A model generated the notes under the pieces. That model did no database searches and had not been told where the DNA came from. It worked only from the letters and a program-made list of their open reading frames with translations. The position numbers and the translations under genes are program-made. Of a stretch of 64,000 nucleotides of DNA, positions 1 to 64,000 are shown piece after piece (the stretch's first letter is position 1; every line of letters starts with the position of its first letter). The stretch comes from Alphaproteobacteria bacterium (lineage in GTDB: Bacteria > Pseudomonadota > Alphaproteobacteria > RF32 > CAG-239): the NCBI GenBank assembly GCA_045644765.1, contig JAZRHM010000033.1:4790-68789 (forward strand), written 5' to 3'.

Positions 1-1
1 T

Positions 2-982
2 GATGCAGCAAAATCTGATAAAGAAAAACTATTCTGCATTTATGTTGCTATAGGTCAAAAACGCTCAACAGTTGCTCAAGTTGTAAAAACATTAAAAGAT
101 CATGGAGCGTTAGATTATACCATTGTTGTGGCCGCTACAGCTTCTGAGGCTGCTCCTTTGCAATACATAGCCCCATATTCAGGTTGTGCTATGGGCGAAT
201 ATTTTAGAGATAATGGTATGCATGCAGTTATTTTTTATGATGACTTATCAAAACAAGCAACAGCATACAGACAAATGTCATTGTTGTTAAGACGTCCTCC
301 GGGGCGTGAAGCTTATCCGGGCGATGTGTTTTATTTGCACTCTCGTTTGCTGGAAAGAGCAGCAAAACTCAGTGAAAAGCATGGCTCAGGTTCTTTAACC
401 GCAATGCCTGTAATTGAAACTCAGGCAGGTGATGTGTCGGCATATATTCCTACCAACGTAATTTCTATTACCGACGGACAAATCTTCTTGGAAACAAATT
501 TGTTTTATCAAGGTGTAAGACCGGCAGTTAATGTGGGAATTTCGGTAAGCCGCGTAGGATCTGCTGCTCAGATTAAGGCAATGAAACAAGTTTCGGGAAG
601 TATGAAACTTGATTTGGCACAATATCGCGAAATGGCAGCATTTGCACAATTTGCTTCTGATTTGGATTCGGCTACAAAAAGTTTGTTGGAAAGAGGCGCA
701 AGATTGACAGAGCTGTTAAAGCAACCTGTTTATCATCCTTTATCGGTTGAAGAAGAAATTGTGTCAATTTTTGCCGGGGTTAATGGCTTTTTAGATAAAA
801 TTGCTCTTGATGATATTAAAGATTTTGAACAACAAAGTTTAGAAACCTTAAAAGTTCAACATCCTGAATATTTGAAAGAAATAAAAGATAAAAAAGTTAT
901 TTCTGATGAGCTAAAAGAAAATCTAAAGGCTTTTTTTGCAACATTCAGAGATGAATTTTTAAATAAACAAAAGGCAGCATAA
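2..982 (+). CDS. atpA: F1 ATP synthase subunit alpha (5' part outside window)
   Basis: Frame open from window start ([13 protein letters not shown]); motifs [32 protein letters not shown]. Confidence 0.98.
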
Positions 983-983
983 T

Positions 984-3412
<2,429 letters not shown>

Positions 3413-3416
3413 TATC

Positions 3417-3764
3417 ATGACAATTTCACTCACTATTTGTCTGCCTGATAATGTGTACGTAACCGAACAAACCGATAAGGTTGTGTTACCGGTTGCAAAT
3501 GGTAATTTTACGGTTATTAAAGACAGAGCCCCTACAATCTTGCTTTTAAGTACAGGCTTAGTACAATGCCTTGATGAAAAAAACGAAATAGGGAAACAAT
3601 ATTTTGTTAATAATGCAACAGCTGATATAGCAGATGATAAGTGTATTGTTGCTGCTGAAAGATTGATAGATTTGCAAAAAGAAAATATAGAAACAATCAA
3701 AGAAAAAGCAGTTGATAATATGTTTTATCAAGCATTGGCAGAAAGATTAAAAGCGTTTAAATAA
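3417..3764 (+). CDS. atpC: F1 ATP synthase subunit epsilon (divergent)
   Basis: Follows atpD; 115 aa; VVLPxxxGNFTVIKDRAP resembles the epsilon GxFGVLxxHAP region. Confidence 0.85.
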   Translation: MTISLTICLPDNVYVTEQTDKVVLPVANGNFTVIKDRAPTILLLSTGLVQCLDEKNEIGKQYFVNNATADIADDKCIVAAERLIDLQKENIETIKEKAVDNMFYQALAERLKAFK

Positions 3765-3790
3765 AACAAAAATAAAAAAAACTTCCTTTC

Positions 3791-3940
3791 GATGATATGA
3801 TATATCACTTTTCATATTGAACTCCAATTAGGTTATTTTGCATCTTAGCAGACCGCAAAATTCTAATCTAATTGGAGCGCTTTGACAAATTCATCGCTAT
3901 AAGCTTCTCTGAACCACGCGTTAGACACGTGGTTTTCGGG
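3791..3940 (-). mobile_element. Probable IS200/IS605-family left-end remnant (subterminal hairpin, RBS-sequestering hairpin, first codons of a truncated tnpA)
   Basis: Minus strand: hairpin AACCACGTGT-CTA-ACGCGTGGTT (3912-3934), then AAGCTTATAGC, then stem CTCCAATTAG...CTAATTGGAG (3822-3877) whose 3' arm holds GGAG 6 nt before ATG AAA AGT GAT ATA (3815); no transposase follows. Confidence 0.5.
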
Positions 3941-3944
3941 ATAC

Positions 3945-3973
3945 AAAAAAAACTCCTCTTGTAAAAAGAGGAG
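3945..3973 (-). terminator. Intrinsic terminator of fadL
   Basis: CTCCTCTT-gtaaa-AAGAGGAG stem followed by T8 on minus strand. Confidence 0.75.
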
Positions 3974-3996
3974 CTAATGTTACTTTGGGATTAATA

Positions 3997-5229
3997 TTAA
4001 AATTTATATTGAGCTTGCAAACCGATTAAGTTTGAGTAACTCTTGAAGTGTGCTTTTACATCACCAACGTATTGTGAAGTTCCGTTTTTCATGAACAAGT
4101 GAGCGTAACCTGCATCAAATTGCCAATTTTCGGTTTTGTAACTTGCTCCAACAGAAACCCATGTGCGGTTGCTATCAGGAATTCTGATTGTGCGGTGATA
4201 TTTGTTACGAACAGGAGATTGGTCATATGCAACACCTGCACGCAATGTCCAGTTTTCGTTCAAGTAGTAGTCAGCACCGAAAGAAATTGTCCATGTTTCA
4301 CGCCATTTTTCATCGACGGTTTTTCCACCAAGGCTTGATTCTAAAGTAAATTCTTGGAAACTGTCTTTCCAGTCTGTATAGCGAACAGAAGCAGATAATC
4401 CCCAACTATCATTTAATTTATGGTAACCTGAAACTAACAAACTTGCCGGCAAATCAGGAGACGCTTCGCCATTTGAAACTTTGCCATTTGCATTAGGATA
4501 TGGAGAAGGTAATACATTAAAACCACTAAGTTCATGGTCACCTTTCACAGTTTGCATACTTTTACCCTTAAAGCTTACACCGATTCTGGTATCAGGTGTA
4601 AATTCATACATAGCCCCAATGCTCCAAGCAGCTGTCCAACCATCAAGGTCAAAATCGCTATACCCTGTACCATAAGCCGCAGCCGGTGCTTTCTGATTAT
4701 TTGACATTCTGCCATGGATGTAACGAGCAATTACAGATGCCCCTAATGAAAGTTTGTCGGTCACTCTGTATGCAACAGCAGGTGCTAAATCAATTACTTC
4801 CAATTCTGAACGAACGCCGGCTTCAGCAACAAAACTTTGTTTGCTGTAACGAGTTCTTAAACCAAAAGGTGCATAAATACCAAAACCGGCAGTTAAGCGG
4901 TCATTTACTCTATATTGGGCAAATGCGTGAGGAAGTGTAACACCAATGTTCATTTTGGTTTTTGCATATTCGCCGTTTTCTTCGCCTCTTACTTTGGCGT
5001 TAAGATGCGCAACAGTTAAACCACCTTGAACACCTGATGTTTGGTTTAATACCATACCGGCAGGATTATATGCCAAAGCTGAAAAATCATCACCTACAAC
5101 ACCGGCACCGGCAAAAGCACGACCAAGTCCTGTTGCTGAATATTCATTAAGTTGATATCCGGCAGCAAAACTTTCAGTTGATGCTAAACATAAAGCAGAC
5201 ACTGCTGCTAACATATAAAGTTTTTTCAT
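3997..5229 (-). CDS. fadL: Outer membrane long-chain fatty acid transporter, FadL/OmpP1 family
   Basis: Signal peptide, AGYQLNEYSATGLGRAFAG, YNPAG motif, RTIRIPDSNRTW, C-terminal YKF. Confidence 0.9.
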   Translation of the reverse strand: MKKLYMLAAVSALCLASTESFAAGYQLNEYSATGLGRAFAGAGVVGDDFSALAYNPAGMVLNQTSGVQGGLTVAHLNAKVRGEENGEYAKTKMNIGVTLPHAFAQYRVNDRLTAGFGIYAPFGLRTRYSKQSFVAEAGVRSELEVIDLAPAVAYRVTDKLSLGASVIARYIHGRMSNNQKAPAAAYGTGYSDFDLDGWTAAWSIGAMYEFTPDTRIGVSFKGKSMQTVKGDHELSGFNVLPSPYPNANGKVSNGEASPDLPASLLVSGYHKLNDSWGLSASVRYTDWKDSFQEFTLESSLGGKTVDEKWRETWTISFGADYYLNENWTLRAGVAYDQSPVRNKYHRTIRIPDSNRTWVSVGASYKTENWQFDAGYAHLFMKNGTSQYVGDVKAHFKSYSNLIGLQAQYKF

Positions 5230-5284
5230 ATAAAAAGTTCCTATACAAAAGTTAGTTGTTAAAAGTTAAAAATTTTCTTGCTAA

Positions 5285-5354
5285 AGTTTATAAAAATGAT
5301 ATAAGAAAGTAAAGTAAGCACTTATAAGTGCGATAGTTCCTATTTGGAAACTAT
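5285..5354 (-). promoter_or_regulatory. fadL promoter and probable HxlR-family operators in the divergent fadL/hxlR spacer
   Basis: Minus strand AAGTGCTTAC-TTTACT-N17-TAAACT; perfect palindrome GCACTTATAAGTGC (5318-5331); imperfect inverted repeat ATAGTTCC-tattt-GGAAACTAT (5333-5354). Confidence 0.6.
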
Positions 5355-5385
5355 TACAGCATTGTAAAGCTTTGGGAGAAAAACT

Positions 5386-5736
5386 ATGTCTGAATATATG
5401 CCTGAAAAGTTGGCCGAAATGACATTAAAAATGATTGGAGATCGTTGGAAGGTTCTAATTATTCAAAATTTAATGGAAGGAACTAAACGATTCGGCGAAC
5501 TCAAGAGAGAGCTTGGCGACATCACACAAAAGGTCCTTACTTCTAACTTACGTCTTTTGGAAGAAAAAGGAATCTTAATCAGAAAAGTATATGCCCAAAT
5601 TCCACCACGCGTTGATTATACATTAACACAACTTGGCTATGAACTTAAACCGGTGATTGATTCTATGATAGAATGGGCTGAAGAATATCGCAAAACCATG
5701 GCTCAAATGCTTAATATTGAATTGATTGAAGAATAA
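5386..5736 (+). CDS. HxlR/DUF24-family winged-helix transcriptional regulator
   Basis: IGDRWKVLII, KRFGELKR, ITQKVLTSNLRLLE, VYAQIPPRVDYTLT. Confidence 0.93.
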   Translation: MSEYMPEKLAEMTLKMIGDRWKVLIIQNLMEGTKRFGELKRELGDITQKVLTSNLRLLEEKGILIRKVYAQIPPRVDYTLTQLGYELKPVIDSMIEWAEEYRKTMAQMLNIELIEE

Positions 5737-5750
5737 TAGTTGTACAAATA

Positions 5751-5790
5751 AAAAAACAACCTCTTTTGTTTGAAAGAGGTTGTTTTTTTT
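5751..5790. terminator. Bidirectional terminator between hxlR and carD
   Basis: AAAAAACAACCTCTTT / AAAGAGGTTGTTTTTT inverted repeat between convergent genes. Confidence 0.85.
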
Positions 5791-5799
5791 ATTTAGTTC

Positions 5800-6306
5800 T
5801 TATTTTGCTAAAATATCCAATAACTTTTTATTAGCATCCTCAACTGAAGTGTTGTCAAAAACTGCCACTTCACTTGCTAATCTATCAAAAGCTTGCTCAT
5901 AAATTTGGCGCTCGCTATAAGACTGTTCTGCAATATTTTCATTACGATACAAATCGCGAACAACTTCTGCGATAGCAACCGGATTTCCGGAATTTATTTT
6001 ATTTTCATATTCTTGTGCTCTGCGTGACCACATAACTTTTTTAATTTTGGCCTTACCCTTTAACGTCGACAAAGCATCATTTATTGTTGATTCTTCAGAA
6101 ATTTTTCTAAGACCGACATGCTCTACCTTAGCCATAGGTATACGTAATGTCATTTTGTCTTTATCAAAATTAACAACCAATAATTCAAGCTCGGTTCCGG
6201 CAATATTTTGTTTAGATATATCAGAAACTTTACCTACACCATGAGTGGGGTATACAACATAATCTCCGGAACAAAATACCGGAGAAGGAGTTTTTTTAAT
6301 ACTCAT
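5800..6306 (-). CDS. carD: CarD/CdnL-family transcription factor
   Basis: GDYVVYPTHGVG, WSRRAQEYENKINSG, QSYSERQIYE. Confidence 0.93.
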   Translation of the reverse strand: MSIKKTPSPVFCSGDYVVYPTHGVGKVSDISKQNIAGTELELLVVNFDKDKMTLRIPMAKVEHVGLRKISEESTINDALSTLKGKAKIKKVMWSRRAQEYENKINSGNPVAIAEVVRDLYRNENIAEQSYSERQIYEQAFDRLASEVAVFDNTSVEDANKKLLDILAK

Positions 6307-6401
6307 ACTATCTCCTTAAAAGCAATTTTCATTTCAAGACAAAACGTAATATATCACATTTTTAAGCCTAAATCTAGAGTAAAAATGAAAAAAATTTTTT
6401 T

Positions 6402-6872
6402 TTATTTTTTAGGAAATAAATTTGTTTGTCTTAAAGCTTCGCCCACAACCATTACTGCTGAAACAGCAACATTAATTGAGCGAGCATTTTCATTCATCGG
6501 GATAATGAGACGAGCATCGGCTTTTTGATGTACCTCTAGAGGAGCTCCTGCACTTTCTCGTCCCATTAATATTATATCATTTTCCTTAAACTCAAAATCA
6601 GTATACGGCATATCTGCTTTTGTAGTAAGCAATACAATCCTGCCATACTCTTTCGAATTTTGAGCTCTATAATTTAGAAAATCTTCCCAAGAATTGTGTC
6701 TTACATATTTAGCCATTTCAACATAATCCATACCGGCTCTTCGCATAGATTTTTCATTAAAAATAAAACCGCATGGTTCTATAATATCCAAAGGCACATC
6801 CAAACATGCCCCCAAACGCAAAAGCGTTCCGGTATTTTGCGGAATATCAGGTTGGAAAAGAGCTATTCTCAT
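6402..6872 (-). CDS. trmL: tRNA (cytidine(34)-2'-O)-methyltransferase
   Basis: MRIALFQPDIPQNTG, RRAGMDY, GRESAG, RSINVA (SPOUT); start reassigned to ATG 6872. Confidence 0.92.
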   Translation of the reverse strand: MRIALFQPDIPQNTGTLLRLGACLDVPLDIIEPCGFIFNEKSMRRAGMDYVEMAKYVRHNSWEDFLNYRAQNSKEYGRIVLLTTKADMPYTDFEFKENDIILMGRESAGAPLEVHQKADARLIIPMNENARSINVAVSAVMVVGEALRQTNLFPKK

Positions 6873-6873
6873 T

Positions 6874-7314
6874 TTAGTTTCCGGTTTTACGAGCCATATA
6901 TAAAGCAGCAAAATCTATCGGACTAAGCATAATCGGAGGTAAACCGCCTTCGACCAGGCATTGAGTAATAATATTACGAGCAAACGGGAATAAAAGTCTC
7001 GGAATTTCAACTGCAATTACAGGTTCTATATGTTCTTCCGGCACATTTAACGTTACAAGAGCTGCGTAAGAAAGTTCAAGAACAAACAATTTTTTATCTT
7101 CTACATCACCATTTAAATTAATTTTAAGCGATACGTTATAGCTATCCTCTATTTTTTTTGATTCAACGCTAACATCAACTTTTAATGCCGGTTGTGAAGC
7201 GACTTGTTTGAAAATTTCCGGCGCATACGGAATTTCGAGTGATAAATCTTTAATATATTGGTTATGTATTGCTATAGGTGATACTTTAACATTTTCTTGT
7301 TTTTTATCCGTCAT
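6874..7314 (-). CDS. secB: Protein-export chaperone SecB
   Basis: QYIKDLSLEIP, PRLLFPFARNII, GGLPPIMLSPIDFAALY. Confidence 0.95.
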   Translation of the reverse strand: MTDKKQENVKVSPIAIHNQYIKDLSLEIPYAPEIFKQVASQPALKVDVSVESKKIEDSYNVSLKINLNGDVEDKKLFVLELSYAALVTLNVPEEHIEPVIAVEIPRLLFPFARNIITQCLVEGGLPPIMLSPIDFAALYMARKTGN

Positions 7315-7452
7315 ATTTTTTCTTTCATAAATAAGTTAGATCATTTTTGATATACTCATACAATAAATATTCCTATTCGTCAAACATTATAGTTGATAAT
7401 ATCACAAAATGCGTTATATTGTATTTGTTTTATACAAATGCAAGAGGAACAA

Positions 7453-8103
7453 ATGTCGCAATATATAGATATAATTTTTCTACTTTTAGTAGTGGGTGTT
7501 GTTTTTTACAGACTGTATTCTGCTCTCGGAACAGAGCCGGAAAAAGAAAGAAAAATTGTTTTAATTTCAAAAGATGATTTGAAAAAAGCAAATTTAAATT
7601 TGCCGAAGGAAATTACAGAACAACTAAATCTTATGGCAAAAATGGCGGAAGAAGAAGATAGTGAAGTTTGTAAAACTTTGCGTCAAATACCTAACTTCAA
7701 TCGTAACGAATTTTGCACAAAAGCTGCAAAAGTGTTTGAAATGGTGCTTAACGCCTTTGCTTGTCAAGATGAGAAAACATTAAAAATGCTAACTGAAAAA
7801 AAACTGTTTGCCAAGTTTAAAAAAATTATAGATAGTCGCAAAGAAGAAGGAATTTGTGCAGAAACTGATTTGATAAAAATAGAAGATATCACAATAGAAA
7901 ATGCTAATATAAAAAATGACGGATTGGTAAGCATTGTTGTTAAATTTGTCAGCGAACAAATTAATCTATTGAAAAATGCTGCCGGCGAAATTATTGAAGG
8001 TGATGAAAATTTTGTGCAAAAAATTACGGATATTTGGACTTTTGAAAAAAATATAAACTCACCATCTAAAACCTGGCTTTTAGTATCTACAAAGAAAAAA
8101 TAA
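7453..8103 (+). CDS. Tim44/TimA-family membrane adaptor protein
   Basis: N-terminal TM then RLYSALG; VKFVSEQI, TDIWTFEK, WLLVST; conserved secB-Tim44-mltA-smr synteny; SD GAGG before ATG 7453. Confidence 0.88.
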   Translation: MSQYIDIIFLLLVVGVVFYRLYSALGTEPEKERKIVLISKDDLKKANLNLPKEITEQLNLMAKMAEEEDSEVCKTLRQIPNFNRNEFCTKAAKVFEMVLNAFACQDEKTLKMLTEKKLFAKFKKIIDSRKEEGICAETDLIKIEDITIENANIKNDGLVSIVVKFVSEQINLLKNAAGEIIEGDENFVQKITDIWTFEKNINSPSKTWLLVSTKKK

Positions 8104-9255
8104 ATGAGAAGAATCGGACTTTTAATAATTGTCTTTTTATTAATATCTTGCGTATCAAAACATACGCCGGATATTCCCACGCTTGATGACAATAGCAATA
8201 TTTTTTTACAAAAAGCTGATTTTTCAGATTTAAAAAATTTTTTAAATGATAACCTTGATGAGGCTGTTGTAGCTTTTGATCGCACTTGTAAAGCCATAAA
8301 AGAAAATCCGCAAATCTTATTAAGAGCAAAAATAAATATAAATCCGCAACAATATATTGATATCTGTGAAAAATTTGAGGATAAAAATATATCTTCTTCT
8401 TTTGCTATGAGAAATTTTTTAATTACAAATTTTGAACCATATCTTGTCAAAGCCGGAAATAATCAAGTTGGGAAATTTACTTCTTACTATGAAGCAGAGC
8501 TTAAAGCATCAAGAACAAAGCACGATGAATATATTTATCCTATTTATAACCGACCGAATGATTTAATTGAAATTAATTTAGCGGATTTTGATAAATCTTT
8601 ACCAAATCGCAGATTGTTAGGACGAATTGAAGGATCAAAACTTATACCTTATCATACCAGAGCCGAAATCGAACAAAAAATCATTGATGCACCTGTTATT
8701 TTGTGGGGAAATGATGCTGTCGATATATATTTAATGCAAATCCAAGGATCTGCTATAGCCTTACTTGATGATGGTTCAAATGTTCGTATCAAATACGCCG
8801 ATAATAACGGACATAATTTTGTTGGAATCGGTAGCATTTTGCTCAAAAAAGGTCTACTGAAACCGGGACAAGCTTCAATGGATAAAATTAGAGACTGGTT
8901 AAAGGAAAATCCTCAAATTGCTAAAGTAAACATGGCTGAAAACCCTCGTTATATTTTTCATGCAATTTCTGATGCCGAAGGTCCTATCGGTGCATTAGGT
9001 GTTCCTTTAGTTGCGGGAAGAAGTTTGGCTGTTGATGACACAAACATCCCCTTGGGAGCCTTACTTTGGCTTGAAACAACCGGCCCAAATAAAGAAAAGA
9101 TTGAAAAGCTTGTAATAGCTCAAGATATTGGTGGTGCTATCAAAGGTATCGTAAGAGGTGATTATTTTTGGGGCCATGGAGAACAAGCTTTATTATCCGC
9201 CGGAAAAATGAATTCTACCGGACAATACTATATTTTACTCCCTAAAGCCGATTAA
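8104..9255 (+). CDS. mltA: Membrane-bound lytic murein transglycosylase A
   Basis: Lipobox LISC, FTSYYE, QIQGS, AQDIGGAIKG, RGDYFWGHG. Confidence 0.93.
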   Translation: MRRIGLLIIVFLLISCVSKHTPDIPTLDDNSNIFLQKADFSDLKNFLNDNLDEAVVAFDRTCKAIKENPQILLRAKININPQQYIDICEKFEDKNISSSFAMRNFLITNFEPYLVKAGNNQVGKFTSYYEAELKASRTKHDEYIYPIYNRPNDLIEINLADFDKSLPNRRLLGRIEGSKLIPYHTRAEIEQKIIDAPVILWGNDAVDIYLMQIQGSAIALLDDGSNVRIKYADNNGHNFVGIGSILLKKGLLKPGQASMDKIRDWLKENPQIAKVNMAENPRYIFHAISDAEGPIGALGVPLVAGRSLAVDDTNIPLGALLWLETTGPNKEKIEKLVIAQDIGGAIKGIVRGDYFWGHGEQALLSAGKMNSTGQYYILLPKAD

Positions 9256-9263
9256 GGTTACAA

Positions 9264-9782
9264 ATGTCCGATAGCGAAGATGAAAAATTTTGGCATGAAG
9301 CGGTTAAAGATGTTAAAAAAACATCTCAACAAAATGTATTACATATTTCCCAAACAAAGAAGACTATAAAAATACGAAAAACACAAACTGTACCTTTAAC
9401 AATTTATAAACACGATTTAAAACTCGGCACAAGCTCTGATATTGATTATCAAACGATGCGCAAATTTAAACGCGAAGAGTTTGGAGTTGATGGCACCTTA
9501 GACTTACATGGTTATACCGAAGATAAAGCTTACACTGCTGTCTATAATTTTATTACATCTTCTTATTTAGCTAAAAAAAGGTGCATCTTAATAATCACCG
9601 GCAAGGGCTTACCTCATCCGGATGAAGATGTTTTTGCTCCAAAGGGTGTGCTAAAAGATAAAGTTCCTCAATGGTTACAAACAGATGATCTAAAACAGCT
9701 TATTTTATCTTACATTCACCCGTCCGCAAAGTTAGGCGGAAGCGGCGCCTTATATATATTATTACGCCGCAAACGCACCTGA
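9264..9782 (+). CDS. Smr/MutS-domain protein
   Basis: LDLHG, IITGKG, GGSGALYILLR. Confidence 0.92.
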   Translation: MSDSEDEKFWHEAVKDVKKTSQQNVLHISQTKKTIKIRKTQTVPLTIYKHDLKLGTSSDIDYQTMRKFKREEFGVDGTLDLHGYTEDKAYTAVYNFITSSYLAKKRCILIITGKGLPHPDEDVFAPKGVLKDKVPQWLQTDDLKQLILSYIHPSAKLGGSGALYILLRRKRT

Positions 9783-9783
9783 T

Positions 9784-10545
9784 TTATACTTTATATGGTA
9801 TTTTTGAATAAATAAAATTACTTATACAATTTGGCAACATAGCACCAAACCAAGCACCAAAACGCATAGGCCATGGGAAAGCTATCAAACCGACATTTTT
9901 TTCTATACGTTTAGCAATAATATCAGCTGCTTTATCTGCTTCCATAAAAAACGGCATAGGACAAGTGTTTTTATCCGTAATGCGAGAACGAACAAATCCG
10001 GGACAAATAACATTTAATTGTATATTTTCTTTTGCTAAGCGCAACCTTAATGCTTCACCATAAGCTTTAACACAAGCTTTACTTGCACTATATGAAGGGC
10101 AACCTGCCAAACCATGATATCCTGCTATAGAAGCAGTTATTGCTACAATTCTCGGTTCCGAATCGTCTTCTTTTTTATACATTTCAATAGTAGGAGTGAG
10201 TGTGTTAAGAACACCAAAAATATTGATATTAAACGTATTGTAAACATTTTCCGGAGTTTCTTCACCGGTAGATACTCCTGCATTGGCAAAAACCAAATGT
10301 AATCTGGCTTTTTTATTGCAACTTTCAATCCAAGACGCAACCTTATCTTTATCTGTAACATCTAAAATTTCGGAATAAACCGTTGCTCCTTGCTCTTGGC
10401 ATTTTTTTACAGTGTTTTCCAAACGTTCTTGGTTTCTGCCACATAAAAACAATGTTACATCTTTTTGTTTGGCATAATGTAAAGCCAGCGCCTCTCCTAT
10501 ACCGGAAGAAGCACCTGTAATTAAAATATTTTTGATGGTATTCAT
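9784..10545 (-). CDS. SDR family oxidoreductase
   Basis: ITGASSGIG, ANAG, YSASK catalytic motif. Confidence 0.92.
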   Translation of the reverse strand: MNTIKNILITGASSGIGEALALHYAKQKDVTLFLCGRNQERLENTVKKCQEQGATVYSEILDVTDKDKVASWIESCNKKARLHLVFANAGVSTGEETPENVYNTFNINIFGVLNTLTPTIEMYKKEDDSEPRIVAITASIAGYHGLAGCPSYSASKACVKAYGEALRLRLAKENIQLNVICPGFVRSRITDKNTCPMPFFMEADKAADIIAKRIEKNVGLIAFPWPMRFGAWFGAMLPNCISNFIYSKIPYKV

Positions 10546-10618
10546 AATTTTTTCCTAGTAAAATTTTAACAGATTTGTTTTACTATATATCATATTTTTT
10601 TAAATGAGGAGAAATATT

Positions 10619-11521
10619 TTGCAACTATCCAGTATGACAGGTTTTGCCCGCTGTAATAAAACTTTTGTTTATGAAAACAAAAAATATTCATGGGCATGGG
10701 AAGTAAAAAGTGTAAACGCCAAAGGTCAAGATATCAAACTTAGAATACCTCTTTGGCTTGAAGATATAAACGAAAACATAAAATCGGTGTTTTCCGAAAC
10801 ATTTTCCAGAGGTACTTTTAACATATGTCTGGACATCGAGCTTGAAAACGATAATCCTGATGTAGAAATTAATACAAAATTGCTATCTGTTTTAACTGAA
10901 AAATTAAAGCAAATTTACCTATCCGATACTGATTTATTTGCAAAACCATCACCGGCTGAATTGTTAAAAGTTAGCGGAGTGGTTAAAGTTGTTGATAACA
11001 CTCCGGATGAACAAGAGTTAAACTTGCTTAAAAAAGAACTTCTATATTCTTTGCAAGAAGCTGCTGTTTTGTTAAAGCAAGATCGTTTGAAAGAAGGGCA
11101 AAAAATTGCAGCCGCCTTAAAAAACATACTAAATAACATCAAAGATATTGTAGAAAAAACAGAAAAAATCACACTTGAGACGCCTCAAAAAATAAAAGAA
11201 AAAGTATACACTCAAGTTGAAAATTTATTATCTGACACTACTATTGCGCCAGAAAGACTTGAACAAGAAATTGTACTTTTGGTTATGAAAGCCGATGTCA
11301 AAGAAGAAATTGATCGTTTAAAAGCCCATATTAAAACAGCTTTTGAACTATTAGAAAGTGATCTTCCAGTTGGCAGAAGGCTTGATTTTTTATGTCAGGA
11401 GCTTAATCGTGAAGCGAACACTTTATGTTCAAAATCATGCGATATTGAACAAACAAAATATGGCATGGAGTTAAAAGCCCTTATTGAGCAATTTAGAGAA
11501 CAAACACAAAATATGGAGTAA
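10619..11521 (+). CDS. YicC/YloC-family endoribonuclease
   Basis: SMTGFAR, EVKSVN, EEIDRL, GRRLDFLCQELNREANT; TTG start after SD GAGGAG; upstream of gmk. Confidence 0.92.
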   Translation: MQLSSMTGFARCNKTFVYENKKYSWAWEVKSVNAKGQDIKLRIPLWLEDINENIKSVFSETFSRGTFNICLDIELENDNPDVEINTKLLSVLTEKLKQIYLSDTDLFAKPSPAELLKVSGVVKVVDNTPDEQELNLLKKELLYSLQEAAVLLKQDRLKEGQKIAAALKNILNNIKDIVEKTEKITLETPQKIKEKVYTQVENLLSDTTIAPERLEQEIVLLVMKADVKEEIDRLKAHIKTAFELLESDLPVGRRLDFLCQELNREANTLCSKSCDIEQTKYGMELKALIEQFREQTQNME

Positions 11522-11527
11522 TATATT

Positions 11528-12190
11528 ATGAGTGATATTGTTGATACTTTAAGGAAAACCAGAAAAGGTGCAATGTTTATTATTGAAGCACCATCAGGAA
11601 CCGGTAAAAGCACTATTGTTAAAGAGCTCTTAAAACAAGATTCAAACTTAAAATTTTCTGTTTCGGTAACCACACGCAAACCACGTGAAGGCGAAAAAGA
11701 TGGCGTAGATTATTACTATATTACTGATGAAAAATATGACGAGTTATTAAAACAAGATGCTTTTTATGAATATGTAAATTCTCAATATGGTTCGCGCTAT
11801 GGAACTTTACGTTCAGAAGTTGACAGCTTTATTAACATAGGACAAGATGTTATTTTTGACATGGATTGGATTGGTGCAAGACAAATGCGCCAAAAAGCTC
11901 CTAATGATGTTGTGACCATTTATTTATTACCACCTTCCGTTAAAGAAGTTCGTCGTCGCTTGGAAGATAGAAAAACCGACTCCAAAGAAGTTATTGAAAA
12001 GCGTATGAATTTAGTTGCTGAAAAATTAAAACATTGGGATGAATTCGACTATGTAATTGTCAACGCAGATATTGAGGAAACCGTAAGAAAAGTACAGAGA
12101 GTTATATCAGGCGAAAGAATGAAAAGAGTTCGTCAAAGCGGATTACCTGATTTTATCAATAGCTTATTAGAGGAAGCTAAAGAAAAATAA
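11528..12190 (+). CDS. gmk: Guanylate kinase
   Basis: APSGTGKST, SVSVTTRKPREGEKDGVDYY, YGT. Confidence 0.95.
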   Translation: MSDIVDTLRKTRKGAMFIIEAPSGTGKSTIVKELLKQDSNLKFSVSVTTRKPREGEKDGVDYYYITDEKYDELLKQDAFYEYVNSQYGSRYGTLRSEVDSFINIGQDVIFDMDWIGARQMRQKAPNDVVTIYLLPPSVKEVRRRLEDRKTDSKEVIEKRMNLVAEKLKHWDEFDYVIVNADIEETVRKVQRVISGERMKRVRQSGLPDFINSLLEEAKEK

Positions 12191-12205
12191 TCTTTGGAGA
12201 TTAAT

Positions 12206-13132
12206 ATGGAAAAAATATACGAATCCGTTACTGACCTTGTAGGTAAAACCCCTCTTGTTAAGTTAAAAAATTTAACTGAAAGATATAAACTCAAGGCTAA
12301 TCTGCTAGCTAAATGTGAATTTTTTAATCCGACTTTTTCTATAAAAGACAGAGCAGCACTTAATATGCTTGAAAAGGTTCCGTTCACCAAAATCAATAAA
12401 GATACTGTTTTTGTTGAAGCAACATCAGGCAATATGGGCATTAGCCTTGCAGCAATATGTGCTGCAAAAGGCTATAAATTGGTTATCATAATGCCAGAAA
12501 ATATGTCAGAAGAGCGTATAAAATTGATACGTAATTTTGGAGCAGAAGTTATATTAACTCCGGCAGAAGACGGAATGAAAGGGGCTATTCAAAAAGCACA
12601 AATATTGGCACAAAAAAACAAAAATGTAATTATGCTAAAGCAATTTGAGAATCCGGCAAATCCGGAAGCACATACTTTTTCAACTGCCGTTGAACTGTTG
12701 GAACAAACAGGTACAAACATTGATGCTCTTGTGTGCGGCGTTGGTACATCTGGCACATTGACCGGTATCGCTAAAGCTCTGAAAAGTTGTTTGCCTGATT
12801 TATATATTGTAGCTGTTGAGCCTAAAGAAAGTCAGGTTTTAAAAGGAGAAAATTCAGCTCCACATAATATTGCCGGCATAGGTGCAAACTTCATTCCTCC
12901 ATTCTTTGATAAATCGTTTGTTAATGAAATTATCCCAGTTACTTCTGATGATGCTATAAATATGGCAAAAGAAACTGCTAAAATCGAAGGATTAGCTGTT
13001 GGTATTTCTGCCGGAGCAGCTATTTCTGCTGCTATACAATTAAGCCAAAGGCCTAATATGAAAAATAAAAATATTGTGGTTATTTTGCCTGATGCAATTG
13101 AGAGATATTTATCTTTGAGTTATTTTAGTTAA
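12206..13132 (+). CDS. cysK: Cysteine synthase A-like PLP enzyme (some motifs divergent)
   Basis: VGKTPLV, KCEFFNP.FSIKDR (PLP Lys), EATSGN, QFENPANP, ERYLS. Confidence 0.85.
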   Translation: MEKIYESVTDLVGKTPLVKLKNLTERYKLKANLLAKCEFFNPTFSIKDRAALNMLEKVPFTKINKDTVFVEATSGNMGISLAAICAAKGYKLVIIMPENMSEERIKLIRNFGAEVILTPAEDGMKGAIQKAQILAQKNKNVIMLKQFENPANPEAHTFSTAVELLEQTGTNIDALVCGVGTSGTLTGIAKALKSCLPDLYIVAVEPKESQVLKGENSAPHNIAGIGANFIPPFFDKSFVNEIIPVTSDDAINMAKETAKIEGLAVGISAGAAISAAIQLSQRPNMKNKNIVVILPDAIERYLSLSYFS

Positions 13133-13158
13133 AACATAATCATTTTTGAAAGAAAATT

Positions 13159-14268
13159 ATGAAACCAAGCTCAATACTAGGACGTTATTTATCAAAACAA
13201 ATTGTTGTTACCTTTTTATTGGTTCTTTTAACCATTATGGGTATTATAATGATGTTTGATGCTATTGAAGCATTACGCCGCATTTCCGGTCGTGAAGATG
13301 TCGGCATGAGCTATGTTGTTGAATATGTAATTACTCGATTACCACAAACCATTGATAGAGTGTTACCATTTATAATGATGATTGCTTCTATGATAACCTT
13401 TTGGAAGGTAAGCAAAAGCAACGAATATGTAATTATACGTTCATCAGGTGTTTCGGTTTGGGGATTTTTAACCCCTGTTTTACTTACTGTTTTTGCAGTC
13501 GGCATAATCAATATTGCTCTTATAAATCCTATTTCATCAAAAATGTATGAAATGCATGAGACTATAAAATATCGTTTCATAACAAGAAACCCTAATGCAA
13601 TGCTTTTTTCCAGCAAAGGCTTGTGGATTAGAGAGGCAGTTTCTGAAGAAACAGTTTTAGTATTAAAAGCTAAATCGTTACATCAAGACGAAAATGAAAT
13701 TTTATCTATGCAAGATGTAAGTATTTTAGAAATGGACAGGCAATCGCAAATATTACGAAGGATTGAGGCTCTACTCGGAGAACTTCAAAATAATAAATTA
13801 AAATTAAAAGGTGTAAAAATATTTGAGAGCGCTAAAAAAACTGAGTATCTGCAACAGATTGAATATGAAACAGCAATAAATTTAGAAAGGATTAAAGAGA
13901 ATTTCATAGACCCTGATGCTATTTCTGTGTGGGAATTACCTGAAACTATAAAATTTTATGAAAGTTCCGGTTTTTCGGCAGATCGTCATAAAATGAGATA
14001 TCTATCATTATTAATATCACCTTTTCTGCTTGTCGCCATGTGTTTGGTTGCTTCACTCTTTTCCTTGAAACCCAATATGCGTCAAGGAGGAGTTATGTTT
14101 TTGATTGTCACAGGTATCACGACAGGATTTGTAGTATATTTTGCCTCACAGCTTGTTTATGCTTTCGGAATAAACGGATATATTCCAATTTGGTTTGCGG
14201 CATGGGCCCCGACTCTTGTTGTATCATTACTTGGTATTAGTATTATGTTACAAAAAGAAGAAGGCTAA
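13159..14268 (+). CDS. lptG: LPS export ABC transporter permease, LptF/LptG family (LptG-like)
   Basis: Multi-TM; SKSNEYVIIRSSGVSVW; AAWAP; C-terminal EEG. Confidence 0.85.
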   Translation: MKPSSILGRYLSKQIVVTFLLVLLTIMGIIMMFDAIEALRRISGREDVGMSYVVEYVITRLPQTIDRVLPFIMMIASMITFWKVSKSNEYVIIRSSGVSVWGFLTPVLLTVFAVGIINIALINPISSKMYEMHETIKYRFITRNPNAMLFSSKGLWIREAVSEETVLVLKAKSLHQDENEILSMQDVSILEMDRQSQILRRIEALLGELQNNKLKLKGVKIFESAKKTEYLQQIEYETAINLERIKENFIDPDAISVWELPETIKFYESSGFSADRHKMRYLSLLISPFLLVAMCLVASLFSLKPNMRQGGVMFLIVTGITTGFVVYFASQLVYAFGINGYIPIWFAAWAPTLVVSLLGISIMLQKEEG

Positions 14269-14317
14269 ATTTATAAAAAACTTAGCCTTGTTTAGTACAG
14301 ATATAAATAAAAAACAC

Positions 14318-15280
14318 TTACATATCAAACAAAGGTCGACCTTGCATCATACGTGTCATCTGAGTTTCTATAGATGTTGCTAAATTGATTTTTCCGCTCT
14401 TAATGATACTTCTTACTTGGCATCCTTTGGTTGTATCCGGATTTGCAAATACAAATCTTAAAATTGGCATTTTCTGACCTCCTACACCCTTTAAATTTTG
14501 GTGCACAATTGCAAGCATACCTCGAGATAACAAGTCATATGCTAAATCTTCACTCATATCTGAGGAAGATGCATATTTCACAATAGAATTAATAGCATCT
14601 GAAATATTATTAGCGTGAATTGTTGATAAGACCAAGTGACCGGAAGTAGCAGCTCTCAAACATTCACTTGCAGCATCGGGAGAACGTATCTCACCAACCA
14701 AAATGTAACGAGGCTTCGAACGTAATGCTGATTTTAGACTATCGCCCCAATTATTATTAATAGGTTGAGTTTGTTTACATAATCCAAAAGAACCGTTTAA
14801 CGCTGTATATTCGCCATCTAAAGGCATCTCTGAAGGATCTTCAATAGTATATGCAAAACCACCTTCTTTCATTAGGAATTCTTTTAACAAAGATGAAATA
14901 GATGTAGTTTTACCTGAACCGGTTGATCCTGCCCACAAAATCAAACCGGAAGAGCGACCTAATAATGATAAATAGTTGACAATTTCCTTACGATACCCAA
15001 GTTTATCAAAATCCGGTACAGTTTTAGGCATTTTACGTATACAATATTGTATACCTGTAATAGTCATTGATCTTTCAACACGAAATAGCGTATTTTCATA
15101 TGATATTGAATAGCTAGAATTTCCTTCATATGAAGATTCAACCAAGTGATAAAAAGCATCAAAATCTGTTGCCTCAAAAATTTGCAGACCATTCTCTGTT
15201 AAATCATCAGGTATATAAGCTATTTTTTCAGGAGTAATATAAATATCGGAAAAAAATATATCATTAATTCGTGTCATCAT
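14318..15280 (-). CDS. PilT/BfpF-like type IV pilus / secretion ATPase
   Basis: Walker A GSTGSGKTT, Asp box TIEDPSE, Walker B ALRSKPRYILVGEIR, His box SGHLVLSTIHA; 320 aa without a PilB N1 domain. Confidence 0.85.
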   Translation of the reverse strand: MMTRINDIFFSDIYITPEKIAYIPDDLTENGLQIFEATDFDAFYHLVESSYEGNSSYSISYENTLFRVERSMTITGIQYCIRKMPKTVPDFDKLGYRKEIVNYLSLLGRSSGLILWAGSTGSGKTTSISSLLKEFLMKEGGFAYTIEDPSEMPLDGEYTALNGSFGLCKQTQPINNNWGDSLKSALRSKPRYILVGEIRSPDAASECLRAATSGHLVLSTIHANNISDAINSIVKYASSSDMSEDLAYDLLSRGMLAIVHQNLKGVGGQKMPILRFVFANPDTTKGCQVRSIIKSGKINLATSIETQMTRMMQGRPLFDM

Positions 15281-15343
15281 TAAATCTTTCTTCTGTTAAT
15301 ATTAATAATATGCAAGAATAACAAATTTTTAAAAAAATTCAAC

Positions 15344-15370
15344 AAAAAACCGGCAACAAACCGGTTTTTT
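15344..15370 (-). terminator. Terminator after trxA
   Basis: AAAAAACCGG-caacaaa-CCGGTTTTTT inverted repeat. Confidence 0.6.
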
Positions 15371-15376
15371 AACAAA

Positions 15377-15691
15377 TTATCTGTAAGAATTTACCCATTC
15401 TATAATGGTATCTTGAGAATTAAACCCTACTTTCACATCAACTTGTTTTCCATCTTTAAACAAAAACATCGTTGGTATTGAACGAATAGCATAACTTGCT
15501 GCTGTATTTGGAGCTTCATCAACATTCATCTTACAAATTTTTAAGCTATCTCCAAATTGTTTACCAACCTCTTCCAATACAGGACCTAACTGACGGCAGG
15601 GGCCACACCATTCTGCCCAAAAATCAACCAACACCAGGCCTTTAGAATTTAAAACTTCTGTTTCAAACTGATTATCAAGAATTGAGATCAT
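15377..15691 (-). CDS. trxA: Thioredoxin
   Basis: DFWAEWCGPC, IRSIPT; follows addA as usual in Alphaproteobacteria. Confidence 0.97.
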   Translation of the reverse strand: MISILDNQFETEVLNSKGLVLVDFWAEWCGPCRQLGPVLEEVGKQFGDSLKICKMNVDEAPNTAASYAIRSIPTMFLFKDGKQVDVKVGFNSQDTIIEWVNSYR

Positions 15692-15784
15692 TTTATTACC
15701 TTTCAGCTAAAATTAAAATTATCTTCTTATATAGTTATCTTATGTTGATATTAAAGTTATTTTTTCATCAAGACAACATTTAAT

Positions 15785-18700
15785 TTAAACAATTTGCATT
15801 AAGTTTGCCGTATTAGTCCAAAGTATGTAAGTTTCTATATCTTTATCAGGATATATTTTTTTCATCAGCTGTTCATAAGCTTTTAATTGCTTTATATAAA
15901 CTTTAGGAATCGAATTTAGATCCGTAGCGGCTGGTCTGTTTGTTTTAAAATCTACAATTGCAACTTTATTATCTGATATTACCAATCTATCAATTTGAGC
16001 AGATACCAAACGGCCGTCAATTTCTCCTGCAATCGGAACTTCAGCTCTTGATTCTTTACCAAAAATAAAAGAAAATTTTGGATGTGTAATAAGTTTTATT
16101 ATTTCTTCTTCTATTTGTTTTAATGTGTATTTGCTAATATTATCACCATGCTTTTTCAAATATATTTTGACAGCTTTTATTTTTTCATCAATTGAAACAT
16201 CTGTGGGAAGAAATTGTAATAATGAGTGTATCAATAATCCTCGTTGATAATAATGAGTGTTATCTGTTAACGGAGAGCTTACAGGCGTTTCGTCATCATC
16301 AGGTTTTGATGGTGTATAAGGCCTGTCCAGAGAGCCTTCCTCTTCTGCTCTTTCAAACAACCAATTTGGAGTTTGCAGGTCATCATAATTGATAATTTTT
16401 TCTTCTTTTTTTTCACACTCTAATTCTTGTTTGCATTCGTATAAAAGCTTTTTATCATCAGATAAAATTCCCAAATCTTGCAACATTTTCTCACATAAAG
16501 AATACCACGATCTTTCATCTGCCTCACCTTTAGATTTATAACCGGCAATATACAATCGGTCTTCAGCTCTGGTTAGAGCAACATAAAGTAATCTGCGATA
16601 CTCATCAAAAGCAGCTGCATTTTTTTCATCATGTATTCTATCACATATCGAATCGTATTTTGATGCAGATAATGGGAAATATGCCAAACTATCATCAAAT
16701 AAAATATCTTCTCCTCTTTTAACATTTGCGATGCGAATCGTATCAGGAATAATCACTATCGGAGCTTGCAATCCTTTAGACCCGTGCGCTGTCATAATAC
16801 GTACCGAATCGGCTTTAGCCTGCTCCAACTCTCTCTTTATTTCTACCTCACCTGAATTTATCCATTGTATAAAATTTTGCAAATTAGGAATATGCTCAAT
16901 CTCAAAGCTCAAACTTAAATTAATAAATTCATCTATAGAATCTTCTGCTTCCGAACCTAAACGAGATATAAATTTTTTACGTCCCTGCATACTTGTTAAC
17001 ACATAATTGAATAATTCAAATGGTCGTAAATAGTCTGCTTTTTTTATTAACTCATTTAATTGCAGAGATATTGCATCATATTTTGTATTTGCTCTTAATC
17101 GTTGCCATAATGAATGTTCTTTTCTATTGTAACACAACTCAAATAAATCTTCATCTGTCAATCCAAACAATGGTGATTTTAATGTTTCAGCTAATTTTAA
17201 ATCATCTTGAGGTAATAATAAAAACTGTGCCAAAGAAAGTAAATCTTGTACAGCTATTTGTTCTAATAGTTTAAGCTTATCCACACCGGAAACGTTTACA
17301 CCTATATTTTTACACTCTCTGACAAATTCTTCCATAAAAGCATTACGCCTTTGTACCAACACCATAAAATCACTATAACGAATCGGTCGATTTTGCGATT
17401 CTAAAACCTCTTTATTTTCAACCATCATTTTAATATTGGAAGCAATTTTTGCTGCTAATTTAGAACTTGCTGATGATTTAATTTTACGTTCGACAGGGGG
17501 ATACCAGATATCATCTTCACTTTTTTCATCACTGACAATTAATGGCCAAAGTATAACTTTTCCGCCTTCTCCAAGACGATATGGCAGATGAGATACACGT
17601 TGTCCATCTATAACAACCCCCGATTTAGCTTCCGGAATATTAAATAAATGATTTACACTTTCAAGCACTGCTTTTGTAGAACGGAATGAAACATCTAAAT
17701 GTATCTTTTTCAAATTTTTATCTTTAGAGGAAAAATAGCGGTACATATTATCAAACTCTTCCGGATCAGCCCCTTGAAAACTATATATAGACTGTTTTCT
17801 ATCTCCCACTGCAAAAATTGTACGATTTTCTTCTTTTTGCCCAAATCCGTCAAAAAACTCATCAGTTAAAGATTTAATAATTAACCACTGATCCGGGGAT
17901 GTATCCTGAGCCTCATCAATTAATATATGACTTATACCACCATCTAATTTATACAATACCCAAGATGATATATTTTCATTTTCCATCAACCTTTTAGTTA
18001 TAACCACTAAGTCTTCAAAGTCTAAACATGCGGTCTTGCGTTTATATTCTGCATACCCTCTATTTAATATTTCGGCCACACTTATTATTGCTTTTGTAGA
18101 ATTATATAACTCTATCTTTACAAGATGGTGCTCAAAATCTAATATCTCCTGTGCTAAGGCAGACATATTTTCAACAATCTCCGGCCAAATCTTTATAGCA
18201 TCTTTACATGCTAAACGATCTCTTATTTTCGTACCGGTAATAAATACTTTTTTATATACATCATAATCAAAACACTCTAAACATTTATACAAACTTTGAG
18301 CATTTTTTTTATCACTTTGTGAACTATTTATTAAAACATCTGCAATTTTTTTAATTACATCTATTTTTATATTGACAGCAAAATTCTCAAAAGCTTTATC
18401 AATTGTGTGCTCACTGCTAACTCCTAGTTTTTTTTGCAAAGCCTGTACAAAACCATTAAAATCTGCATATTTAGAAAGCAATGATGTTATTTTGTTTCGA
18501 TTTTCCGTTATCTTTTTTAACAATTCTGTAAATTTAAACTCTTTTATATTAGCTGTTAACCAAGCAACATTTTTACCGATAACACTTTTCGGTTCCTTTT
18601 GAGCATTTGATATCAGATTTTTACTTATATTGTTAAGAGCTTCTTTTGCCGATCTATCATCTATAATTGTAAAATAAGGTGCAATACCGGCTTCTATCGG

Positions 18701-19138
18701 AAATCTTTTTAATATCTCTTCACAAAAACTGTGCATTGTTTGAATTTTTATTCCACTTGGTTCATCAAGAACTTTGGCAAACAAAGTTCTCGCTTCTTTT
18801 ATTAATGTATCCCCAGGATTAACAGCTGTTATTTTATAAATTTCTTCCCGCAAGTTATATTCTGGCATCACTGCCCACTCACCTAATTTTTTGGATATTC
18901 GCGTATTCATTTCAACAGCTGCTGCTTTTGTATATGTAAGACACAAAATTTTTGACGGACTAACACCGTTTAATAAAAGACGCAAAACTCTATCTGATAA
19001 AACTTTTGTTTTTCCGGTTCCTGCCGAGGCTTCAACCCATACAGATTTTTCAGGATTAGCTGCCTCATTTTGTTGCTTTGTTGCCAATAAAACTAGAGCT
19101 TCTTTCTTGCCTAATATTTCTTCTGTTTTATTCATCAT
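15785..19138 (-). CDS. addA: Double-strand break repair helicase/nuclease AddA
   Basis: ASAGTGKT, LTYTKAAA, LIDEAQDT, VGDRKQSIYSFQGAD, YVALTRA, C-terminal IDRL...VDFKT nuclease. Confidence 0.96.
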   Translation of the reverse strand: MMNKTEEILGKKEALVLLATKQQNEAANPEKSVWVEASAGTGKTKVLSDRVLRLLLNGVSPSKILCLTYTKAAAVEMNTRISKKLGEWAVMPEYNLREEIYKITAVNPGDTLIKEARTLFAKVLDEPSGIKIQTMHSFCEEILKRFPIEAGIAPYFTIIDDRSAKEALNNISKNLISNAQKEPKSVIGKNVAWLTANIKEFKFTELLKKITENRNKITSLLSKYADFNGFVQALQKKLGVSSEHTIDKAFENFAVNIKIDVIKKIADVLINSSQSDKKNAQSLYKCLECFDYDVYKKVFITGTKIRDRLACKDAIKIWPEIVENMSALAQEILDFEHHLVKIELYNSTKAIISVAEILNRGYAEYKRKTACLDFEDLVVITKRLMENENISSWVLYKLDGGISHILIDEAQDTSPDQWLIIKSLTDEFFDGFGQKEENRTIFAVGDRKQSIYSFQGADPEEFDNMYRYFSSKDKNLKKIHLDVSFRSTKAVLESVNHLFNIPEAKSGVVIDGQRVSHLPYRLGEGGKVILWPLIVSDEKSEDDIWYPPVERKIKSSASSKLAAKIASNIKMMVENKEVLESQNRPIRYSDFMVLVQRRNAFMEEFVRECKNIGVNVSGVDKLKLLEQIAVQDLLSLAQFLLLPQDDLKLAETLKSPLFGLTDEDLFELCYNRKEHSLWQRLRANTKYDAISLQLNELIKKADYLRPFELFNYVLTSMQGRKKFISRLGSEAEDSIDEFINLSLSFEIEHIPNLQNFIQWINSGEVEIKRELEQAKADSVRIMTAHGSKGLQAPIVIIPDTIRIANVKRGEDILFDDSLAYFPLSASKYDSICDRIHDEKNAAAFDEYRRLLYVALTRAEDRLYIAGYKSKGEADERSWYSLCEKMLQDLGILSDDKKLLYECKQELECEKKEEKIINYDDLQTPNWLFERAEEEGSLDRPYTPSKPDDDETPVSSPLTDNTHYYQRGLLIHSLLQFLPTDVSIDEKIKAVKIYLKKHGDNISKYTLKQIEEEIIKLITHPKFSFIFGKESRAEVPIAGEIDGRLVSAQIDRLVISDNKVAIVDFKTNRPAATDLNSIPKVYIKQLKAYEQLMKKIYPDKDIETYILWTNTANLMQIV

Positions 19139-22061
19139 CCGCCTCCACTGCCCATTCTTTTACTCGAGCAAGATGTTCATAATCAGAATATTTAGGTAAA
19201 TGCTTCGGATTAGGTCTAGCCATATATGGTGTAGTTTCAAAATCAAATAAAGAAACTAATTTTTGAAGATTATCTTCTGTTTTTTCTATCAAATTAAGTT
19301 TATAGTCTTCATCCGTAACGTTATAACATATCACTTTATCACCTAATTTCCAATAAGAAAGCTCATCAATCGGTAACGCCTTTATATTACATTTTTTTCC
19401 GTTAATTTCTTTATAAAACCCGCCTTTAGATGCGATCAATCCCTCTATCGGAAGTTGAGGCGCATAACCGGCATTAACTTCATCTTTCGAACGAGGTGTT
19501 CCTGTTTTATAATCTACAATATTTATTTTTCCTTCAGTTGTTATGTCAACTCTATCAGCTCTTGCCGTGATTGTAAACTCACCTGCCGGAGCTTGAATTT
19601 GTATATTACCTTGAACTTCTGCATATATATGCTTAATATTTTTTCTATATTCGGTTTCTGTTTTGATTATCCATTTAGCCGTTTTTTCCAACAAAGGCCA
19701 CCAAAATGCTCTAACCTGAGAATCTGCGTTTGTTTTGGAAAACTCATCTAAAGCAATTTGTATCAATTCACTATAAGCATTATTTGGCAGTTCATTAGGA
19801 AATTTTGTATTAAATTTTTCTAATATCTTATGAATAAGATTACCATAATCACTGGTATTTAATGGATTTTCAAGCTCTTCCAATGGTTTTAATTTTAGTA
19901 TATATTTAGCATAAATTTCGTAAGGATCTCTCATTAAAATTTCTATTGCACTTGCAGATAAAGTTCTTGGTCTTGCCTCAACCGGAGGTGTCGGTGCCGG
20001 AGGGTTAATTTTTTGTAATTTCACCGGTCTATCAAGCATATATACCATTTGCAAAATTCTTTTATCATATACTAATGACCGATTAATGTTACAAGCCTTT
20101 AAAACAGTTTCCATACGAAGCAACCATCTTGATTTATTGGTAGGAGATGAATTTGATCGATTTGATCTTGTAATAAAAACATTATCTGCACACATTAACT
20201 GGCAAAAATCAAATCCTGCAATGCCGATTTCTTTATCCGGCAATGACATATTTAATGAATTTTTCATTGGGCGTGAAAGCCACGGATCAGATTTTAGAAA
20301 CTCTGGCCAAAACCCTTCGTTTACTGCCCCAATTACTATCGTGTCATAACGATTAAAACGAGCTTCAATCGGCCCTAAAATTTTTAAACGAGGATGCGTA
20401 CCATAATTATAACGAACATTTTTTGTTGATAGTAACAAAGTAAAAACATTTATATATTCATCAGGAGCAATATTTCCTGCTACATCACTCTGTTGCAACA
20501 ACATTCCAAATAATTCTGCTGCACTTTTTCCATCATCACCTTTCCATAAATTTTGCTCACCACTATTTTGGTTATCAGCACATAAAATTTCGGCGACTTC
20601 CAAATGTGTCTTAATTAATGTTGAAAGAGATATTATCGGCTGTTGAAATAACTCGTATAAAGGCCTTAATATTTCTTTTAAGTCTATTATCCATCTGCTG
20701 AGTTCTTCCGGTATTTGTTTTGATTGTTCTGAGAAAACAGGTTTCCTTTTGTTATATTCCCAATTTCTCACTATCTTAAGCAAACTTGTAGGCTCCAAAG
20801 ACATTTTTACCAAAGGATTTTTTACCAAAGCTAAAATTGATAATAAAGAAAAATCTGTTTCAATGACATTTAAAATTAATCTCAAGAATACACCAACCGG
20901 CGTTAAGTGGAGCGGCTTTCCGGCCGAATCATCAATTTTTATTCCCCAACGCTCTAATTCTGTTGCCGTTCTTCTTGCTAAATTTCTGTCTGTTGTTACA
21001 AGTGCTGCCGTTTTTGACGGAGTATTTAATGCTTCTCGTAAAATAAGAGCTGCACTTAAAGCTTCTTGCCTGTCATCAGCACATTCTATCAAAGAAATAC
21101 CTTCTATTGTTTCAGCAGAATAAGAACCATCATGCAAATCTCTCCATCTTGATGTCGCTTTTGCGGGTAACATAAATTCAGAAATAAAACGTTCTCGCTG
21201 AGGTTTTGTCGGTTGCATATAATCGGCAACATCGAATCTGTCGATATTAAGATAAGATAGCAGTTTTTTTAACTCAAACTGAGGATGTGTCGGCTCTACC
21301 AAATCCCATTCATAATCACTAAGCGTCCTATCTAATCCGTATAAAAACACTTCACCATTTTCAAGCTCAGATACTATTTTTACAAGTTTACGAAAACTCT
21401 CATATCCGGCTGTAATACCTGCCGCTATAATTTTTTGTTTTGTTTTATTTTGTTGCCATAAAGACGCTCTAAGTTCTATGAGCCTATTTTTACGATATAC
21501 TATATCCGTTACATTTTTTTCTTTTAAAATTTTAGGCCAATTATCCGTAATTATTTTTAAAAATTCCAGAGTTTGCTGCCAATGAGTAGCAAACTGCTCA
21601 GGCACAATATTTTTTAATTCATTAAAAGAGATTCCCTCATTATATGAAATATCAATTAATAGCGCTAAATCTTTTGCCAAACTGAGAGCTTGAGCAAAAT
21701 TCATTTCCGGCACGCCATAATCGGCCGGCTTAGATGCTATTAATTTTGCAAATAAAAATAACCTTTCATACTCACTAATTGCCGGCAAAATAGAATCGGT
21801 AAATTCTTCATCATTTGCACTTAGTAAAAAAATATCATCTTCTTCAATATCGCCAACCGGAACAATTTTAGGCAACATTACAGGCTTTTTACCATTGTAA
21901 CGTATAAAAGCCTCTTTAAGTGAAATACAAGTTCTGCGATTGGGCATCAAGAATATAACATCAGCAAGTTTTTCTTTGCTATCCTCAAATTCTTTTGAAA
22001 TTTTTTGGACCAACGTATCAACAAAAGAACAGCTATACGGAATGTTATAAACAGCACCCAT
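19128..22061 (-). CDS. addB: Double-strand break repair protein AddB
   Basis: MPNRR, HPQF, DRNLARR, DDSAGKPL, RADRVD...VDYKTG, PQLPIEG, DYEHLARVKEW. Confidence 0.95.
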   Translation of the reverse strand: MGAVYNIPYSCSFVDTLVQKISKEFEDSKEKLADVIFLMPNRRTCISLKEAFIRYNGKKPVMLPKIVPVGDIEEDDIFLLSANDEEFTDSILPAISEYERLFLFAKLIASKPADYGVPEMNFAQALSLAKDLALLIDISYNEGISFNELKNIVPEQFATHWQQTLEFLKIITDNWPKILKEKNVTDIVYRKNRLIELRASLWQQNKTKQKIIAAGITAGYESFRKLVKIVSELENGEVFLYGLDRTLSDYEWDLVEPTHPQFELKKLLSYLNIDRFDVADYMQPTKPQRERFISEFMLPAKATSRWRDLHDGSYSAETIEGISLIECADDRQEALSAALILREALNTPSKTAALVTTDRNLARRTATELERWGIKIDDSAGKPLHLTPVGVFLRLILNVIETDFSLLSILALVKNPLVKMSLEPTSLLKIVRNWEYNKRKPVFSEQSKQIPEELSRWIIDLKEILRPLYELFQQPIISLSTLIKTHLEVAEILCADNQNSGEQNLWKGDDGKSAAELFGMLLQQSDVAGNIAPDEYINVFTLLLSTKNVRYNYGTHPRLKILGPIEARFNRYDTIVIGAVNEGFWPEFLKSDPWLSRPMKNSLNMSLPDKEIGIAGFDFCQLMCADNVFITRSNRSNSSPTNKSRWLLRMETVLKACNINRSLVYDKRILQMVYMLDRPVKLQKINPPAPTPPVEARPRTLSASAIEILMRDPYEIYAKYILKLKPLEELENPLNTSDYGNLIHKILEKFNTKFPNELPNNAYSELIQIALDEFSKTNADSQVRAFWWPLLEKTAKWIIKTETEYRKNIKHIYAEVQGNIQIQAPAGEFTITARADRVDITTEGKINIVDYKTGTPRSKDEVNAGYAPQLPIEGLIASKGGFYKEINGKKCNIKALPIDELSYWKLGDKVICYNVTDEDYKLNLIEKTEDNLQKLVSLFDFETTPYMARPNPKHLPKYSDYEHLARVKEWAVEADDE

Positions 22062-22071
22062 AAATTACCTC

Positions 22072-22662
22072 TTATGAAATTGTTTTAAGATAATCGGTAA
22101 ATTTTTTCAATGCTCTACCACGATGAGAAATTCTGTTTTTAATTTCAGATCCTAATTCTGCAAACGTCTTATCATATCCTAAAGGCACAAAAATAGGATC
22201 AAAACCAAATCCGGAATCCCCTTTTCTATCGTAAGAAATTACGCCATCTACCCTTCCTTCAAAACTCTTGTATGTTCCGTCAGGGTATCCTAAAGCCATA
22301 ACGCAAGCAAAATATGCGGATCTGTCTTCGGCTTTTGAATCGGCAATTTCCTGTAAAAGCATCTCTATAGCTTTATCAAAATCACGATTTGGCGCATATC
22401 TGGCAGAATACACCCCCGGTCTTCCTCCCAAGGCTTTCACACATAACCCCGAATCGTCAGCGATACAAGTAACTCCTGTTAATTTTGCTATAGCAACAGC
22501 TTTTAAAGCAGCGTTTTCTTCAAAAGTTTCTCCCGTTTCCTCAACATCCGGCATTTCTATATCTTCTGACGTCTTAACTGTTATTCCGAATGGTTCTAAT
22601 ATTTGTTTTAATTCGGCAATTTTACCTTTATTATGGCTGGCGAAAATAAGTTCTTTCATCAT
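22072..22662 (-). CDS. rdgB: Non-canonical purine NTP pyrophosphatase (HAM1 family)
   Basis: ASHNKGK, ADDSGL, PGVYSARY, GFGFDPIF, ISHRGRA. Confidence 0.95.
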   Translation of the reverse strand: MMKELIFASHNKGKIAELKQILEPFGITVKTSEDIEMPDVEETGETFEENAALKAVAIAKLTGVTCIADDSGLCVKALGGRPGVYSARYAPNRDFDKAIEMLLQEIADSKAEDRSAYFACVMALGYPDGTYKSFEGRVDGVISYDRKGDSGFGFDPIFVPLGYDKTFAELGSEIKNRISHRGRALKKFTDYLKTIS

Positions 22663-23372
22663 TTTATTCCTAAAGCTTGTTTTTGTTTTTCAATAAGTTC
22701 TTTTATACCATCTTTTGCAGTTTCAAATAGTTCAAAAAATTTATCTTGTTCAAACGGTTCTTCTTCTGCTGTACCCTGAATTTCCACAATGCGACCGCTT
22801 TCAGTAATCACAAAATTCGTATCGGCTCTGGCCGAACTGTCTTCATCATAATCTAAGTCCAACAGAACCTTATCACCATCAAGCCCACATGACACTGCCG
22901 CAACAAACTCTTTTATCGGATTTTTTTGTAATTTTCCTTCTTTTTTTAATTTTTCCAAAGCCATATAAAGAGCCACAAAACTTCCCGTTATGGATGCTGT
23001 TCTTGTTCCTCCGTCTGCCTGTAACACATCACAATCAATTAAAATCATATAATCTTTTAATGCGTACAAATCCGTAACAGATCTTAATGATCGCCCTATC
23101 AGACGTTGTATTTCATGGGTGCGACCGGAAACACCTTTTGTCTCACGAGAAACTCTTGTTTGAGTAGAACGAGGCAATAAAGAATATTCGGCGGTAACCC
23201 AACCTTTATCTGATCCTTTAAGCCATGCCGGCAATTTATCATCCACACTCGCCGTACATAAAACTTTAGTGTTTCCACAAGTGATTAAACATGACCCTTC
23301 AGCATACAAATTAACTCCTGTTTGAATTTGAACTTCACGTAAAGTTTTTTCTCCTCTGTTATTTTTACGCAT
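22659..23372 (-). CDS. rph: Ribonuclease PH
   Basis: GWVTAEYSLLPRST, EIQRLIGRSLR, DCDVLQADGGTRTASITG. Confidence 0.97.
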   Translation of the reverse strand: MRKNNRGEKTLREVQIQTGVNLYAEGSCLITCGNTKVLCTASVDDKLPAWLKGSDKGWVTAEYSLLPRSTQTRVSRETKGVSGRTHEIQRLIGRSLRSVTDLYALKDYMILIDCDVLQADGGTRTASITGSFVALYMALEKLKKEGKLQKNPIKEFVAAVSCGLDGDKVLLDLDYDEDSSARADTNFVITESGRIVEIQGTAEEEPFEQDKFFELFETAKDGIKELIEKQKQALGIK

Positions 23373-23916
23373 TTTTATGCCCCTTCACATAGAAATCATT
23401 AATTGCTTTTACCACTCTTGAAACAGTGTGTTCAACCCTCTCATCTTTTGTTTCAACCACAATATCAGCTTCGCTGTAATATGGATATTCTTCTTTGATA
23501 TAACTTTCTAAACGTTCTTTCAAAACCGAATCGGCATCCATCAAAAAGGGGCGATGTTTTCGACCTGTAGTACGATTATATAAGGTTTCCACATCTGCTT
23601 TAAGCCATATGGTTAAAGCATTTTCTTTTGCTAAATCTCTGGTAGTTTGTGCCACAAACGAACCGCCACCTGACGCTAACACGCAAGGAGTTCCTTTAAG
23701 TAAACGCTTCATAACTCTCATTTCTCCGGCTCGATACTCTTCCGGACCAAAACATTTTAAAACATCAATAAGAGAAAGGCCAGCTGCTTTTTCGATTTCT
23801 CTATCACCATCGACGAAAGGAAGTTTCAACTTTTGTGCCAATCTTTTACCGACACTTGTTTTACCACTGCCCATCAATCCGACCAGAAGAATTATTTTAT
23901 TTGTACAATTTATCAT
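23365..23916 (-). CDS. aroK: Shikimate kinase
   Basis: GLMGSGKTSVG, GGG, RPFL. Confidence 0.93.
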   Translation of the reverse strand: MINCTNKIILLVGLMGSGKTSVGKRLAQKLKLPFVDGDREIEKAAGLSLIDVLKCFGPEEYRAGEMRVMKRLLKGTPCVLASGGGSFVAQTTRDLAKENALTIWLKADVETLYNRTTGRKHRPFLMDADSVLKERLESYIKEEYPYYSEADIVVETKDERVEHTVSRVVKAINDFYVKGHKNA

Positions 23917-24001
23917 TTCTTAATACTTCTTTCAATTTATTATGCTAGATAATACAAACATTATATTTATTAAGCAACATTTTTTATGAGGTTAATTTAC
24001 T

Positions 24002-24142
24002 ATGTAGCAAAAAAAATACAACTGGATTTTTTACATTTTGATTTTAGTTATTGTCGGTGGCATATTTTATGTTGCTACCAAAGACATTACCCCAATTTCT
24101 CATCAAGTTGAAAACAGTTTAAAAATCAATTTTAATAAATAA
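24002..24142 (+). pseudogene. Small single-TM protein upstream of xerD with in-frame TAG at codon 2
   Basis: SD GAGGT, then ATG TAG CAA AAA AAA TAC...; reads M*QKKYNWIFYILILVIVGGIFYVATKDITPISHQVENSLKINFNK; ends 3 nt before xerD. Confidence 0.5.
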
Positions 24143-24145
24143 AAA

Positions 24146-25060
24146 ATGAGCATCGAGGCTATAAATCTGTTTTTAGATATGATAACGGCCGAAAAAGGAT
24201 CCAGCCACAATACGGCAGTTTCCTATCAGTATGATTTAATTCAATTTTTCGATATAACAAAAACAAACGCACGCAATATCACCAGAAAGCATATATCAGA
24301 TTATGTTCAAGAATTAGCAAACTTACATTATGCACCAAAATCTCAAGCAAGAAAGCTTTCTGCCGTAAGAGAATTTTGTAAATTTTTACTACAAGAAAAA
24401 ATTTTGACAGATAATCCTTGCCTGAATATTATAACTCCAAAGCTGGAAAAAAAAATACCTAATTTCTTAAGTCCGTCACAAATAAAAATATTAATTGAAA
24501 CTGCTAAAAAACAACCTAATTTTTCCATAAAAAGAATCGGCGTAATGATAAACCTCATGTTTGCTACGGGGCTTAGAGTATCAGAGCTTATCCAATTATC
24601 GGAAAATTCCATAAATTATGATAAAAAAATAGTAACAGTAATCGGTAAAGGAAATAAAGAAAGAATCATTCCCATAGCAGAACATGCCAGAAATGACGTT
24701 AGAGATTACGCAAATACATATCGCCAATTATTTATAAAAAAAAGAAAAGTTTCTGCTTGGCTTTTTCCTTCCTTAAGATCTGCAAGCGGTCATATTACTC
24801 GAGATACTTTTTTCAAATATTTAAAGACACTGGCTATTAATGCCGAATTAAATCCGGATATTATATCTCCTCACACATTAAGACATTCTTTTGCTACAAA
24901 TCTTATTAATAACGACTCTGATTTGCGCAGTGTACAAAAAATGTTGGGCCATGAAAATATTGCGACCACCGAAATTTATACACACATATTAAAAGAAAAA
25001 CTTGCAGACACCGTAATGAAAAAACATCCCTTGGCATCAGTAAATTTTAAATCTGATTGA
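24146..25060 (+). CDS. xerD: Site-specific tyrosine recombinase XerD
   Basis: TGLRVSEL, GKGNKER, HTLRHSFAT, LGHENIATTEIY; divergent from aroK as in Alphaproteobacteria. Confidence 0.88.
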   Translation: MSIEAINLFLDMITAEKGSSHNTAVSYQYDLIQFFDITKTNARNITRKHISDYVQELANLHYAPKSQARKLSAVREFCKFLLQEKILTDNPCLNIITPKLEKKIPNFLSPSQIKILIETAKKQPNFSIKRIGVMINLMFATGLRVSELIQLSENSINYDKKIVTVIGKGNKERIIPIAEHARNDVRDYANTYRQLFIKKRKVSAWLFPSLRSASGHITRDTFFKYLKTLAINAELNPDIISPHTLRHSFATNLINNDSDLRSVQKMLGHENIATTEIYTHILKEKLADTVMKKHPLASVNFKSD

Positions 25061-25092
25061 TTTTTTAACTTCAATAATCTACACTATTTTAC

Positions 25093-25614
25093 ATGAAAAA
25101 AGAAAAAAACATAATAAATGAAGAACACAAAAGCACCGGTTTAACACCTTTTGCTGTTGACCTGACTGACTTTGCCTCAAAACTTTTAGGCAAGCAAGGT
25201 TTGGTTGAAATGAAAATTTTAACTGCATGGAATAATATAGTCGGAGATGATTTAGCAAAATATTCTATACCGGAAAAAATCTCTTTTGTTAAAGATAACA
25301 GGGATAACGGAATTTTACATCTAGTTGTTGCAAATGGAGCTTATGCACTTCAAATAGGACATAAAAACACAATAATATTAGAAAAAATAAATACTTTTTT
25401 TGGTTATAAGGCCGTTTCACAAATAAAAATATCACAAAATGAAGCCCCTTTTTATCACCATGAAGAAACTATTTTTGAAGATAAGACCAATAAAAAACTT
25501 GTATCTGACCAAGAACAAAACTATATTGTTGAAATAACCAAAGATGTTAAAAATTCCGAACTAAAAAAGCGTTTACAAAGTTTGGGTGAAAATATTTTCA
25601 AACAAAATAAATAG
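25093..25614 (+). CDS. DUF721/DciA-family protein
   Basis: WNNIVG, ILEKINTFFGYKAVSQIKISQ; precedes DsbA-family gene. Confidence 0.85.
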   Translation: MKKEKNIINEEHKSTGLTPFAVDLTDFASKLLGKQGLVEMKILTAWNNIVGDDLAKYSIPEKISFVKDNRDNGILHLVVANGAYALQIGHKNTIILEKINTFFGYKAVSQIKISQNEAPFYHHEETIFEDKTNKKLVSDQEQNYIVEITKDVKNSELKKRLQSLGENIFKQNK

Positions 25615-25624
25615 GAGAAAATTT

Positions 25625-26344
25625 GTGGAAAAATTTATACGAACAATCAGCACTGTCATTACATTTGTTTTATTTTATGTAATTGCATCTTATGTATATC
25701 TTTCAAGCAAAGGTTTTGTGTACAAAAACGGCACTTTTTCTTTGGTAAAAGAAGTTAAAGCCGCTTCCAGAAGTAACGAATTTGCTTATCAGATAGATAG
25801 TAATATTGCTATAAACTTTAAGGATGATAAAGCTATGGGAGATACAAAAGCTCCTCTTACATTATATGAATTTTCTTCTTTGGGATGCTCTCATTGTGCA
25901 GATTTTCACCTTAACATACTTCCGAAATTAAAAGATGATTTCATATCTAATGGTAAGCTGAGGGTAGTTTTTGTAAACTTTCCTTTAGATCAAAAATCTA
26001 TGAAAGGAGCTATGTTGTCAGAATGCTTATCATCTGAAAAAAGAGAACAATTTTTAAATACAGTATTCTTAAAACAAAGAGAATGGATGTTATCTTTCAA
26101 ACCTGAAGATATTTTTGCAAAATATGCCACAGATGATACCTTCACAAAAGAAGATGCGTCAAAATGTATGTCTGATGATTTATTAGCACAAAATATTATT
26201 GCTGATAGACAAGAAGCAATTGATAAACTCAAAGTACAAGGTACACCGGCTTTCTTATTTAGTTCAGGTGGCGTAAATGAAATCATTTATGGGGTACCTA
26301 ATTATGAACTATTAAAAACCTACATTGAAAACAGATTGTTATAA
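25625..26344 (+). CDS. DsbA-family thiol-disulfide oxidoreductase
   Basis: N-terminal TM, MGDTKAPLTLYEFSSLGCSHCADFH, cis-Pro GTP; GTG start after SD AGGAG. Confidence 0.9.
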   Translation: MEKFIRTISTVITFVLFYVIASYVYLSSKGFVYKNGTFSLVKEVKAASRSNEFAYQIDSNIAINFKDDKAMGDTKAPLTLYEFSSLGCSHCADFHLNILPKLKDDFISNGKLRVVFVNFPLDQKSMKGAMLSECLSSEKREQFLNTVFLKQREWMLSFKPEDIFAKYATDDTFTKEDASKCMSDDLLAQNIIADRQEAIDKLKVQGTPAFLFSSGGVNEIIYGVPNYELLKTYIENRLL

Positions 26345-26357
26345 TTATACAAAAGAT

Positions 26358-26663
26358 ATGATTAAAAAACCGGATGACATAAAAAATCTTGATAAAAAAA
26401 TAGCTGCCTTCAAAAAAGCAGAGCAAATAAAACTATCAGAGCCTAAAAATGATCCCGAATACTCTTCAGCAGCAGCCGGTTTCCAAATAAGTACCGAGTT
26501 ATTAGCCGGTGTCATAATTGGAGCGGCCATAGGATATGTTTTTGATAAATTGTTTAATACTACACCTTGGTTATTAGCTCTTTTTACAATTTTTGGTGGA
26601 GCGGCCGGTTTATTAAACATTTATAAAACATTTAAAGCTGAAAATGGAAGCAATGAGGAGTAA
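26358..26663 (+). CDS. atpI: ATP synthase protein I (AtpZ/AtpI family)
   Basis: ELLAGVIIGAAIGYVFDKLFNTTPW...GGAAGLLNI; first gene of F0 operon. Confidence 0.9.
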   Translation: MIKKPDDIKNLDKKIAAFKKAEQIKLSEPKNDPEYSSAAAGFQISTELLAGVIIGAAIGYVFDKLFNTTPWLLALFTIFGGAAGLLNIYKTFKAENGSNEE

Positions 26664-26668
26664 AGTTT

Positions 26669-27391
26669 ATGGCAAGTCCTTTAGAGCAATTTACTGTCAA
26701 ACCGCTAATTCCGATTACAATCGGCAATTATGATATATCTTTTACAAATTCAGCATTGTTCATGGTAATAACCATACTGAGCATCGTTATATTATTTGCT
26801 TTCTGCCTAAGAAAAAGAAGTATTATTCCCACTATATCACAGTCAATACCGGAAACCACATACGATTTTATCCACAATTTGCTAAAAAACAGCGCAGGAA
26901 AAGATGGTTTAAAATATTTTTCGTTTATTTTCAGTATATTCTTGTTTATTGCTTTCGGTAATTTTTTAGGTCTTTTCCCTTACAGTTTTACATTTACTTC
27001 ACATTTAGCTGCTGTAGGGTGCTTATCGATATTGGCCCTTATATTTAACATTATTGTCGGAATAAAAGTAAAAAAATGGGGATATTTAAGAACTTTTTTA
27101 CCCAAAGGGATTCCCGTAGCATTAGCTCCGCTTGTTATCCCTATTGAGGCGATTTCATTATTGTCGAAACCGTTTAGTTTAACCGTACGCTTAGTTGCCA
27201 ACATGACAGTTGGGCATATAATGTTAAAAATTTTAGCAGGTTTTATTGTTGCATTAGGACTTGGTGGTATTGTTCCGCTCTTGTTTGATGCTTGTATTAT
27301 TATTTTTGAAATGTTTATTGCAGTTTTGCAAGCATACATATATACTGTATTAAGCTGTATATATTTAAGTGATGCCATTCATCATCACTGA
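26669..27391 (+). CDS. atpB: F0 ATP synthase subunit a
   Basis: SPLEQF, SFTNSALFM, SLTVRLVANMTVGH (essential Arg), LQAYIY. Confidence 0.96.
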   Translation: MASPLEQFTVKPLIPITIGNYDISFTNSALFMVITILSIVILFAFCLRKRSIIPTISQSIPETTYDFIHNLLKNSAGKDGLKYFSFIFSIFLFIAFGNFLGLFPYSFTFTSHLAAVGCLSILALIFNIIVGIKVKKWGYLRTFLPKGIPVALAPLVIPIEAISLLSKPFSLTVRLVANMTVGHIMLKILAGFIVALGLGGIVPLLFDACIIIFEMFIAVLQAYIYTVLSCIYLSDAIHHH

Positions 27392-27423
27392 TAACTTAAA
27401 TTTTGATAAAGAAAGGAAATATT

Positions 27424-27645
27424 ATGGAACCGATAGCTTATATCTCTGCTGCAATTTGTGCTGTATCTATGACTGTTGCTGCCTGGGGCGTTACCAAACT
27501 TTGGACAACAATGATTGAAACGGTTGGTCGCAATCCGCAAGTAAAAAAAGAAGTTGATATTTATGGTTGGGCAGGTTTTGCCGCAATTGAAGCTATTGCA
27601 TTGTATGCATTAGTTGTTGCTTTGGTGATTTTGACCGGCAAATAA
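27424..27645 (+). CDS. atpE: F0 ATP synthase subunit c (highly divergent)
   Basis: 73 aa two-TM hairpin, RNP loop, conserved Glu in FAAIEAIALY; position after atpB. Confidence 0.9.
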   Translation: MEPIAYISAAICAVSMTVAAWGVTKLWTTMIETVGRNPQVKKEVDIYGWAGFAAIEAIALYALVVALVILTGK

Positions 27646-27647
27646 AC

Positions 27648-28127
27648 ATGCCTCAACTTGAAACATCTACATATCTTTCACAAATATTCTGGCTTATAAC
27701 CACATTTTTAAGCCTGTGGTTTTTTATGGCATGGTTTATTATACCTAAAATTGAAGATGTTATGGAGCAGCGCCGACGTAAAATTGATGATTTTGTGCAA
27801 AAAGCCGAAAGATTCAACAAACAGGCGCTTATCTCTTTAAATAAATATGAAAAAGCTTTAGAAAAAGCGAAAGAAGAAGCTCAAAACACAATAGCAAACA
27901 ATAAAAAGGAATTAGAGGATTGTGTCTTAGCAAGACGAACTCAAGTTGAGGAATTATTAAATAAAAAAATTGCCGATACTGAAATTATGCTTGCAAAAGA
28001 AAAACAAGAAACTCTAATTGCTATAGATCAACTTTCCCTAACATTGGCAAATGACATTTTAGCGAAACTAGATGTTCAAAACATTAATTATGACGTCCTC
28101 AATAAATTCACCGGAGATAATAAATAA
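27648..28127 (+). CDS. atpF2: F0 ATP synthase subunit b'
   Basis: MPQLE...SQIFWL N-terminus, TM followed by coiled coil. Confidence 0.9.
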   Translation: MPQLETSTYLSQIFWLITTFLSLWFFMAWFIIPKIEDVMEQRRRKIDDFVQKAERFNKQALISLNKYEKALEKAKEEAQNTIANNKKELEDCVLARRTQVEELLNKKIADTEIMLAKEKQETLIAIDQLSLTLANDILAKLDVQNINYDVLNKFTGDNK

Positions 28128-28759
28128 TGGATATAGAAACACAAGAACATTTATCTTCTTCCGAATTTATTGACAATGCTCAAAATGCTGTCATAGAGGC
28201 TGTGGACAATGTTTCAGAAATGATATCAGAAACAACCACTTTATCCGAATTTCAAGACACTCATCATAGCAAAATTTTTTATCAAAGCCCTGAATTTTGG
28301 GTTGGAATGGCTTTTGTTTTAGTTGTTGTTTTTTTAGCCAAACCTATAAGTAAAATAGCAAAAAATTTTTTTACTAAAAGGCGTGATGATATCATTAATC
28401 GCATTAACGAAGCTGAAAAACTGAGAGATGAAGCACAAGCACTATTATCCCAATATGAACGTAAATTTTTACATGCAAAAGATGAAGCTAAAAGCATTTT
28501 AGATAAAGCAACCGCTGAAATTGAAAACATAACAGAATATGAATTAAATAAAATAGAAAAAGAATTAGATAATAAACAAAAAGAAGTTGATAGAAACATT
28601 GAAGCATCAATAGAGAATATTAAAACAGAATTAAGCACACTTGCTGTCTCAAAAGCGCTCTGTATGGTAAATAAATATATACAAAACAATTTTGATAAAA
28701 AACAGCATGAAACACTTATTGATAAATCAATAAAAAATATTCTAAACACTTTAAAATAA
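28127..28759 (+). CDS. atpF: F0 ATP synthase subunit b with N-terminal extension
   Basis: PEFWVGMAFVLVV TM, RINEAEKLRDEAQ coiled coil, LIDKSI. Confidence 0.88.
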   Translation: MDIETQEHLSSSEFIDNAQNAVIEAVDNVSEMISETTTLSEFQDTHHSKIFYQSPEFWVGMAFVLVVVFLAKPISKIAKNFFTKRRDDIINRINEAEKLRDEAQALLSQYERKFLHAKDEAKSILDKATAEIENITEYELNKIEKELDNKQKEVDRNIEASIENIKTELSTLAVSKALCMVNKYIQNNFDKKQHETLIDKSIKNILNTLK

Positions 28760-28774
28760 GAATCATTTACATGA

Positions 28775-29500
28775 TTATATTTTGTAAACTCTTGCCACAG
28801 TTAAAAAATCGACTGATTTTGCACCGGCTTTAATTAAAACCTTAGCACACTCTTTTAGAGTAGAACCGGTTGTTTGAACATCATCAATTAAAACAACTCT
28901 TTTATCCTTTATATTTTCAGGATATTTTACCATAAAAGCATCTTTAATATTCTTGATTCGGGCTTTTCCCGAATAGCTTACTTGGGGCTTAGTTGATTTA
29001 TGTTTAACCAAAGATTTAAAATCTGTTTCTATTAACACTAATTTACTGAGTTCTGTTGCCAATAAAGCTGATTGATTATATCTTCTTTTTACAAGCCTTT
29101 TATAATGTAACGGAACCGGTATCAAAACATCAGCACCTGCTGAAAATATATCACTACCGGCCATTTTCAACCACTTAGCGAAAACTTTGGCATTTTCAGT
29201 TTTATCCATGAATTTAAATGCTAAAATCATATTTTTTGATAAAGTTTCATATTTAATTGCCGAGCGAGAATATCTGAAAAGCTTTTTAGTATCGTTCACG
29301 CACATCGGGCAGAGCAAGTTTTTATTGACACCCATACAGTCAGGTAACGGTAAGCCACAACACTTACAATGAGGATCTGAAATAAATGTTACTTCATTAA
29401 AACAATCGGCACATAAACCATCTTCATCAGCCAAAATTTTTCCACAATTTATACATCGGGGAGGAAGAAAAAAATTTATAATATCTTTTAGTATACTCAT
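28775..29500 (-). CDS. comF: ComF-family protein (double Zn ribbon + PRTase)
   Basis: PPRCINC...CADC...CKCC...CPMC; PVPLH, RRYNQS, LIDDVQTTGST. Confidence 0.92.
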   Translation of the reverse strand: MSILKDIINFFLPPRCINCGKILADEDGLCADCFNEVTFISDPHCKCCGLPLPDCMGVNKNLLCPMCVNDTKKLFRYSRSAIKYETLSKNMILAFKFMDKTENAKVFAKWLKMAGSDIFSAGADVLIPVPLHYKRLVKRRYNQSALLATELSKLVLIETDFKSLVKHKSTKPQVSYSGKARIKNIKDAFMVKYPENIKDKRVVLIDDVQTTGSTLKECAKVLIKAGAKSVDFLTVARVYKI

Positions 29501-30366
29501 TTCAAACTTTGCAAAACATTATGTATTTGATTAATATTATCAACCACTTCTATTCCGGCCTTTTTCACAATTTCTTTTTTATCATTTGCTGTCAGTTTTC
29601 CTCCGGTAATAATATCTCCGGCATATCCCATCTTATCTCTCATTAAATGAGTTGAACCGGCAATATATCCTATAATAGGTTTTTTATTTTTCAGACTTGC
29701 ATAGTATTTTGCAGCCTCTTCTTCATACATACTCCCTTGCTGTCCTATCATCAGTATAGCTTGTGTATTATCATCTTCATGAAAAAGGCGTATTATTTCT
29801 ACAAAATCTGTCCCAACAATCATATCATCACCAAGACCGACAACAGTCGATTGCCCTTTACCTGCTCGTATTGTTTCTAAAACAGCCTCATATGTCAAAG
29901 TCGATGAACGGGATACTATTCCAATATTACCCTTCTTATGTATATTTTCCGGAAAAATACCTAAGCGAACTTCTTCAGGAGTAATTATACCAGGTGTATT
30001 CGGACCTATAAGCAATGTTTTTGAGCCTTTTAACATTGCTTTAATTTCTATCATATCTTTAATTGGAACGCCGGAAGCAATTGTGACAACAGTTTCCAAC
30101 TCAGCTTCTATAGCTTCTCTTACAGCATCTTTCACAAAAGGTGCCGGCACAAACATTACAGAAGATGTTGCACCTTTTACTTCTACTGCTTCTTTTACCG
30201 TATTAAACACATCTACACCTAAATGCTTCAGTCCTCCACGGTTCGGAGAAACTCCCCCAACGATATTAGTGCCATATGCTAACATTTTTTGTGTGTGAAA
30301 AGAAGCTTGAGTTCCTGTTATGCCTTGCACTAAAACTTTTGTGTTTTTATCCGCCAATATAGACAT
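29497..30366 (-). CDS. sucD: Succinyl-CoA ligase alpha subunit homologue, catalytic His replaced by Tyr
   Basis: MSILADKNTKVLVQGITG, YGTNIVGGV, IGPNTPGI, TLTYEAV; but KMGYAGD instead of RMGHAGA. Confidence 0.9.
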   Translation of the reverse strand: MSILADKNTKVLVQGITGTQASFHTQKMLAYGTNIVGGVSPNRGGLKHLGVDVFNTVKEAVEVKGATSSVMFVPAPFVKDAVREAIEAELETVVTIASGVPIKDMIEIKAMLKGSKTLLIGPNTPGIITPEEVRLGIFPENIHKKGNIGIVSRSSTLTYEAVLETIRAGKGQSTVVGLGDDMIVGTDFVEIIRLFHEDDNTQAILMIGQQGSMYEEEAAKYYASLKNKKPIIGYIAGSTHLMRDKMGYAGDIITGGKLTANDKKEIVKKAGIEVVDNINQIHNVLQSLK

Positions 30367-31568
30367 CAGTTACTTTCCTCCATCGCCCGTAAAAGTTTTT
30401 TAACACCATCTTCCATAGTATCAGCCATCAATATAGGCAAACCCGAACTTTGTAAAATTTCAGTTGCTTCTTCTTTATTTGTTCCTTCAAAACGAACCAC
30501 TAACGGAACATTCAATCCTACTTCGGATGCCGCTGCAATTATACCATCTGCCACTAAATTACAGCGCAAAAAACCGCCTAAGATATTAATTAAAACACCT
30601 TCAACTTTAGGATTGGTCATAATGATTTTAATACCTGCCGAGATTTTATCCTTATCTACACCGCCTTTAACATTTAAAAAACAATCCATTTTTTCATCAG
30701 TGTTAACAAGAATATCTCTAATTGATAGAGCTATACCTTCTCCGTTTACGATACAACCTATACTGCCATCATCAAATGATCTGTATTGAAAGCCATATTT
30801 TGACGCTCTTAATACTCTATCCTCATCTTCATAATCATCATGAAGTTTTGCTATATCTTTGTGACGGTATAATGCATTATCATCAAAAGATATTTTAGCA
30901 TCCAACGCAATAAAATTTCCTTTTTTACTAATTCCGATCGGATTTATTTCTATCATTATAGCGTCTAGTTCTATAAAAGCTTTATACAAACCGACAACAA
31001 ATTTTTTTAATTTTTTTGCAAAAGATGTTTCAATTTTTAGAAACTTAAGAATTGCATTTATTTGCTCGGAACTGATTTTTTCATTTATATCTAGATTAAT
31101 GCTTAAAATTTTCTCAGAATCGGCAATCGCTAAATCTAAAATATTTTCTGTAGCATCAGCTACTAACAATTTCACACAAGGAACCATCCTATCAATTACA
31201 AAACTCATATAAAAAGTTTGTTTTACAACGACGTGTTCTTCGATATAGACTTTACTTACTGATTTTCCTTTCAACCCCGTTTGATTAGTAACAAGTGTTG
31301 ATCCCAACATTTTTTCAGCTTCAGCAAAAACATCTTTTCTTCCGGCCACATATCTGATACCACCCTTTTTTCCGGCTCTTTTTTCAATAAATTTCCCATC
31401 AGCTCTTGCTCCTGATTGAATCTGAGCTTTTAGCATCCACGGACCTTTTGAAGAGATGTTAACTGCCACTCTTTTAGCTTCAGCCGGAGTATAAGCAATA
31501 CCTCCTTTAGGTATTTCTATCCCATAACGGCTTAATATTTGTTTTGCCTGATACTCATGTATATTCAT
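30366..31568 (-). CDS. sucC: Succinyl-CoA ligase beta subunit homologue, degenerate motifs
   Basis: MNIHEYQAK, LVTNQTG, EINPI, LDAKISFDDNALYRH, VPLVVRFEGTN; glycine-rich motifs altered. Confidence 0.9.
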   Translation of the reverse strand: MNIHEYQAKQILSRYGIEIPKGGIAYTPAEAKRVAVNISSKGPWMLKAQIQSGARADGKFIEKRAGKKGGIRYVAGRKDVFAEAEKMLGSTLVTNQTGLKGKSVSKVYIEEHVVVKQTFYMSFVIDRMVPCVKLLVADATENILDLAIADSEKILSINLDINEKISSEQINAILKFLKIETSFAKKLKKFVVGLYKAFIELDAIMIEINPIGISKKGNFIALDAKISFDDNALYRHKDIAKLHDDYEDEDRVLRASKYGFQYRSFDDGSIGCIVNGEGIALSIRDILVNTDEKMDCFLNVKGGVDKDKISAGIKIIMTNPKVEGVLINILGGFLRCNLVADGIIAAASEVGLNVPLVVRFEGTNKEEATEILQSSGLPILMADTMEDGVKKLLRAMEESN

Positions 31569-31581
31569 GGTTAGTCACTTT

Positions 31582-31983
31582 TTAAGTATTATTAGCATAG
31601 AAACGAATTTTATCTACCATAGACATCATCCCGTTCCGACGACTTGGGGTCAAGTGTTCTCCTAACCCTAGTTTAACAAAAAAATCCTCCACTTCAATTT
31701 CTTTTATTTCTTTTACAGATTTATTTGCATAAACAGATAATAATACTGATATAATTCCCTTAACCATTATTGCATCGCTATCGGCATAAAAATTTAATTT
31801 ACCATCATGATAAACAGGAACCAACCATACTTGCGACTGACAACCGCTAACCTTAAATTCATCAGTTTTATACTTTTCATCTAATGGGGGAAGCTGTTCC
31901 CCCAGTTCAATCAAATATTGGTACTTTTCTTCCCAATCATCTAATATTGAAAAATTTTCTATCAAAGTATTAATATCTTGCAT
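31582..31983 (-). CDS. sufE: Fe-S cluster assembly sulfur acceptor SufE
   Basis: DDWEEKYQYLIELG, VSGCQSQVW, DSDAIMVKG, LTPSRRNG. Confidence 0.95.
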   Translation of the reverse strand: MQDINTLIENFSILDDWEEKYQYLIELGEQLPPLDEKYKTDEFKVSGCQSQVWLVPVYHDGKLNFYADSDAIMVKGIISVLLSVYANKSVKEIKEIEVEDFFVKLGLGEHLTPSRRNGMMSMVDKIRFYANNT

Positions 31984-31992
31984 ATATATCTC

Positions 31993-32412
31993 CTAGAACA
32001 TATCAAGCATTGCCTTAGCTTCTTCACTTAAACGATCTGTTGTCCAAGCAGGTTCCCAAACAACCTTCACTTCAACTTTACCCGTTCCTTCAATTTTTGC
32101 AACCGCATTTGCCACTTCTTGCGGCAATATACCGGCAACGGGACACGTTGGAGCAGTTAAGGTCATATCAATTGCTATATTGCCATTTTCCATTTGATTA
32201 ATTTTATATATAAGCCCCATATCATACACATTTATCATAATTTCAGGATCGGAAACTGTTTTGATAGCTTCAACAATATCATACATGGTAGCTTTTGCTT
32301 GAGATACCTCTAATTCATTTCCTGCATAAGCTTTATAATCGGAAGTTATATCTTCCTCAACACTCATTGCTTGAAGCAAAAGGGCCTCTTTTTCATCAAT
32401 ATTTTCTGACAT
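31993..32412 (-). CDS. sufT: SUF system Fe-S assembly protein (DUF59/SufT)
   Basis: DPEI...YDMGLIY, MTLTAPTCPVAG, VWEPAW. Confidence 0.9.
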   Translation of the reverse strand: MSENIDEKEALLLQAMSVEEDITSDYKAYAGNELEVSQAKATMYDIVEAIKTVSDPEIMINVYDMGLIYKINQMENGNIAIDMTLTAPTCPVAGILPQEVANAVAKIEGTGKVEVKVVWEPAWTTDRLSEEAKAMLDMF

Positions 32413-32465
32413 ATATTCCTCTTCTTATTCTTATCTTCAGTATTTCTACACTAAAAATAACAATC

Positions 32466-33677
32466 TTAAAAGAATTTCATAGCCTTATTAACCGCTTTTA
32501 CAAAAGCATCTATATCACTTTTAGAAGTATATAATCCAAATGATGCTCTTGCAACAGAATTATATCCCATACGGTTTACTAATGGCTCAGCACAATGATG
32601 GCCTATTCTGATGCTTACTCCTTCCTTATTTAATACATAAGCCAAATCTTGCGGATGAATGTTTCCGACTTGGAAAGAAAAGACACCGCCTTTATTTTTC
32701 ACCTTCCCTATATGTTCAAAATTTCTAATATCAGAAGTTGCATCAAACATATATTTTACAAGCTCTTCTTCATACCTTTCAATATTTTCCATTCCTAAGT
32801 TTTGAATATATTTAACAGATTCAGCTAAGCCTATTGCCTGCACAATCGCAGGTGTTCCCGCTTCAAAACGAGCCGGTGGTAATGCAAAAGTGGTTTCTTG
32901 ATAAGTTACTTTATCGACCATATCGCCTCCGGTTTGATATGGTATCATCTCATTTAACAGATTATATTTACCGAATAAAACGCCTATTCCTGTCGGCCCA
33001 TAAAGTTTATGACCGGAAAAAGCCAAAAAATCACAATCTATATCTTTAACATCAATTTTTTTATGAACAGCAAACTGACAAGCATCTATCAAAACTTTTG
33101 CCCCGACATTATGTGCTGCTTTAACAATGTTATTTACCGGAAATATGGTTCCCAATACATTAGACATTGCCGTGATGGCTACTAATTTTGTTTTTGGAGA
33201 CAGTTTTTGTAAAAATTGTTCTTCCGAATAACTTCCATCATTTTCAATTTTAAATACTACTAGTTTGCATTGCTTTTTATGACAAATCATTTGCCATGGT
33301 ACCAAATTTGCATGATGTTCTGCTTCAGAAATTAATATCTCATCATCTTTGTTCAGATTTTTTTCTGCCCACGATGATGCAACTAAATTTATTGCTTCTG
33401 TTGCATTTCTGGTAAACACTATTTCATTTTTATCAGCACTTATAAATTCTGCCACACAATGACGGGCATTTTCATATTCAGTGGTTATTGTTTCCGCCAA
33501 ATCATACATACTTCTGTGAACATTAGCATAAGAATTTTGATAAATATTTACAATCTTATCGATCATACATTTGGGCTTTTGTGAAGACGCAGCAGAATCG
33601 AGATAAATAATTGGTCTGTTATTTATCCGGTTCTTAAAGATAGGAAAATCTTCTCTTATTTTACTGACGTCATACAT
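32466..33677 (-). CDS. sufS: Cysteine desulfurase SufS
   Basis: YLDSAASSQKP, EHHAN, FSGHK, RFEAGTP, RIGHHCA. Confidence 0.95.
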   Translation of the reverse strand: MYDVSKIREDFPIFKNRINNRPIIYLDSAASSQKPKCMIDKIVNIYQNSYANVHRSMYDLAETITTEYENARHCVAEFISADKNEIVFTRNATEAINLVASSWAEKNLNKDDEILISEAEHHANLVPWQMICHKKQCKLVVFKIENDGSYSEEQFLQKLSPKTKLVAITAMSNVLGTIFPVNNIVKAAHNVGAKVLIDACQFAVHKKIDVKDIDCDFLAFSGHKLYGPTGIGVLFGKYNLLNEMIPYQTGGDMVDKVTYQETTFALPPARFEAGTPAIVQAIGLAESVKYIQNLGMENIERYEEELVKYMFDATSDIRNFEHIGKVKNKGGVFSFQVGNIHPQDLAYVLNKEGVSIRIGHHCAEPLVNRMGYNSVARASFGLYTSKSDIDAFVKAVNKAMKFF

Positions 33678-33736
33678 ATCTACCTCTCTGTCTTAATTTA
33701 GCAAGCATTTAAAAAAAATCAATATAAACCGACACG

Positions 33737-35752
33737 CTAATTCCACAACCTTTTACCTATATCGGAACGTATAGTTTTTATCTCTGGTTTGCCATTTTTT
33801 ATATAAGCCACTCCTCCTCCGTCTTTCATCGTATCGATGAGCTTATCCTCAATCCATATTTTTCCTTCTTTATCCCATGAAATTATATTTTTATAAACAC
33901 ACATATTTTCATCACAACTTAAATCAAGCCATTGTTTATCAACTAAATCACCATTATAAATTTCTTTCAACTTTTGCGGATTTGAAACATCTGTACTTGC
34001 TGTTTTTTCAAGCCACATTTGTTTAATGAAAGCATTTGATTTTACAGGCATTATAATTAGATTAGAAAAGTTATCTTTTACGGCAATATTTTTTCCGGCT
34101 GCATCATAAATCATATCAGGTACAGTGGCGGTAAAAATACTCAGAGCTCCAACAATTATAGGAAAAGCTCCCCACAAACGCCATTTTTTTTGCCATAAAC
34201 AAAGCCACAAACCTCCCCACACAATCAACATCAATCCCCAAAATGGCATAGATAGCACCTGATATCCGGCTTGAGGCAAATTTGAAACATATGCCGTAAT
34301 TTCATTCACAGTTTTTATTCCGTATCCTACAATTTTAAGTGGCCATACATAAAGTCCGAATGGCATTAAAAACAGGGCCAGTAAAACAAACGGCATTATA
34401 ACGAGTCCGATAACCGGACCTGCTAAAAAATTGCCTAACGTAGTATAAATGGCTATTCTGTTAAAATGGTATATTGCAAATGGAAGTGTTGCCATACTTG
34501 CTACAAAATCTGATATCAAAAGACCGCCAATGTAAGCAATGATGATCTTCAAAATACTTTTTCCCTTAAAAAATTTATGTATGGAAGAAGCATATCTTTC
34601 ATAAAAAGCAATTAACACCAATACTGCAGCAAAAGACATTTGAAAACTGGCACTGATAAGAGCATATGGCGAAATACTTAAAACGATAAACGCAGCAATA
34701 CTCAGCATTCTTATAGAAATTGCCTTACGTGAAAATAAAACCCCTAACAAAACCACAAAAGTCATTATAAAAGCTCTTTGAGCAGGTATTTCGGCCCCAG
34801 ATATCAAAAGATAAATAAAACTCATAAAAATAGCAAAAAGAGCAGCAACTTTTTTTGAATCATATCTTAAAGCAAGGGCTGGTACAAGACTTACACATAG
34901 GCGAATCGCAAAAAATGCCATAGCTGCAATCATCGACATATGCAAGCCTGAAATTGACAAGAAATGAGCAAGACCTGAATTTTGGTAAGATTTATTCAAG
35001 TCTTGAGAAATTCCGTCTCTATCTCCTGCTAATATAGCTGCGGTGATAGCAGCTTCATCTACCGGTAACTCTGCATATATATTTTTTACCACATCTTTTC
35101 TTGCCTTATTTGTTAATTGTACAAGTTTATCAAAAAATGATTGATTTTGTAAGCATGATATTTGGTAGGCTGTACTATTTGCATAACCGATAGCGCTTAT
35201 ACCTTCGTAAAAATGTTTACGATTAAATTGATACGTATTGGGCAAAACCGGCAACATAGGAGGCATCAATGTTGCTATCATTTCCACACAATCACCTTCG
35301 TTTAGATTTGTTTCTTTTGAAGAAAGAGTTATTCTGTATATACCTTTTTTAGGATTATTAAAGTCTGCTGCATCATCAATCAACAACCTAACTTTTCCTT
35401 TACTGTTGCTATCTATTTTTATAATGCGACCTTGTAGATAAGTAATTTCCTTTTGACTTTTCGGCTGCTCTATAAATTTTGATTTATATATACTTCTTAC
35501 TTGAATGTTGGCAAAGCCAAGGGCAATAATTAACAAAGATACTATAACAAAAAATTTTACCGGATTATATCTCCAAATATATAAAAGAAACAACAATATC
35601 TCAACAATAAATATTGTAAGCAAAGATGAGGGTTCCGAATATGGTAAAAAGTATAATCCGATACCCAAACCGAATAAAACCGGTAACCACAGAATAAATC
35701 TTTCTCTTTCAGCGAAAAAATTCTCCCTTAATTTGTTTAGGAAAGTTCTCAA
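33737..35752 (-). CDS. comEC: ComEC/Rec2 DNA uptake channel
   Basis: SGLAHFLSISGLH, AQRAFIM, SFQMSFAAV; multi-TM. Confidence 0.93.
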   Translation of the reverse strand: MRTFLNKLRENFFAERERFILWLPVLFGLGIGLYFLPYSEPSSLLTIFIVEILLFLLYIWRYNPVKFFVIVSLLIIALGFANIQVRSIYKSKFIEQPKSQKEITYLQGRIIKIDSNSKGKVRLLIDDAADFNNPKKGIYRITLSSKETNLNEGDCVEMIATLMPPMLPVLPNTYQFNRKHFYEGISAIGYANSTAYQISCLQNQSFFDKLVQLTNKARKDVVKNIYAELPVDEAAITAAILAGDRDGISQDLNKSYQNSGLAHFLSISGLHMSMIAAMAFFAIRLCVSLVPALALRYDSKKVAALFAIFMSFIYLLISGAEIPAQRAFIMTFVVLLGVLFSRKAISIRMLSIAAFIVLSISPYALISASFQMSFAAVLVLIAFYERYASSIHKFFKGKSILKIIIAYIGGLLISDFVASMATLPFAIYHFNRIAIYTTLGNFLAGPVIGLVIMPFVLLALFLMPFGLYVWPLKIVGYGIKTVNEITAYVSNLPQAGYQVLSMPFWGLMLIVWGGLWLCLWQKKWRLWGAFPIIVGALSIFTATVPDMIYDAAGKNIAVKDNFSNLIIMPVKSNAFIKQMWLEKTASTDVSNPQKLKEIYNGDLVDKQWLDLSCDENMCVYKNIISWDKEGKIWIEDKLIDTMKDGGGVAYIKNGKPEIKTIRSDIGKRLWN

Positions 35753-35770
35753 TGTATTCTCCGGTAAAAA

Positions 35771-36928
35771 TTATTTATGTTTTTTCTTTTTTATCAAGTC
35801 AAATACAATATCACATACATTAGAGCTAGGAGTTTGTTCTCCCAAACCTAAAGCCTCTTTTACCTTAATAAACCCTTCTTTTTGACGTTCATACAGAGAT
35901 TGTTTTTTTAACAATTCTTCAACATTGTACAGAATTTTATCTTCATTACAATTTTCCTGTAACAGCTCCGGAATAATTTCTCTTCCAAGTAAAATGTTGC
36001 TTAAATTAACAAATTGAATTTTTAAGAATCGGCGAGCCAACCATGCTGACATCGCTGACAATTTATAAGCTATAATATGTGGAACATCAACTATAGCCAA
36101 TTCTAAAGCGACTGTTCCTGAGGCTGCAATTGCAACTTCTGATGCGCAAAAAGCATCATGTCTATCACTTTCATTATTTACAATGATAATAGGTAACTTA
36201 CTATCTTCAACCATAGCCTTTACCCTATCTTCAACCGTATGAACCGTAGGGATCACAAAACAAAATTCAGGGTGTTTTTCTTTTAATTTTCGTACAACAT
36301 TTAAAAATACGGGCAACAATCTGCTAACTTCCGTATGCCTTGACCCCGGCAACACTGCCATAATACGCGCATTTTCATCAATATTATAACGAACTCTGAA
36401 ATCATTACCGTTAGCCCATAAAACGCTACTTTCAATTACCGGATGACCGACGAATGTCGTATCCAAACCATGTGGAGTAAAATATTTTGGTTCATAGGGG
36501 AAAAGAGTAAGTAAATGATCAATATATTTGTGCATAGTTTTTGCACGTTTTTTCTTCCATGCCCAAACTTGTGGTGCCACATAATGAACTTGCGGAATAT
36601 TTAATTTTTTACGGCGTAACAATTTATGAATACGTGATGAAAAACTCCAACTGTCAATTGTTATAACCACATCAGGTTTTATTTTTTCAATTTCTGCTAT
36701 GGTTTGTGAAAATCTTTTAAGAATCTTAGGCAAAGACGGTAAAACTTCAAACAATCCCATAACCGAAAGCTCTGATATATCAAATAAAGACTTCAATCCT
36801 TCTCTTTGCATTGTTTCGCCGCCAATACCAAAAAATTCGACTTCCGGATTTTTTGCCAGCATAGCTCGCATTAGACGCGAACCCAATAAATCGCCCGATG
36901 GCTCTCCCGCAATTAAATATATCTTCAT
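35771..36928 (-). CDS. lpxB: Lipid-A-disaccharide synthase
   Basis: IAGEPSGDLLG, HYVAPQVWAW, FVGHP, LPGSR, ASGTVALE. Confidence 0.96.
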   Translation of the reverse strand: MKIYLIAGEPSGDLLGSRLMRAMLAKNPEVEFFGIGGETMQREGLKSLFDISELSVMGLFEVLPSLPKILKRFSQTIAEIEKIKPDVVITIDSWSFSSRIHKLLRRKKLNIPQVHYVAPQVWAWKKKRAKTMHKYIDHLLTLFPYEPKYFTPHGLDTTFVGHPVIESSVLWANGNDFRVRYNIDENARIMAVLPGSRHTEVSRLLPVFLNVVRKLKEKHPEFCFVIPTVHTVEDRVKAMVEDSKLPIIIVNNESDRHDAFCASEVAIAASGTVALELAIVDVPHIIAYKLSAMSAWLARRFLKIQFVNLSNILLGREIIPELLQENCNEDKILYNVEELLKKQSLYERQKEGFIKVKEALGLGEQTPSSNVCDIVFDLIKKKKHK

Positions 36929-37767
36929 CTTATTTTCTCCGCCGGGTTAATACCGATAACAAACATTTTATATTTATTTGCAAGTTCAATAACTCTTTGT
37001 TCATCAACAATCAATGCATTTCCGGCATGAACAGCTATTCCTCTCAAACCTGCTTTATGCGCATTTTCTATTGTTGTAACACCTATCGTTGGCAAATCAA
37101 TACGCATATCTTGTTGCAGTTTTCTTAATTTAACCAAAACGCCACCTGTCCCTTTTCGACGATAATTGGCACATCGGCGAATAAGCTCATCTGTACCTTC
37201 AATGCCTTCAACTCCTAAAACCAAACCTTGTTGAACGACAACAGATTGCCCGACATCCAGAGAACCCAATGTAATATCAACTTCTATACCTCGTTCAATG
37301 TCAACAAGGGCTTGTTTATCAGGCTTTACTTTAGTCAGTAATCCTTCTTTTACCAACAAATCAGGCATAATTTCATGAACGCCAACCACTTTTATATTTT
37401 CAGTTTCAATTTCTTTAACCAAAGCACGCAAAATACCATCATCACCCAAAGCTCTTAAACCAAGCTTGGTAAAAAATGCTGTTGTTCTCAAATCGGGCAT
37501 AAGTTCGGAAAATGTAGGCCTATGAATTGTACCTATCATAACAACATCTTGAACTCCCTCATCTCTTAAAAATTTAAAGCCTGTTCCTGCTTGTCCTATT
37601 CTTATCCATTTATGATTTATACTATCATCAAATATCGCCCTATCGGCATTTCCTTCTATTGCTAAAACAAAATAAGGAATTTCGTGATTTTTTGCATAAT
37701 CTATTAATATACGCGGAATAGAACCTCCGCCTGCTATTATACCTAATTTTCGACTATTATCGCTCAT
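36925..37767 (-). CDS. lpxI: UDP-2,3-diacylglucosamine diphosphatase LpxI
   Basis: LGIIAGGG, DVGQSVVV, EGIEGTD, QDMRIDLPTIG; adjacent to lpxB. Confidence 0.94.
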   Translation of the reverse strand: MSDNSRKLGIIAGGGSIPRILIDYAKNHEIPYFVLAIEGNADRAIFDDSINHKWIRIGQAGTGFKFLRDEGVQDVVMIGTIHRPTFSELMPDLRTTAFFTKLGLRALGDDGILRALVKEIETENIKVVGVHEIMPDLLVKEGLLTKVKPDKQALVDIERGIEVDITLGSLDVGQSVVVQQGLVLGVEGIEGTDELIRRCANYRRKGTGGVLVKLRKLQQDMRIDLPTIGVTTIENAHKAGLRGIAVHAGNALIVDEQRVIELANKYKMFVIGINPAEKIR

Positions 37768-37933
37768 AATTACTTTCTCAAAATTAAAACTTTTCTTAAA
37801 CTATCATACTTATTTTAGTTTTTCAAGAACCAGTTTAAAGCTTTTTACTTCTATGCAAAATAAAGGCTTTCTGATTGACACTTAAAATCATCAGTGTTAT
37901 TGATATAAAAAACGATATTATCGGGGAAAAATT

Positions 37934-38737
37934 GTGATAACAAATAAAAATTCTATCAAAATATATGAAAAGGCTGATTTTGAAGGTATGCGTAAAGCCG
38001 GAAAATTGGCTGCAGAATGTTTAGATTATATAACAGAATATGTAAAAGAAGGGATTTCAACCGGAGAATTAGATGATTTATGCCGAGAGTTTATAATAAG
38101 TCACGGTGCTATTCCTGCTTGTTTAGGTTATAGAGGATATCCTAAAACGATTTGTGTATCCGTAAATCATGTGATTTGTCACGGAATTCCTGCTTATGAC
38201 AGGAAACTTGTTAATGGAGATATTGCAAATATAGATGTCACTGTAATTTTAAACGGTTGGTACGGTGATACAAGTAGAATGTATTATGTAGGCAAGCCAA
38301 AAATTAAAGCAACCAGGCTATGTGAAGTTACTTATGAATGTTTAATGCGCGGAATTGACGCTGTACGTCCGGGAGCTCACTTTGGTGACATTGGAGCTGT
38401 AATTGAAGAATATGCACACAAATATGGTTATTCGGTAGTAGATATGTTTTGTGGGCACGGTTTAGGAAAAGTTTTTCATGATGAGCCCAATGTAATGCAC
38501 TGTGGTAAAAAAGGCACCGGGCCACTCATTGAAGAAGGTATGTTTTTCACTATTGAACCTATGATAAACATCGGAAAAAAAGACGGAATAATTTTATCTA
38601 ACGGATGGACTTCTGTTACTAGGGATAAAAGCTTATCTGCTCAATTTGAACATTCTTTAGGTGTAACTAAAGATGGCTGTGAAGTTTTTACATATTCTCC
38701 TAAAGGATTAGATAAACCACCATATAAACAGGACTAA
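37934..38737 (+). CDS. map: Methionine aminopeptidase type I
   Basis: CHGIP, NIDVT, GDTSRM, GHGLG..FH, TIEPMIN, SAQFEH. Confidence 0.97.
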   Translation: MITNKNSIKIYEKADFEGMRKAGKLAAECLDYITEYVKEGISTGELDDLCREFIISHGAIPACLGYRGYPKTICVSVNHVICHGIPAYDRKLVNGDIANIDVTVILNGWYGDTSRMYYVGKPKIKATRLCEVTYECLMRGIDAVRPGAHFGDIGAVIEEYAHKYGYSVVDMFCGHGLGKVFHDEPNVMHCGKKGTGPLIEEGMFFTIEPMINIGKKDGIILSNGWTSVTRDKSLSAQFEHSLGVTKDGCEVFTYSPKGLDKPPYKQD

Positions 38738-38739
38738 AC

Positions 38740-39453
38740 ATGAATGACAAAGAAGTTAAAGAAAAGCCTCACTATTTAGGTCATAGGATGCGCCTAAGAG
38801 AGAGATTCTTGAAAGATGAAGGTAAAAGTATGGCTGATTATGAGCTTCTGGAACTGCTTTTAACCATCGCTATTCCCAGAAGAGATGTGAAACAAAAAGC
38901 TAAAGATTTGCTCAATCATTTCGGCAGTTTCAACAAAGTAATTACAGCTTCTCAAAATTCTTTATCTTCTTATGGTTTATCGGAAAACGTTATTACTATT
39001 TTAAAAGTTATTAAAGCATCAGCCATAAAACTATCTTGGCAAGAACTAAATGAGCAAAATGAACCTATACTCAGTAATTTTGATTATATGATTGATTATT
39101 GCCGAACTGCGATGTCTTATTTAGATGTGGAGGAATTCAGAGTTATTTTTCTTGATGCTAAACTTAAAATAATAAAAGAAGAAACCATGCAAAGGGGAAG
39201 TGTCAATAGTGTTTCCGTTCATCCGAGAGAAGTATTAAAAGCCGCTATACAACATAATGCAACATCTGTTATCTTATTGCATAATCACCCAAGCGGGAAA
39301 ACTCAGCCTTCAACAAAAGATTTGGAAGTAACAAAACAAATAATTGATGCATTAAAACCCGTAGATATTAATGTCAACGATCATATTATTATAACGCAAA
39401 ACGGTTATTATAGTTTTCTAGAAGAAGGTATACTTCACAGATTAAAAAAATAA
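38740..39453 (+). CDS. radC: RadC-family JAB-domain protein
   Basis: GHRMRLRERF, DYELLELLL, VHPREV, HNHPSG...PS..D, DHIII. Confidence 0.95.
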   Translation: MNDKEVKEKPHYLGHRMRLRERFLKDEGKSMADYELLELLLTIAIPRRDVKQKAKDLLNHFGSFNKVITASQNSLSSYGLSENVITILKVIKASAIKLSWQELNEQNEPILSNFDYMIDYCRTAMSYLDVEEFRVIFLDAKLKIIKEETMQRGSVNSVSVHPREVLKAAIQHNATSVILLHNHPSGKTQPSTKDLEVTKQIIDALKPVDINVNDHIIITQNGYYSFLEEGILHRLKK

Positions 39454-39467
39454 TGAGAGGTAAAGTT

Positions 39468-39986
39468 ATGAATAAGATTTCAAATATGATTGATTCGATT
39501 AATGATGATGTTTGCTTTCAAACTCAGGACAATAAAAGGTTTCGTCTGCGAGCTGCTGCTATTATCATTGAAGACAACTCTATATTATTTGCAACCAATA
39601 AGTCAGAAAATTACTATTATTCTATCGGAGGAGCTATTAATCTTGGTGAAACAGCGGAAGATGCCGTTAAAAGAGAAGTTTTGGAAGAAACCGGAATTGC
39701 TTATGAGATTGACAGACTTGCCTTTGTTCAAGAAAATTTTTTCAAACGCGATGACGGAATGCTAAAAGGATTGCACTGTCACGAAATTACTTTTTATTTC
39801 TTAATGAAGTCCAGAGGATCTAAAAATTTAAACAGTCATAGCAAAACATTAAACAACACTATTGACGAACAAATGGTATGGCTTGACATTGATAAACTTG
39901 ATCAATATGAAGCTTATCCTATGTTTTTTAGAGATAAATTAAAAAATATAAAACCTTATGTTGAACATATTGTAACTAAACAATAG
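39468..39986 (+). CDS. NUDIX hydrolase
   Basis: Nudix box GGAINLGETAEDAVKREVLEETG; SD GAGG before ATG 39468. Confidence 0.9.
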   Translation: MNKISNMIDSINDDVCFQTQDNKRFRLRAAAIIIEDNSILFATNKSENYYYSIGGAINLGETAEDAVKREVLEETGIAYEIDRLAFVQENFFKRDDGMLKGLHCHEITFYFLMKSRGSKNLNSHSKTLNNTIDEQMVWLDIDKLDQYEAYPMFFRDKLKNIKPYVEHIVTKQ

Positions 39987-39987
39987 C

Positions 39988-40032
39988 CAACTAAAAAATA
40001 AACCACTGTTCAAGTGGTTTATTTTTTAGTTG
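39988..40032. terminator. Bidirectional terminator (20-bp perfect inverted repeat)
   Basis: CAACTAAAAAATAAACCACT-gttca-AGTGGTTTATTTTTTAGTTG between convergent genes. Confidence 0.85.
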
Positions 40033-40041
40033 ATAAAAACT

Positions 40042-40836
40042 CTATCTAAAGAATACTTTACTTGGAATTGCAGTATCAAGAATTACATATTCAATCTTGC
40101 TGTGACCGGCATTAATCACATTCAATCTGATATTGTTTATATCTATGAGATTATTATCAAGCGAAAACGCAAACTCATCAACCATTTCCGGCTCTCCCAA
40201 AGTTTTATATGTAAACACCATCTGATTATCTTTAATGCCATCATAAACAAGTTCATATCCATATAAAGTATCTGATACTTCTGTTCTGGTGCTAATTACG
40301 GGAGTCATCACAACATCATTAGGTTCTAAATGGAACTGTGTATCTAAAATAACTATACGTCCACCTATCATCCTACCGATACGATTAAAAAATTTTCCTT
40401 CTTCATTTACGAGTAAAACATCTTTACTATTACCTTGACGAACAAGCATATATCTTACACCATCAAACTTTACTTCTCCAAACGCTTTAAATTCTGCATC
40501 TTTTTTGATATGAACTGGAGAAAATGTAGAACTTAATATTGCATTTTTATTTACTTTCAAATTCTCAATACTGAAAAAGTCTGTTCTAAATGTTCGGCTT
40601 GAAGCCATAACCTTTCCCGTTTTGGTAACAAGAACGACATCTTTCTCGATTTTCTCTTCTGTAATAGTTTTACTTTCTGATAAAAATTCTTCACCTGTTG
40701 CTCTATCATAATTAAAGACTTTTTCTGTTTGCCATACTTTAAATGGTAAATTACGACTCGCAAAAAAATCGCCGGTATCTGATAAAGAACATGCACCAAG
40801 CAATAAAACTGATAGTATTGATGTAATTTTTTTCAT
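40042..40836 (-). CDS. Hypothetical lipoprotein
   Basis: Lipobox LLGAC after MKK-hydrophobic signal; 264 aa, beta-rich. Confidence 0.8.
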   Translation of the reverse strand: MKKITSILSVLLLGACSLSDTGDFFASRNLPFKVWQTEKVFNYDRATGEEFLSESKTITEEKIEKDVVLVTKTGKVMASSRTFRTDFFSIENLKVNKNAILSSTFSPVHIKKDAEFKAFGEVKFDGVRYMLVRQGNSKDVLLVNEEGKFFNRIGRMIGGRIVILDTQFHLEPNDVVMTPVISTRTEVSDTLYGYELVYDGIKDNQMVFTYKTLGEPEMVDEFAFSLDNNLIDINNIRLNVINAGHSKIEYVILDTAIPSKVFFR

Positions 40837-40928
40837 GTGACTAATCTCTTTAATTGATGTTTAAACATTATTTATGTATAAACTATAAATCAGATTTAGT
40901 AAATAAAAAGATAACAAACGAGAAAAAT

Positions 40929-41807
40929 ATGAACAATAATTTATCAAGCTGCACAATTATCACTTTTGAACCTTTAGAGATTATACCTGAGGATTTAGTG
41001 TTTTTTTTAGATGAATATTTTGATGTAACTGCGTGCAATTATACAGATGATGGGAAAGAAGAATATGTAGGATATGCAGGAATTGATTTTGATGAACATA
41101 ATTTTGTTAATGCTGCCCAAACCTTGAATTTAACATTGCCACGTTATAAAATAGAAGTTTTAAAAAACAAGAATTGGCTAACAGAGAATGTTATAAAATT
41201 TGATCCCATTGAAACTGATGACTTTTTAATTTACGGAGTACATGAAAAAGAAACTCCTGCAACAAACAAACCGGCAATCAAAATATACGCAGCTACAGCT
41301 TTCGGTTCCGGACATCAAACTACTAAATCTTGTTTAAATGCTATAAGCGATTTGAATAAAATGGGAGTAAAGCACCAAAATATTTTAGACATGGGAACAG
41401 GTTCCGGAATTTTGGCTTTAGCTTGTGCTAAAATATGGCAACAAGATAAATCAATTATCACTGCCGTAGATATTGATGACGAATCAGTAAGAGTTACTAC
41501 GCAAAATGCTTTTGATAACAATTTGGAACAATTTTTAAACGTAGCACAAAGTGATGGTTACAGCTCTGAAATTGTACATAATAATGCACCTTATGACATT
41601 ATTTTATCTAACATATTAGCGCGACCTTTAATAGAGATGGCTCCTTCTTTATATGCTCATCTTAAAACCGGTGGATATTGTGTTATATCAGGTTTTGTTG
41701 ATGATCAGGTTGATTGGGTTCTGAAATCTCATGAGCAACAAGGTTTAAAGTTAATTAAAGCCTACAATATTGACAATTGGCATGCTCTTTTATTGGAGAA
41801 AATATAA
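40929..41807 (+). CDS. prmA: Ribosomal protein L11 methyltransferase
   Basis: AFGSGH.TT, LDMGTGSGILA, VDID, SNILARPL, ISG. Confidence 0.9.
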   Translation: MNNNLSSCTIITFEPLEIIPEDLVFFLDEYFDVTACNYTDDGKEEYVGYAGIDFDEHNFVNAAQTLNLTLPRYKIEVLKNKNWLTENVIKFDPIETDDFLIYGVHEKETPATNKPAIKIYAATAFGSGHQTTKSCLNAISDLNKMGVKHQNILDMGTGSGILALACAKIWQQDKSIITAVDIDDESVRVTTQNAFDNNLEQFLNVAQSDGYSSEIVHNNAPYDIILSNILARPLIEMAPSLYAHLKTGGYCVISGFVDDQVDWVLKSHEQQGLKLIKAYNIDNWHALLLEKI

Positions 41808-43483
41808 TGAATTTAAGAAATTTTCAACAACAGCTTAAATCTGACAATATCGAAGCATTTTTGGTAACCAGAAACAATATGTATCTTAATCAAGATGTTA
41901 AAGAGGACGAAAATCAGCTTTTAAAACTTAGCGGATTTAGCGGTTCGCAAGGATATATGATTGTTACTCAAAAAAAGGCATGGCTTTTGGTAGATAGCAG
42001 ATATTCGATTCAGGCACGCATCGAAACCAATGAAAAAGAAACCGAAGTTATTGATATTAAATCTTTTTTTCCGGCAATTATTGCTTTGCTTAAAAATCAA
42101 AATATCAAAACCCTTACTTGTAACCCTTGGTGTATAAGCGTGTATGATTGGGAAAATTTTGCAAAAAAAGGGATAAATTTGGTTGCAAATGAAAATATTC
42201 TTCAAAATGTGGTTATAAGAAATAATAACATTTTCGAACATAAAATACAGTTTACCGGAAAAAGCAGTCATGATAAATGTTTACAAGTTGCCAACGCTTT
42301 ATCTGAAAAATATGGGGCAATGCTTATAACTTCGGCTGATGAAATCTCTTGGATTGCCAATTTACGTTCCGGAGATTTAGAACACTCTCCTGTGTTAAGA
42401 GCTTATGGACTTTTATCAAAACAAGGTGTTTTGACTATTTTTGCCGATAATTGTAACTATAGCAATATCCGACCTCTCTCAGAACTTAAAGACGAACTGT
42501 TAAAATATATCGGGCAAACCATATTAATTGAAAGAAATTTTACACCACAAAAAATATTGAGTCTGATACCTGAAGGAGTAAAAACCGACACTCGCGGGCA
42601 AAATCCTTTAACACCGTTTAAACTGATGAAAAACGACATTGAAATTAACGGTTTCAAAAAAGCTCATATACGAGATGGTATTGCCATGGTCAAGTTTTTG
42701 CATTGGTTTGAACATAATTATAAAGGAAAAACCGAAATTGATATTGTAAAAAAATTAAAAGAATTTCGCACACAAGACAATATGTTTTTTGCAGATAGTT
42801 TTTCAACGATTGCGGCCAGTGGTAAAAATGCAGCTATTGTACATTATAATCCCAAGGAAAATTGCTCTTCCGTCATACAAGAAGATACCGTATTACTCAT
42901 TGATAGCGGCGCACATTATTATGATGGGACAACCGATGTTACAAGGACCATCGCAGTCGGAAACCCGTCAGATGAAATAAAAAATGCATTTACACAGGTT
43001 TTAAAAGCGCATATTGCTTTATCTTCTTTAACCTTTCCAAAGGATACGCCTGCTTATGCTCTAGATGCCATCTGTCGTTCAGAACTTTGGAAATCTTATA
43101 AAAATTACGGACACGGAACAGGTCATAGTGTCGGTCATTTTTTAAATGTTCACGAATCACCTTTCGGTTTAAGCCCTTATAACAGTAAGTTTGCTGAAGA
43201 AAATTACATAACTTCTATAGAACCCGGATACTATAAAGAAAATGAATATGGTATACGTATTGAAAATATGGTATATCTGGAACAAACAAACAATTTGGAT
43301 TTTTTAAAATTTAAGAACCTAACCTTTGTGCCTATTGATAAGCGTTTAATTAATGCTTATCTCTTGAGTAGCGAGGAGCAAAACTGGCTAAACAATTATC
43401 ATAAAGAGGTTGTAGATTGTTTAGCTCCATATTTGGATAAAGCATTGAGTGATTGGCTTAAAGACATTTGTTCCCCGCTGTAA
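41807..43483 (+). CDS. Aminopeptidase P family (M24B) peptidase
   Basis: SGFSGSQG, VDSRY, IVHY, DSGAHYYDGTTDVTRT, HGTGH, HE, EPGYY, GIRIEN. Confidence 0.93.
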   Translation: MNLRNFQQQLKSDNIEAFLVTRNNMYLNQDVKEDENQLLKLSGFSGSQGYMIVTQKKAWLLVDSRYSIQARIETNEKETEVIDIKSFFPAIIALLKNQNIKTLTCNPWCISVYDWENFAKKGINLVANENILQNVVIRNNNIFEHKIQFTGKSSHDKCLQVANALSEKYGAMLITSADEISWIANLRSGDLEHSPVLRAYGLLSKQGVLTIFADNCNYSNIRPLSELKDELLKYIGQTILIERNFTPQKILSLIPEGVKTDTRGQNPLTPFKLMKNDIEINGFKKAHIRDGIAMVKFLHWFEHNYKGKTEIDIVKKLKEFRTQDNMFFADSFSTIAASGKNAAIVHYNPKENCSSVIQEDTVLLIDSGAHYYDGTTDVTRTIAVGNPSDEIKNAFTQVLKAHIALSSLTFPKDTPAYALDAICRSELWKSYKNYGHGTGHSVGHFLNVHESPFGLSPYNSKFAEENYITSIEPGYYKENEYGIRIENMVYLEQTNNLDFLKFKNLTFVPIDKRLINAYLLSSEEQNWLNNYHKEVVDCLAPYLDKALSDWLKDICSPL

Positions 43484-43501
43484 ATTTTACAAGGAGAAAA
43501 A

Positions 43502-43963
43502 ATGAAAAAGTTATTATTTTCCATTGCGGTTTTGACCGTAATGATTTATCCGGTATACTCAAAATTAGCATTTAACGAAGCTGACTATCCTTTAAGCCAA
43601 CCTTTGCAAGAATATTTTTCTGCAGAAGATCAAAACTACAATAAATCTATTATTTATATTTTCTTTAACAACGACCAAGATTGTTATCAATGTCCTCAAG
43701 CTGTAGAAGTTACCGAACAAGTCTATAATCAATACTATAACAACAAATATTCAATGTTTGTTATTAATTACGCTGAAGATAATGAGTATGATTTTGCTAC
43801 AGCATATAAACTAAACGCTCCTCTTGCCATCGTATTGGTTAAAATTGAAAACGGCAACACTGTTGGTTATCAAAAAATCAGCAATCCGCAAAATATGCTA
43901 TCTTTAGGTGAAGATTATATTACATATTTAAGACAACAAATCGACAGCTATTTAGGATCATAA
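43502..43963 (+). CDS. Secreted thioredoxin-like CxxC protein
   Basis: Signal peptide; beta-strand IIYIFFN then CYQC; later LNAPLAIVLV resembles the cis-Pro loop. Confidence 0.65.
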   Translation: MKKLLFSIAVLTVMIYPVYSKLAFNEADYPLSQPLQEYFSAEDQNYNKSIIYIFFNNDQDCYQCPQAVEVTEQVYNQYYNNKYSMFVINYAEDNEYDFATAYKLNAPLAIVLVKIENGNTVGYQKISNPQNMLSLGEDYITYLRQQIDSYLGS

Positions 43964-43991
43964 AAAAAGGCTCTTTGGTAAGAGCCTTTTT
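43962..43991. terminator. Bidirectional terminator
   Basis: AAAAAGGCTCTT-tggt-AAGAGCCTTTTT between convergent genes. Confidence 0.85.
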
Positions 43992-43997
43992 GTCAGA

Positions 43998-45101
43998 TTA
44001 ATATTCGGTAATAACACGTAAAAGCAGAGTATTGCTTCTTTTCTTTGCAGCACGATGACCATTTGCTTTATTTTCCCAAGTATATTCATTATCGCGTGGT
44101 GTTGATGACCAATAATAATCACTTGATAATGGCTCCGCAACATCACTTTTACTTGCTAATGTTTCCAATGCAGAATTAACGGCAGCATATACATCACCGG
44201 TATGACCACTCGTACCTTGATCAGAAATTTGTCCTGTAATAGATTTATTAAATCCAATCAAATCTGTTAACTCACCAATTGCGGGAATCCACCAATGTTT
44301 AGGACCAAAATCAGGGCTTGTAAGCAATGAAGAATCAGGATAAAAGTCCATAGCAGCTTTAGCCGCAACAGAAACACAATATCCGGCCCAATTTTTTGTT
44401 CCCTCATTGTGTTCACAAGCAGCTAATCTTTTTTCTGACATTGTCTGCGTGTTTTTATAACCATCGTCATATGCTTCACCTGAATGATCTCTCAAATCTT
44501 TAGCAAGCTCACCTGAACCTGCCATATAATATTTTAACCCTTCTGCTTCTAAATCTACATTTGTAAGGCCCATAATAACCTTCTTAGTAGATTGACCATA
44601 AGGATTTGTAGGATCAAACGAGTTACCGTTAAATGTTAAGTCTTTCAAATTGACAATTTTTCCGGATGATCCTTTCTCATCTGCTAACCAAAAGACAATA
44701 CCAACCGGTATTTTAGCCGTATTAGCAGGATCATAAAGACTTGCATCAGAACAAGTATTATCGGAATAATAAACATACCCGATACGACAACTTTTTGTAT
44801 CAGAATCTAAAGATGCGCATAAGGTGTAATCTTTATCGCTCGGACACTTGATTATAGTACCACACCAATCTACTTTAGAATCTTTAGTAAAACCTATTTG
44901 AGCACAATCAGTATTTTGAGCAACCACACATTTTTTATAGCTTATATCAAAAGGGCAACGTATGTATCCATCTGACGGACAATCCGGAGAATCTTGAGTA
45001 GAAAAACCTAAAGATGCACAGCTTGGAACATCTGCACAATCAATTGCAGAATTTGCAGTTAAAGGAATTAATAACAACAATAAAGATAACACATACTTCA
45101 T
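43998..45101 (-). CDS. Secreted Cys-rich protein with C-terminal DUF1566/Lcl (C-type lectin-like) domain
   Basis: Signal peptide; two CxxLG[FY]..C..CPxD..C modules; WWIPAIGEL and YYWSST motifs. Confidence 0.7.
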   Translation of the reverse strand: MKYVLSLLLLLIPLTANSAIDCADVPSCASLGFSTQDSPDCPSDGYIRCPFDISYKKCVVAQNTDCAQIGFTKDSKVDWCGTIIKCPSDKDYTLCASLDSDTKSCRIGYVYYSDNTCSDASLYDPANTAKIPVGIVFWLADEKGSSGKIVNLKDLTFNGNSFDPTNPYGQSTKKVIMGLTNVDLEAEGLKYYMAGSGELAKDLRDHSGEAYDDGYKNTQTMSEKRLAACEHNEGTKNWAGYCVSVAAKAAMDFYPDSSLLTSPDFGPKHWWIPAIGELTDLIGFNKSITGQISDQGTSGHTGDVYAAVNSALETLASKSDVAEPLSSDYYWSSTPRDNEYTWENKANGHRAAKKRSNTLLLRVITEY

Positions 45102-45114
45102 AATTTTTTCCTTT

Positions 45115-45558
45115 CTAATTTAAACAACGAACCTTTGATAAATCTGCCGGACAGATTATATATTCCGTACAATCGCTACTGCTATGAATATACCCTATTG
45201 TTTCACAAAATTCCGGATTACGCACAAGTTGTAACAGCTGTCCGCCCCAACATGTATTATAATCAACCTGACTATTTATACACTCAACGGAACAATCATA
45301 ACATGTTAAACCCTTATATTCTATTTCTTCGCAATCATAATCTGAAGGTTTATTATCAGCTGTATAATATTTGCCATCTTTACATTCCCATTCTGCACAA
45401 TGCCATAGTGTTGGCTCATATTGACACGCCACACCACCGTAAGGGCAATAAGACTCTGTGTATCCGAGTTCTGCACATTTTAGTGTGTTGTTATCAACAC
45501 ACAGCTCTGCTTGCACTGAATATGGTATCAGTAAAAGAAGCCCTACAACTAACCACAT
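45115..45558 (-). CDS. Small secreted Cys-rich protein
   Basis: SD AAGGAG before ATG 45558; signal peptide; 15 Cys in 147 aa including two copies of the same module. Confidence 0.75.
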   Translation of the reverse strand: MWLVVGLLLLIPYSVQAELCVDNNTLKCAELGYTESYCPYGGVACQYEPTLWHCAEWECKDGKYYTADNKPSDYDCEEIEYKGLTCYDCSVECINSQVDYNTCWGGQLLQLVRNPEFCETIGYIHSSSDCTEYIICPADLSKVRCLN

Positions 45559-45640
45559 AAAACTTACTCCTTTTTTATCAAAAAGTTCTATATGGTTCAG
45601 TGTATCAAAAAATGTTCTTTTTTTCAACCTAAAAATATCC

Positions 45641-46072
45641 TCAAATATAATTTTTCATTTTTTCTACTAATTCAGCCGGCATACGCATAGGTCTGCGTTT
45701 TTCCAAATTTACATATACTGCTTTTACTTTAACTTCCACCAAGATATCATCATTACGTTTTATCTGTTGTAAAAGTGTTACCGTTGCGCCTGTTTGTTCA
45801 ATGGTTTCGCAACTTACAGTCAATAAATCGTCCAAAACTGCCGGAGACCTGTAATCTGCTTCAACATGTCTTACCATAAAGGCAAATCTGTCTTTTTCTA
45901 AAATTTCTTGCTGATTACCAACCCCTATATAGCGTAAAAATTCTGTTCTGGCCCGTTCTGCAAATTTTAAGTAGTTTGCATAATACACAACACCACCGGC
46001 ATCTGTATCTTCATAATATACACGAACGGGCAAAACAAACTTTCCTTTTGTATCATCAAACTCACAATTCAT
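45641..46072 (-). CDS. ybgC: YbgC-family acyl-CoA thioesterase
   Basis: [28 protein letters not shown]; follows ruvB. Confidence 0.92.
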
Positions 46073-47135
46073 CTTTTTGGCTTTCAATATTAGTTAACAA
46101 ATCAAACTGGGTATTGTCTTTTTTGATTTTGGGTTTAGAAATTCCCATATATTGGCAACCCAAATCAGATATTATACGTCCTCTTGGCGTTCTTTGAATA
46201 AAACCGAGTTTTAATAAAAACGGCTCAACAACTTCTTCTATAGTGTCCCGTTCTTCCGACAGAGCTGCCGCCAATGTATCTGCTCCGACAGGTCCTCCAC
46301 CATAATTTACGGCTATGCAGTTTAGGTATCTTCTGTCAAAATTATCAAGACCGAAATTATCAACATCTAAGCGTTGCAAAGCCATATCGGCAAGTTTATT
46401 ATCAATTTCATTTCCCCCTGAAACAGCACCAAAGTCACGTACGCGACGCAAAAGACGTCCAGCCACACGAGGTGTTCCTCTTGAACGTTTTGCAATTTCA
46501 AGAGCTCCGTTTTCAGAAATAGGCATTCCTAAGATTGATGCTCCTCTTAATACAATTTGTTTCAGTTCATCATGATTATAAAAATCAAGCCTTAGAGGAA
46601 TGCCGAATCGCTCACGTAATGGGGTCGATAAAAGTCCTGAGCGAGTCGTAGCACCGACTAAAGTAAACGGTTGCAAATCTATCCTGACAGAACGAGCCGA
46701 AGGGCCCTCCCCGATAATTAAATCTAGCTGAAAATCTTCCATAGCCGAATATAAAACTTCTTCAATTGCCGGATTCAAACGATGAATTTCATCAATAAAC
46801 AAAACATCATTAGGTTCTAAATTAGTAAGTATTGCTGCCAAATCTCCCGATTTTGTAATCATTGGTGCTGAAGTTGCTTTAAAACCGACACCAAGCTCTT
46901 TTGCCACAATTGAAGCTAGTGTTGTTTTTCCAAGCCCCGGAGGACCAAAAAGTAAAACATGATCCAGAGCCTCATTTCTTTGTTTTGCGGCATCAATAAA
47001 CACTTTCAAATTTTGACAAGCTAAAGTCTGTCCAACAAAATCTGCCAAACATTGCGGTCTGGTATTTAGCGGCACATTGATAGAATTTTTTTCATCATCT
47101 GCCAACGGATATGGGCTTACAATTCTTTCTTCCAT
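46062..47135 (-). CDS. ruvB: Holliday junction helicase RuvB
   Basis: [36 protein letters not shown]. Confidence 0.98.
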
Positions 47136-47138
47136 TTT

Positions 47139-47777
47139 TTAAAAATCCTTTCCGGCAAATTCTTTTAACGACAACCTTATAAGTTCTGATATTGATTTAT
47201 CTTTGTTTGCCTCATAAATTTTTACCACGGTTTTATAAGCCTCCAAACGCTGATATCCTAAATTTACCAGAGCTGAAATAACATCTTCCATCGCACCTGT
47301 ATCTGCAACAACCTGTATGGGCTCGGGAACTTGCTCCGACAAAGACAAATCAGCAATACTTACTTCCCCTATCGGCACTGTAACAATTTTATCTTTAAGC
47401 TCCGTAACCAAACGAGCAGCCAACTTCGGACCAACACCATTTGCTCTTAAAAACGAGCTTTTATCCTGAGCCGAAACTGCTTGGGCCAATTGGGAAGGAG
47501 TTAATGCTGATAAAATACTTAAACAAACTTTTGCTCCAACACCTTGAACTTTAGTAAGCGTATTAAACCACTCCTTTTCCCATGCATCATAAAAACCAAA
47601 CAAAGAAATACTATCTTCACGAACAACCGTTTCTATCAACAAAGAAACTTCCAATCCTTTATTAAGTCGCGCCAAAGTTTTTGAAGATGACCACACTAAA
47701 TAACCGACGCCATGAACATCTATAATGCAATTATCTTCAAATATACTATCAACAATACCTTTAAGTTTTGCTATCAT
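47139..47777 (-). CDS. ruvA: Holliday junction branch migration protein RuvA
   Basis: MIAKLKG, DVHGVGY, VRED, VQGVGAK, GVGPKLAARLVTELKDK, SALVNLGY. Confidence 0.97.
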   Translation of the reverse strand: MIAKLKGIVDSIFEDNCIIDVHGVGYLVWSSSKTLARLNKGLEVSLLIETVVREDSISLFGFYDAWEKEWFNTLTKVQGVGAKVCLSILSALTPSQLAQAVSAQDKSSFLRANGVGPKLAARLVTELKDKIVTVPIGEVSIADLSLSEQVPEPIQVVADTGAMEDVISALVNLGYQRLEAYKTVVKIYEANKDKSISELIRLSLKEFAGKDF

Positions 47778-47931
47778 TTATTAATCCTAAAAAAACATTT
47801 TTTATTACTGTATATGAGTTTACCTTACCTTACAAGTCTTTTTATTAATCTTTGCAAAGTTTTAAGCAAACCCTTTTTTTTGTTTTTTTTAATATTACAT
47901 ATTAGAAAAATTTTATTTTAAAGGAGGAAAA

Positions 47932-49074
47932 ATGAAAAAATCAATTATAATTTGTTTATTGAGTGTACTTATTTATTCAGGAAATGTTTCTGCTCGTTCC
48001 TTAGGAACTGACTATGACATGTTCAAATATTGGCTTAATAAAAATTATGGCATTGATTATGGAATTGACACTTCTTTTATGCCACAAAGAGGTGCTCCAA
48101 GCGGAAAATATAACGCCGCACAACTTTATATATATCCTTATCTGACGTGGACAACTCATAAAAATGAATATGGAACCGGAAGTTTAAACATGGCCTACAC
48201 CATAATACGTTATGGCAATCATAATGCTGCAGATATAGGTAACAATATCGGCGTTGTTGATGACATCAACGATTATAATACGAAAGCTAACGAATTTAAC
48301 GAGTTATACTACACCTACCAATTAGGCGGCAAATTTAATTGGTTGACATTAGGCTTAGGACAATATCCTATTTATAATTTTGACGGTTCTCCGTATAATT
48401 CAAATCAACAAGTAAACTTTATTAACTATGCTTTGTCACAAAACGCAACTTCAACATATCCGACTGCAGGTGTTGGTGCTTTTGTTCAAATCGCACCTGA
48501 AAACAGCGATTGGAGTTTTGCAATAGGTTCTCAAGATGCCAGTAATGTAGATGCTGTAAGCGTGAGAGTTAACGATCTAAATGACGGACATTTCACAACT
48601 TTTGCTCAACTTCAATATGCTCCGTCTAACAAACTTGGAGATGCTGAATTTTCTGTTTTACTGTATAATCAACCCTCTGTAAAACTTCAACCTCAAACAA
48701 CCAATGGTTGGTCGATTAATTTATCACAAAACATTGGCGAAAAATGGAACATTTTCGGCCGTGTAAACGGGGTATCCGGACACATGGATACAATCGAACA
48801 ATCATGGTCGGCCGGTATTGTTCGCTTAAATCCGTTAGGAAGAAACGATTTAGACCAAATCGGTCTTGCTTATGCATACAATAAAATCAATGAAGAAGCT
48901 GTAGGAGAAAAACTTTCACATGATGCAGAACAAGTAATAGAAGCATACTGGGCATGGGGAATTTCTAAATGGGCTACAATAACACCTGATATCCAATTTT
49001 ATATAAACCCGGCATTAAATCCGAAATCTGACTACGGAACAGTTGTTTCATTAAGACTAACATTGTTTATGTAA
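47932..49074 (+). CDS. Carbohydrate-selective porin (OprB-like beta-barrel)
   Basis: Signal peptide; FINYALSQN, DQIGLAY, EQVIEAYW, ITPDIQFYINPA, SLRLTLF C-terminus. Confidence 0.8.
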   Translation: MKKSIIICLLSVLIYSGNVSARSLGTDYDMFKYWLNKNYGIDYGIDTSFMPQRGAPSGKYNAAQLYIYPYLTWTTHKNEYGTGSLNMAYTIIRYGNHNAADIGNNIGVVDDINDYNTKANEFNELYYTYQLGGKFNWLTLGLGQYPIYNFDGSPYNSNQQVNFINYALSQNATSTYPTAGVGAFVQIAPENSDWSFAIGSQDASNVDAVSVRVNDLNDGHFTTFAQLQYAPSNKLGDAEFSVLLYNQPSVKLQPQTTNGWSINLSQNIGEKWNIFGRVNGVSGHMDTIEQSWSAGIVRLNPLGRNDLDQIGLAYAYNKINEEAVGEKLSHDAEQVIEAYWAWGISKWATITPDIQFYINPALNPKSDYGTVVSLRLTLFM

Positions 49075-49101
49075 ATATTCTGATAAAACGATAAATTATA
49101 T

Positions 49102-49134
49102 GCGGTTAAAAAATATTAACCGCTATTTTTTTTT
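49102..49134 (+). terminator. Terminator after porin gene
   Basis: GCGGTTAA-aaaata-TTAACCGC followed by a T-run. Confidence 0.65.
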
Positions 49135-49201
49135 GCTTTACAAGATAAAATAAATAAGATTAAAATCAGTCGTATCTTTGATAAAAAAAATGGAATTTAA
49201 A

Positions 49202-49747
49202 ATGTATAGATTTGGAAAAATAATATTTGTAATTACTGTATCTTTAACACTTTGTTGTTGCGAAAACATTTATCAAAAACCATCTATTGTTCCGGCAATA
49301 GTTCCCAATACTCAAAAAACAAAAACAGAAACGCCAAAAATAACCAATATTATAGGTGCTGTTGAACCTATTTATATACTTCCGATGAAATCGGCTTTTT
49401 ATGCTCGTGTTGACACAGGGGCGACCACATCTTCCATTGACGTTACAAATTTGAAACGTTTTGAACGTGATGGTGAAAAATGGGTTTCTTTCACCATTAC
49501 CAATCGTCGAAGCGGCGAAACATATGATTTTGAAAAACAAATTTATAAGCGTGTACGTATCACGAGAGCCGAAGAACATGAGCGCCGCGTTAAAGTGTTT
49601 ATGGATGTCCGTTTTGGCGGAGAAAAATTTAGCACAGAGTTTACTTTAGCCGAACGTAACGACTTTGATTATCAAGCTCTGATCGGTCGCAATATATTAA
49701 CCGGAAGAGCAATCGTAGATACTTCTATTTCTAACACTCTAAAATAA
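49202..49747 (+). CDS. RimB-like / 'ATP-dependent zinc protease' family aspartyl peptidase, probable lipoprotein
   Basis: IIGAVE, ARVDTGATTSSI, WVSF, EFTLAER, LIGRN; N-terminal LTLCCC lipobox-like signal; exact start uncertain. Confidence 0.88.
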   Translation: MYRFGKIIFVITVSLTLCCCENIYQKPSIVPAIVPNTQKTKTETPKITNIIGAVEPIYILPMKSAFYARVDTGATTSSIDVTNLKRFERDGEKWVSFTITNRRSGETYDFEKQIYKRVRITRAEEHERRVKVFMDVRFGGEKFSTEFTLAERNDFDYQALIGRNILTGRAIVDTSISNTLK

Positions 49748-49762
49748 TAAAGGTCTGAACTT

Positions 49763-51292
49763 ATGAAAAATTTTTTTACTATAAGAAAAGTTTTAACTCT
49801 TTGCCTTATTTTGTCTTTAATCGTTACCATATATAGTGCTTATTACAAAATCAAATATTGGGGTTTTAGTGTTCAACCCCAGGCCAGCTCAGATGTTTGG
49901 ATTGTTGATGCACATATTTCTTTTACTCCCACAGGAGAGCCTATTAATGTATCTCTAGCAACTCCGCAAACCGGTAAAGAATTTAAAATTTTAAACGAAG
50001 ATATTGTAGCCAAAGGTTATGAAATCAGTAAAAACGAAAAAAAGAAACGTATTGTTATGAATTCAAAACCGAAAAAAAACAAACAAAATATATACTATAG
50101 AGTAGCTGTGTATGACAATGAAGACACTCGAGGCAAAGTAAGAGACGAATCAAAACCTAAAGTAGTTACTCCTATATTTGATTTACAACAAAAAGAAATG
50201 GTTGATGAGATTTTGCGAGCTGCTGAAAAATTTGAAGGAAATCAAGTTAAAAAAATCATAACAATTTTTAATCAGCAACCTTTAGATCCTACAGTTAGTG
50301 CTTTTTTACCGGTTAGAGTAACCGAAAAAGAAATTGCTGAAAAAATTATTGATATTTTAGCCTATAAAGGAATATCGGCTCGTTTAGCGCGAGGTGTTCG
50401 TTTAATAGAAAGTAAAAAAGCATCTCAAGCTGATTTGATGATAGAAACTCATGACGGACATAAATGGAGAATTTATGACTTGCACACAGCAAAAGAAGGT
50501 TTACCGAAAAATTTTATGATTTTTCAAAGAGGAGGCGTTTCTTTACTTGATGTTAGTGGCGGGAAAAACTCAAAAATCAGATTTTCAGTTTTAAAATCAG
50601 TTACTCCGTCAATTAAAATGGCGGAACATCGTGCAAAATTTTCAAAATTTGCTAAGACTTTTGAGTTTTCTATCTATAATTTACCATTACTGGCTCAAAA
50701 CACTTTAAAATGGCTTATGGTTTTCCCTTTAGGTATTTTAATTACGGTTTTGTTCAGAAACGTAATAGGTCTTAAAACCATGGGAACTTTTACCCCGATG
50801 CTTATTGCCATGTCGTTGGTAAAAACAGGCTTTATTGCCGGACTTATTTGTTTTAGCGTCATTATCTCTATAGGTCTTATAATAAGAACATTATTATCAA
50901 GATTAAACTTACTGCTTGTTCCGAGAATTTCTACTGTTGTTATATTTGTTATTTTAATTATGCAATATATGGCCATAATCGGATATCAAATAAATTGGGA
51001 AGTTGCGTCTTCTGCAATTTTCTTCCCAATTATTATCACAGCTTGGATTATCGAAAGAGCTTCTATCATATGGGAAGAAGATGGCGCCGGCAATGCGACA
51101 AGAGAGATTATATATTCTATGATAACTGCCATCGCAACATATTTTGTTATCAGCAATGAATATATTCGCCACATCACTTTTGCTTTCAGCGAAATAAATT
51201 TGGTAATTTTATTTATCGTAATGTTGCTAGGAACATACACCGGTTATCGGTTAACCGAACTTAAAAGATTTACTCCGTTGGCAAGAGGGTAA
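49763..51292 (+). CDS. Inactive transglutaminase fused to 7TM domain
   Basis: N-terminal TM, periplasmic domain, FSIYNLP, RNVIGLKTMGTFTPMLIA, FFPIIITAWIIERASIIWEEDG, LGTYTGYRLTELKRF. Confidence 0.88.
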   Translation: MKNFFTIRKVLTLCLILSLIVTIYSAYYKIKYWGFSVQPQASSDVWIVDAHISFTPTGEPINVSLATPQTGKEFKILNEDIVAKGYEISKNEKKKRIVMNSKPKKNKQNIYYRVAVYDNEDTRGKVRDESKPKVVTPIFDLQQKEMVDEILRAAEKFEGNQVKKIITIFNQQPLDPTVSAFLPVRVTEKEIAEKIIDILAYKGISARLARGVRLIESKKASQADLMIETHDGHKWRIYDLHTAKEGLPKNFMIFQRGGVSLLDVSGGKNSKIRFSVLKSVTPSIKMAEHRAKFSKFAKTFEFSIYNLPLLAQNTLKWLMVFPLGILITVLFRNVIGLKTMGTFTPMLIAMSLVKTGFIAGLICFSVIISIGLIIRTLLSRLNLLLVPRISTVVIFVILIMQYMAIIGYQINWEVASSAIFFPIIITAWIIERASIIWEEDGAGNATREIIYSMITAIATYFVISNEYIRHITFAFSEINLVILFIVMLLGTYTGYRLTELKRFTPLARG

Positions 51293-51293
51293 A

Positions 51294-52244
51294 ATGTTTG
51301 ATATATTAAAAAAATTTACCAAACCGAGCATTTTAAAAGCCAAAGGCATTTTAGGAATGAATGCCCGTAATTATGATATTATTGGGCATAACAACAAAAG
51401 ACGTTTATATCCCTTGGTTGATGATAAAGTACAAACAAAAATATTAGCAAATAAAGCTGGTATAACCACGCCTAGTTTAATTGGTATTATTGAATATCAA
51501 TATCAGGTAAAAAGTTTTTTATCTTATGTAAAAAATCATCAGCAATTTGTAATTAAACCTGCACATGGTAGTGGAGGTAAAGGCGTTTTGGTGATAAAAG
51601 AGTGGGCTGAAAATAATTTCATTACTGCTTCCGGAAAAACACTTTCTTTTAAAGAAGTTTACCAACATATTTCCAATATCTTAAGCGGACTTTTCAGCTT
51701 AGGCGGGCAATATGATGTTGCCGTTATTGAAGAAATGGTAAATTTTAGCGATGTATTCAGTGACTTTAGTTATCAAGGTGTTCCTGATGTCAGAATTATT
51801 GTTTATAAAGGATATCCTGCAATGTCCATGATGCGTCTGGCAACAGCGCAATCAGGAGGAAGAGCCAACTTACATCAAGGAGCTGTCGGTGTCGGGATTG
51901 ATGTGAAAACAGGAAAAACTTTGAAGGCCGTAATGCATAATTTACCGATAACACATCACCCTGATACAAATGCTGATTTAATGGATTTATCTGTTCCGTT
52001 TTGGAAAGAACATTTAATTATCGGAGCCAAAGCATTTGAAATGACCGGACTTGGATATTTAGGCGCAGATATTGTGTTAGATAAGAAAAAAGGTCCTATG
52101 ATGCTCGAGCTAAATGCTCGTCCCGGTCTTGCTATTCAGATTGCCAACGGGAAAGGTTTGTTAAATGTTATAAAAGAAATTGAAGAAAACTATCCTAAAA
52201 ATCTTTCAGCAGAAGAAAGAATTGATTTTATCTTGAATAAATAA
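51294..52244 (+). CDS. Alpha-L-glutamate ligase-like ATP-grasp protein
   Basis: GILGMNARN, LVDDK, FVIKPAHGSGGKG, GVPDVR, ANLHQGA, ELNARPGLAIQIAN. Confidence 0.92.
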   Translation: MFDILKKFTKPSILKAKGILGMNARNYDIIGHNNKRRLYPLVDDKVQTKILANKAGITTPSLIGIIEYQYQVKSFLSYVKNHQQFVIKPAHGSGGKGVLVIKEWAENNFITASGKTLSFKEVYQHISNILSGLFSLGGQYDVAVIEEMVNFSDVFSDFSYQGVPDVRIIVYKGYPAMSMMRLATAQSGGRANLHQGAVGVGIDVKTGKTLKAVMHNLPITHHPDTNADLMDLSVPFWKEHLIIGAKAFEMTGLGYLGADIVLDKKKGPMMLELNARPGLAIQIANGKGLLNVIKEIEENYPKNLSAEERIDFILNK

Positions 52245-52300
52245 AAATTAATTCCTAAATAATCTAAAGAGAATATATTAAACCCGTGAAAGGAACAATT

Positions 52301-52906
52301 ATGACCGAATTACTAAAGAAATCAGAAACAAAAAACTTAAGCAAAGCAGAAACAAAAAATATAGAAGCCACTGAAAAAAAACAACTTGGAGTAAGCCAAA
52401 CTCGTGCCAAAAAAATTAAACATTCATACAATGTTGATGATGCTGAAAATTCTTTGGTTTTAAAATTAAAAGATGGAGATGTTGTTATCAAAATGTTTCC
52501 TGATGTGGCACCAAACCATGTCGCTCGTATAAAAGAGCTGGTCAGAAACGGTTTTTACAACGGATTAAAATTTCATCGTGTGATTGAAGGATTTATGGCA
52601 CAAACAGGTTGTCCTTTAGGCACCGGAACAGGGGGAAGCGGTAAGAAATTAAAATCTGAGTTTAATACAAAAGAGCATAAAAGAGGAACTGTTTCTATGG
52701 CAAGAGCAATGGATCCTAATTCTGCTGATAGCCAATTTTTTATTTGCTTTGCCGACGCACCTTGGCTTAATGGTCAATATACGGTATGGGGAGAAGTTAT
52801 ATCCGGCATGGAATATGTCGATCTGATTAAAAAAGGTGGAGGGTATAACGGGATGGTAAGCAATCCGGATATTATTGTCAGTATGGACGTTATCGCTGAT
52901 TTATAA
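52301..52906 (+). CDS. Cyclophilin-type peptidyl-prolyl isomerase
   Basis: APNHV, FHRVIEGFMAQTG, SMARA, SADSQFFI, YTVWG. Confidence 0.95.
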   Translation: MTELLKKSETKNLSKAETKNIEATEKKQLGVSQTRAKKIKHSYNVDDAENSLVLKLKDGDVVIKMFPDVAPNHVARIKELVRNGFYNGLKFHRVIEGFMAQTGCPLGTGTGGSGKKLKSEFNTKEHKRGTVSMARAMDPNSADSQFFICFADAPWLNGQYTVWGEVISGMEYVDLIKKGGGYNGMVSNPDIIVSMDVIADL

Positions 52907-52915
52907 GACGTATGT

Positions 52916-52938
52916 AAGAGGGGATTTCCCCTCTTTTT
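52916..52938 (+). terminator. Terminator after PPIase gene
   Basis: AAGAGGGGA-tt-TCCCCTCTT followed by Ts. Confidence 0.75.
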
Positions 52939-53047
52939 ATTGACATTGTAGTAATATGGATTATAGCACTCGCTTAGCATTAGAAAATAATAAACCCGAA
53001 AATTTACAAGACGCAAACTAATTACTCGTTTAGAAAAAGAATTAAAT

Positions 53048-53197
53048 ATGCTAAACAAAGAAAGACATTTAATGTATAAATCCGATAAGAATATAAGAGA
53101 GAAGATTCTATCTGAATATTCAAAAAGATATGAAGAAACTGTTTATATTAAAGATTTAGTATTTCTCAAAAGAAACTTGAGTAATCAAGAATATTAA
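53048..53197 (+). other. Possible small ORF or gene remnant (49 aa)
   Basis: MLNKERHLMYKSDKNIREKILSEYSKRYEETVYIKDLVFLKRNLSNQEY; frame open from ~52994; TTGACA-N16-TATAGC at 52940-52967. Confidence 0.25.
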
Positions 53198-53892
53198 TTT
53201 TCTTGTTTCTTAAATCCTTGCGCAACCACATATGTTTCCGGAGACCCTTGACGGCTTGCATCAGGCTTATAATGAGAAACTTTAGTGAAATTTTTCTTCA
53301 TATCAGTAAGCAAATTTCCTTCTGCACCACCTTGAAAAACTTTAGCAATAAAAATTCCTCCGGCTGATAAAACCTCTTTAGCAAATTCATAAGCAGCTTC
53401 AACAAGCCCGATTGTACGCAAGTGATCTGTTTGTTGATGGCCGGTAGTGTTTGCAGCCATATCGCTCATAACAATATCTGCCGGTCCGTTTAACAAAGCT
53501 TTTAATTTTTCCGGCGCATCATCTGTGGTAAAATCTTGACATATCATGGTCGCACCGGCAATTGGTGTTGTTTCTAAGATATCAATTCCGACAACTTGAC
53601 CTTGTCCTTTATTACGCTCAACGGCAACTTGTGTCCAACCACCCGGAGCGCAACCTAAATCCACCACTGTTTTACCCTTACCTAAAAACCTATATTTTTC
53701 ATCAAGTTGTATAAGCTTAAAGGCTGCACGAGAACGATAACCCAATCTTTTAGATTCAGCTACATATGGGTCATTAAGTTGACGTTCAAGCCATCTGTTT
53801 GATGATGCTTTTTTATATTTTGAGGTTTTAACCTTAACGGTTAATGCTTTTCTACCTCTGATAATCTTTGCTGATTTTGTAAGCTTTGCCAT
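53194..53892 (-). CDS. rlmE: 23S rRNA Um2552 methyltransferase RlmE/FtsJ
   Basis: WLERQLNDPY, YRSRAAFKL, DLGCAPGGW, SDMA, KVFQG, KPDASR. Confidence 0.96.
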   Translation of the reverse strand: MAKLTKSAKIIRGRKALTVKVKTSKYKKASSNRWLERQLNDPYVAESKRLGYRSRAAFKLIQLDEKYRFLGKGKTVVDLGCAPGGWTQVAVERNKGQGQVVGIDILETTPIAGATMICQDFTTDDAPEKLKALLNGPADIVMSDMAANTTGHQQTDHLRTIGLVEAAYEFAKEVLSAGGIFIAKVFQGGAEGNLLTDMKKNFTKVSHYKPDASRQGSPETYVVAQGFKKQEN

Positions 53893-54820
53893 TATCTTGA
53901 AGTTCCTTTATAATTGCATCTTGTGCACTTTTTAATGAAGCTGTCAGTTTTTCGAACCCTAAGTTTTCGTATATACTCTTAAATATAGTACAGCCGGAAA
54001 TCATAATCGGAGCTCGGTTTTTACCTATATATTTTGACTCTTCCCTTTCTGATAAACTCATCTTATAAATTTCGCCGATTACTTTATCTAAATCTTTGCA
54101 ACTCAAAATTCTGCCATCAGATTTTTGACGATCATATTCTTCATCTTGATTTATCATAGAAGCCAATCTTAACGGAGTGCTTGATGTGGCAATCAGTGAG
54201 CAACTGTCCTTATATTTTTCAAGTTCGGATTGTAAGATAAATTTTTGAACATATGGCACAATGTTTGCCTGTAAATTTTGCTGATTTTTTTCATCGAAAT
54301 GTTTCAAACCAAAAGCTTCTGATGCATTTCTTGCTCCCCATGGAATAGATATTGTATATATCATCTTCGGATTTTCTTCATTGGTAGCAAGAGTTATTTC
54401 CGTTGAACCGCCGCCTAAATCATACACAAGAGCATATTTTGCATTTTTATCCGCATTTAATAAGGCCCCTTTTAAGTTCAAATAAGCTTCTTGTTTTCCA
54501 TCAATTACATCTATTTTTATGCCTGTTGTTTCTTCAACTTTTTTAACAAAATCCATGCCGTTAGAAGCCATACGACAAGAGGCTGTTGCAATTGCTCTAT
54601 AGTTTTTAACATTATATTGTTCCAGAACTTTAGCATATTCGGAAAAAGCTTTCAATCCGCGATCAATTGCCTCATCGGTAAAGCACATATTAGCATACAT
54701 CCCTTCACCTAGTTTAGTTGATATACTGTCTTTGTAAACTAATGTTCCATGACTATCTACAACCGTAATACGACAAGAATTTGTTCCTAAATCAATTGCT
54801 GCCAGATTTTCGTTTGCCAT
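53852..54820 (-). CDS. Ppx/GppA-family phosphatase, divergent paralogue
   Basis: AAIDLGTNSCR, ATASCR, DLGGGSTEI; SD GAGGAGG before ATG 54820; C-terminal GxREG motif lost. Confidence 0.88.
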   Translation of the reverse strand: MANENLAAIDLGTNSCRITVVDSHGTLVYKDSISTKLGEGMYANMCFTDEAIDRGLKAFSEYAKVLEQYNVKNYRAIATASCRMASNGMDFVKKVEETTGIKIDVIDGKQEAYLNLKGALLNADKNAKYALVYDLGGGSTEITLATNEENPKMIYTISIPWGARNASEAFGLKHFDEKNQQNLQANIVPYVQKFILQSELEKYKDSCSLIATSSTPLRLASMINQDEEYDRQKSDGRILSCKDLDKVIGEIYKMSLSEREESKYIGKNRAPIMISGCTIFKSIYENLGFEKLTASLKSAQDAIIKELQDNGKAYKISKDYQR

Positions 54821-55898
54821 GGTATCCTCCTCTTTGATATAAACGATGCCGTCTTTTGGGTTTGCGATTAGCTCGTTGTTGACGTTCATTATGCATCATA
54901 TCTAACAGCATTCCTTCACGAATACCCCTATCGGCAACCGTGACCTCAGAAATCGGCCAAAATGTAAGTAAAGATTCTATAATAGCACAACCTGCAATAG
55001 TCAAGTCAGATTTTAATGGTCCGATACACGGATGTTTGCGACGGCCCTCATCACCAATGGTTTTTATTTTATTAATTACTTTTTCAACATCAGAACCGGA
55101 AATAGATATTCCATCAACGGCAGAACGATTATATCTGGGCAAGCACAAATGCACCGCTCCCAAAACAGTTACCGTTCCTGATGTGCCAATGACCTGAATT
55201 TCCTGATTTTGTATTCCTTCATAAATACCAAATTTATCATCAAATTCTTTTAATATCGATTGTGTACGTTCTATTATGGTGTTATATGCAAGCGTTGTCA
55301 TATCTTGCTTAGGGAAAGCTTCAGAAATAGTAACAACACCATAAGGAAGAGATACAAACCCTTCTATAAAAGTTTTACCGCTATCTGTTATACGAGCAAG
55401 CGAAATTTCCGTTGAACCACCACCAATATCAAACACAAGCATGCGCTTAATATTTCGATTAAGTAGAGGTACACAACCTACCACAGCTAAGCGCGCTTCT
55501 TCTTTTGATGATATAATTTCCAAATTTATACCGGCTTCTTTTTTTACCATTTCTACAAATTGAGCACAATTTTTTGCTCTGCGGCAAGCAGCCGTTGCAA
55601 CAAAACGAGAACCGGCAATAGGGGCATATTCATTTATAACACCCCTACACACTTTTAAGGCAGCAACAGTTCGACGCATAGCAGCTTTTGATAACTCGTT
55701 ATCATTTATGATACCTTCTCCCAAACGGGTAATTTTAGAAAAAGTTTCAACCACATGAAAAGATGTCGGTGTCGGGGTAGCAATTACTAAACGACACGAA
55801 TTAGTTCCTAAATCAATTGCTGCATAATTAGGCGCCGGCATAGTGTCTTTTTTTACTACCGGCACATAATTATTTTTTTTTGACACACCTTTTTTCAT
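54792..55898 (-). CDS. ppx: Ppx/GppA-family exopolyphosphatase
   Basis: AAIDLGTNSCRL, ATAACR, EEARL, DIGGGSTE, GTSGT, ADRGIREG; ppx-rlmE synteny. Confidence 0.88.
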   Translation of the reverse strand: MKKGVSKKNNYVPVVKKDTMPAPNYAAIDLGTNSCRLVIATPTPTSFHVVETFSKITRLGEGIINDNELSKAAMRRTVAALKVCRGVINEYAPIAGSRFVATAACRRAKNCAQFVEMVKKEAGINLEIISSKEEARLAVVGCVPLLNRNIKRMLVFDIGGGSTEISLARITDSGKTFIEGFVSLPYGVVTISEAFPKQDMTTLAYNTIIERTQSILKEFDDKFGIYEGIQNQEIQVIGTSGTVTVLGAVHLCLPRYNRSAVDGISISGSDVEKVINKIKTIGDEGRRKHPCIGPLKSDLTIAGCAIIESLLTFWPISEVTVADRGIREGMLLDMMHNERQQRANRKPKRRHRLYQRGGYHGKRKSGSN

Positions 55899-55907
55899 AT
55901 ATAGCTT

Positions 55908-57026
<1,119 letters not shown>

Positions 57027-57062
57027 TTACTTACATGAACGTATCCAAGATACTTCAAGATA

Positions 57063-57079
57063 GTTATAAATTTATTAAC
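57063..57079 (-). promoter_or_regulatory. Possible CtrA box upstream of ccrM
   Basis: Minus strand GTTAA-taaattt-ATAAC, one mismatch to TTAA-N7-TTAAC; AT-rich background lowers specificity. Confidence 0.35.
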
Positions 57080-57134
57080 ATAGAATATTCATATTAAAAA
57101 AATTGTCATTTGGTATAAATATAATTAAATCAGA

Positions 57135-58370
57135 CTATTCTTTTATGGATAATTGGTCTTTTAAGACCCTGATTTTATACTCTCTAAAACATTGAGAAAA
57201 TCTTTCATCTTTAGGTAAAATGTTAAAATTTGGCATATCTGATGCCTTGATGTTTTGCAAAATATCCGATACTTTTAATAAAAGCTGTGCCGAATCTTCA
57301 AATTGGCGCAATAAATGACCTTTATTTTCCATCGTAGTACTCTCAAAATCTGCTCTGCAAACTTTGATAAAATCTACAACATAGTTTGTATGTCCTATTT
57401 GCAAATTCGATACCAGATCATAAAGCTTGCCTACGCGCATATCTTGTATTAAGTGAAATTTCATATGATGCATCGAACTTAAAAGTGCAAAATCTCTTAT
57501 TTTATTTGGAATTTTTAAACGCTTACAGATCTCTTTAATAGCATTTATTCCTCTGTTTTCATGACCTTTATGCGATGGTAACTGCTCAGTTGGCGTAAAA
57601 GCTTTACCTATGTCATGCACTAAAACAGCAAACTGGACCATTATAGATTCATGGCTAACAAACTTTAAAGCATTGAGCGTATGATCACCCGTATTTCCTT
57701 CAGGATGAAATTCAATTTTTTCAGAAATCGAAAATAAGTTATCAATTTCAGGCATAATCTCTTTTAATGCTCCGATTTGGCGCATTATATCAATAAAACG
57801 ATAAAAAGAAGAACTCAAAAAAGCTTTTTCAAACTCTTGCCATACTCTTTCGGCACTTAAAAAGCTTAACATCTTTTGAGCCACCATATCAGAACATAAA
57901 TTTATGGCACTTTCATCTACATCAAAATCAAGCTGTGCGGCAAAGCGACACATCCTTAATGCTCTTAGCGGATCCTCAACAAAATGCTCTGCATCTATAT
58001 GCCGTATAAGTTTATTTTTTATATCCTGTAAACCTCCAAAATAATCAATATACTGACCGGATTGTTCATCATAAGCAATTGCATTACATGTAAAATCTCT
58101 GCGCTGTAAATCTTCTTCTAAGGTTATATCAGGTGTAAAAACAAATTCAAAATCAGTATGCTTATTACCTGTTTTTATTTCTTTGCGGGCAAGAGCATAT
58201 TCTTGTTTGGTTTTTGGATGTATAAAAACAGGAAAGCCTTTACCTACTTGTATAAAACCCAGTTCTCGCATTTGTTTTATATCTGAGCCGACTACGACAT
58301 AATCTACATCGTTAGGAATTTTGCCCAAAATTTTATCTCGAACTGCTCCGCCTACCTGATATATTTTCAT
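57135..58370 (-). CDS. cca: Multifunctional CCA-adding enzyme with HD domain
   Basis: YQVGGAVRD, DVD, EYALARKE, EDLQRRDFTCNA, EDPLRALR, HPE...HT...HDIGK. Confidence 0.93.
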   Translation of the reverse strand: MKIYQVGGAVRDKILGKIPNDVDYVVVGSDIKQMRELGFIQVGKGFPVFIHPKTKQEYALARKEIKTGNKHTDFEFVFTPDITLEEDLQRRDFTCNAIAYDEQSGQYIDYFGGLQDIKNKLIRHIDAEHFVEDPLRALRMCRFAAQLDFDVDESAINLCSDMVAQKMLSFLSAERVWQEFEKAFLSSSFYRFIDIMRQIGALKEIMPEIDNLFSISEKIEFHPEGNTGDHTLNALKFVSHESIMVQFAVLVHDIGKAFTPTEQLPSHKGHENRGINAIKEICKRLKIPNKIRDFALLSSMHHMKFHLIQDMRVGKLYDLVSNLQIGHTNYVVDFIKVCRADFESTTMENKGHLLRQFEDSAQLLLKVSDILQNIKASDMPNFNILPKDERFSQCFREYKIRVLKDQLSIKE

Positions 58371-58442
58371 TTTTAAAATCCTTTTTTAAAGAGGATAATA
58401 TTTTGCAATATAAAATGCAAGCAATTAAAATTTTGCAAAATT

Positions 58443-58486
58443 AATAAAAAAATCCCCTCTATGAAAAACATAAAGGGGATTTTATT
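58443..58486 (-). terminator. Terminator of groESL
   Basis: AAAATCCCCT...AGGGGATTTT stem with T-run on minus strand. Confidence 0.75.
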
Positions 58487-58490
58487 TTAC

Positions 58491-60143
<1,653 letters not shown>

Positions 60144-60158
60144 TTAAAAATCCTTTCC

Positions 60159-60446
60159 TTATTGAATAATACCAAGTAAATCTTCTTCACGAATCATCAA
60201 AAAGCTTTCGCCATCTAATTTAATTTCTGTTCCGGCATATTTTGCAAATAATACCTTATCACCTTCTTTAACTGTTAAAGCAATAACTTTTCCATCAGGT
60301 GCAATTTTTCCTGTTCCAACTGCTTCAACAATACCCTCTAATGGTTTTTCTTTTGCTGTATCCGGAATAATGATTCCGCCTGAAGTTTTAGTCACTTCTT
60401 CAACACGGCGAACCAAAACTCTATCGTGTAAAGGTTTAATTTTCAT
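60159..60446 (-). CDS. groS: Co-chaperonin GroES
   Basis: [29 protein letters not shown]. Confidence 0.98.
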
Positions 60447-60481
60447 TTTTGTTCCTTCCATAAAATTTTTACTAATACTTT

Positions 60482-60510
60482 AGTTAGTGTTTCAAAGTGC
60501 GCTTGTCAAG
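60482..60510 (-). promoter_or_regulatory. Possible heat-shock (RpoH-type) promoter of groESL
   Basis: Minus strand CTTGAC-N15-CACTAACT upstream of groES. Confidence 0.35.
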
Positions 60511-60522
60511 AAGCAACCACAG

Positions 60523-60562
60523 AAAAAAATACTCCTTACCGCAAAAAATCAGCAAGGAGTAT
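60523..60562 (-). terminator. Terminator of aas
   Basis: ATACTCCTT...AAGGAGTAT stem followed by T-run on minus strand. Confidence 0.6.
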
Positions 60563-60577
60563 ATTGTCCAATTTTAA

Positions 60578-62749
60578 CTATTGACCCAAATCTGCTAAAA
60601 CTTCTTTTCTTAAAGTCAGATTATCAATTTTACCGGTTGCTGTTGTCGGAATTTTTTCTTTTATCAAAATGGTTTTTGGTAAATACAGTTCCGGATATCC
60701 GTTATTTTTGATAAAATCTCTTAACATTTCTACCGTTAATGAACTATCGGTTGTTACAACCACAATTTGCTCACCTTTATGTTCATGAGGCACGGAAACA
60801 ACACCGCAAGCAAAATCTTCTTTATCTTCATAAGCCTTACAAATCATATTTTCTACAGCTTTTAAAGATACCATTTCACCACCGATTTTTGCAAAACGTT
60901 TAATGCGGTCTTTGATAGTAATAAAGCCGATTTCATCAATTTCGACTACATCACCTGTTTTATACCAACCATCAACAGGTGGAACCAAAACTCCGGGATT
61001 TTCAGCCAAAATATAACCTTTCATTACATTCGGACCTTTTACAACCAATTCTCCGCCCTTTTCGATACCATCAACTTTTTCTAACTTACATTCCATACCC
61101 GGACAAAGTTTTCCGATAGTACCAAACTTATTAAACACCATATTATTCCCGGCAACGGCAGGAGAGCATTCTGTCGTTCCATATGCTTCCATCAAACGAG
61201 TGCCGAGTTTTTCATTTAAAATATTTCTGGTTTCAAGTTTTACACCTTCAGCTCCTGCATATACTAAGCGAAGTGATGCAAAATCTAACGGGTGAGATAT
61301 TTTGGCATAACTTTTGAAGAAAGTATCTGTTCCGATCATTACCGTTGCGCTTAATTCATATAATAAATCGCTTATAACCCTAAAGTGTAAAGGTGAAGGA
61401 TATAAAAACACTTTAGCTCCTTGATACAGAGCAAATAATGTCCCCAAGACTAAACCGAAACTATGAAAAATCGGCATTGAATTTAAGATTATATCTGTTC
61501 TGTTTAAGGTTTCAAAAGTGGCAATTTGCCAAACGTTAGAAACAATATTACGATGCGAAAGCACCACAGCTTTAGGAGAACCTTCAGAACCTGATGTAAA
61601 TAAAATTGCCGCACTGTCATCAGGAGTTGCTTTATACGGAACATATTTTATTTTATATTGTAATAATGCTAAAATTTTAGCAAAAATAGAAACTTTTTTA
61701 GCAGCTTCTTCCAAATAAAAAACTTCGAATCCTTCTTCTTTAATAGCAGTTATGGTTTCTTCCAATCCGGCTTTTTTAACGAAAAGTTTTGAAGTAACAA
61801 CTTTTTTGCTTTTAACCGTTTTTAAACCGCTGATAATATTTTTAACGCCTGCACTGAAATTTATCATCACAGGAACCTGGCCATAGGCATTAAAACCGAA
61901 AAATGCACAAATTGCCGCAACCGAGTTCGGAAGCATTAAACCTATCGGCTCTTGATGTTCGGAACGTTGATTAAAAAAACGACCTAAAACGTATGATGCG
62001 AGCATAATATCCTTAAAACTTTTCGGTTTACGAGAAATATCTTCTATCACTTTTGGTCTGATTAATCCAAAACATCTTTTTGCATGTCTTTTGGCAGATT
62101 TAATCAGCTGAGTAAATACTGTCAATTTCGGATCATACATAGATTTGAAAGCTTGCTCACGCATAATCATATAAATTTCATTTGAAATATGATTACGTTG
62201 ATGCCTTAGTTCATCTTTTAGCTTTAACGGACGCGGAGCATCTACCACAATTTTGCATCTTGGGAAATAGTGATGCGGAAGTTTGCCGCCGGTTTTGGAA
62301 AAATATGACGAATATTGTAAACCATTAATCCAAACAGGAATAACCGGAGCATCTGTTTTATCTGCCAAAAGTCCGGCAGATTCATAAATCTTCATAATAT
62401 TTCCGTTGGTGGTCATGCGTCCTTCAGGAAATATAACACACAATCTTTCAGAGTTTACTTCCGTAATTAATTGTTTCAAATCAGGAATATCCAAATTGCC
62501 ATATTCCATAATATCGGCTGTTTTCATAAACAAACGCACCCAATAGTTACGATAAAGCTGTCCGTGCAATGCAAAAATAGGCCTACCCGGTAAAAAAGCA
62601 AACAACACTATCGGATCAACATAAGAAACATGGTTAGAAATGTAGATACCTTTTTTAGGTAAATCTTTCAAATCAAAATTTAACTCAAAACGAATCTTAA
62701 TAAGCCTGAAAAAGCATCTTAATAAAAAACGAACTGTATCTTGCAACAT
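60578..62749 (-). CDS. aas: Bifunctional 2-acyl-GPE acyltransferase / acyl-ACP synthetase
   Basis: N-terminal PlsC motifs SNHVSYVD and IFPEGR; C-terminal AMP-binding LFTSGSEGSPK, YGTTE, WYKTGD, KRFAKIGGEMVSL. Confidence 0.92.
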   Translation of the reverse strand: MLQDTVRFLLRCFFRLIKIRFELNFDLKDLPKKGIYISNHVSYVDPIVLFAFLPGRPIFALHGQLYRNYWVRLFMKTADIMEYGNLDIPDLKQLITEVNSERLCVIFPEGRMTTNGNIMKIYESAGLLADKTDAPVIPVWINGLQYSSYFSKTGGKLPHHYFPRCKIVVDAPRPLKLKDELRHQRNHISNEIYMIMREQAFKSMYDPKLTVFTQLIKSAKRHAKRCFGLIRPKVIEDISRKPKSFKDIMLASYVLGRFFNQRSEHQEPIGLMLPNSVAAICAFFGFNAYGQVPVMINFSAGVKNIISGLKTVKSKKVVTSKLFVKKAGLEETITAIKEEGFEVFYLEEAAKKVSIFAKILALLQYKIKYVPYKATPDDSAAILFTSGSEGSPKAVVLSHRNIVSNVWQIATFETLNRTDIILNSMPIFHSFGLVLGTLFALYQGAKVFLYPSPLHFRVISDLLYELSATVMIGTDTFFKSYAKISHPLDFASLRLVYAGAEGVKLETRNILNEKLGTRLMEAYGTTECSPAVAGNNMVFNKFGTIGKLCPGMECKLEKVDGIEKGGELVVKGPNVMKGYILAENPGVLVPPVDGWYKTGDVVEIDEIGFITIKDRIKRFAKIGGEMVSLKAVENMICKAYEDKEDFACGVVSVPHEHKGEQIVVVTTDSSLTVEMLRDFIKNNGYPELYLPKTILIKEKIPTTATGKIDNLTLRKEVLADLGQ

Positions 62750-62783
62750 AATTTATCCTCGTCTTTTCAATTGATTTTGCTTA

Positions 62784-62823
62784 ACTTTATAACAAATAAA
62801 TTGTTATGTAAAGTAGGCACTTT
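62784..62823 (-). promoter_or_regulatory. aas promoter with the same operator motif as fadL
   Basis: Minus strand AAGTGCCTAC-TTTACA-N17-TAAAGT; 14/15 match to the fadL upstream element. Confidence 0.6.
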
Positions 62824-62846
62824 AGAGATACTGATAAACAATTAAT

Positions 62847-62873
62847 AAAAAAGAGGCTTTTGCAAGCCCCTTT
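62847..62873 (-). terminator. Terminator of SemiSWEET gene
   Basis: Minus strand GGGGCTT-gcaa-AAGCCTC then T-run. Confidence 0.65.
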
Positions 62874-62899
62874 GTTTAGTGTAATTTAAGTGATTTAAA

Positions 62900-63181
62900 T
62901 TACTTCTTTGTTTTACATTTAATAATCATACAAACAATTATCAATGCAAAGAACAAAGAAATACCATTAAACAACATCATCTGCACAGAGTGTAAATATA
63001 CACCGTACAATATCCACGATACCATACCGATAATGTAAATGATGTACGTAAACAATGACAAACCGTCAACATTTTTACTACGAATTGTTTGAATGGTTTG
63101 AGGTAAAAATACAATTGCCGTACAAATACCTGCTAAATAGCCTAAAAATTCTCCAAAAAAATTTTCCATAATTGCTTCCAT
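62900..63181 (-). CDS. SemiSWEET / PQ-loop family transporter
   Basis: 3 TM, GYLAGICTAIVFLPQ, RSKNVDGLSL, WILYG; start may be 63169. Confidence 0.9.
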   Translation of the reverse strand: MEAIMENFFGEFLGYLAGICTAIVFLPQTIQTIRSKNVDGLSLFTYIIYIIGMVSWILYGVYLHSVQMMLFNGISLFFALIIVCMIIKCKTKK

Positions 63182-63303
63182 TAAAATTTAACTTACGGTT
63201 CTTATTATATATTTTATCATGTTCTTTGTCAATGAAATTGTTACACCTTCTTGACCTTCAAAAAAAAATATGTAAAATTGATATAAAGCTTAAAGGAAAT
63301 GAG

Positions 63304-64000
63304 ATGAAAAGAACAAAATATAACAACGTTAACGGTTGGCTTATTATTGATAAACAAAGAGATATAGGTTCAACCGATGTTGTAAATCAGACAAGGCGTT
63401 TACTCAATGCCAACAAAAACGGTCACGCAGGTACGTTGGATCCTTTTGCAACCGGCGTTTTACCGATTGCATTTGGTGAAGCAACAAAGCTCATTCCGTT
63501 TGTAACAGATGGTAAAAAAGAATATGAATTTATCTTAAAATTCGGAGTTGAAACAAACACAGATGATTCCGAAGGAACTGTTATAAACACATCAAATTAT
63601 ATTCCGACAGTTGATGAAATTTTAAAAGTTTTACCCCAATTTATAGGAACCATTAAACAAACTCCTCCTATCTATTCGGCTATTAAGATAAACGGGCAAA
63701 GAGCTTATAAGTTGGCAAGAGAAGGAAAAGAGGTTAATATTCCGGAACGCCAAGTTGAAATTTATTATTTAGATTTTTTAGAACAAATAAACGAATCGGA
63801 ATTCAAATTTAAAGTCGGTTGTTCAAAAGGCACATATATCAGAACTTTAGGTAAAGACATTGCCCTAAAATTAGGCACTTTGGGACATTTAAGCGAACTG
63901 AGAAGAACAAAATGCGCAATTTTTTCGCTTCAGGATACGATTTTACTGGAAAACTTAAAAAATATGGTGTATGAAGATGAAAGACTTTTGTCGCTTCTTC
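63304..64000 (+). CDS. truB: tRNA pseudouridine(55) synthase (3' end outside window)
   Basis: Translated by hand: NGWLIIDK, GHAGTLDPFATGVLPIAFGEATK, QTPPIYSAIKING, CSKGTYIRTL. Confidence 0.96.
   Translation, partial: MKRTKYNNVNGWLIIDKQRDIGSTDVVNQTRRLLNANKNGHAGTLDPFATGVLPIAFGEATKLIPFVTDGKKEYEFILKFGVETNTDDSEGTVINTSNYIPTVDEILKVLPQFIGTIKQTPPIYSAIKINGQRAYKLAREGKEVNIPERQVEIYYLDFLEQINESEFKFKVGCSKGTYIRTLGKDIALKLGTLGHLSELRRTKCAIFSLQDTILLENLKNMVYEDERLLSLL

Follow-up and report, generated by a model that had tools for sequence, protein, structure and literature searches.

Gene organization of the locus

The window (the whole stretch of DNA analyzed, 64,000 nucleotides) contains, on the reverse strand, adjacent genes for homologs of both subunits of succinyl-CoA synthetase. 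The sucC' gene (30366..31568; open frame of 400 aa) encodes a beta-subunit homolog with an ATP-grasp and a CoA-ligase domain (ATP-grasp_2 and Ligase_CoA in Pfam), and sucD' (29497..30366; open frame of 289 aa) encodes an alpha-subunit homolog with a CoA-binding Rossmann and a CoA-ligase domain (CoA_binding and Ligase_CoA); that is, both subunit architectures of SucCD are present, side by side. The stop codon of sucC' and the start codon of sucD' overlap as TGATG, and the stop of sucD' overlaps, as ATGA, the start of a comF-family gene (28775..29500; open frame of 241 aa with DZR_2 and Pribosyltran domains according to Pfam). The integrity of the sucC' and sucD' frames and the latter overlap, both noted in the preliminary description, were confirmed in the DNA. 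Upstream of sucC', after a gap of 13 nt, lies sufE (31582..31983; PF02657, 1.4e-45), which encodes the sulfur acceptor of SufS, with an invariant Cys48 and an SGCQS motif that is invariant among relatives. It is preceded, on the same strand, by a DUF59 / FeS_assembly_P (SufT-like) gene detected with Pfam (31993..32412) and by the gene for a class-V aminotransferase, a cysteine desulfurase of the SufS type (32466..33677; Aminotran_5, 461 bits). A promoter and terminator scan of positions 28000-36500 was uninformative, with fewer promoter-like sites than in shuffled sequences and one weak terminator-like site, located inside comF.

SucD' scores above the NCBIfam cut-offs for the alpha subunit (361.2 bits against 353.2 for TIGR01019, and 360.9 against 336 for a second alpha model), and SucC' falls just under both beta cut-offs (368.1 against 370 for NF001913 and 354.9 against 375.55 for TIGR01016); full-length SucC matches of the other genomes in the phylum sample reach 462-604 bits, compared with 354 for the window's pair. 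The comF product is under the cut-off of TIGR00201 (110.8 against 233.55 bits), which is reached by the ComF proteins of none of the 41 related genomes. The AF2 models of the SucC' and SucD' monomers predict confident folds (mean pLDDT of 87.2 and 85.6, respectively), with pLDDT of about 84-85 over residues 51-70 of SucC', the region of a lid insertion described below, and below 50 in the loop 239-253 of SucD'.

Remodeling of the phosphohistidine site

Residues were compared with those of the E. coli chains 2nu8_A (alpha) and 1jkj_B (beta), which are matched over the full length (E = 1e-90 and 6e-76, respectively); beta residues are given in E. coli numbering, counted from the alignment to 1jkj_B. 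In succinyl-CoA synthetase, the phosphorylated residue is His246alpha, and Glu208alpha and Glu197beta stabilize the phosphohistidine at its two stations, as stated in excerpts of a published account (PMC10342173). The phosphorylatable His246alpha is absent from SucD': alignment and DNA reading place Tyr248 there, encoded by a TAT codon at 29623..29625 (reverse strand), and there is no other clade-invariant histidine near the swinging loop. The change of RMGHAGAII to KMGYAGDII reported in the preliminary description is thus borne out by the codons (aag atg gga tat gcc gga gat). Glu208alpha is replaced by Gln in the window's SucD' and by Q/K/R across the clade, Glu97alpha by D/Y/A/S, and Glu197beta is kept. 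For all residues but His246, Glu208 and Glu197, we assume the ligand roles established by structures of the E. coli and pig enzymes. The N-termini of the two phosphate-binding (power) helices consist of small residues, SGT in alpha and GAG in beta; here, they are altered to SST (G154S) and G[DE]G (A266D/E), respectively. According to the alignment to the E. coli chains, three new carboxylates, a Tyr and a Lys are located around the former phosphate pocket.

The other differences listed earlier for alpha (IGEIGG to IGQQGS, SRSGTL to SRSSTL, GIGGD to GLGDD, ITEGIP to IASGVP, and GPNCPG to GPNTPG) and for beta (NGAGL to NGEGI, LDVGGG to LNVKGG, and FGGIVRCD to LGGFLRCN) were all recovered, as was the retention of the EINP and LDAK motifs of beta (alignment to 1jkj_B and clade rows). 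The supposed change of HAGGRGK to QSGARAD in beta holds for the substitutions H50Q, A51S and G53A; the rest reflects a 10-residue insertion between Arg54beta and Gly55beta, which maps by alignment to the Gly-rich lid of the ATP-grasp domain (SucC' residues 56-65; 31374..31403, reverse strand). This insertion is found in all 24 His-less SucC rows and in none of the 5 canonical rows of the same alignment. It is present also in G027, a relative whose SucD keeps the histidine and all canonical site-I motifs, so the insertion is not part of the dismantling.

A set of 77 His-bearing representatives shares 45 conserved alpha positions; of these, the His-less clade has kept 38 and changed 6, and it is intermediate at 1. 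The six changed positions (E97, G154, G179, E208, H246 and A249) all lie around the phosphohistidine site; the changes fixed in the clade include G179D and A249D, and the new alpha residues are Tyr, Asp, Asp and Ser. No conserved position in the N-terminal CoA-binding (Rossmann) domain is altered, in agreement with the earlier claim that this part of alpha is kept, the changes being confined to site I. In beta, 74 of the 155 conserved positions are kept, including K46, G52, R54, E99, E197, N199 and D213, and the Mg-ATP ligands are unaltered across the clade; the fixed changes are A266 to D/E, N285C, D288N, G290K, F319L, I322F and D326N, with Ala266, Asn285, Asp288, Gly290, Ile322 and Asp326 being the altered beta-side residues of site I. 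The replacement motifs show little or no variation of their own (SRSSTL, GLGDD, GPNTPG, the GYAGD loop, NG[DE]G, LNVKGG and RCN), which points to newly imposed rather than relaxed constraint. The window's pair carries all the clade markers, namely the six motifs other than the loop together with Tyr at 246alpha. Judging from these alignments, the remodeling is confined to one place, the phosphohistidine pocket (site I), in both subunits.

Distribution, phylogeny and selection

Searching 41 genomes yielded 30 loci of relatives, in which the residue at 246alpha is Tyr (24), His (5) or Leu (1); among the nearest database clusters, 119 of 120 have Tyr. The His-less proteins are monophyletic (27 rows, SH-aLRT 99, stem length 0.42), and the same substitutions recur across the family (22 genera) and also in a sister family, with intact frames in every locus examined. 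The H-to-Y change and the accompanying substitutions are thus clade-wide, and their presence in dozens of independent assemblies argues that they reflect neither chance nor sequencing error. For unsaturated pairs (dS of 0.14-0.37), the dN/dS ratios are 0.057, 0.097 and 0.039 for sucD and 0.072, 0.070 and 0.038 for sucC, that is, well below 1 (0.04-0.10). In one genus, all 3 of 3 species have Leu at 246alpha, with intact genes and low dN. The argument, originally made from the window's sequence, that coordinated changes in two subunits speak against error or decay is therefore upheld, the changes being shared by the clade and under purifying selection.

For P0161, one of several other His-less SucD-like lineages (P0161, P0180, P0237 and others), a genomic search found 6 loci of relatives, all with His. 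A search of the ESM Atlas yielded only generic 'succinate--CoA ligase alpha' clusters. Neither a SufE nor a phosphoribosyltransferase domain was found in the best 120 proteins of 507-2000 aa, which is weak evidence with respect to fused forms; these longer homologs are canonical beta-alpha fusions or eukaryotic models, with at most 54% identity.

The sufE-sucC'-sucD'-comF cassette

The sufE, sucC', sucD' and comF genes form one conserved unit. In 18 of 19 genera, sufE immediately precedes sucC'; comF immediately follows sucD' in 18 of 19 genera as well, and it lies downstream of sucD' in all 25 His-less loci. The sister family has the same gene order. The coupling to comF is as described previously, with the same overlap and with comF following sucD in nearly all genera; the tightest partner is the directly upstream sufE, which the preliminary description overlooked. 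The sufS-DUF59 pair keeps its place beside sufE in no more than 9 of the 19 genera. Of 61 family genomes, 60 have a SufE match and 60 a SucD match, the one without being the same in both cases; comparison of the two tables places both genes on a single contig in 55 of 60. In G017, the family genome without SucD, the same queries failed to find SufE, SufS and ComF; this loss of a block is indistinguishable from an assembly gap and so is unusable as a co-loss argument. In class-level genomes with canonical sucCD, sufE was found in 4 of 15, and sufE and comF are never near sucD.

Two exceptions to the gene order count against a partnership with SufE and ComF: in one genus (3 of 3 species), sufE is located elsewhere, with sucC'-sucD'-comF intact and constrained, and in one genome comF is not downstream of sucD'. 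A tblastn search of the window's own genome with the SufS protein matched only itself, and SufS and SufE are the sole copies found, so their adjacency to the pair could reflect the history of a housekeeping operon rather than shared function. The comEC gene is located upstream of sufS in this genus, the only one in which such adjacency was observed. Complex prediction for SucC', SucD' and SufE gave an ipSAE of 0.00 in both runs, which were performed without controls, and counts neither for nor against binding.

Genomic and metabolic context

In the host genome, rated 99.6% complete, a second canonical sucCD, sucA or an sdhA-type gene was not found, and the window's pair is the only sucCD copy. 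Similarly, each matching family genome has one sucD match, except for one fragmented assembly with two pieces. Citrate synthase and dapD were not found in the host genome either, so that no source or user of succinyl-CoA was detected among the genes sought (sucAB, sdh/frd and dapD). The sucA gene was found in none of the 25 family genomes and not in the one sister-family genome, compared with 12 of the 15 class-level genomes above the cut-off. As far as the gene content indicates, the hosts are small-genome gut Alphaproteobacteria that comprise a whole order without a Krebs cycle (2-oxoglutarate dehydrogenase not found). Searches of the host genome found neither gshB nor coaBC, and none of 26 genomes from the order yielded coaBC; the organism appears unable to synthesize its own glutathione or CoA. 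The DNA datasets listed for this sequence are labeled as animal gut, bovine or pig gut, or manure metagenomes.

Possible functions of the SucC'D' pair

Lacking a phosphoryl carrier to connect its ATP and CoA sites, the pair very probably cannot catalyze the succinyl-CoA synthetase reaction, and it probably does another job. Judging by the conserved residues, it is likely to have retained the binding of an adenine nucleotide and of CoA or a CoA-like nucleotide. The coordinated changes, their clade-wide sharing, purifying selection, the single copy and the coupling to comF argue that the pair is repurposed and not decaying; on this point the earlier interpretation stands. Its phospho-Tyr chemistry is unlikely as a general mechanism, and its reading of HAGGRGK and its neglect of sufE call for correction.

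The best explanation as a whole, to which we would give somewhat less than an even chance, is a repurposed, non-phosphorylating CoA/nucleotide-binding module that would work with SufE and ComF. More specifically, we tentatively propose that the pair may act alongside ComF and the SufE sulfur relay as a partner that binds ligands without phosphorylation. Its working surface would be the rebuilt, acidic site I beside the CoA thiol pocket, and it could either tie sulfur delivery by SufS/SufE to CoA or energy status or hand on persulfide sulfur. Contact with SufE or ComF is suggested indirectly, by the gene neighborhood, which is a point against the partnership; a point against the binding module is that the invariant Mg-ATP ligands, including Glu197beta, and the new invariant polar residues of site I resemble a working active site. 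Should the SufE link prove functional, SucC'D' would add a new accessory factor to the SUF sulfur relay and offer a handle on how CoA-scavenging organisms relate sulfur trafficking to CoA or energy status.

The same features could instead signify a new enzyme, a rather unlikely alternative, in which site I would be another catalytic center acting on a CoA thiol or thioester without a phosphoenzyme, for example, an acyl-CoA hydrolase or transferase in which the new carboxylates take part, or a site that handles CoA persulfide or a metal, with the ATP-grasp domain as a nucleotide-dependent switch. The near-invariance of the replacement residues, the retention of the CoA-domain motifs and Mg-ATP ligands, and the three carboxylates, Tyr and Lys that surround the former phosphate pocket are all compatible with catalysis. 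However, the sequence assigns no chemistry, one genus tolerates Leu in place of the loop Tyr, and the variable replacements at Glu97alpha and Glu208alpha are unusual for a catalytic pocket. In a variant that we consider improbable, the former phosphate pocket, with its Tyr, three carboxylates, Ser/Thr and Lys by the CoA thiol site, would be a new active center operating with SufE, which might pass persulfide to or through CoA, or hold a cation, for instance iron, for SUF. If so, a new factor for the trafficking of sulfur or iron would have evolved from a Krebs-cycle enzyme. The setting of such a center would be anaerobic hosts in which genes for glutathione or CoA synthesis were not found.

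Alternatively, the pair could be a structural or moonlighting partner of ComF, involved in DNA uptake or nucleotide handling, or have another non-sulfur role, the adjacency of sufE being an inherited accident. The overlap of the sucD' stop with the comF start, the invariable position of comF in the His-less loci, the persistence of sucC'-sucD'-comF in the genus where sufE has moved off, and comEC upstream of sufS are consistent with this possibility, which is nevertheless unlikely: the comEC adjacency is limited to this genus, sufE stays with sucC' even where sufS-DUF59 has moved off, and there is no SucD'-ComF fusion among the best 120 longer homologs (weak evidence).

It is far less probable that the pair is still a synthetase of succinyl-CoA or another acyl-CoA, with phospho-Tyr in place of phospho-His as suggested in the preliminary description. 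Although the Tyr is nearly universal (119/120) within a conserved GYAGD loop, and Glu197beta and the Mg-ATP ligands are retained, the genes of the Leu genus are intact and constrained, which argues against phospho-Tyr chemistry as a general mechanism; furthermore, the phosphate-binding helix N-termini carry Ser and Asp/Glu, Glu208alpha is gone, and no source or sink of succinyl-CoA was found (sucA, sdhA-type gene, dapD). Decay of the pair into pseudogenes, a lesion of this strain alone or an error of assembly, to which only the SucC' scores just under the NCBIfam cut-offs lend any credence, is refuted by the intact frames in all loci examined, the same substitutions in the 22 family genera and the sister family, and the dN/dS of 0.04-0.10, and has a practically negligible probability.

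These genes are automatically annotated as 'succinate--CoA ligase', and metabolic reconstructions would therefore credit these gut Alphaproteobacteria with a step that they very likely cannot perform. A literature search on His-less succinyl-CoA synthetase found no paper.

Comparison with known systems

SucC'D' shares the domain order of the subunits with the ADP-forming SucCD of E. coli (PDB 2NU8, 1JKJ and 2SCU; NF001913/NF004230, TIGR01016/TIGR01019), along with the CoA-domain motifs, Glu197beta, Asn199beta and Asp213beta. Unlike E. coli SucCD, it has neither His246alpha nor Glu208alpha, carries the substitutions G154S, A266D/E, G179D, A249D, D288N and G290K and the lid insert, and is encoded between sufE and comF rather than in the mdh or sucAB neighborhood. 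The pair thus represents a natural experiment in the repurposing of a central two-subunit enzyme, with one pocket rewritten in both subunits and the remainder held, and the rebuilt pair has persisted throughout the history of an order.

The CoA_binding, Ligase_CoA and ATP-grasp domains are also shared with the superfamily of NDP-forming acyl-CoA synthetases and ATP-citrate lyase (ADP-forming acetyl-CoA synthetase, citryl-CoA synthetase and ACLY), families that are weaker matches of SucC' and SucD' in profile and structure-chain searches. To our knowledge, all characterized members of this superfamily use phosphohistidine; the SucC'D' clade, in contrast, has none.

In the CsdA-CsdE-TcdA(CsdL) system of E. 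coli, a SufS/SufE-like pair serves an ATP-dependent partner. By analogy, the cassette described here may be comparable, with a SufE-type sulfur acceptor encoded beside an ATP-binding protein outside the Fe-S scaffold, although the fold of the partner is unrelated and the link between SucC'D' and SufE is a proposed one.

Remodeling of the phosphohistidine pocket in SucC'D'

The His-less homologs of the succinyl-CoA synthetase beta and alpha subunits (hereinafter SucC' and SucD'; E. coli numbering unless stated otherwise) are encoded in a compact minus-strand array that consists of a ComEC-type gene (33737-35752), a SufS-type cysteine desulfurase gene (32466-33677), a DUF59/FeS_assembly_P gene (31993-32412), sufE (31582-31983), sucC (30366-31568), sucD (29497-30366) and a comF-family gene (28775-29500), with intergenic gaps of at most 59 nt or overlaps. 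The end of sufE is 13 nt from sucC, TGATG holds both the stop of sucC and the start of sucD, and the coupling of sucD to comF reported in the preliminary description was confirmed on the DNA, with the sucD stop and the comF start overlapping in ATGA. The genes of the ATP synthase Fo part (atpI, a, c, b, b'; 26325-28759, plus strand) form an operon that converges with comF, with 16 nt between the ends; this neighborhood is also present in another genus, and in the related genome G010 the Fo operon is co-directional and leads straight into sufS-DUF59-sufE-sucC'-sucD'-comF; the relatives' loci concerned are L051, L103 and L104.

Both proteins align over their full length with the solved E. coli chains (E = 1e-90 for alpha and 6e-76 for beta). 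Tyr248 of SucD' (TAT, 29623-29625) occupies the site of the phosphorylated His246alpha, and Glu208alpha is replaced by Gln; the roles of these two residues and of Glu197beta are as described in PMC10342173. The substitutions listed in the preliminary description are all present, among them SRSGTL to SRSSTL, GIGGD to GLGDD, ITEGIP to IASGVP and GPNCPG to GPNTPG in alpha, and NGAGL to NGEGI, LDVGGG to LNVKGG and FGGIVRCD to LGGFLRCN in beta. The HAGGRGK region is altered as well, but the actual changes are H50Q, A51S and G53A, along with 10 additional residues that separate Arg54beta from Gly55beta.

For the alpha subunit, 77 full-length His-bearing representatives from a library of all proteins define 45 positions with conservation of 90% or more, and these were compared with 119 sequences of the Tyr clade. 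The clade retains 38 of them, differs at six (Glu97, Gly154, Gly179, Glu208, His246 and Ala249) and is intermediate at one. A new near-invariant residue (Ser, Asp, Tyr, Asp) is found at four of the six, and the other two now vary, with D/Y/A/S in place of Glu97 and Q/K/R in place of Glu208; in the N-terminal CoA-binding domain, every kept position is intact. The beta subunit is more diverged, with 74 positions kept and 60 changed among the 155 that are conserved in 31 canonical Pseudomonadota sequences. The kept residues include Lys46, Gly52, Arg54, Glu99, Glu197, Asn199 and Asp213, which we take to form the Mg-nucleotide site; the roles assigned to the remaining residues follow those in the structures of the E. 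coli and pig enzymes. The fixed changes (A266D/E, N285C, D288N, G290K, F319L, I322F and D326N) map to the three C-terminal-domain loops facing the histidine. Thus, position by position, the phosphoryl/succinate pocket has been rewritten in both subunits and the two nucleotide-type pockets are untouched; at the level of sequence conservation, the remodeling is surgical.

Evolution of the His-less clade

SucD was found in 40 of the 41 related genomes. The 30 fetched loci encode Tyr (24), Leu (1) or His (5) at the phosphorylation site, and the five His loci all come from class-level genomes and retain every canonical motif. On the two points that the preliminary description proposed to check, the replacement is clade-wide, with Tyr in 119 of the 120 nearest database clusters, and the dN/dS ratios are well below 1 for the pairs with unsaturated dS (0.057, 0.097 and 0.039 for sucD; 0.072, 0.070 and 0.038 for sucC); the pairwise values for the neighboring comF are 0.064 and 0.059. 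A phylogeny of 82 SucD proteins places the His-less ones (26 Tyr, 1 Leu) in a single group (SH-aLRT 99) with a stem of 0.42 changes per site, nested among His-bearing sequences. Decay or a strain-specific lesion of sucC'D' is excluded by the Tyr in the relatives, the low dN/dS and the open frames in every locus examined.

At one sister-family locus (L096, G025:C105; 79% complete genome), the sucC' match is split into two pieces about 216 nt apart and comF likewise matches as two pieces, which could reflect an insertion, a frameshift or an assembly error. The sufE match in a genome of the same genus as the window (G003:C39:51496-51858) includes one in-frame TAG.

The phospho-tyrosine chemistry raised as one option in the preliminary description is unlikely: in one genus, each of the three species (G016, G054 and G068) carries Leu, in a GLAPE loop, with the remaining clade signatures kept, intact frames, and dN of 0.16-0.23 at saturated dS (omega of about 0.05-0.14).

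The class-level genome G027 encodes a SucD with His and all canonical motifs of the phosphohistidine pocket, together with a SucC that carries a 10-residue insert (HAEEREKGFFKEEKAGKGGG) at the same place in the Gly-rich lid of its ATP-grasp domain (L094, G027:C120:5500-9500). This pair may be an intermediate form; given that it combines the His with the insert, the insertion is either older than the His loss or independent of it.

The sufE-sucC'-sucD'-comF unit

Across 19 genomes from 19 genera, sufE immediately precedes sucC' in 18 genera and comF immediately follows sucD' in 18. The sufS-DUF59 pair adjoins sufE in only 9 of the 19 genera; in the rest, it is inverted, out of range or at a distance of 0.9-5.3 kb, and in three genera, an inserted Peptidase_C26/GATase (glutamine-amidotransferase) gene separates the DUF59 gene from sufE (L043:783-1655, L048:6475-7350 and L050:4897-5751). 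The sister family has the order DUF59-sufE-sucC'-sucD'-comF. SufE and SucD are each present in 60 of the 61 family genomes, and 55 of the 60 have the two genes on the same contig at a distance of about 1.2 kb; the other five comprise two fragmented assemblies and the three species of a single genus. The single genome that lacks both (G017, rated 100% complete) is also without SufS and ComF by the same queries, so that the whole block may be lost or may fall in an assembly gap. Among the class-level genomes, sufE was found in 4 of 15, and sufE and comF are far from sucD. The four-gene unit is therefore a derived trait of the order, and coincides with His loss and a lack of sucA.

A second ComF-like ORF (223 aa, 33% identical to ComF of the window) lies behind a helicase-like fragment on a 1572-base contig of the same genome (C32, 329-1000, plus strand) and may represent contamination or a mobile element. 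In two related Chloroflexota MAGs (L058 and L059), a canonical His-bearing sucCD has a comF-like gene on the other strand, about 2.2 kb upstream, probably by coincidence.

Metabolic context

The preliminary description left a second canonical pair, sucA and sdh to a genome search. The 1.47 Mb genome (rated 99.6% complete) encodes one sucD and one full sucC; neither 2-oxoglutarate dehydrogenase E1 (sucA) nor an SdhA/FrdA-type flavoprotein was found in it, and neither were citrate synthase and DapD. sucA was found in none of the 25 family genomes and not in the one sister-family genome searched; it exceeds the cut-off in 12 of the 15 class-level genomes, adjoining canonical sucD in the compared examples (G029, G035 and G038). 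In the class-level genomes G027 and G033, sucA was not found and His is kept, so loss of the cycle alone does not remove the His.

The window SufS is the only one found in the genome, and sufB and sufD are on another contig. Neither gshB nor coaBC was found in the genome; coaBC was detected in none of the 26 genomes of the order compared to 11 of the 15 class-level genomes, and coaD passed its cut-off in 0 of 26 compared to 14 of 15. With coaE found in 23 of the 25 family genomes, CoA synthesis looks truncated across the whole order, which probably salvages a late precursor, dephospho-CoA or similar.

Possible functions of SucC'D'

SucC'D' is a maintained, single-copy SucCD derivative that lacks the phosphoryl carrier and the residues supporting it; the pair forms one inherited unit with sufE and comF, in genomes without evident succinyl-CoA metabolism. 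We infer that it cannot be a succinyl-CoA synthetase; the retained residues suggest that it still binds CoA-like and adenine nucleotides. The mechanism we prefer, drawn from synteny and conservation, is that SucC'D' would act as a ligand-binding, non-phosphorylating partner to both ComF and the SufE relay, the rebuilt acidic pocket serving as its putative working surface. This mechanism is countered by the observations that SufS and SufE here are the housekeeping copies and that one genus moved sufE away, leaving sucC'D'-comF undisturbed. It is also countered by the invariance of the new residues in the phosphohistidine pocket and the retention of Glu197beta, which could equally point to a new enzyme. 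Fusions of SucD' with partner domains were not found among the best 120 proteins of 507-2000 aa.

No paper on a succinyl-CoA synthetase that lacks the histidine was retrieved by full-text literature search; the relatives appear in databases as 'succinate--CoA ligase subunit alpha' of uncultured Alphaproteobacteria. Outside the His-less clade, seven SucD-like cluster representatives (P0161, P0180, P0237, P0231, P0259, P0173 and P0219) also lack the His, with Phe, Leu, Tyr, Tyr, Leu, Asn and Ser, respectively, at the site. Their co-substitutions differ from those of the window's clade, three of the seven group with His-bearing sequences elsewhere in the SucD tree, and His is present in every one of the nearest species-genome relatives of P0161. 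The His may have been lost more than once among SucD-like proteins.
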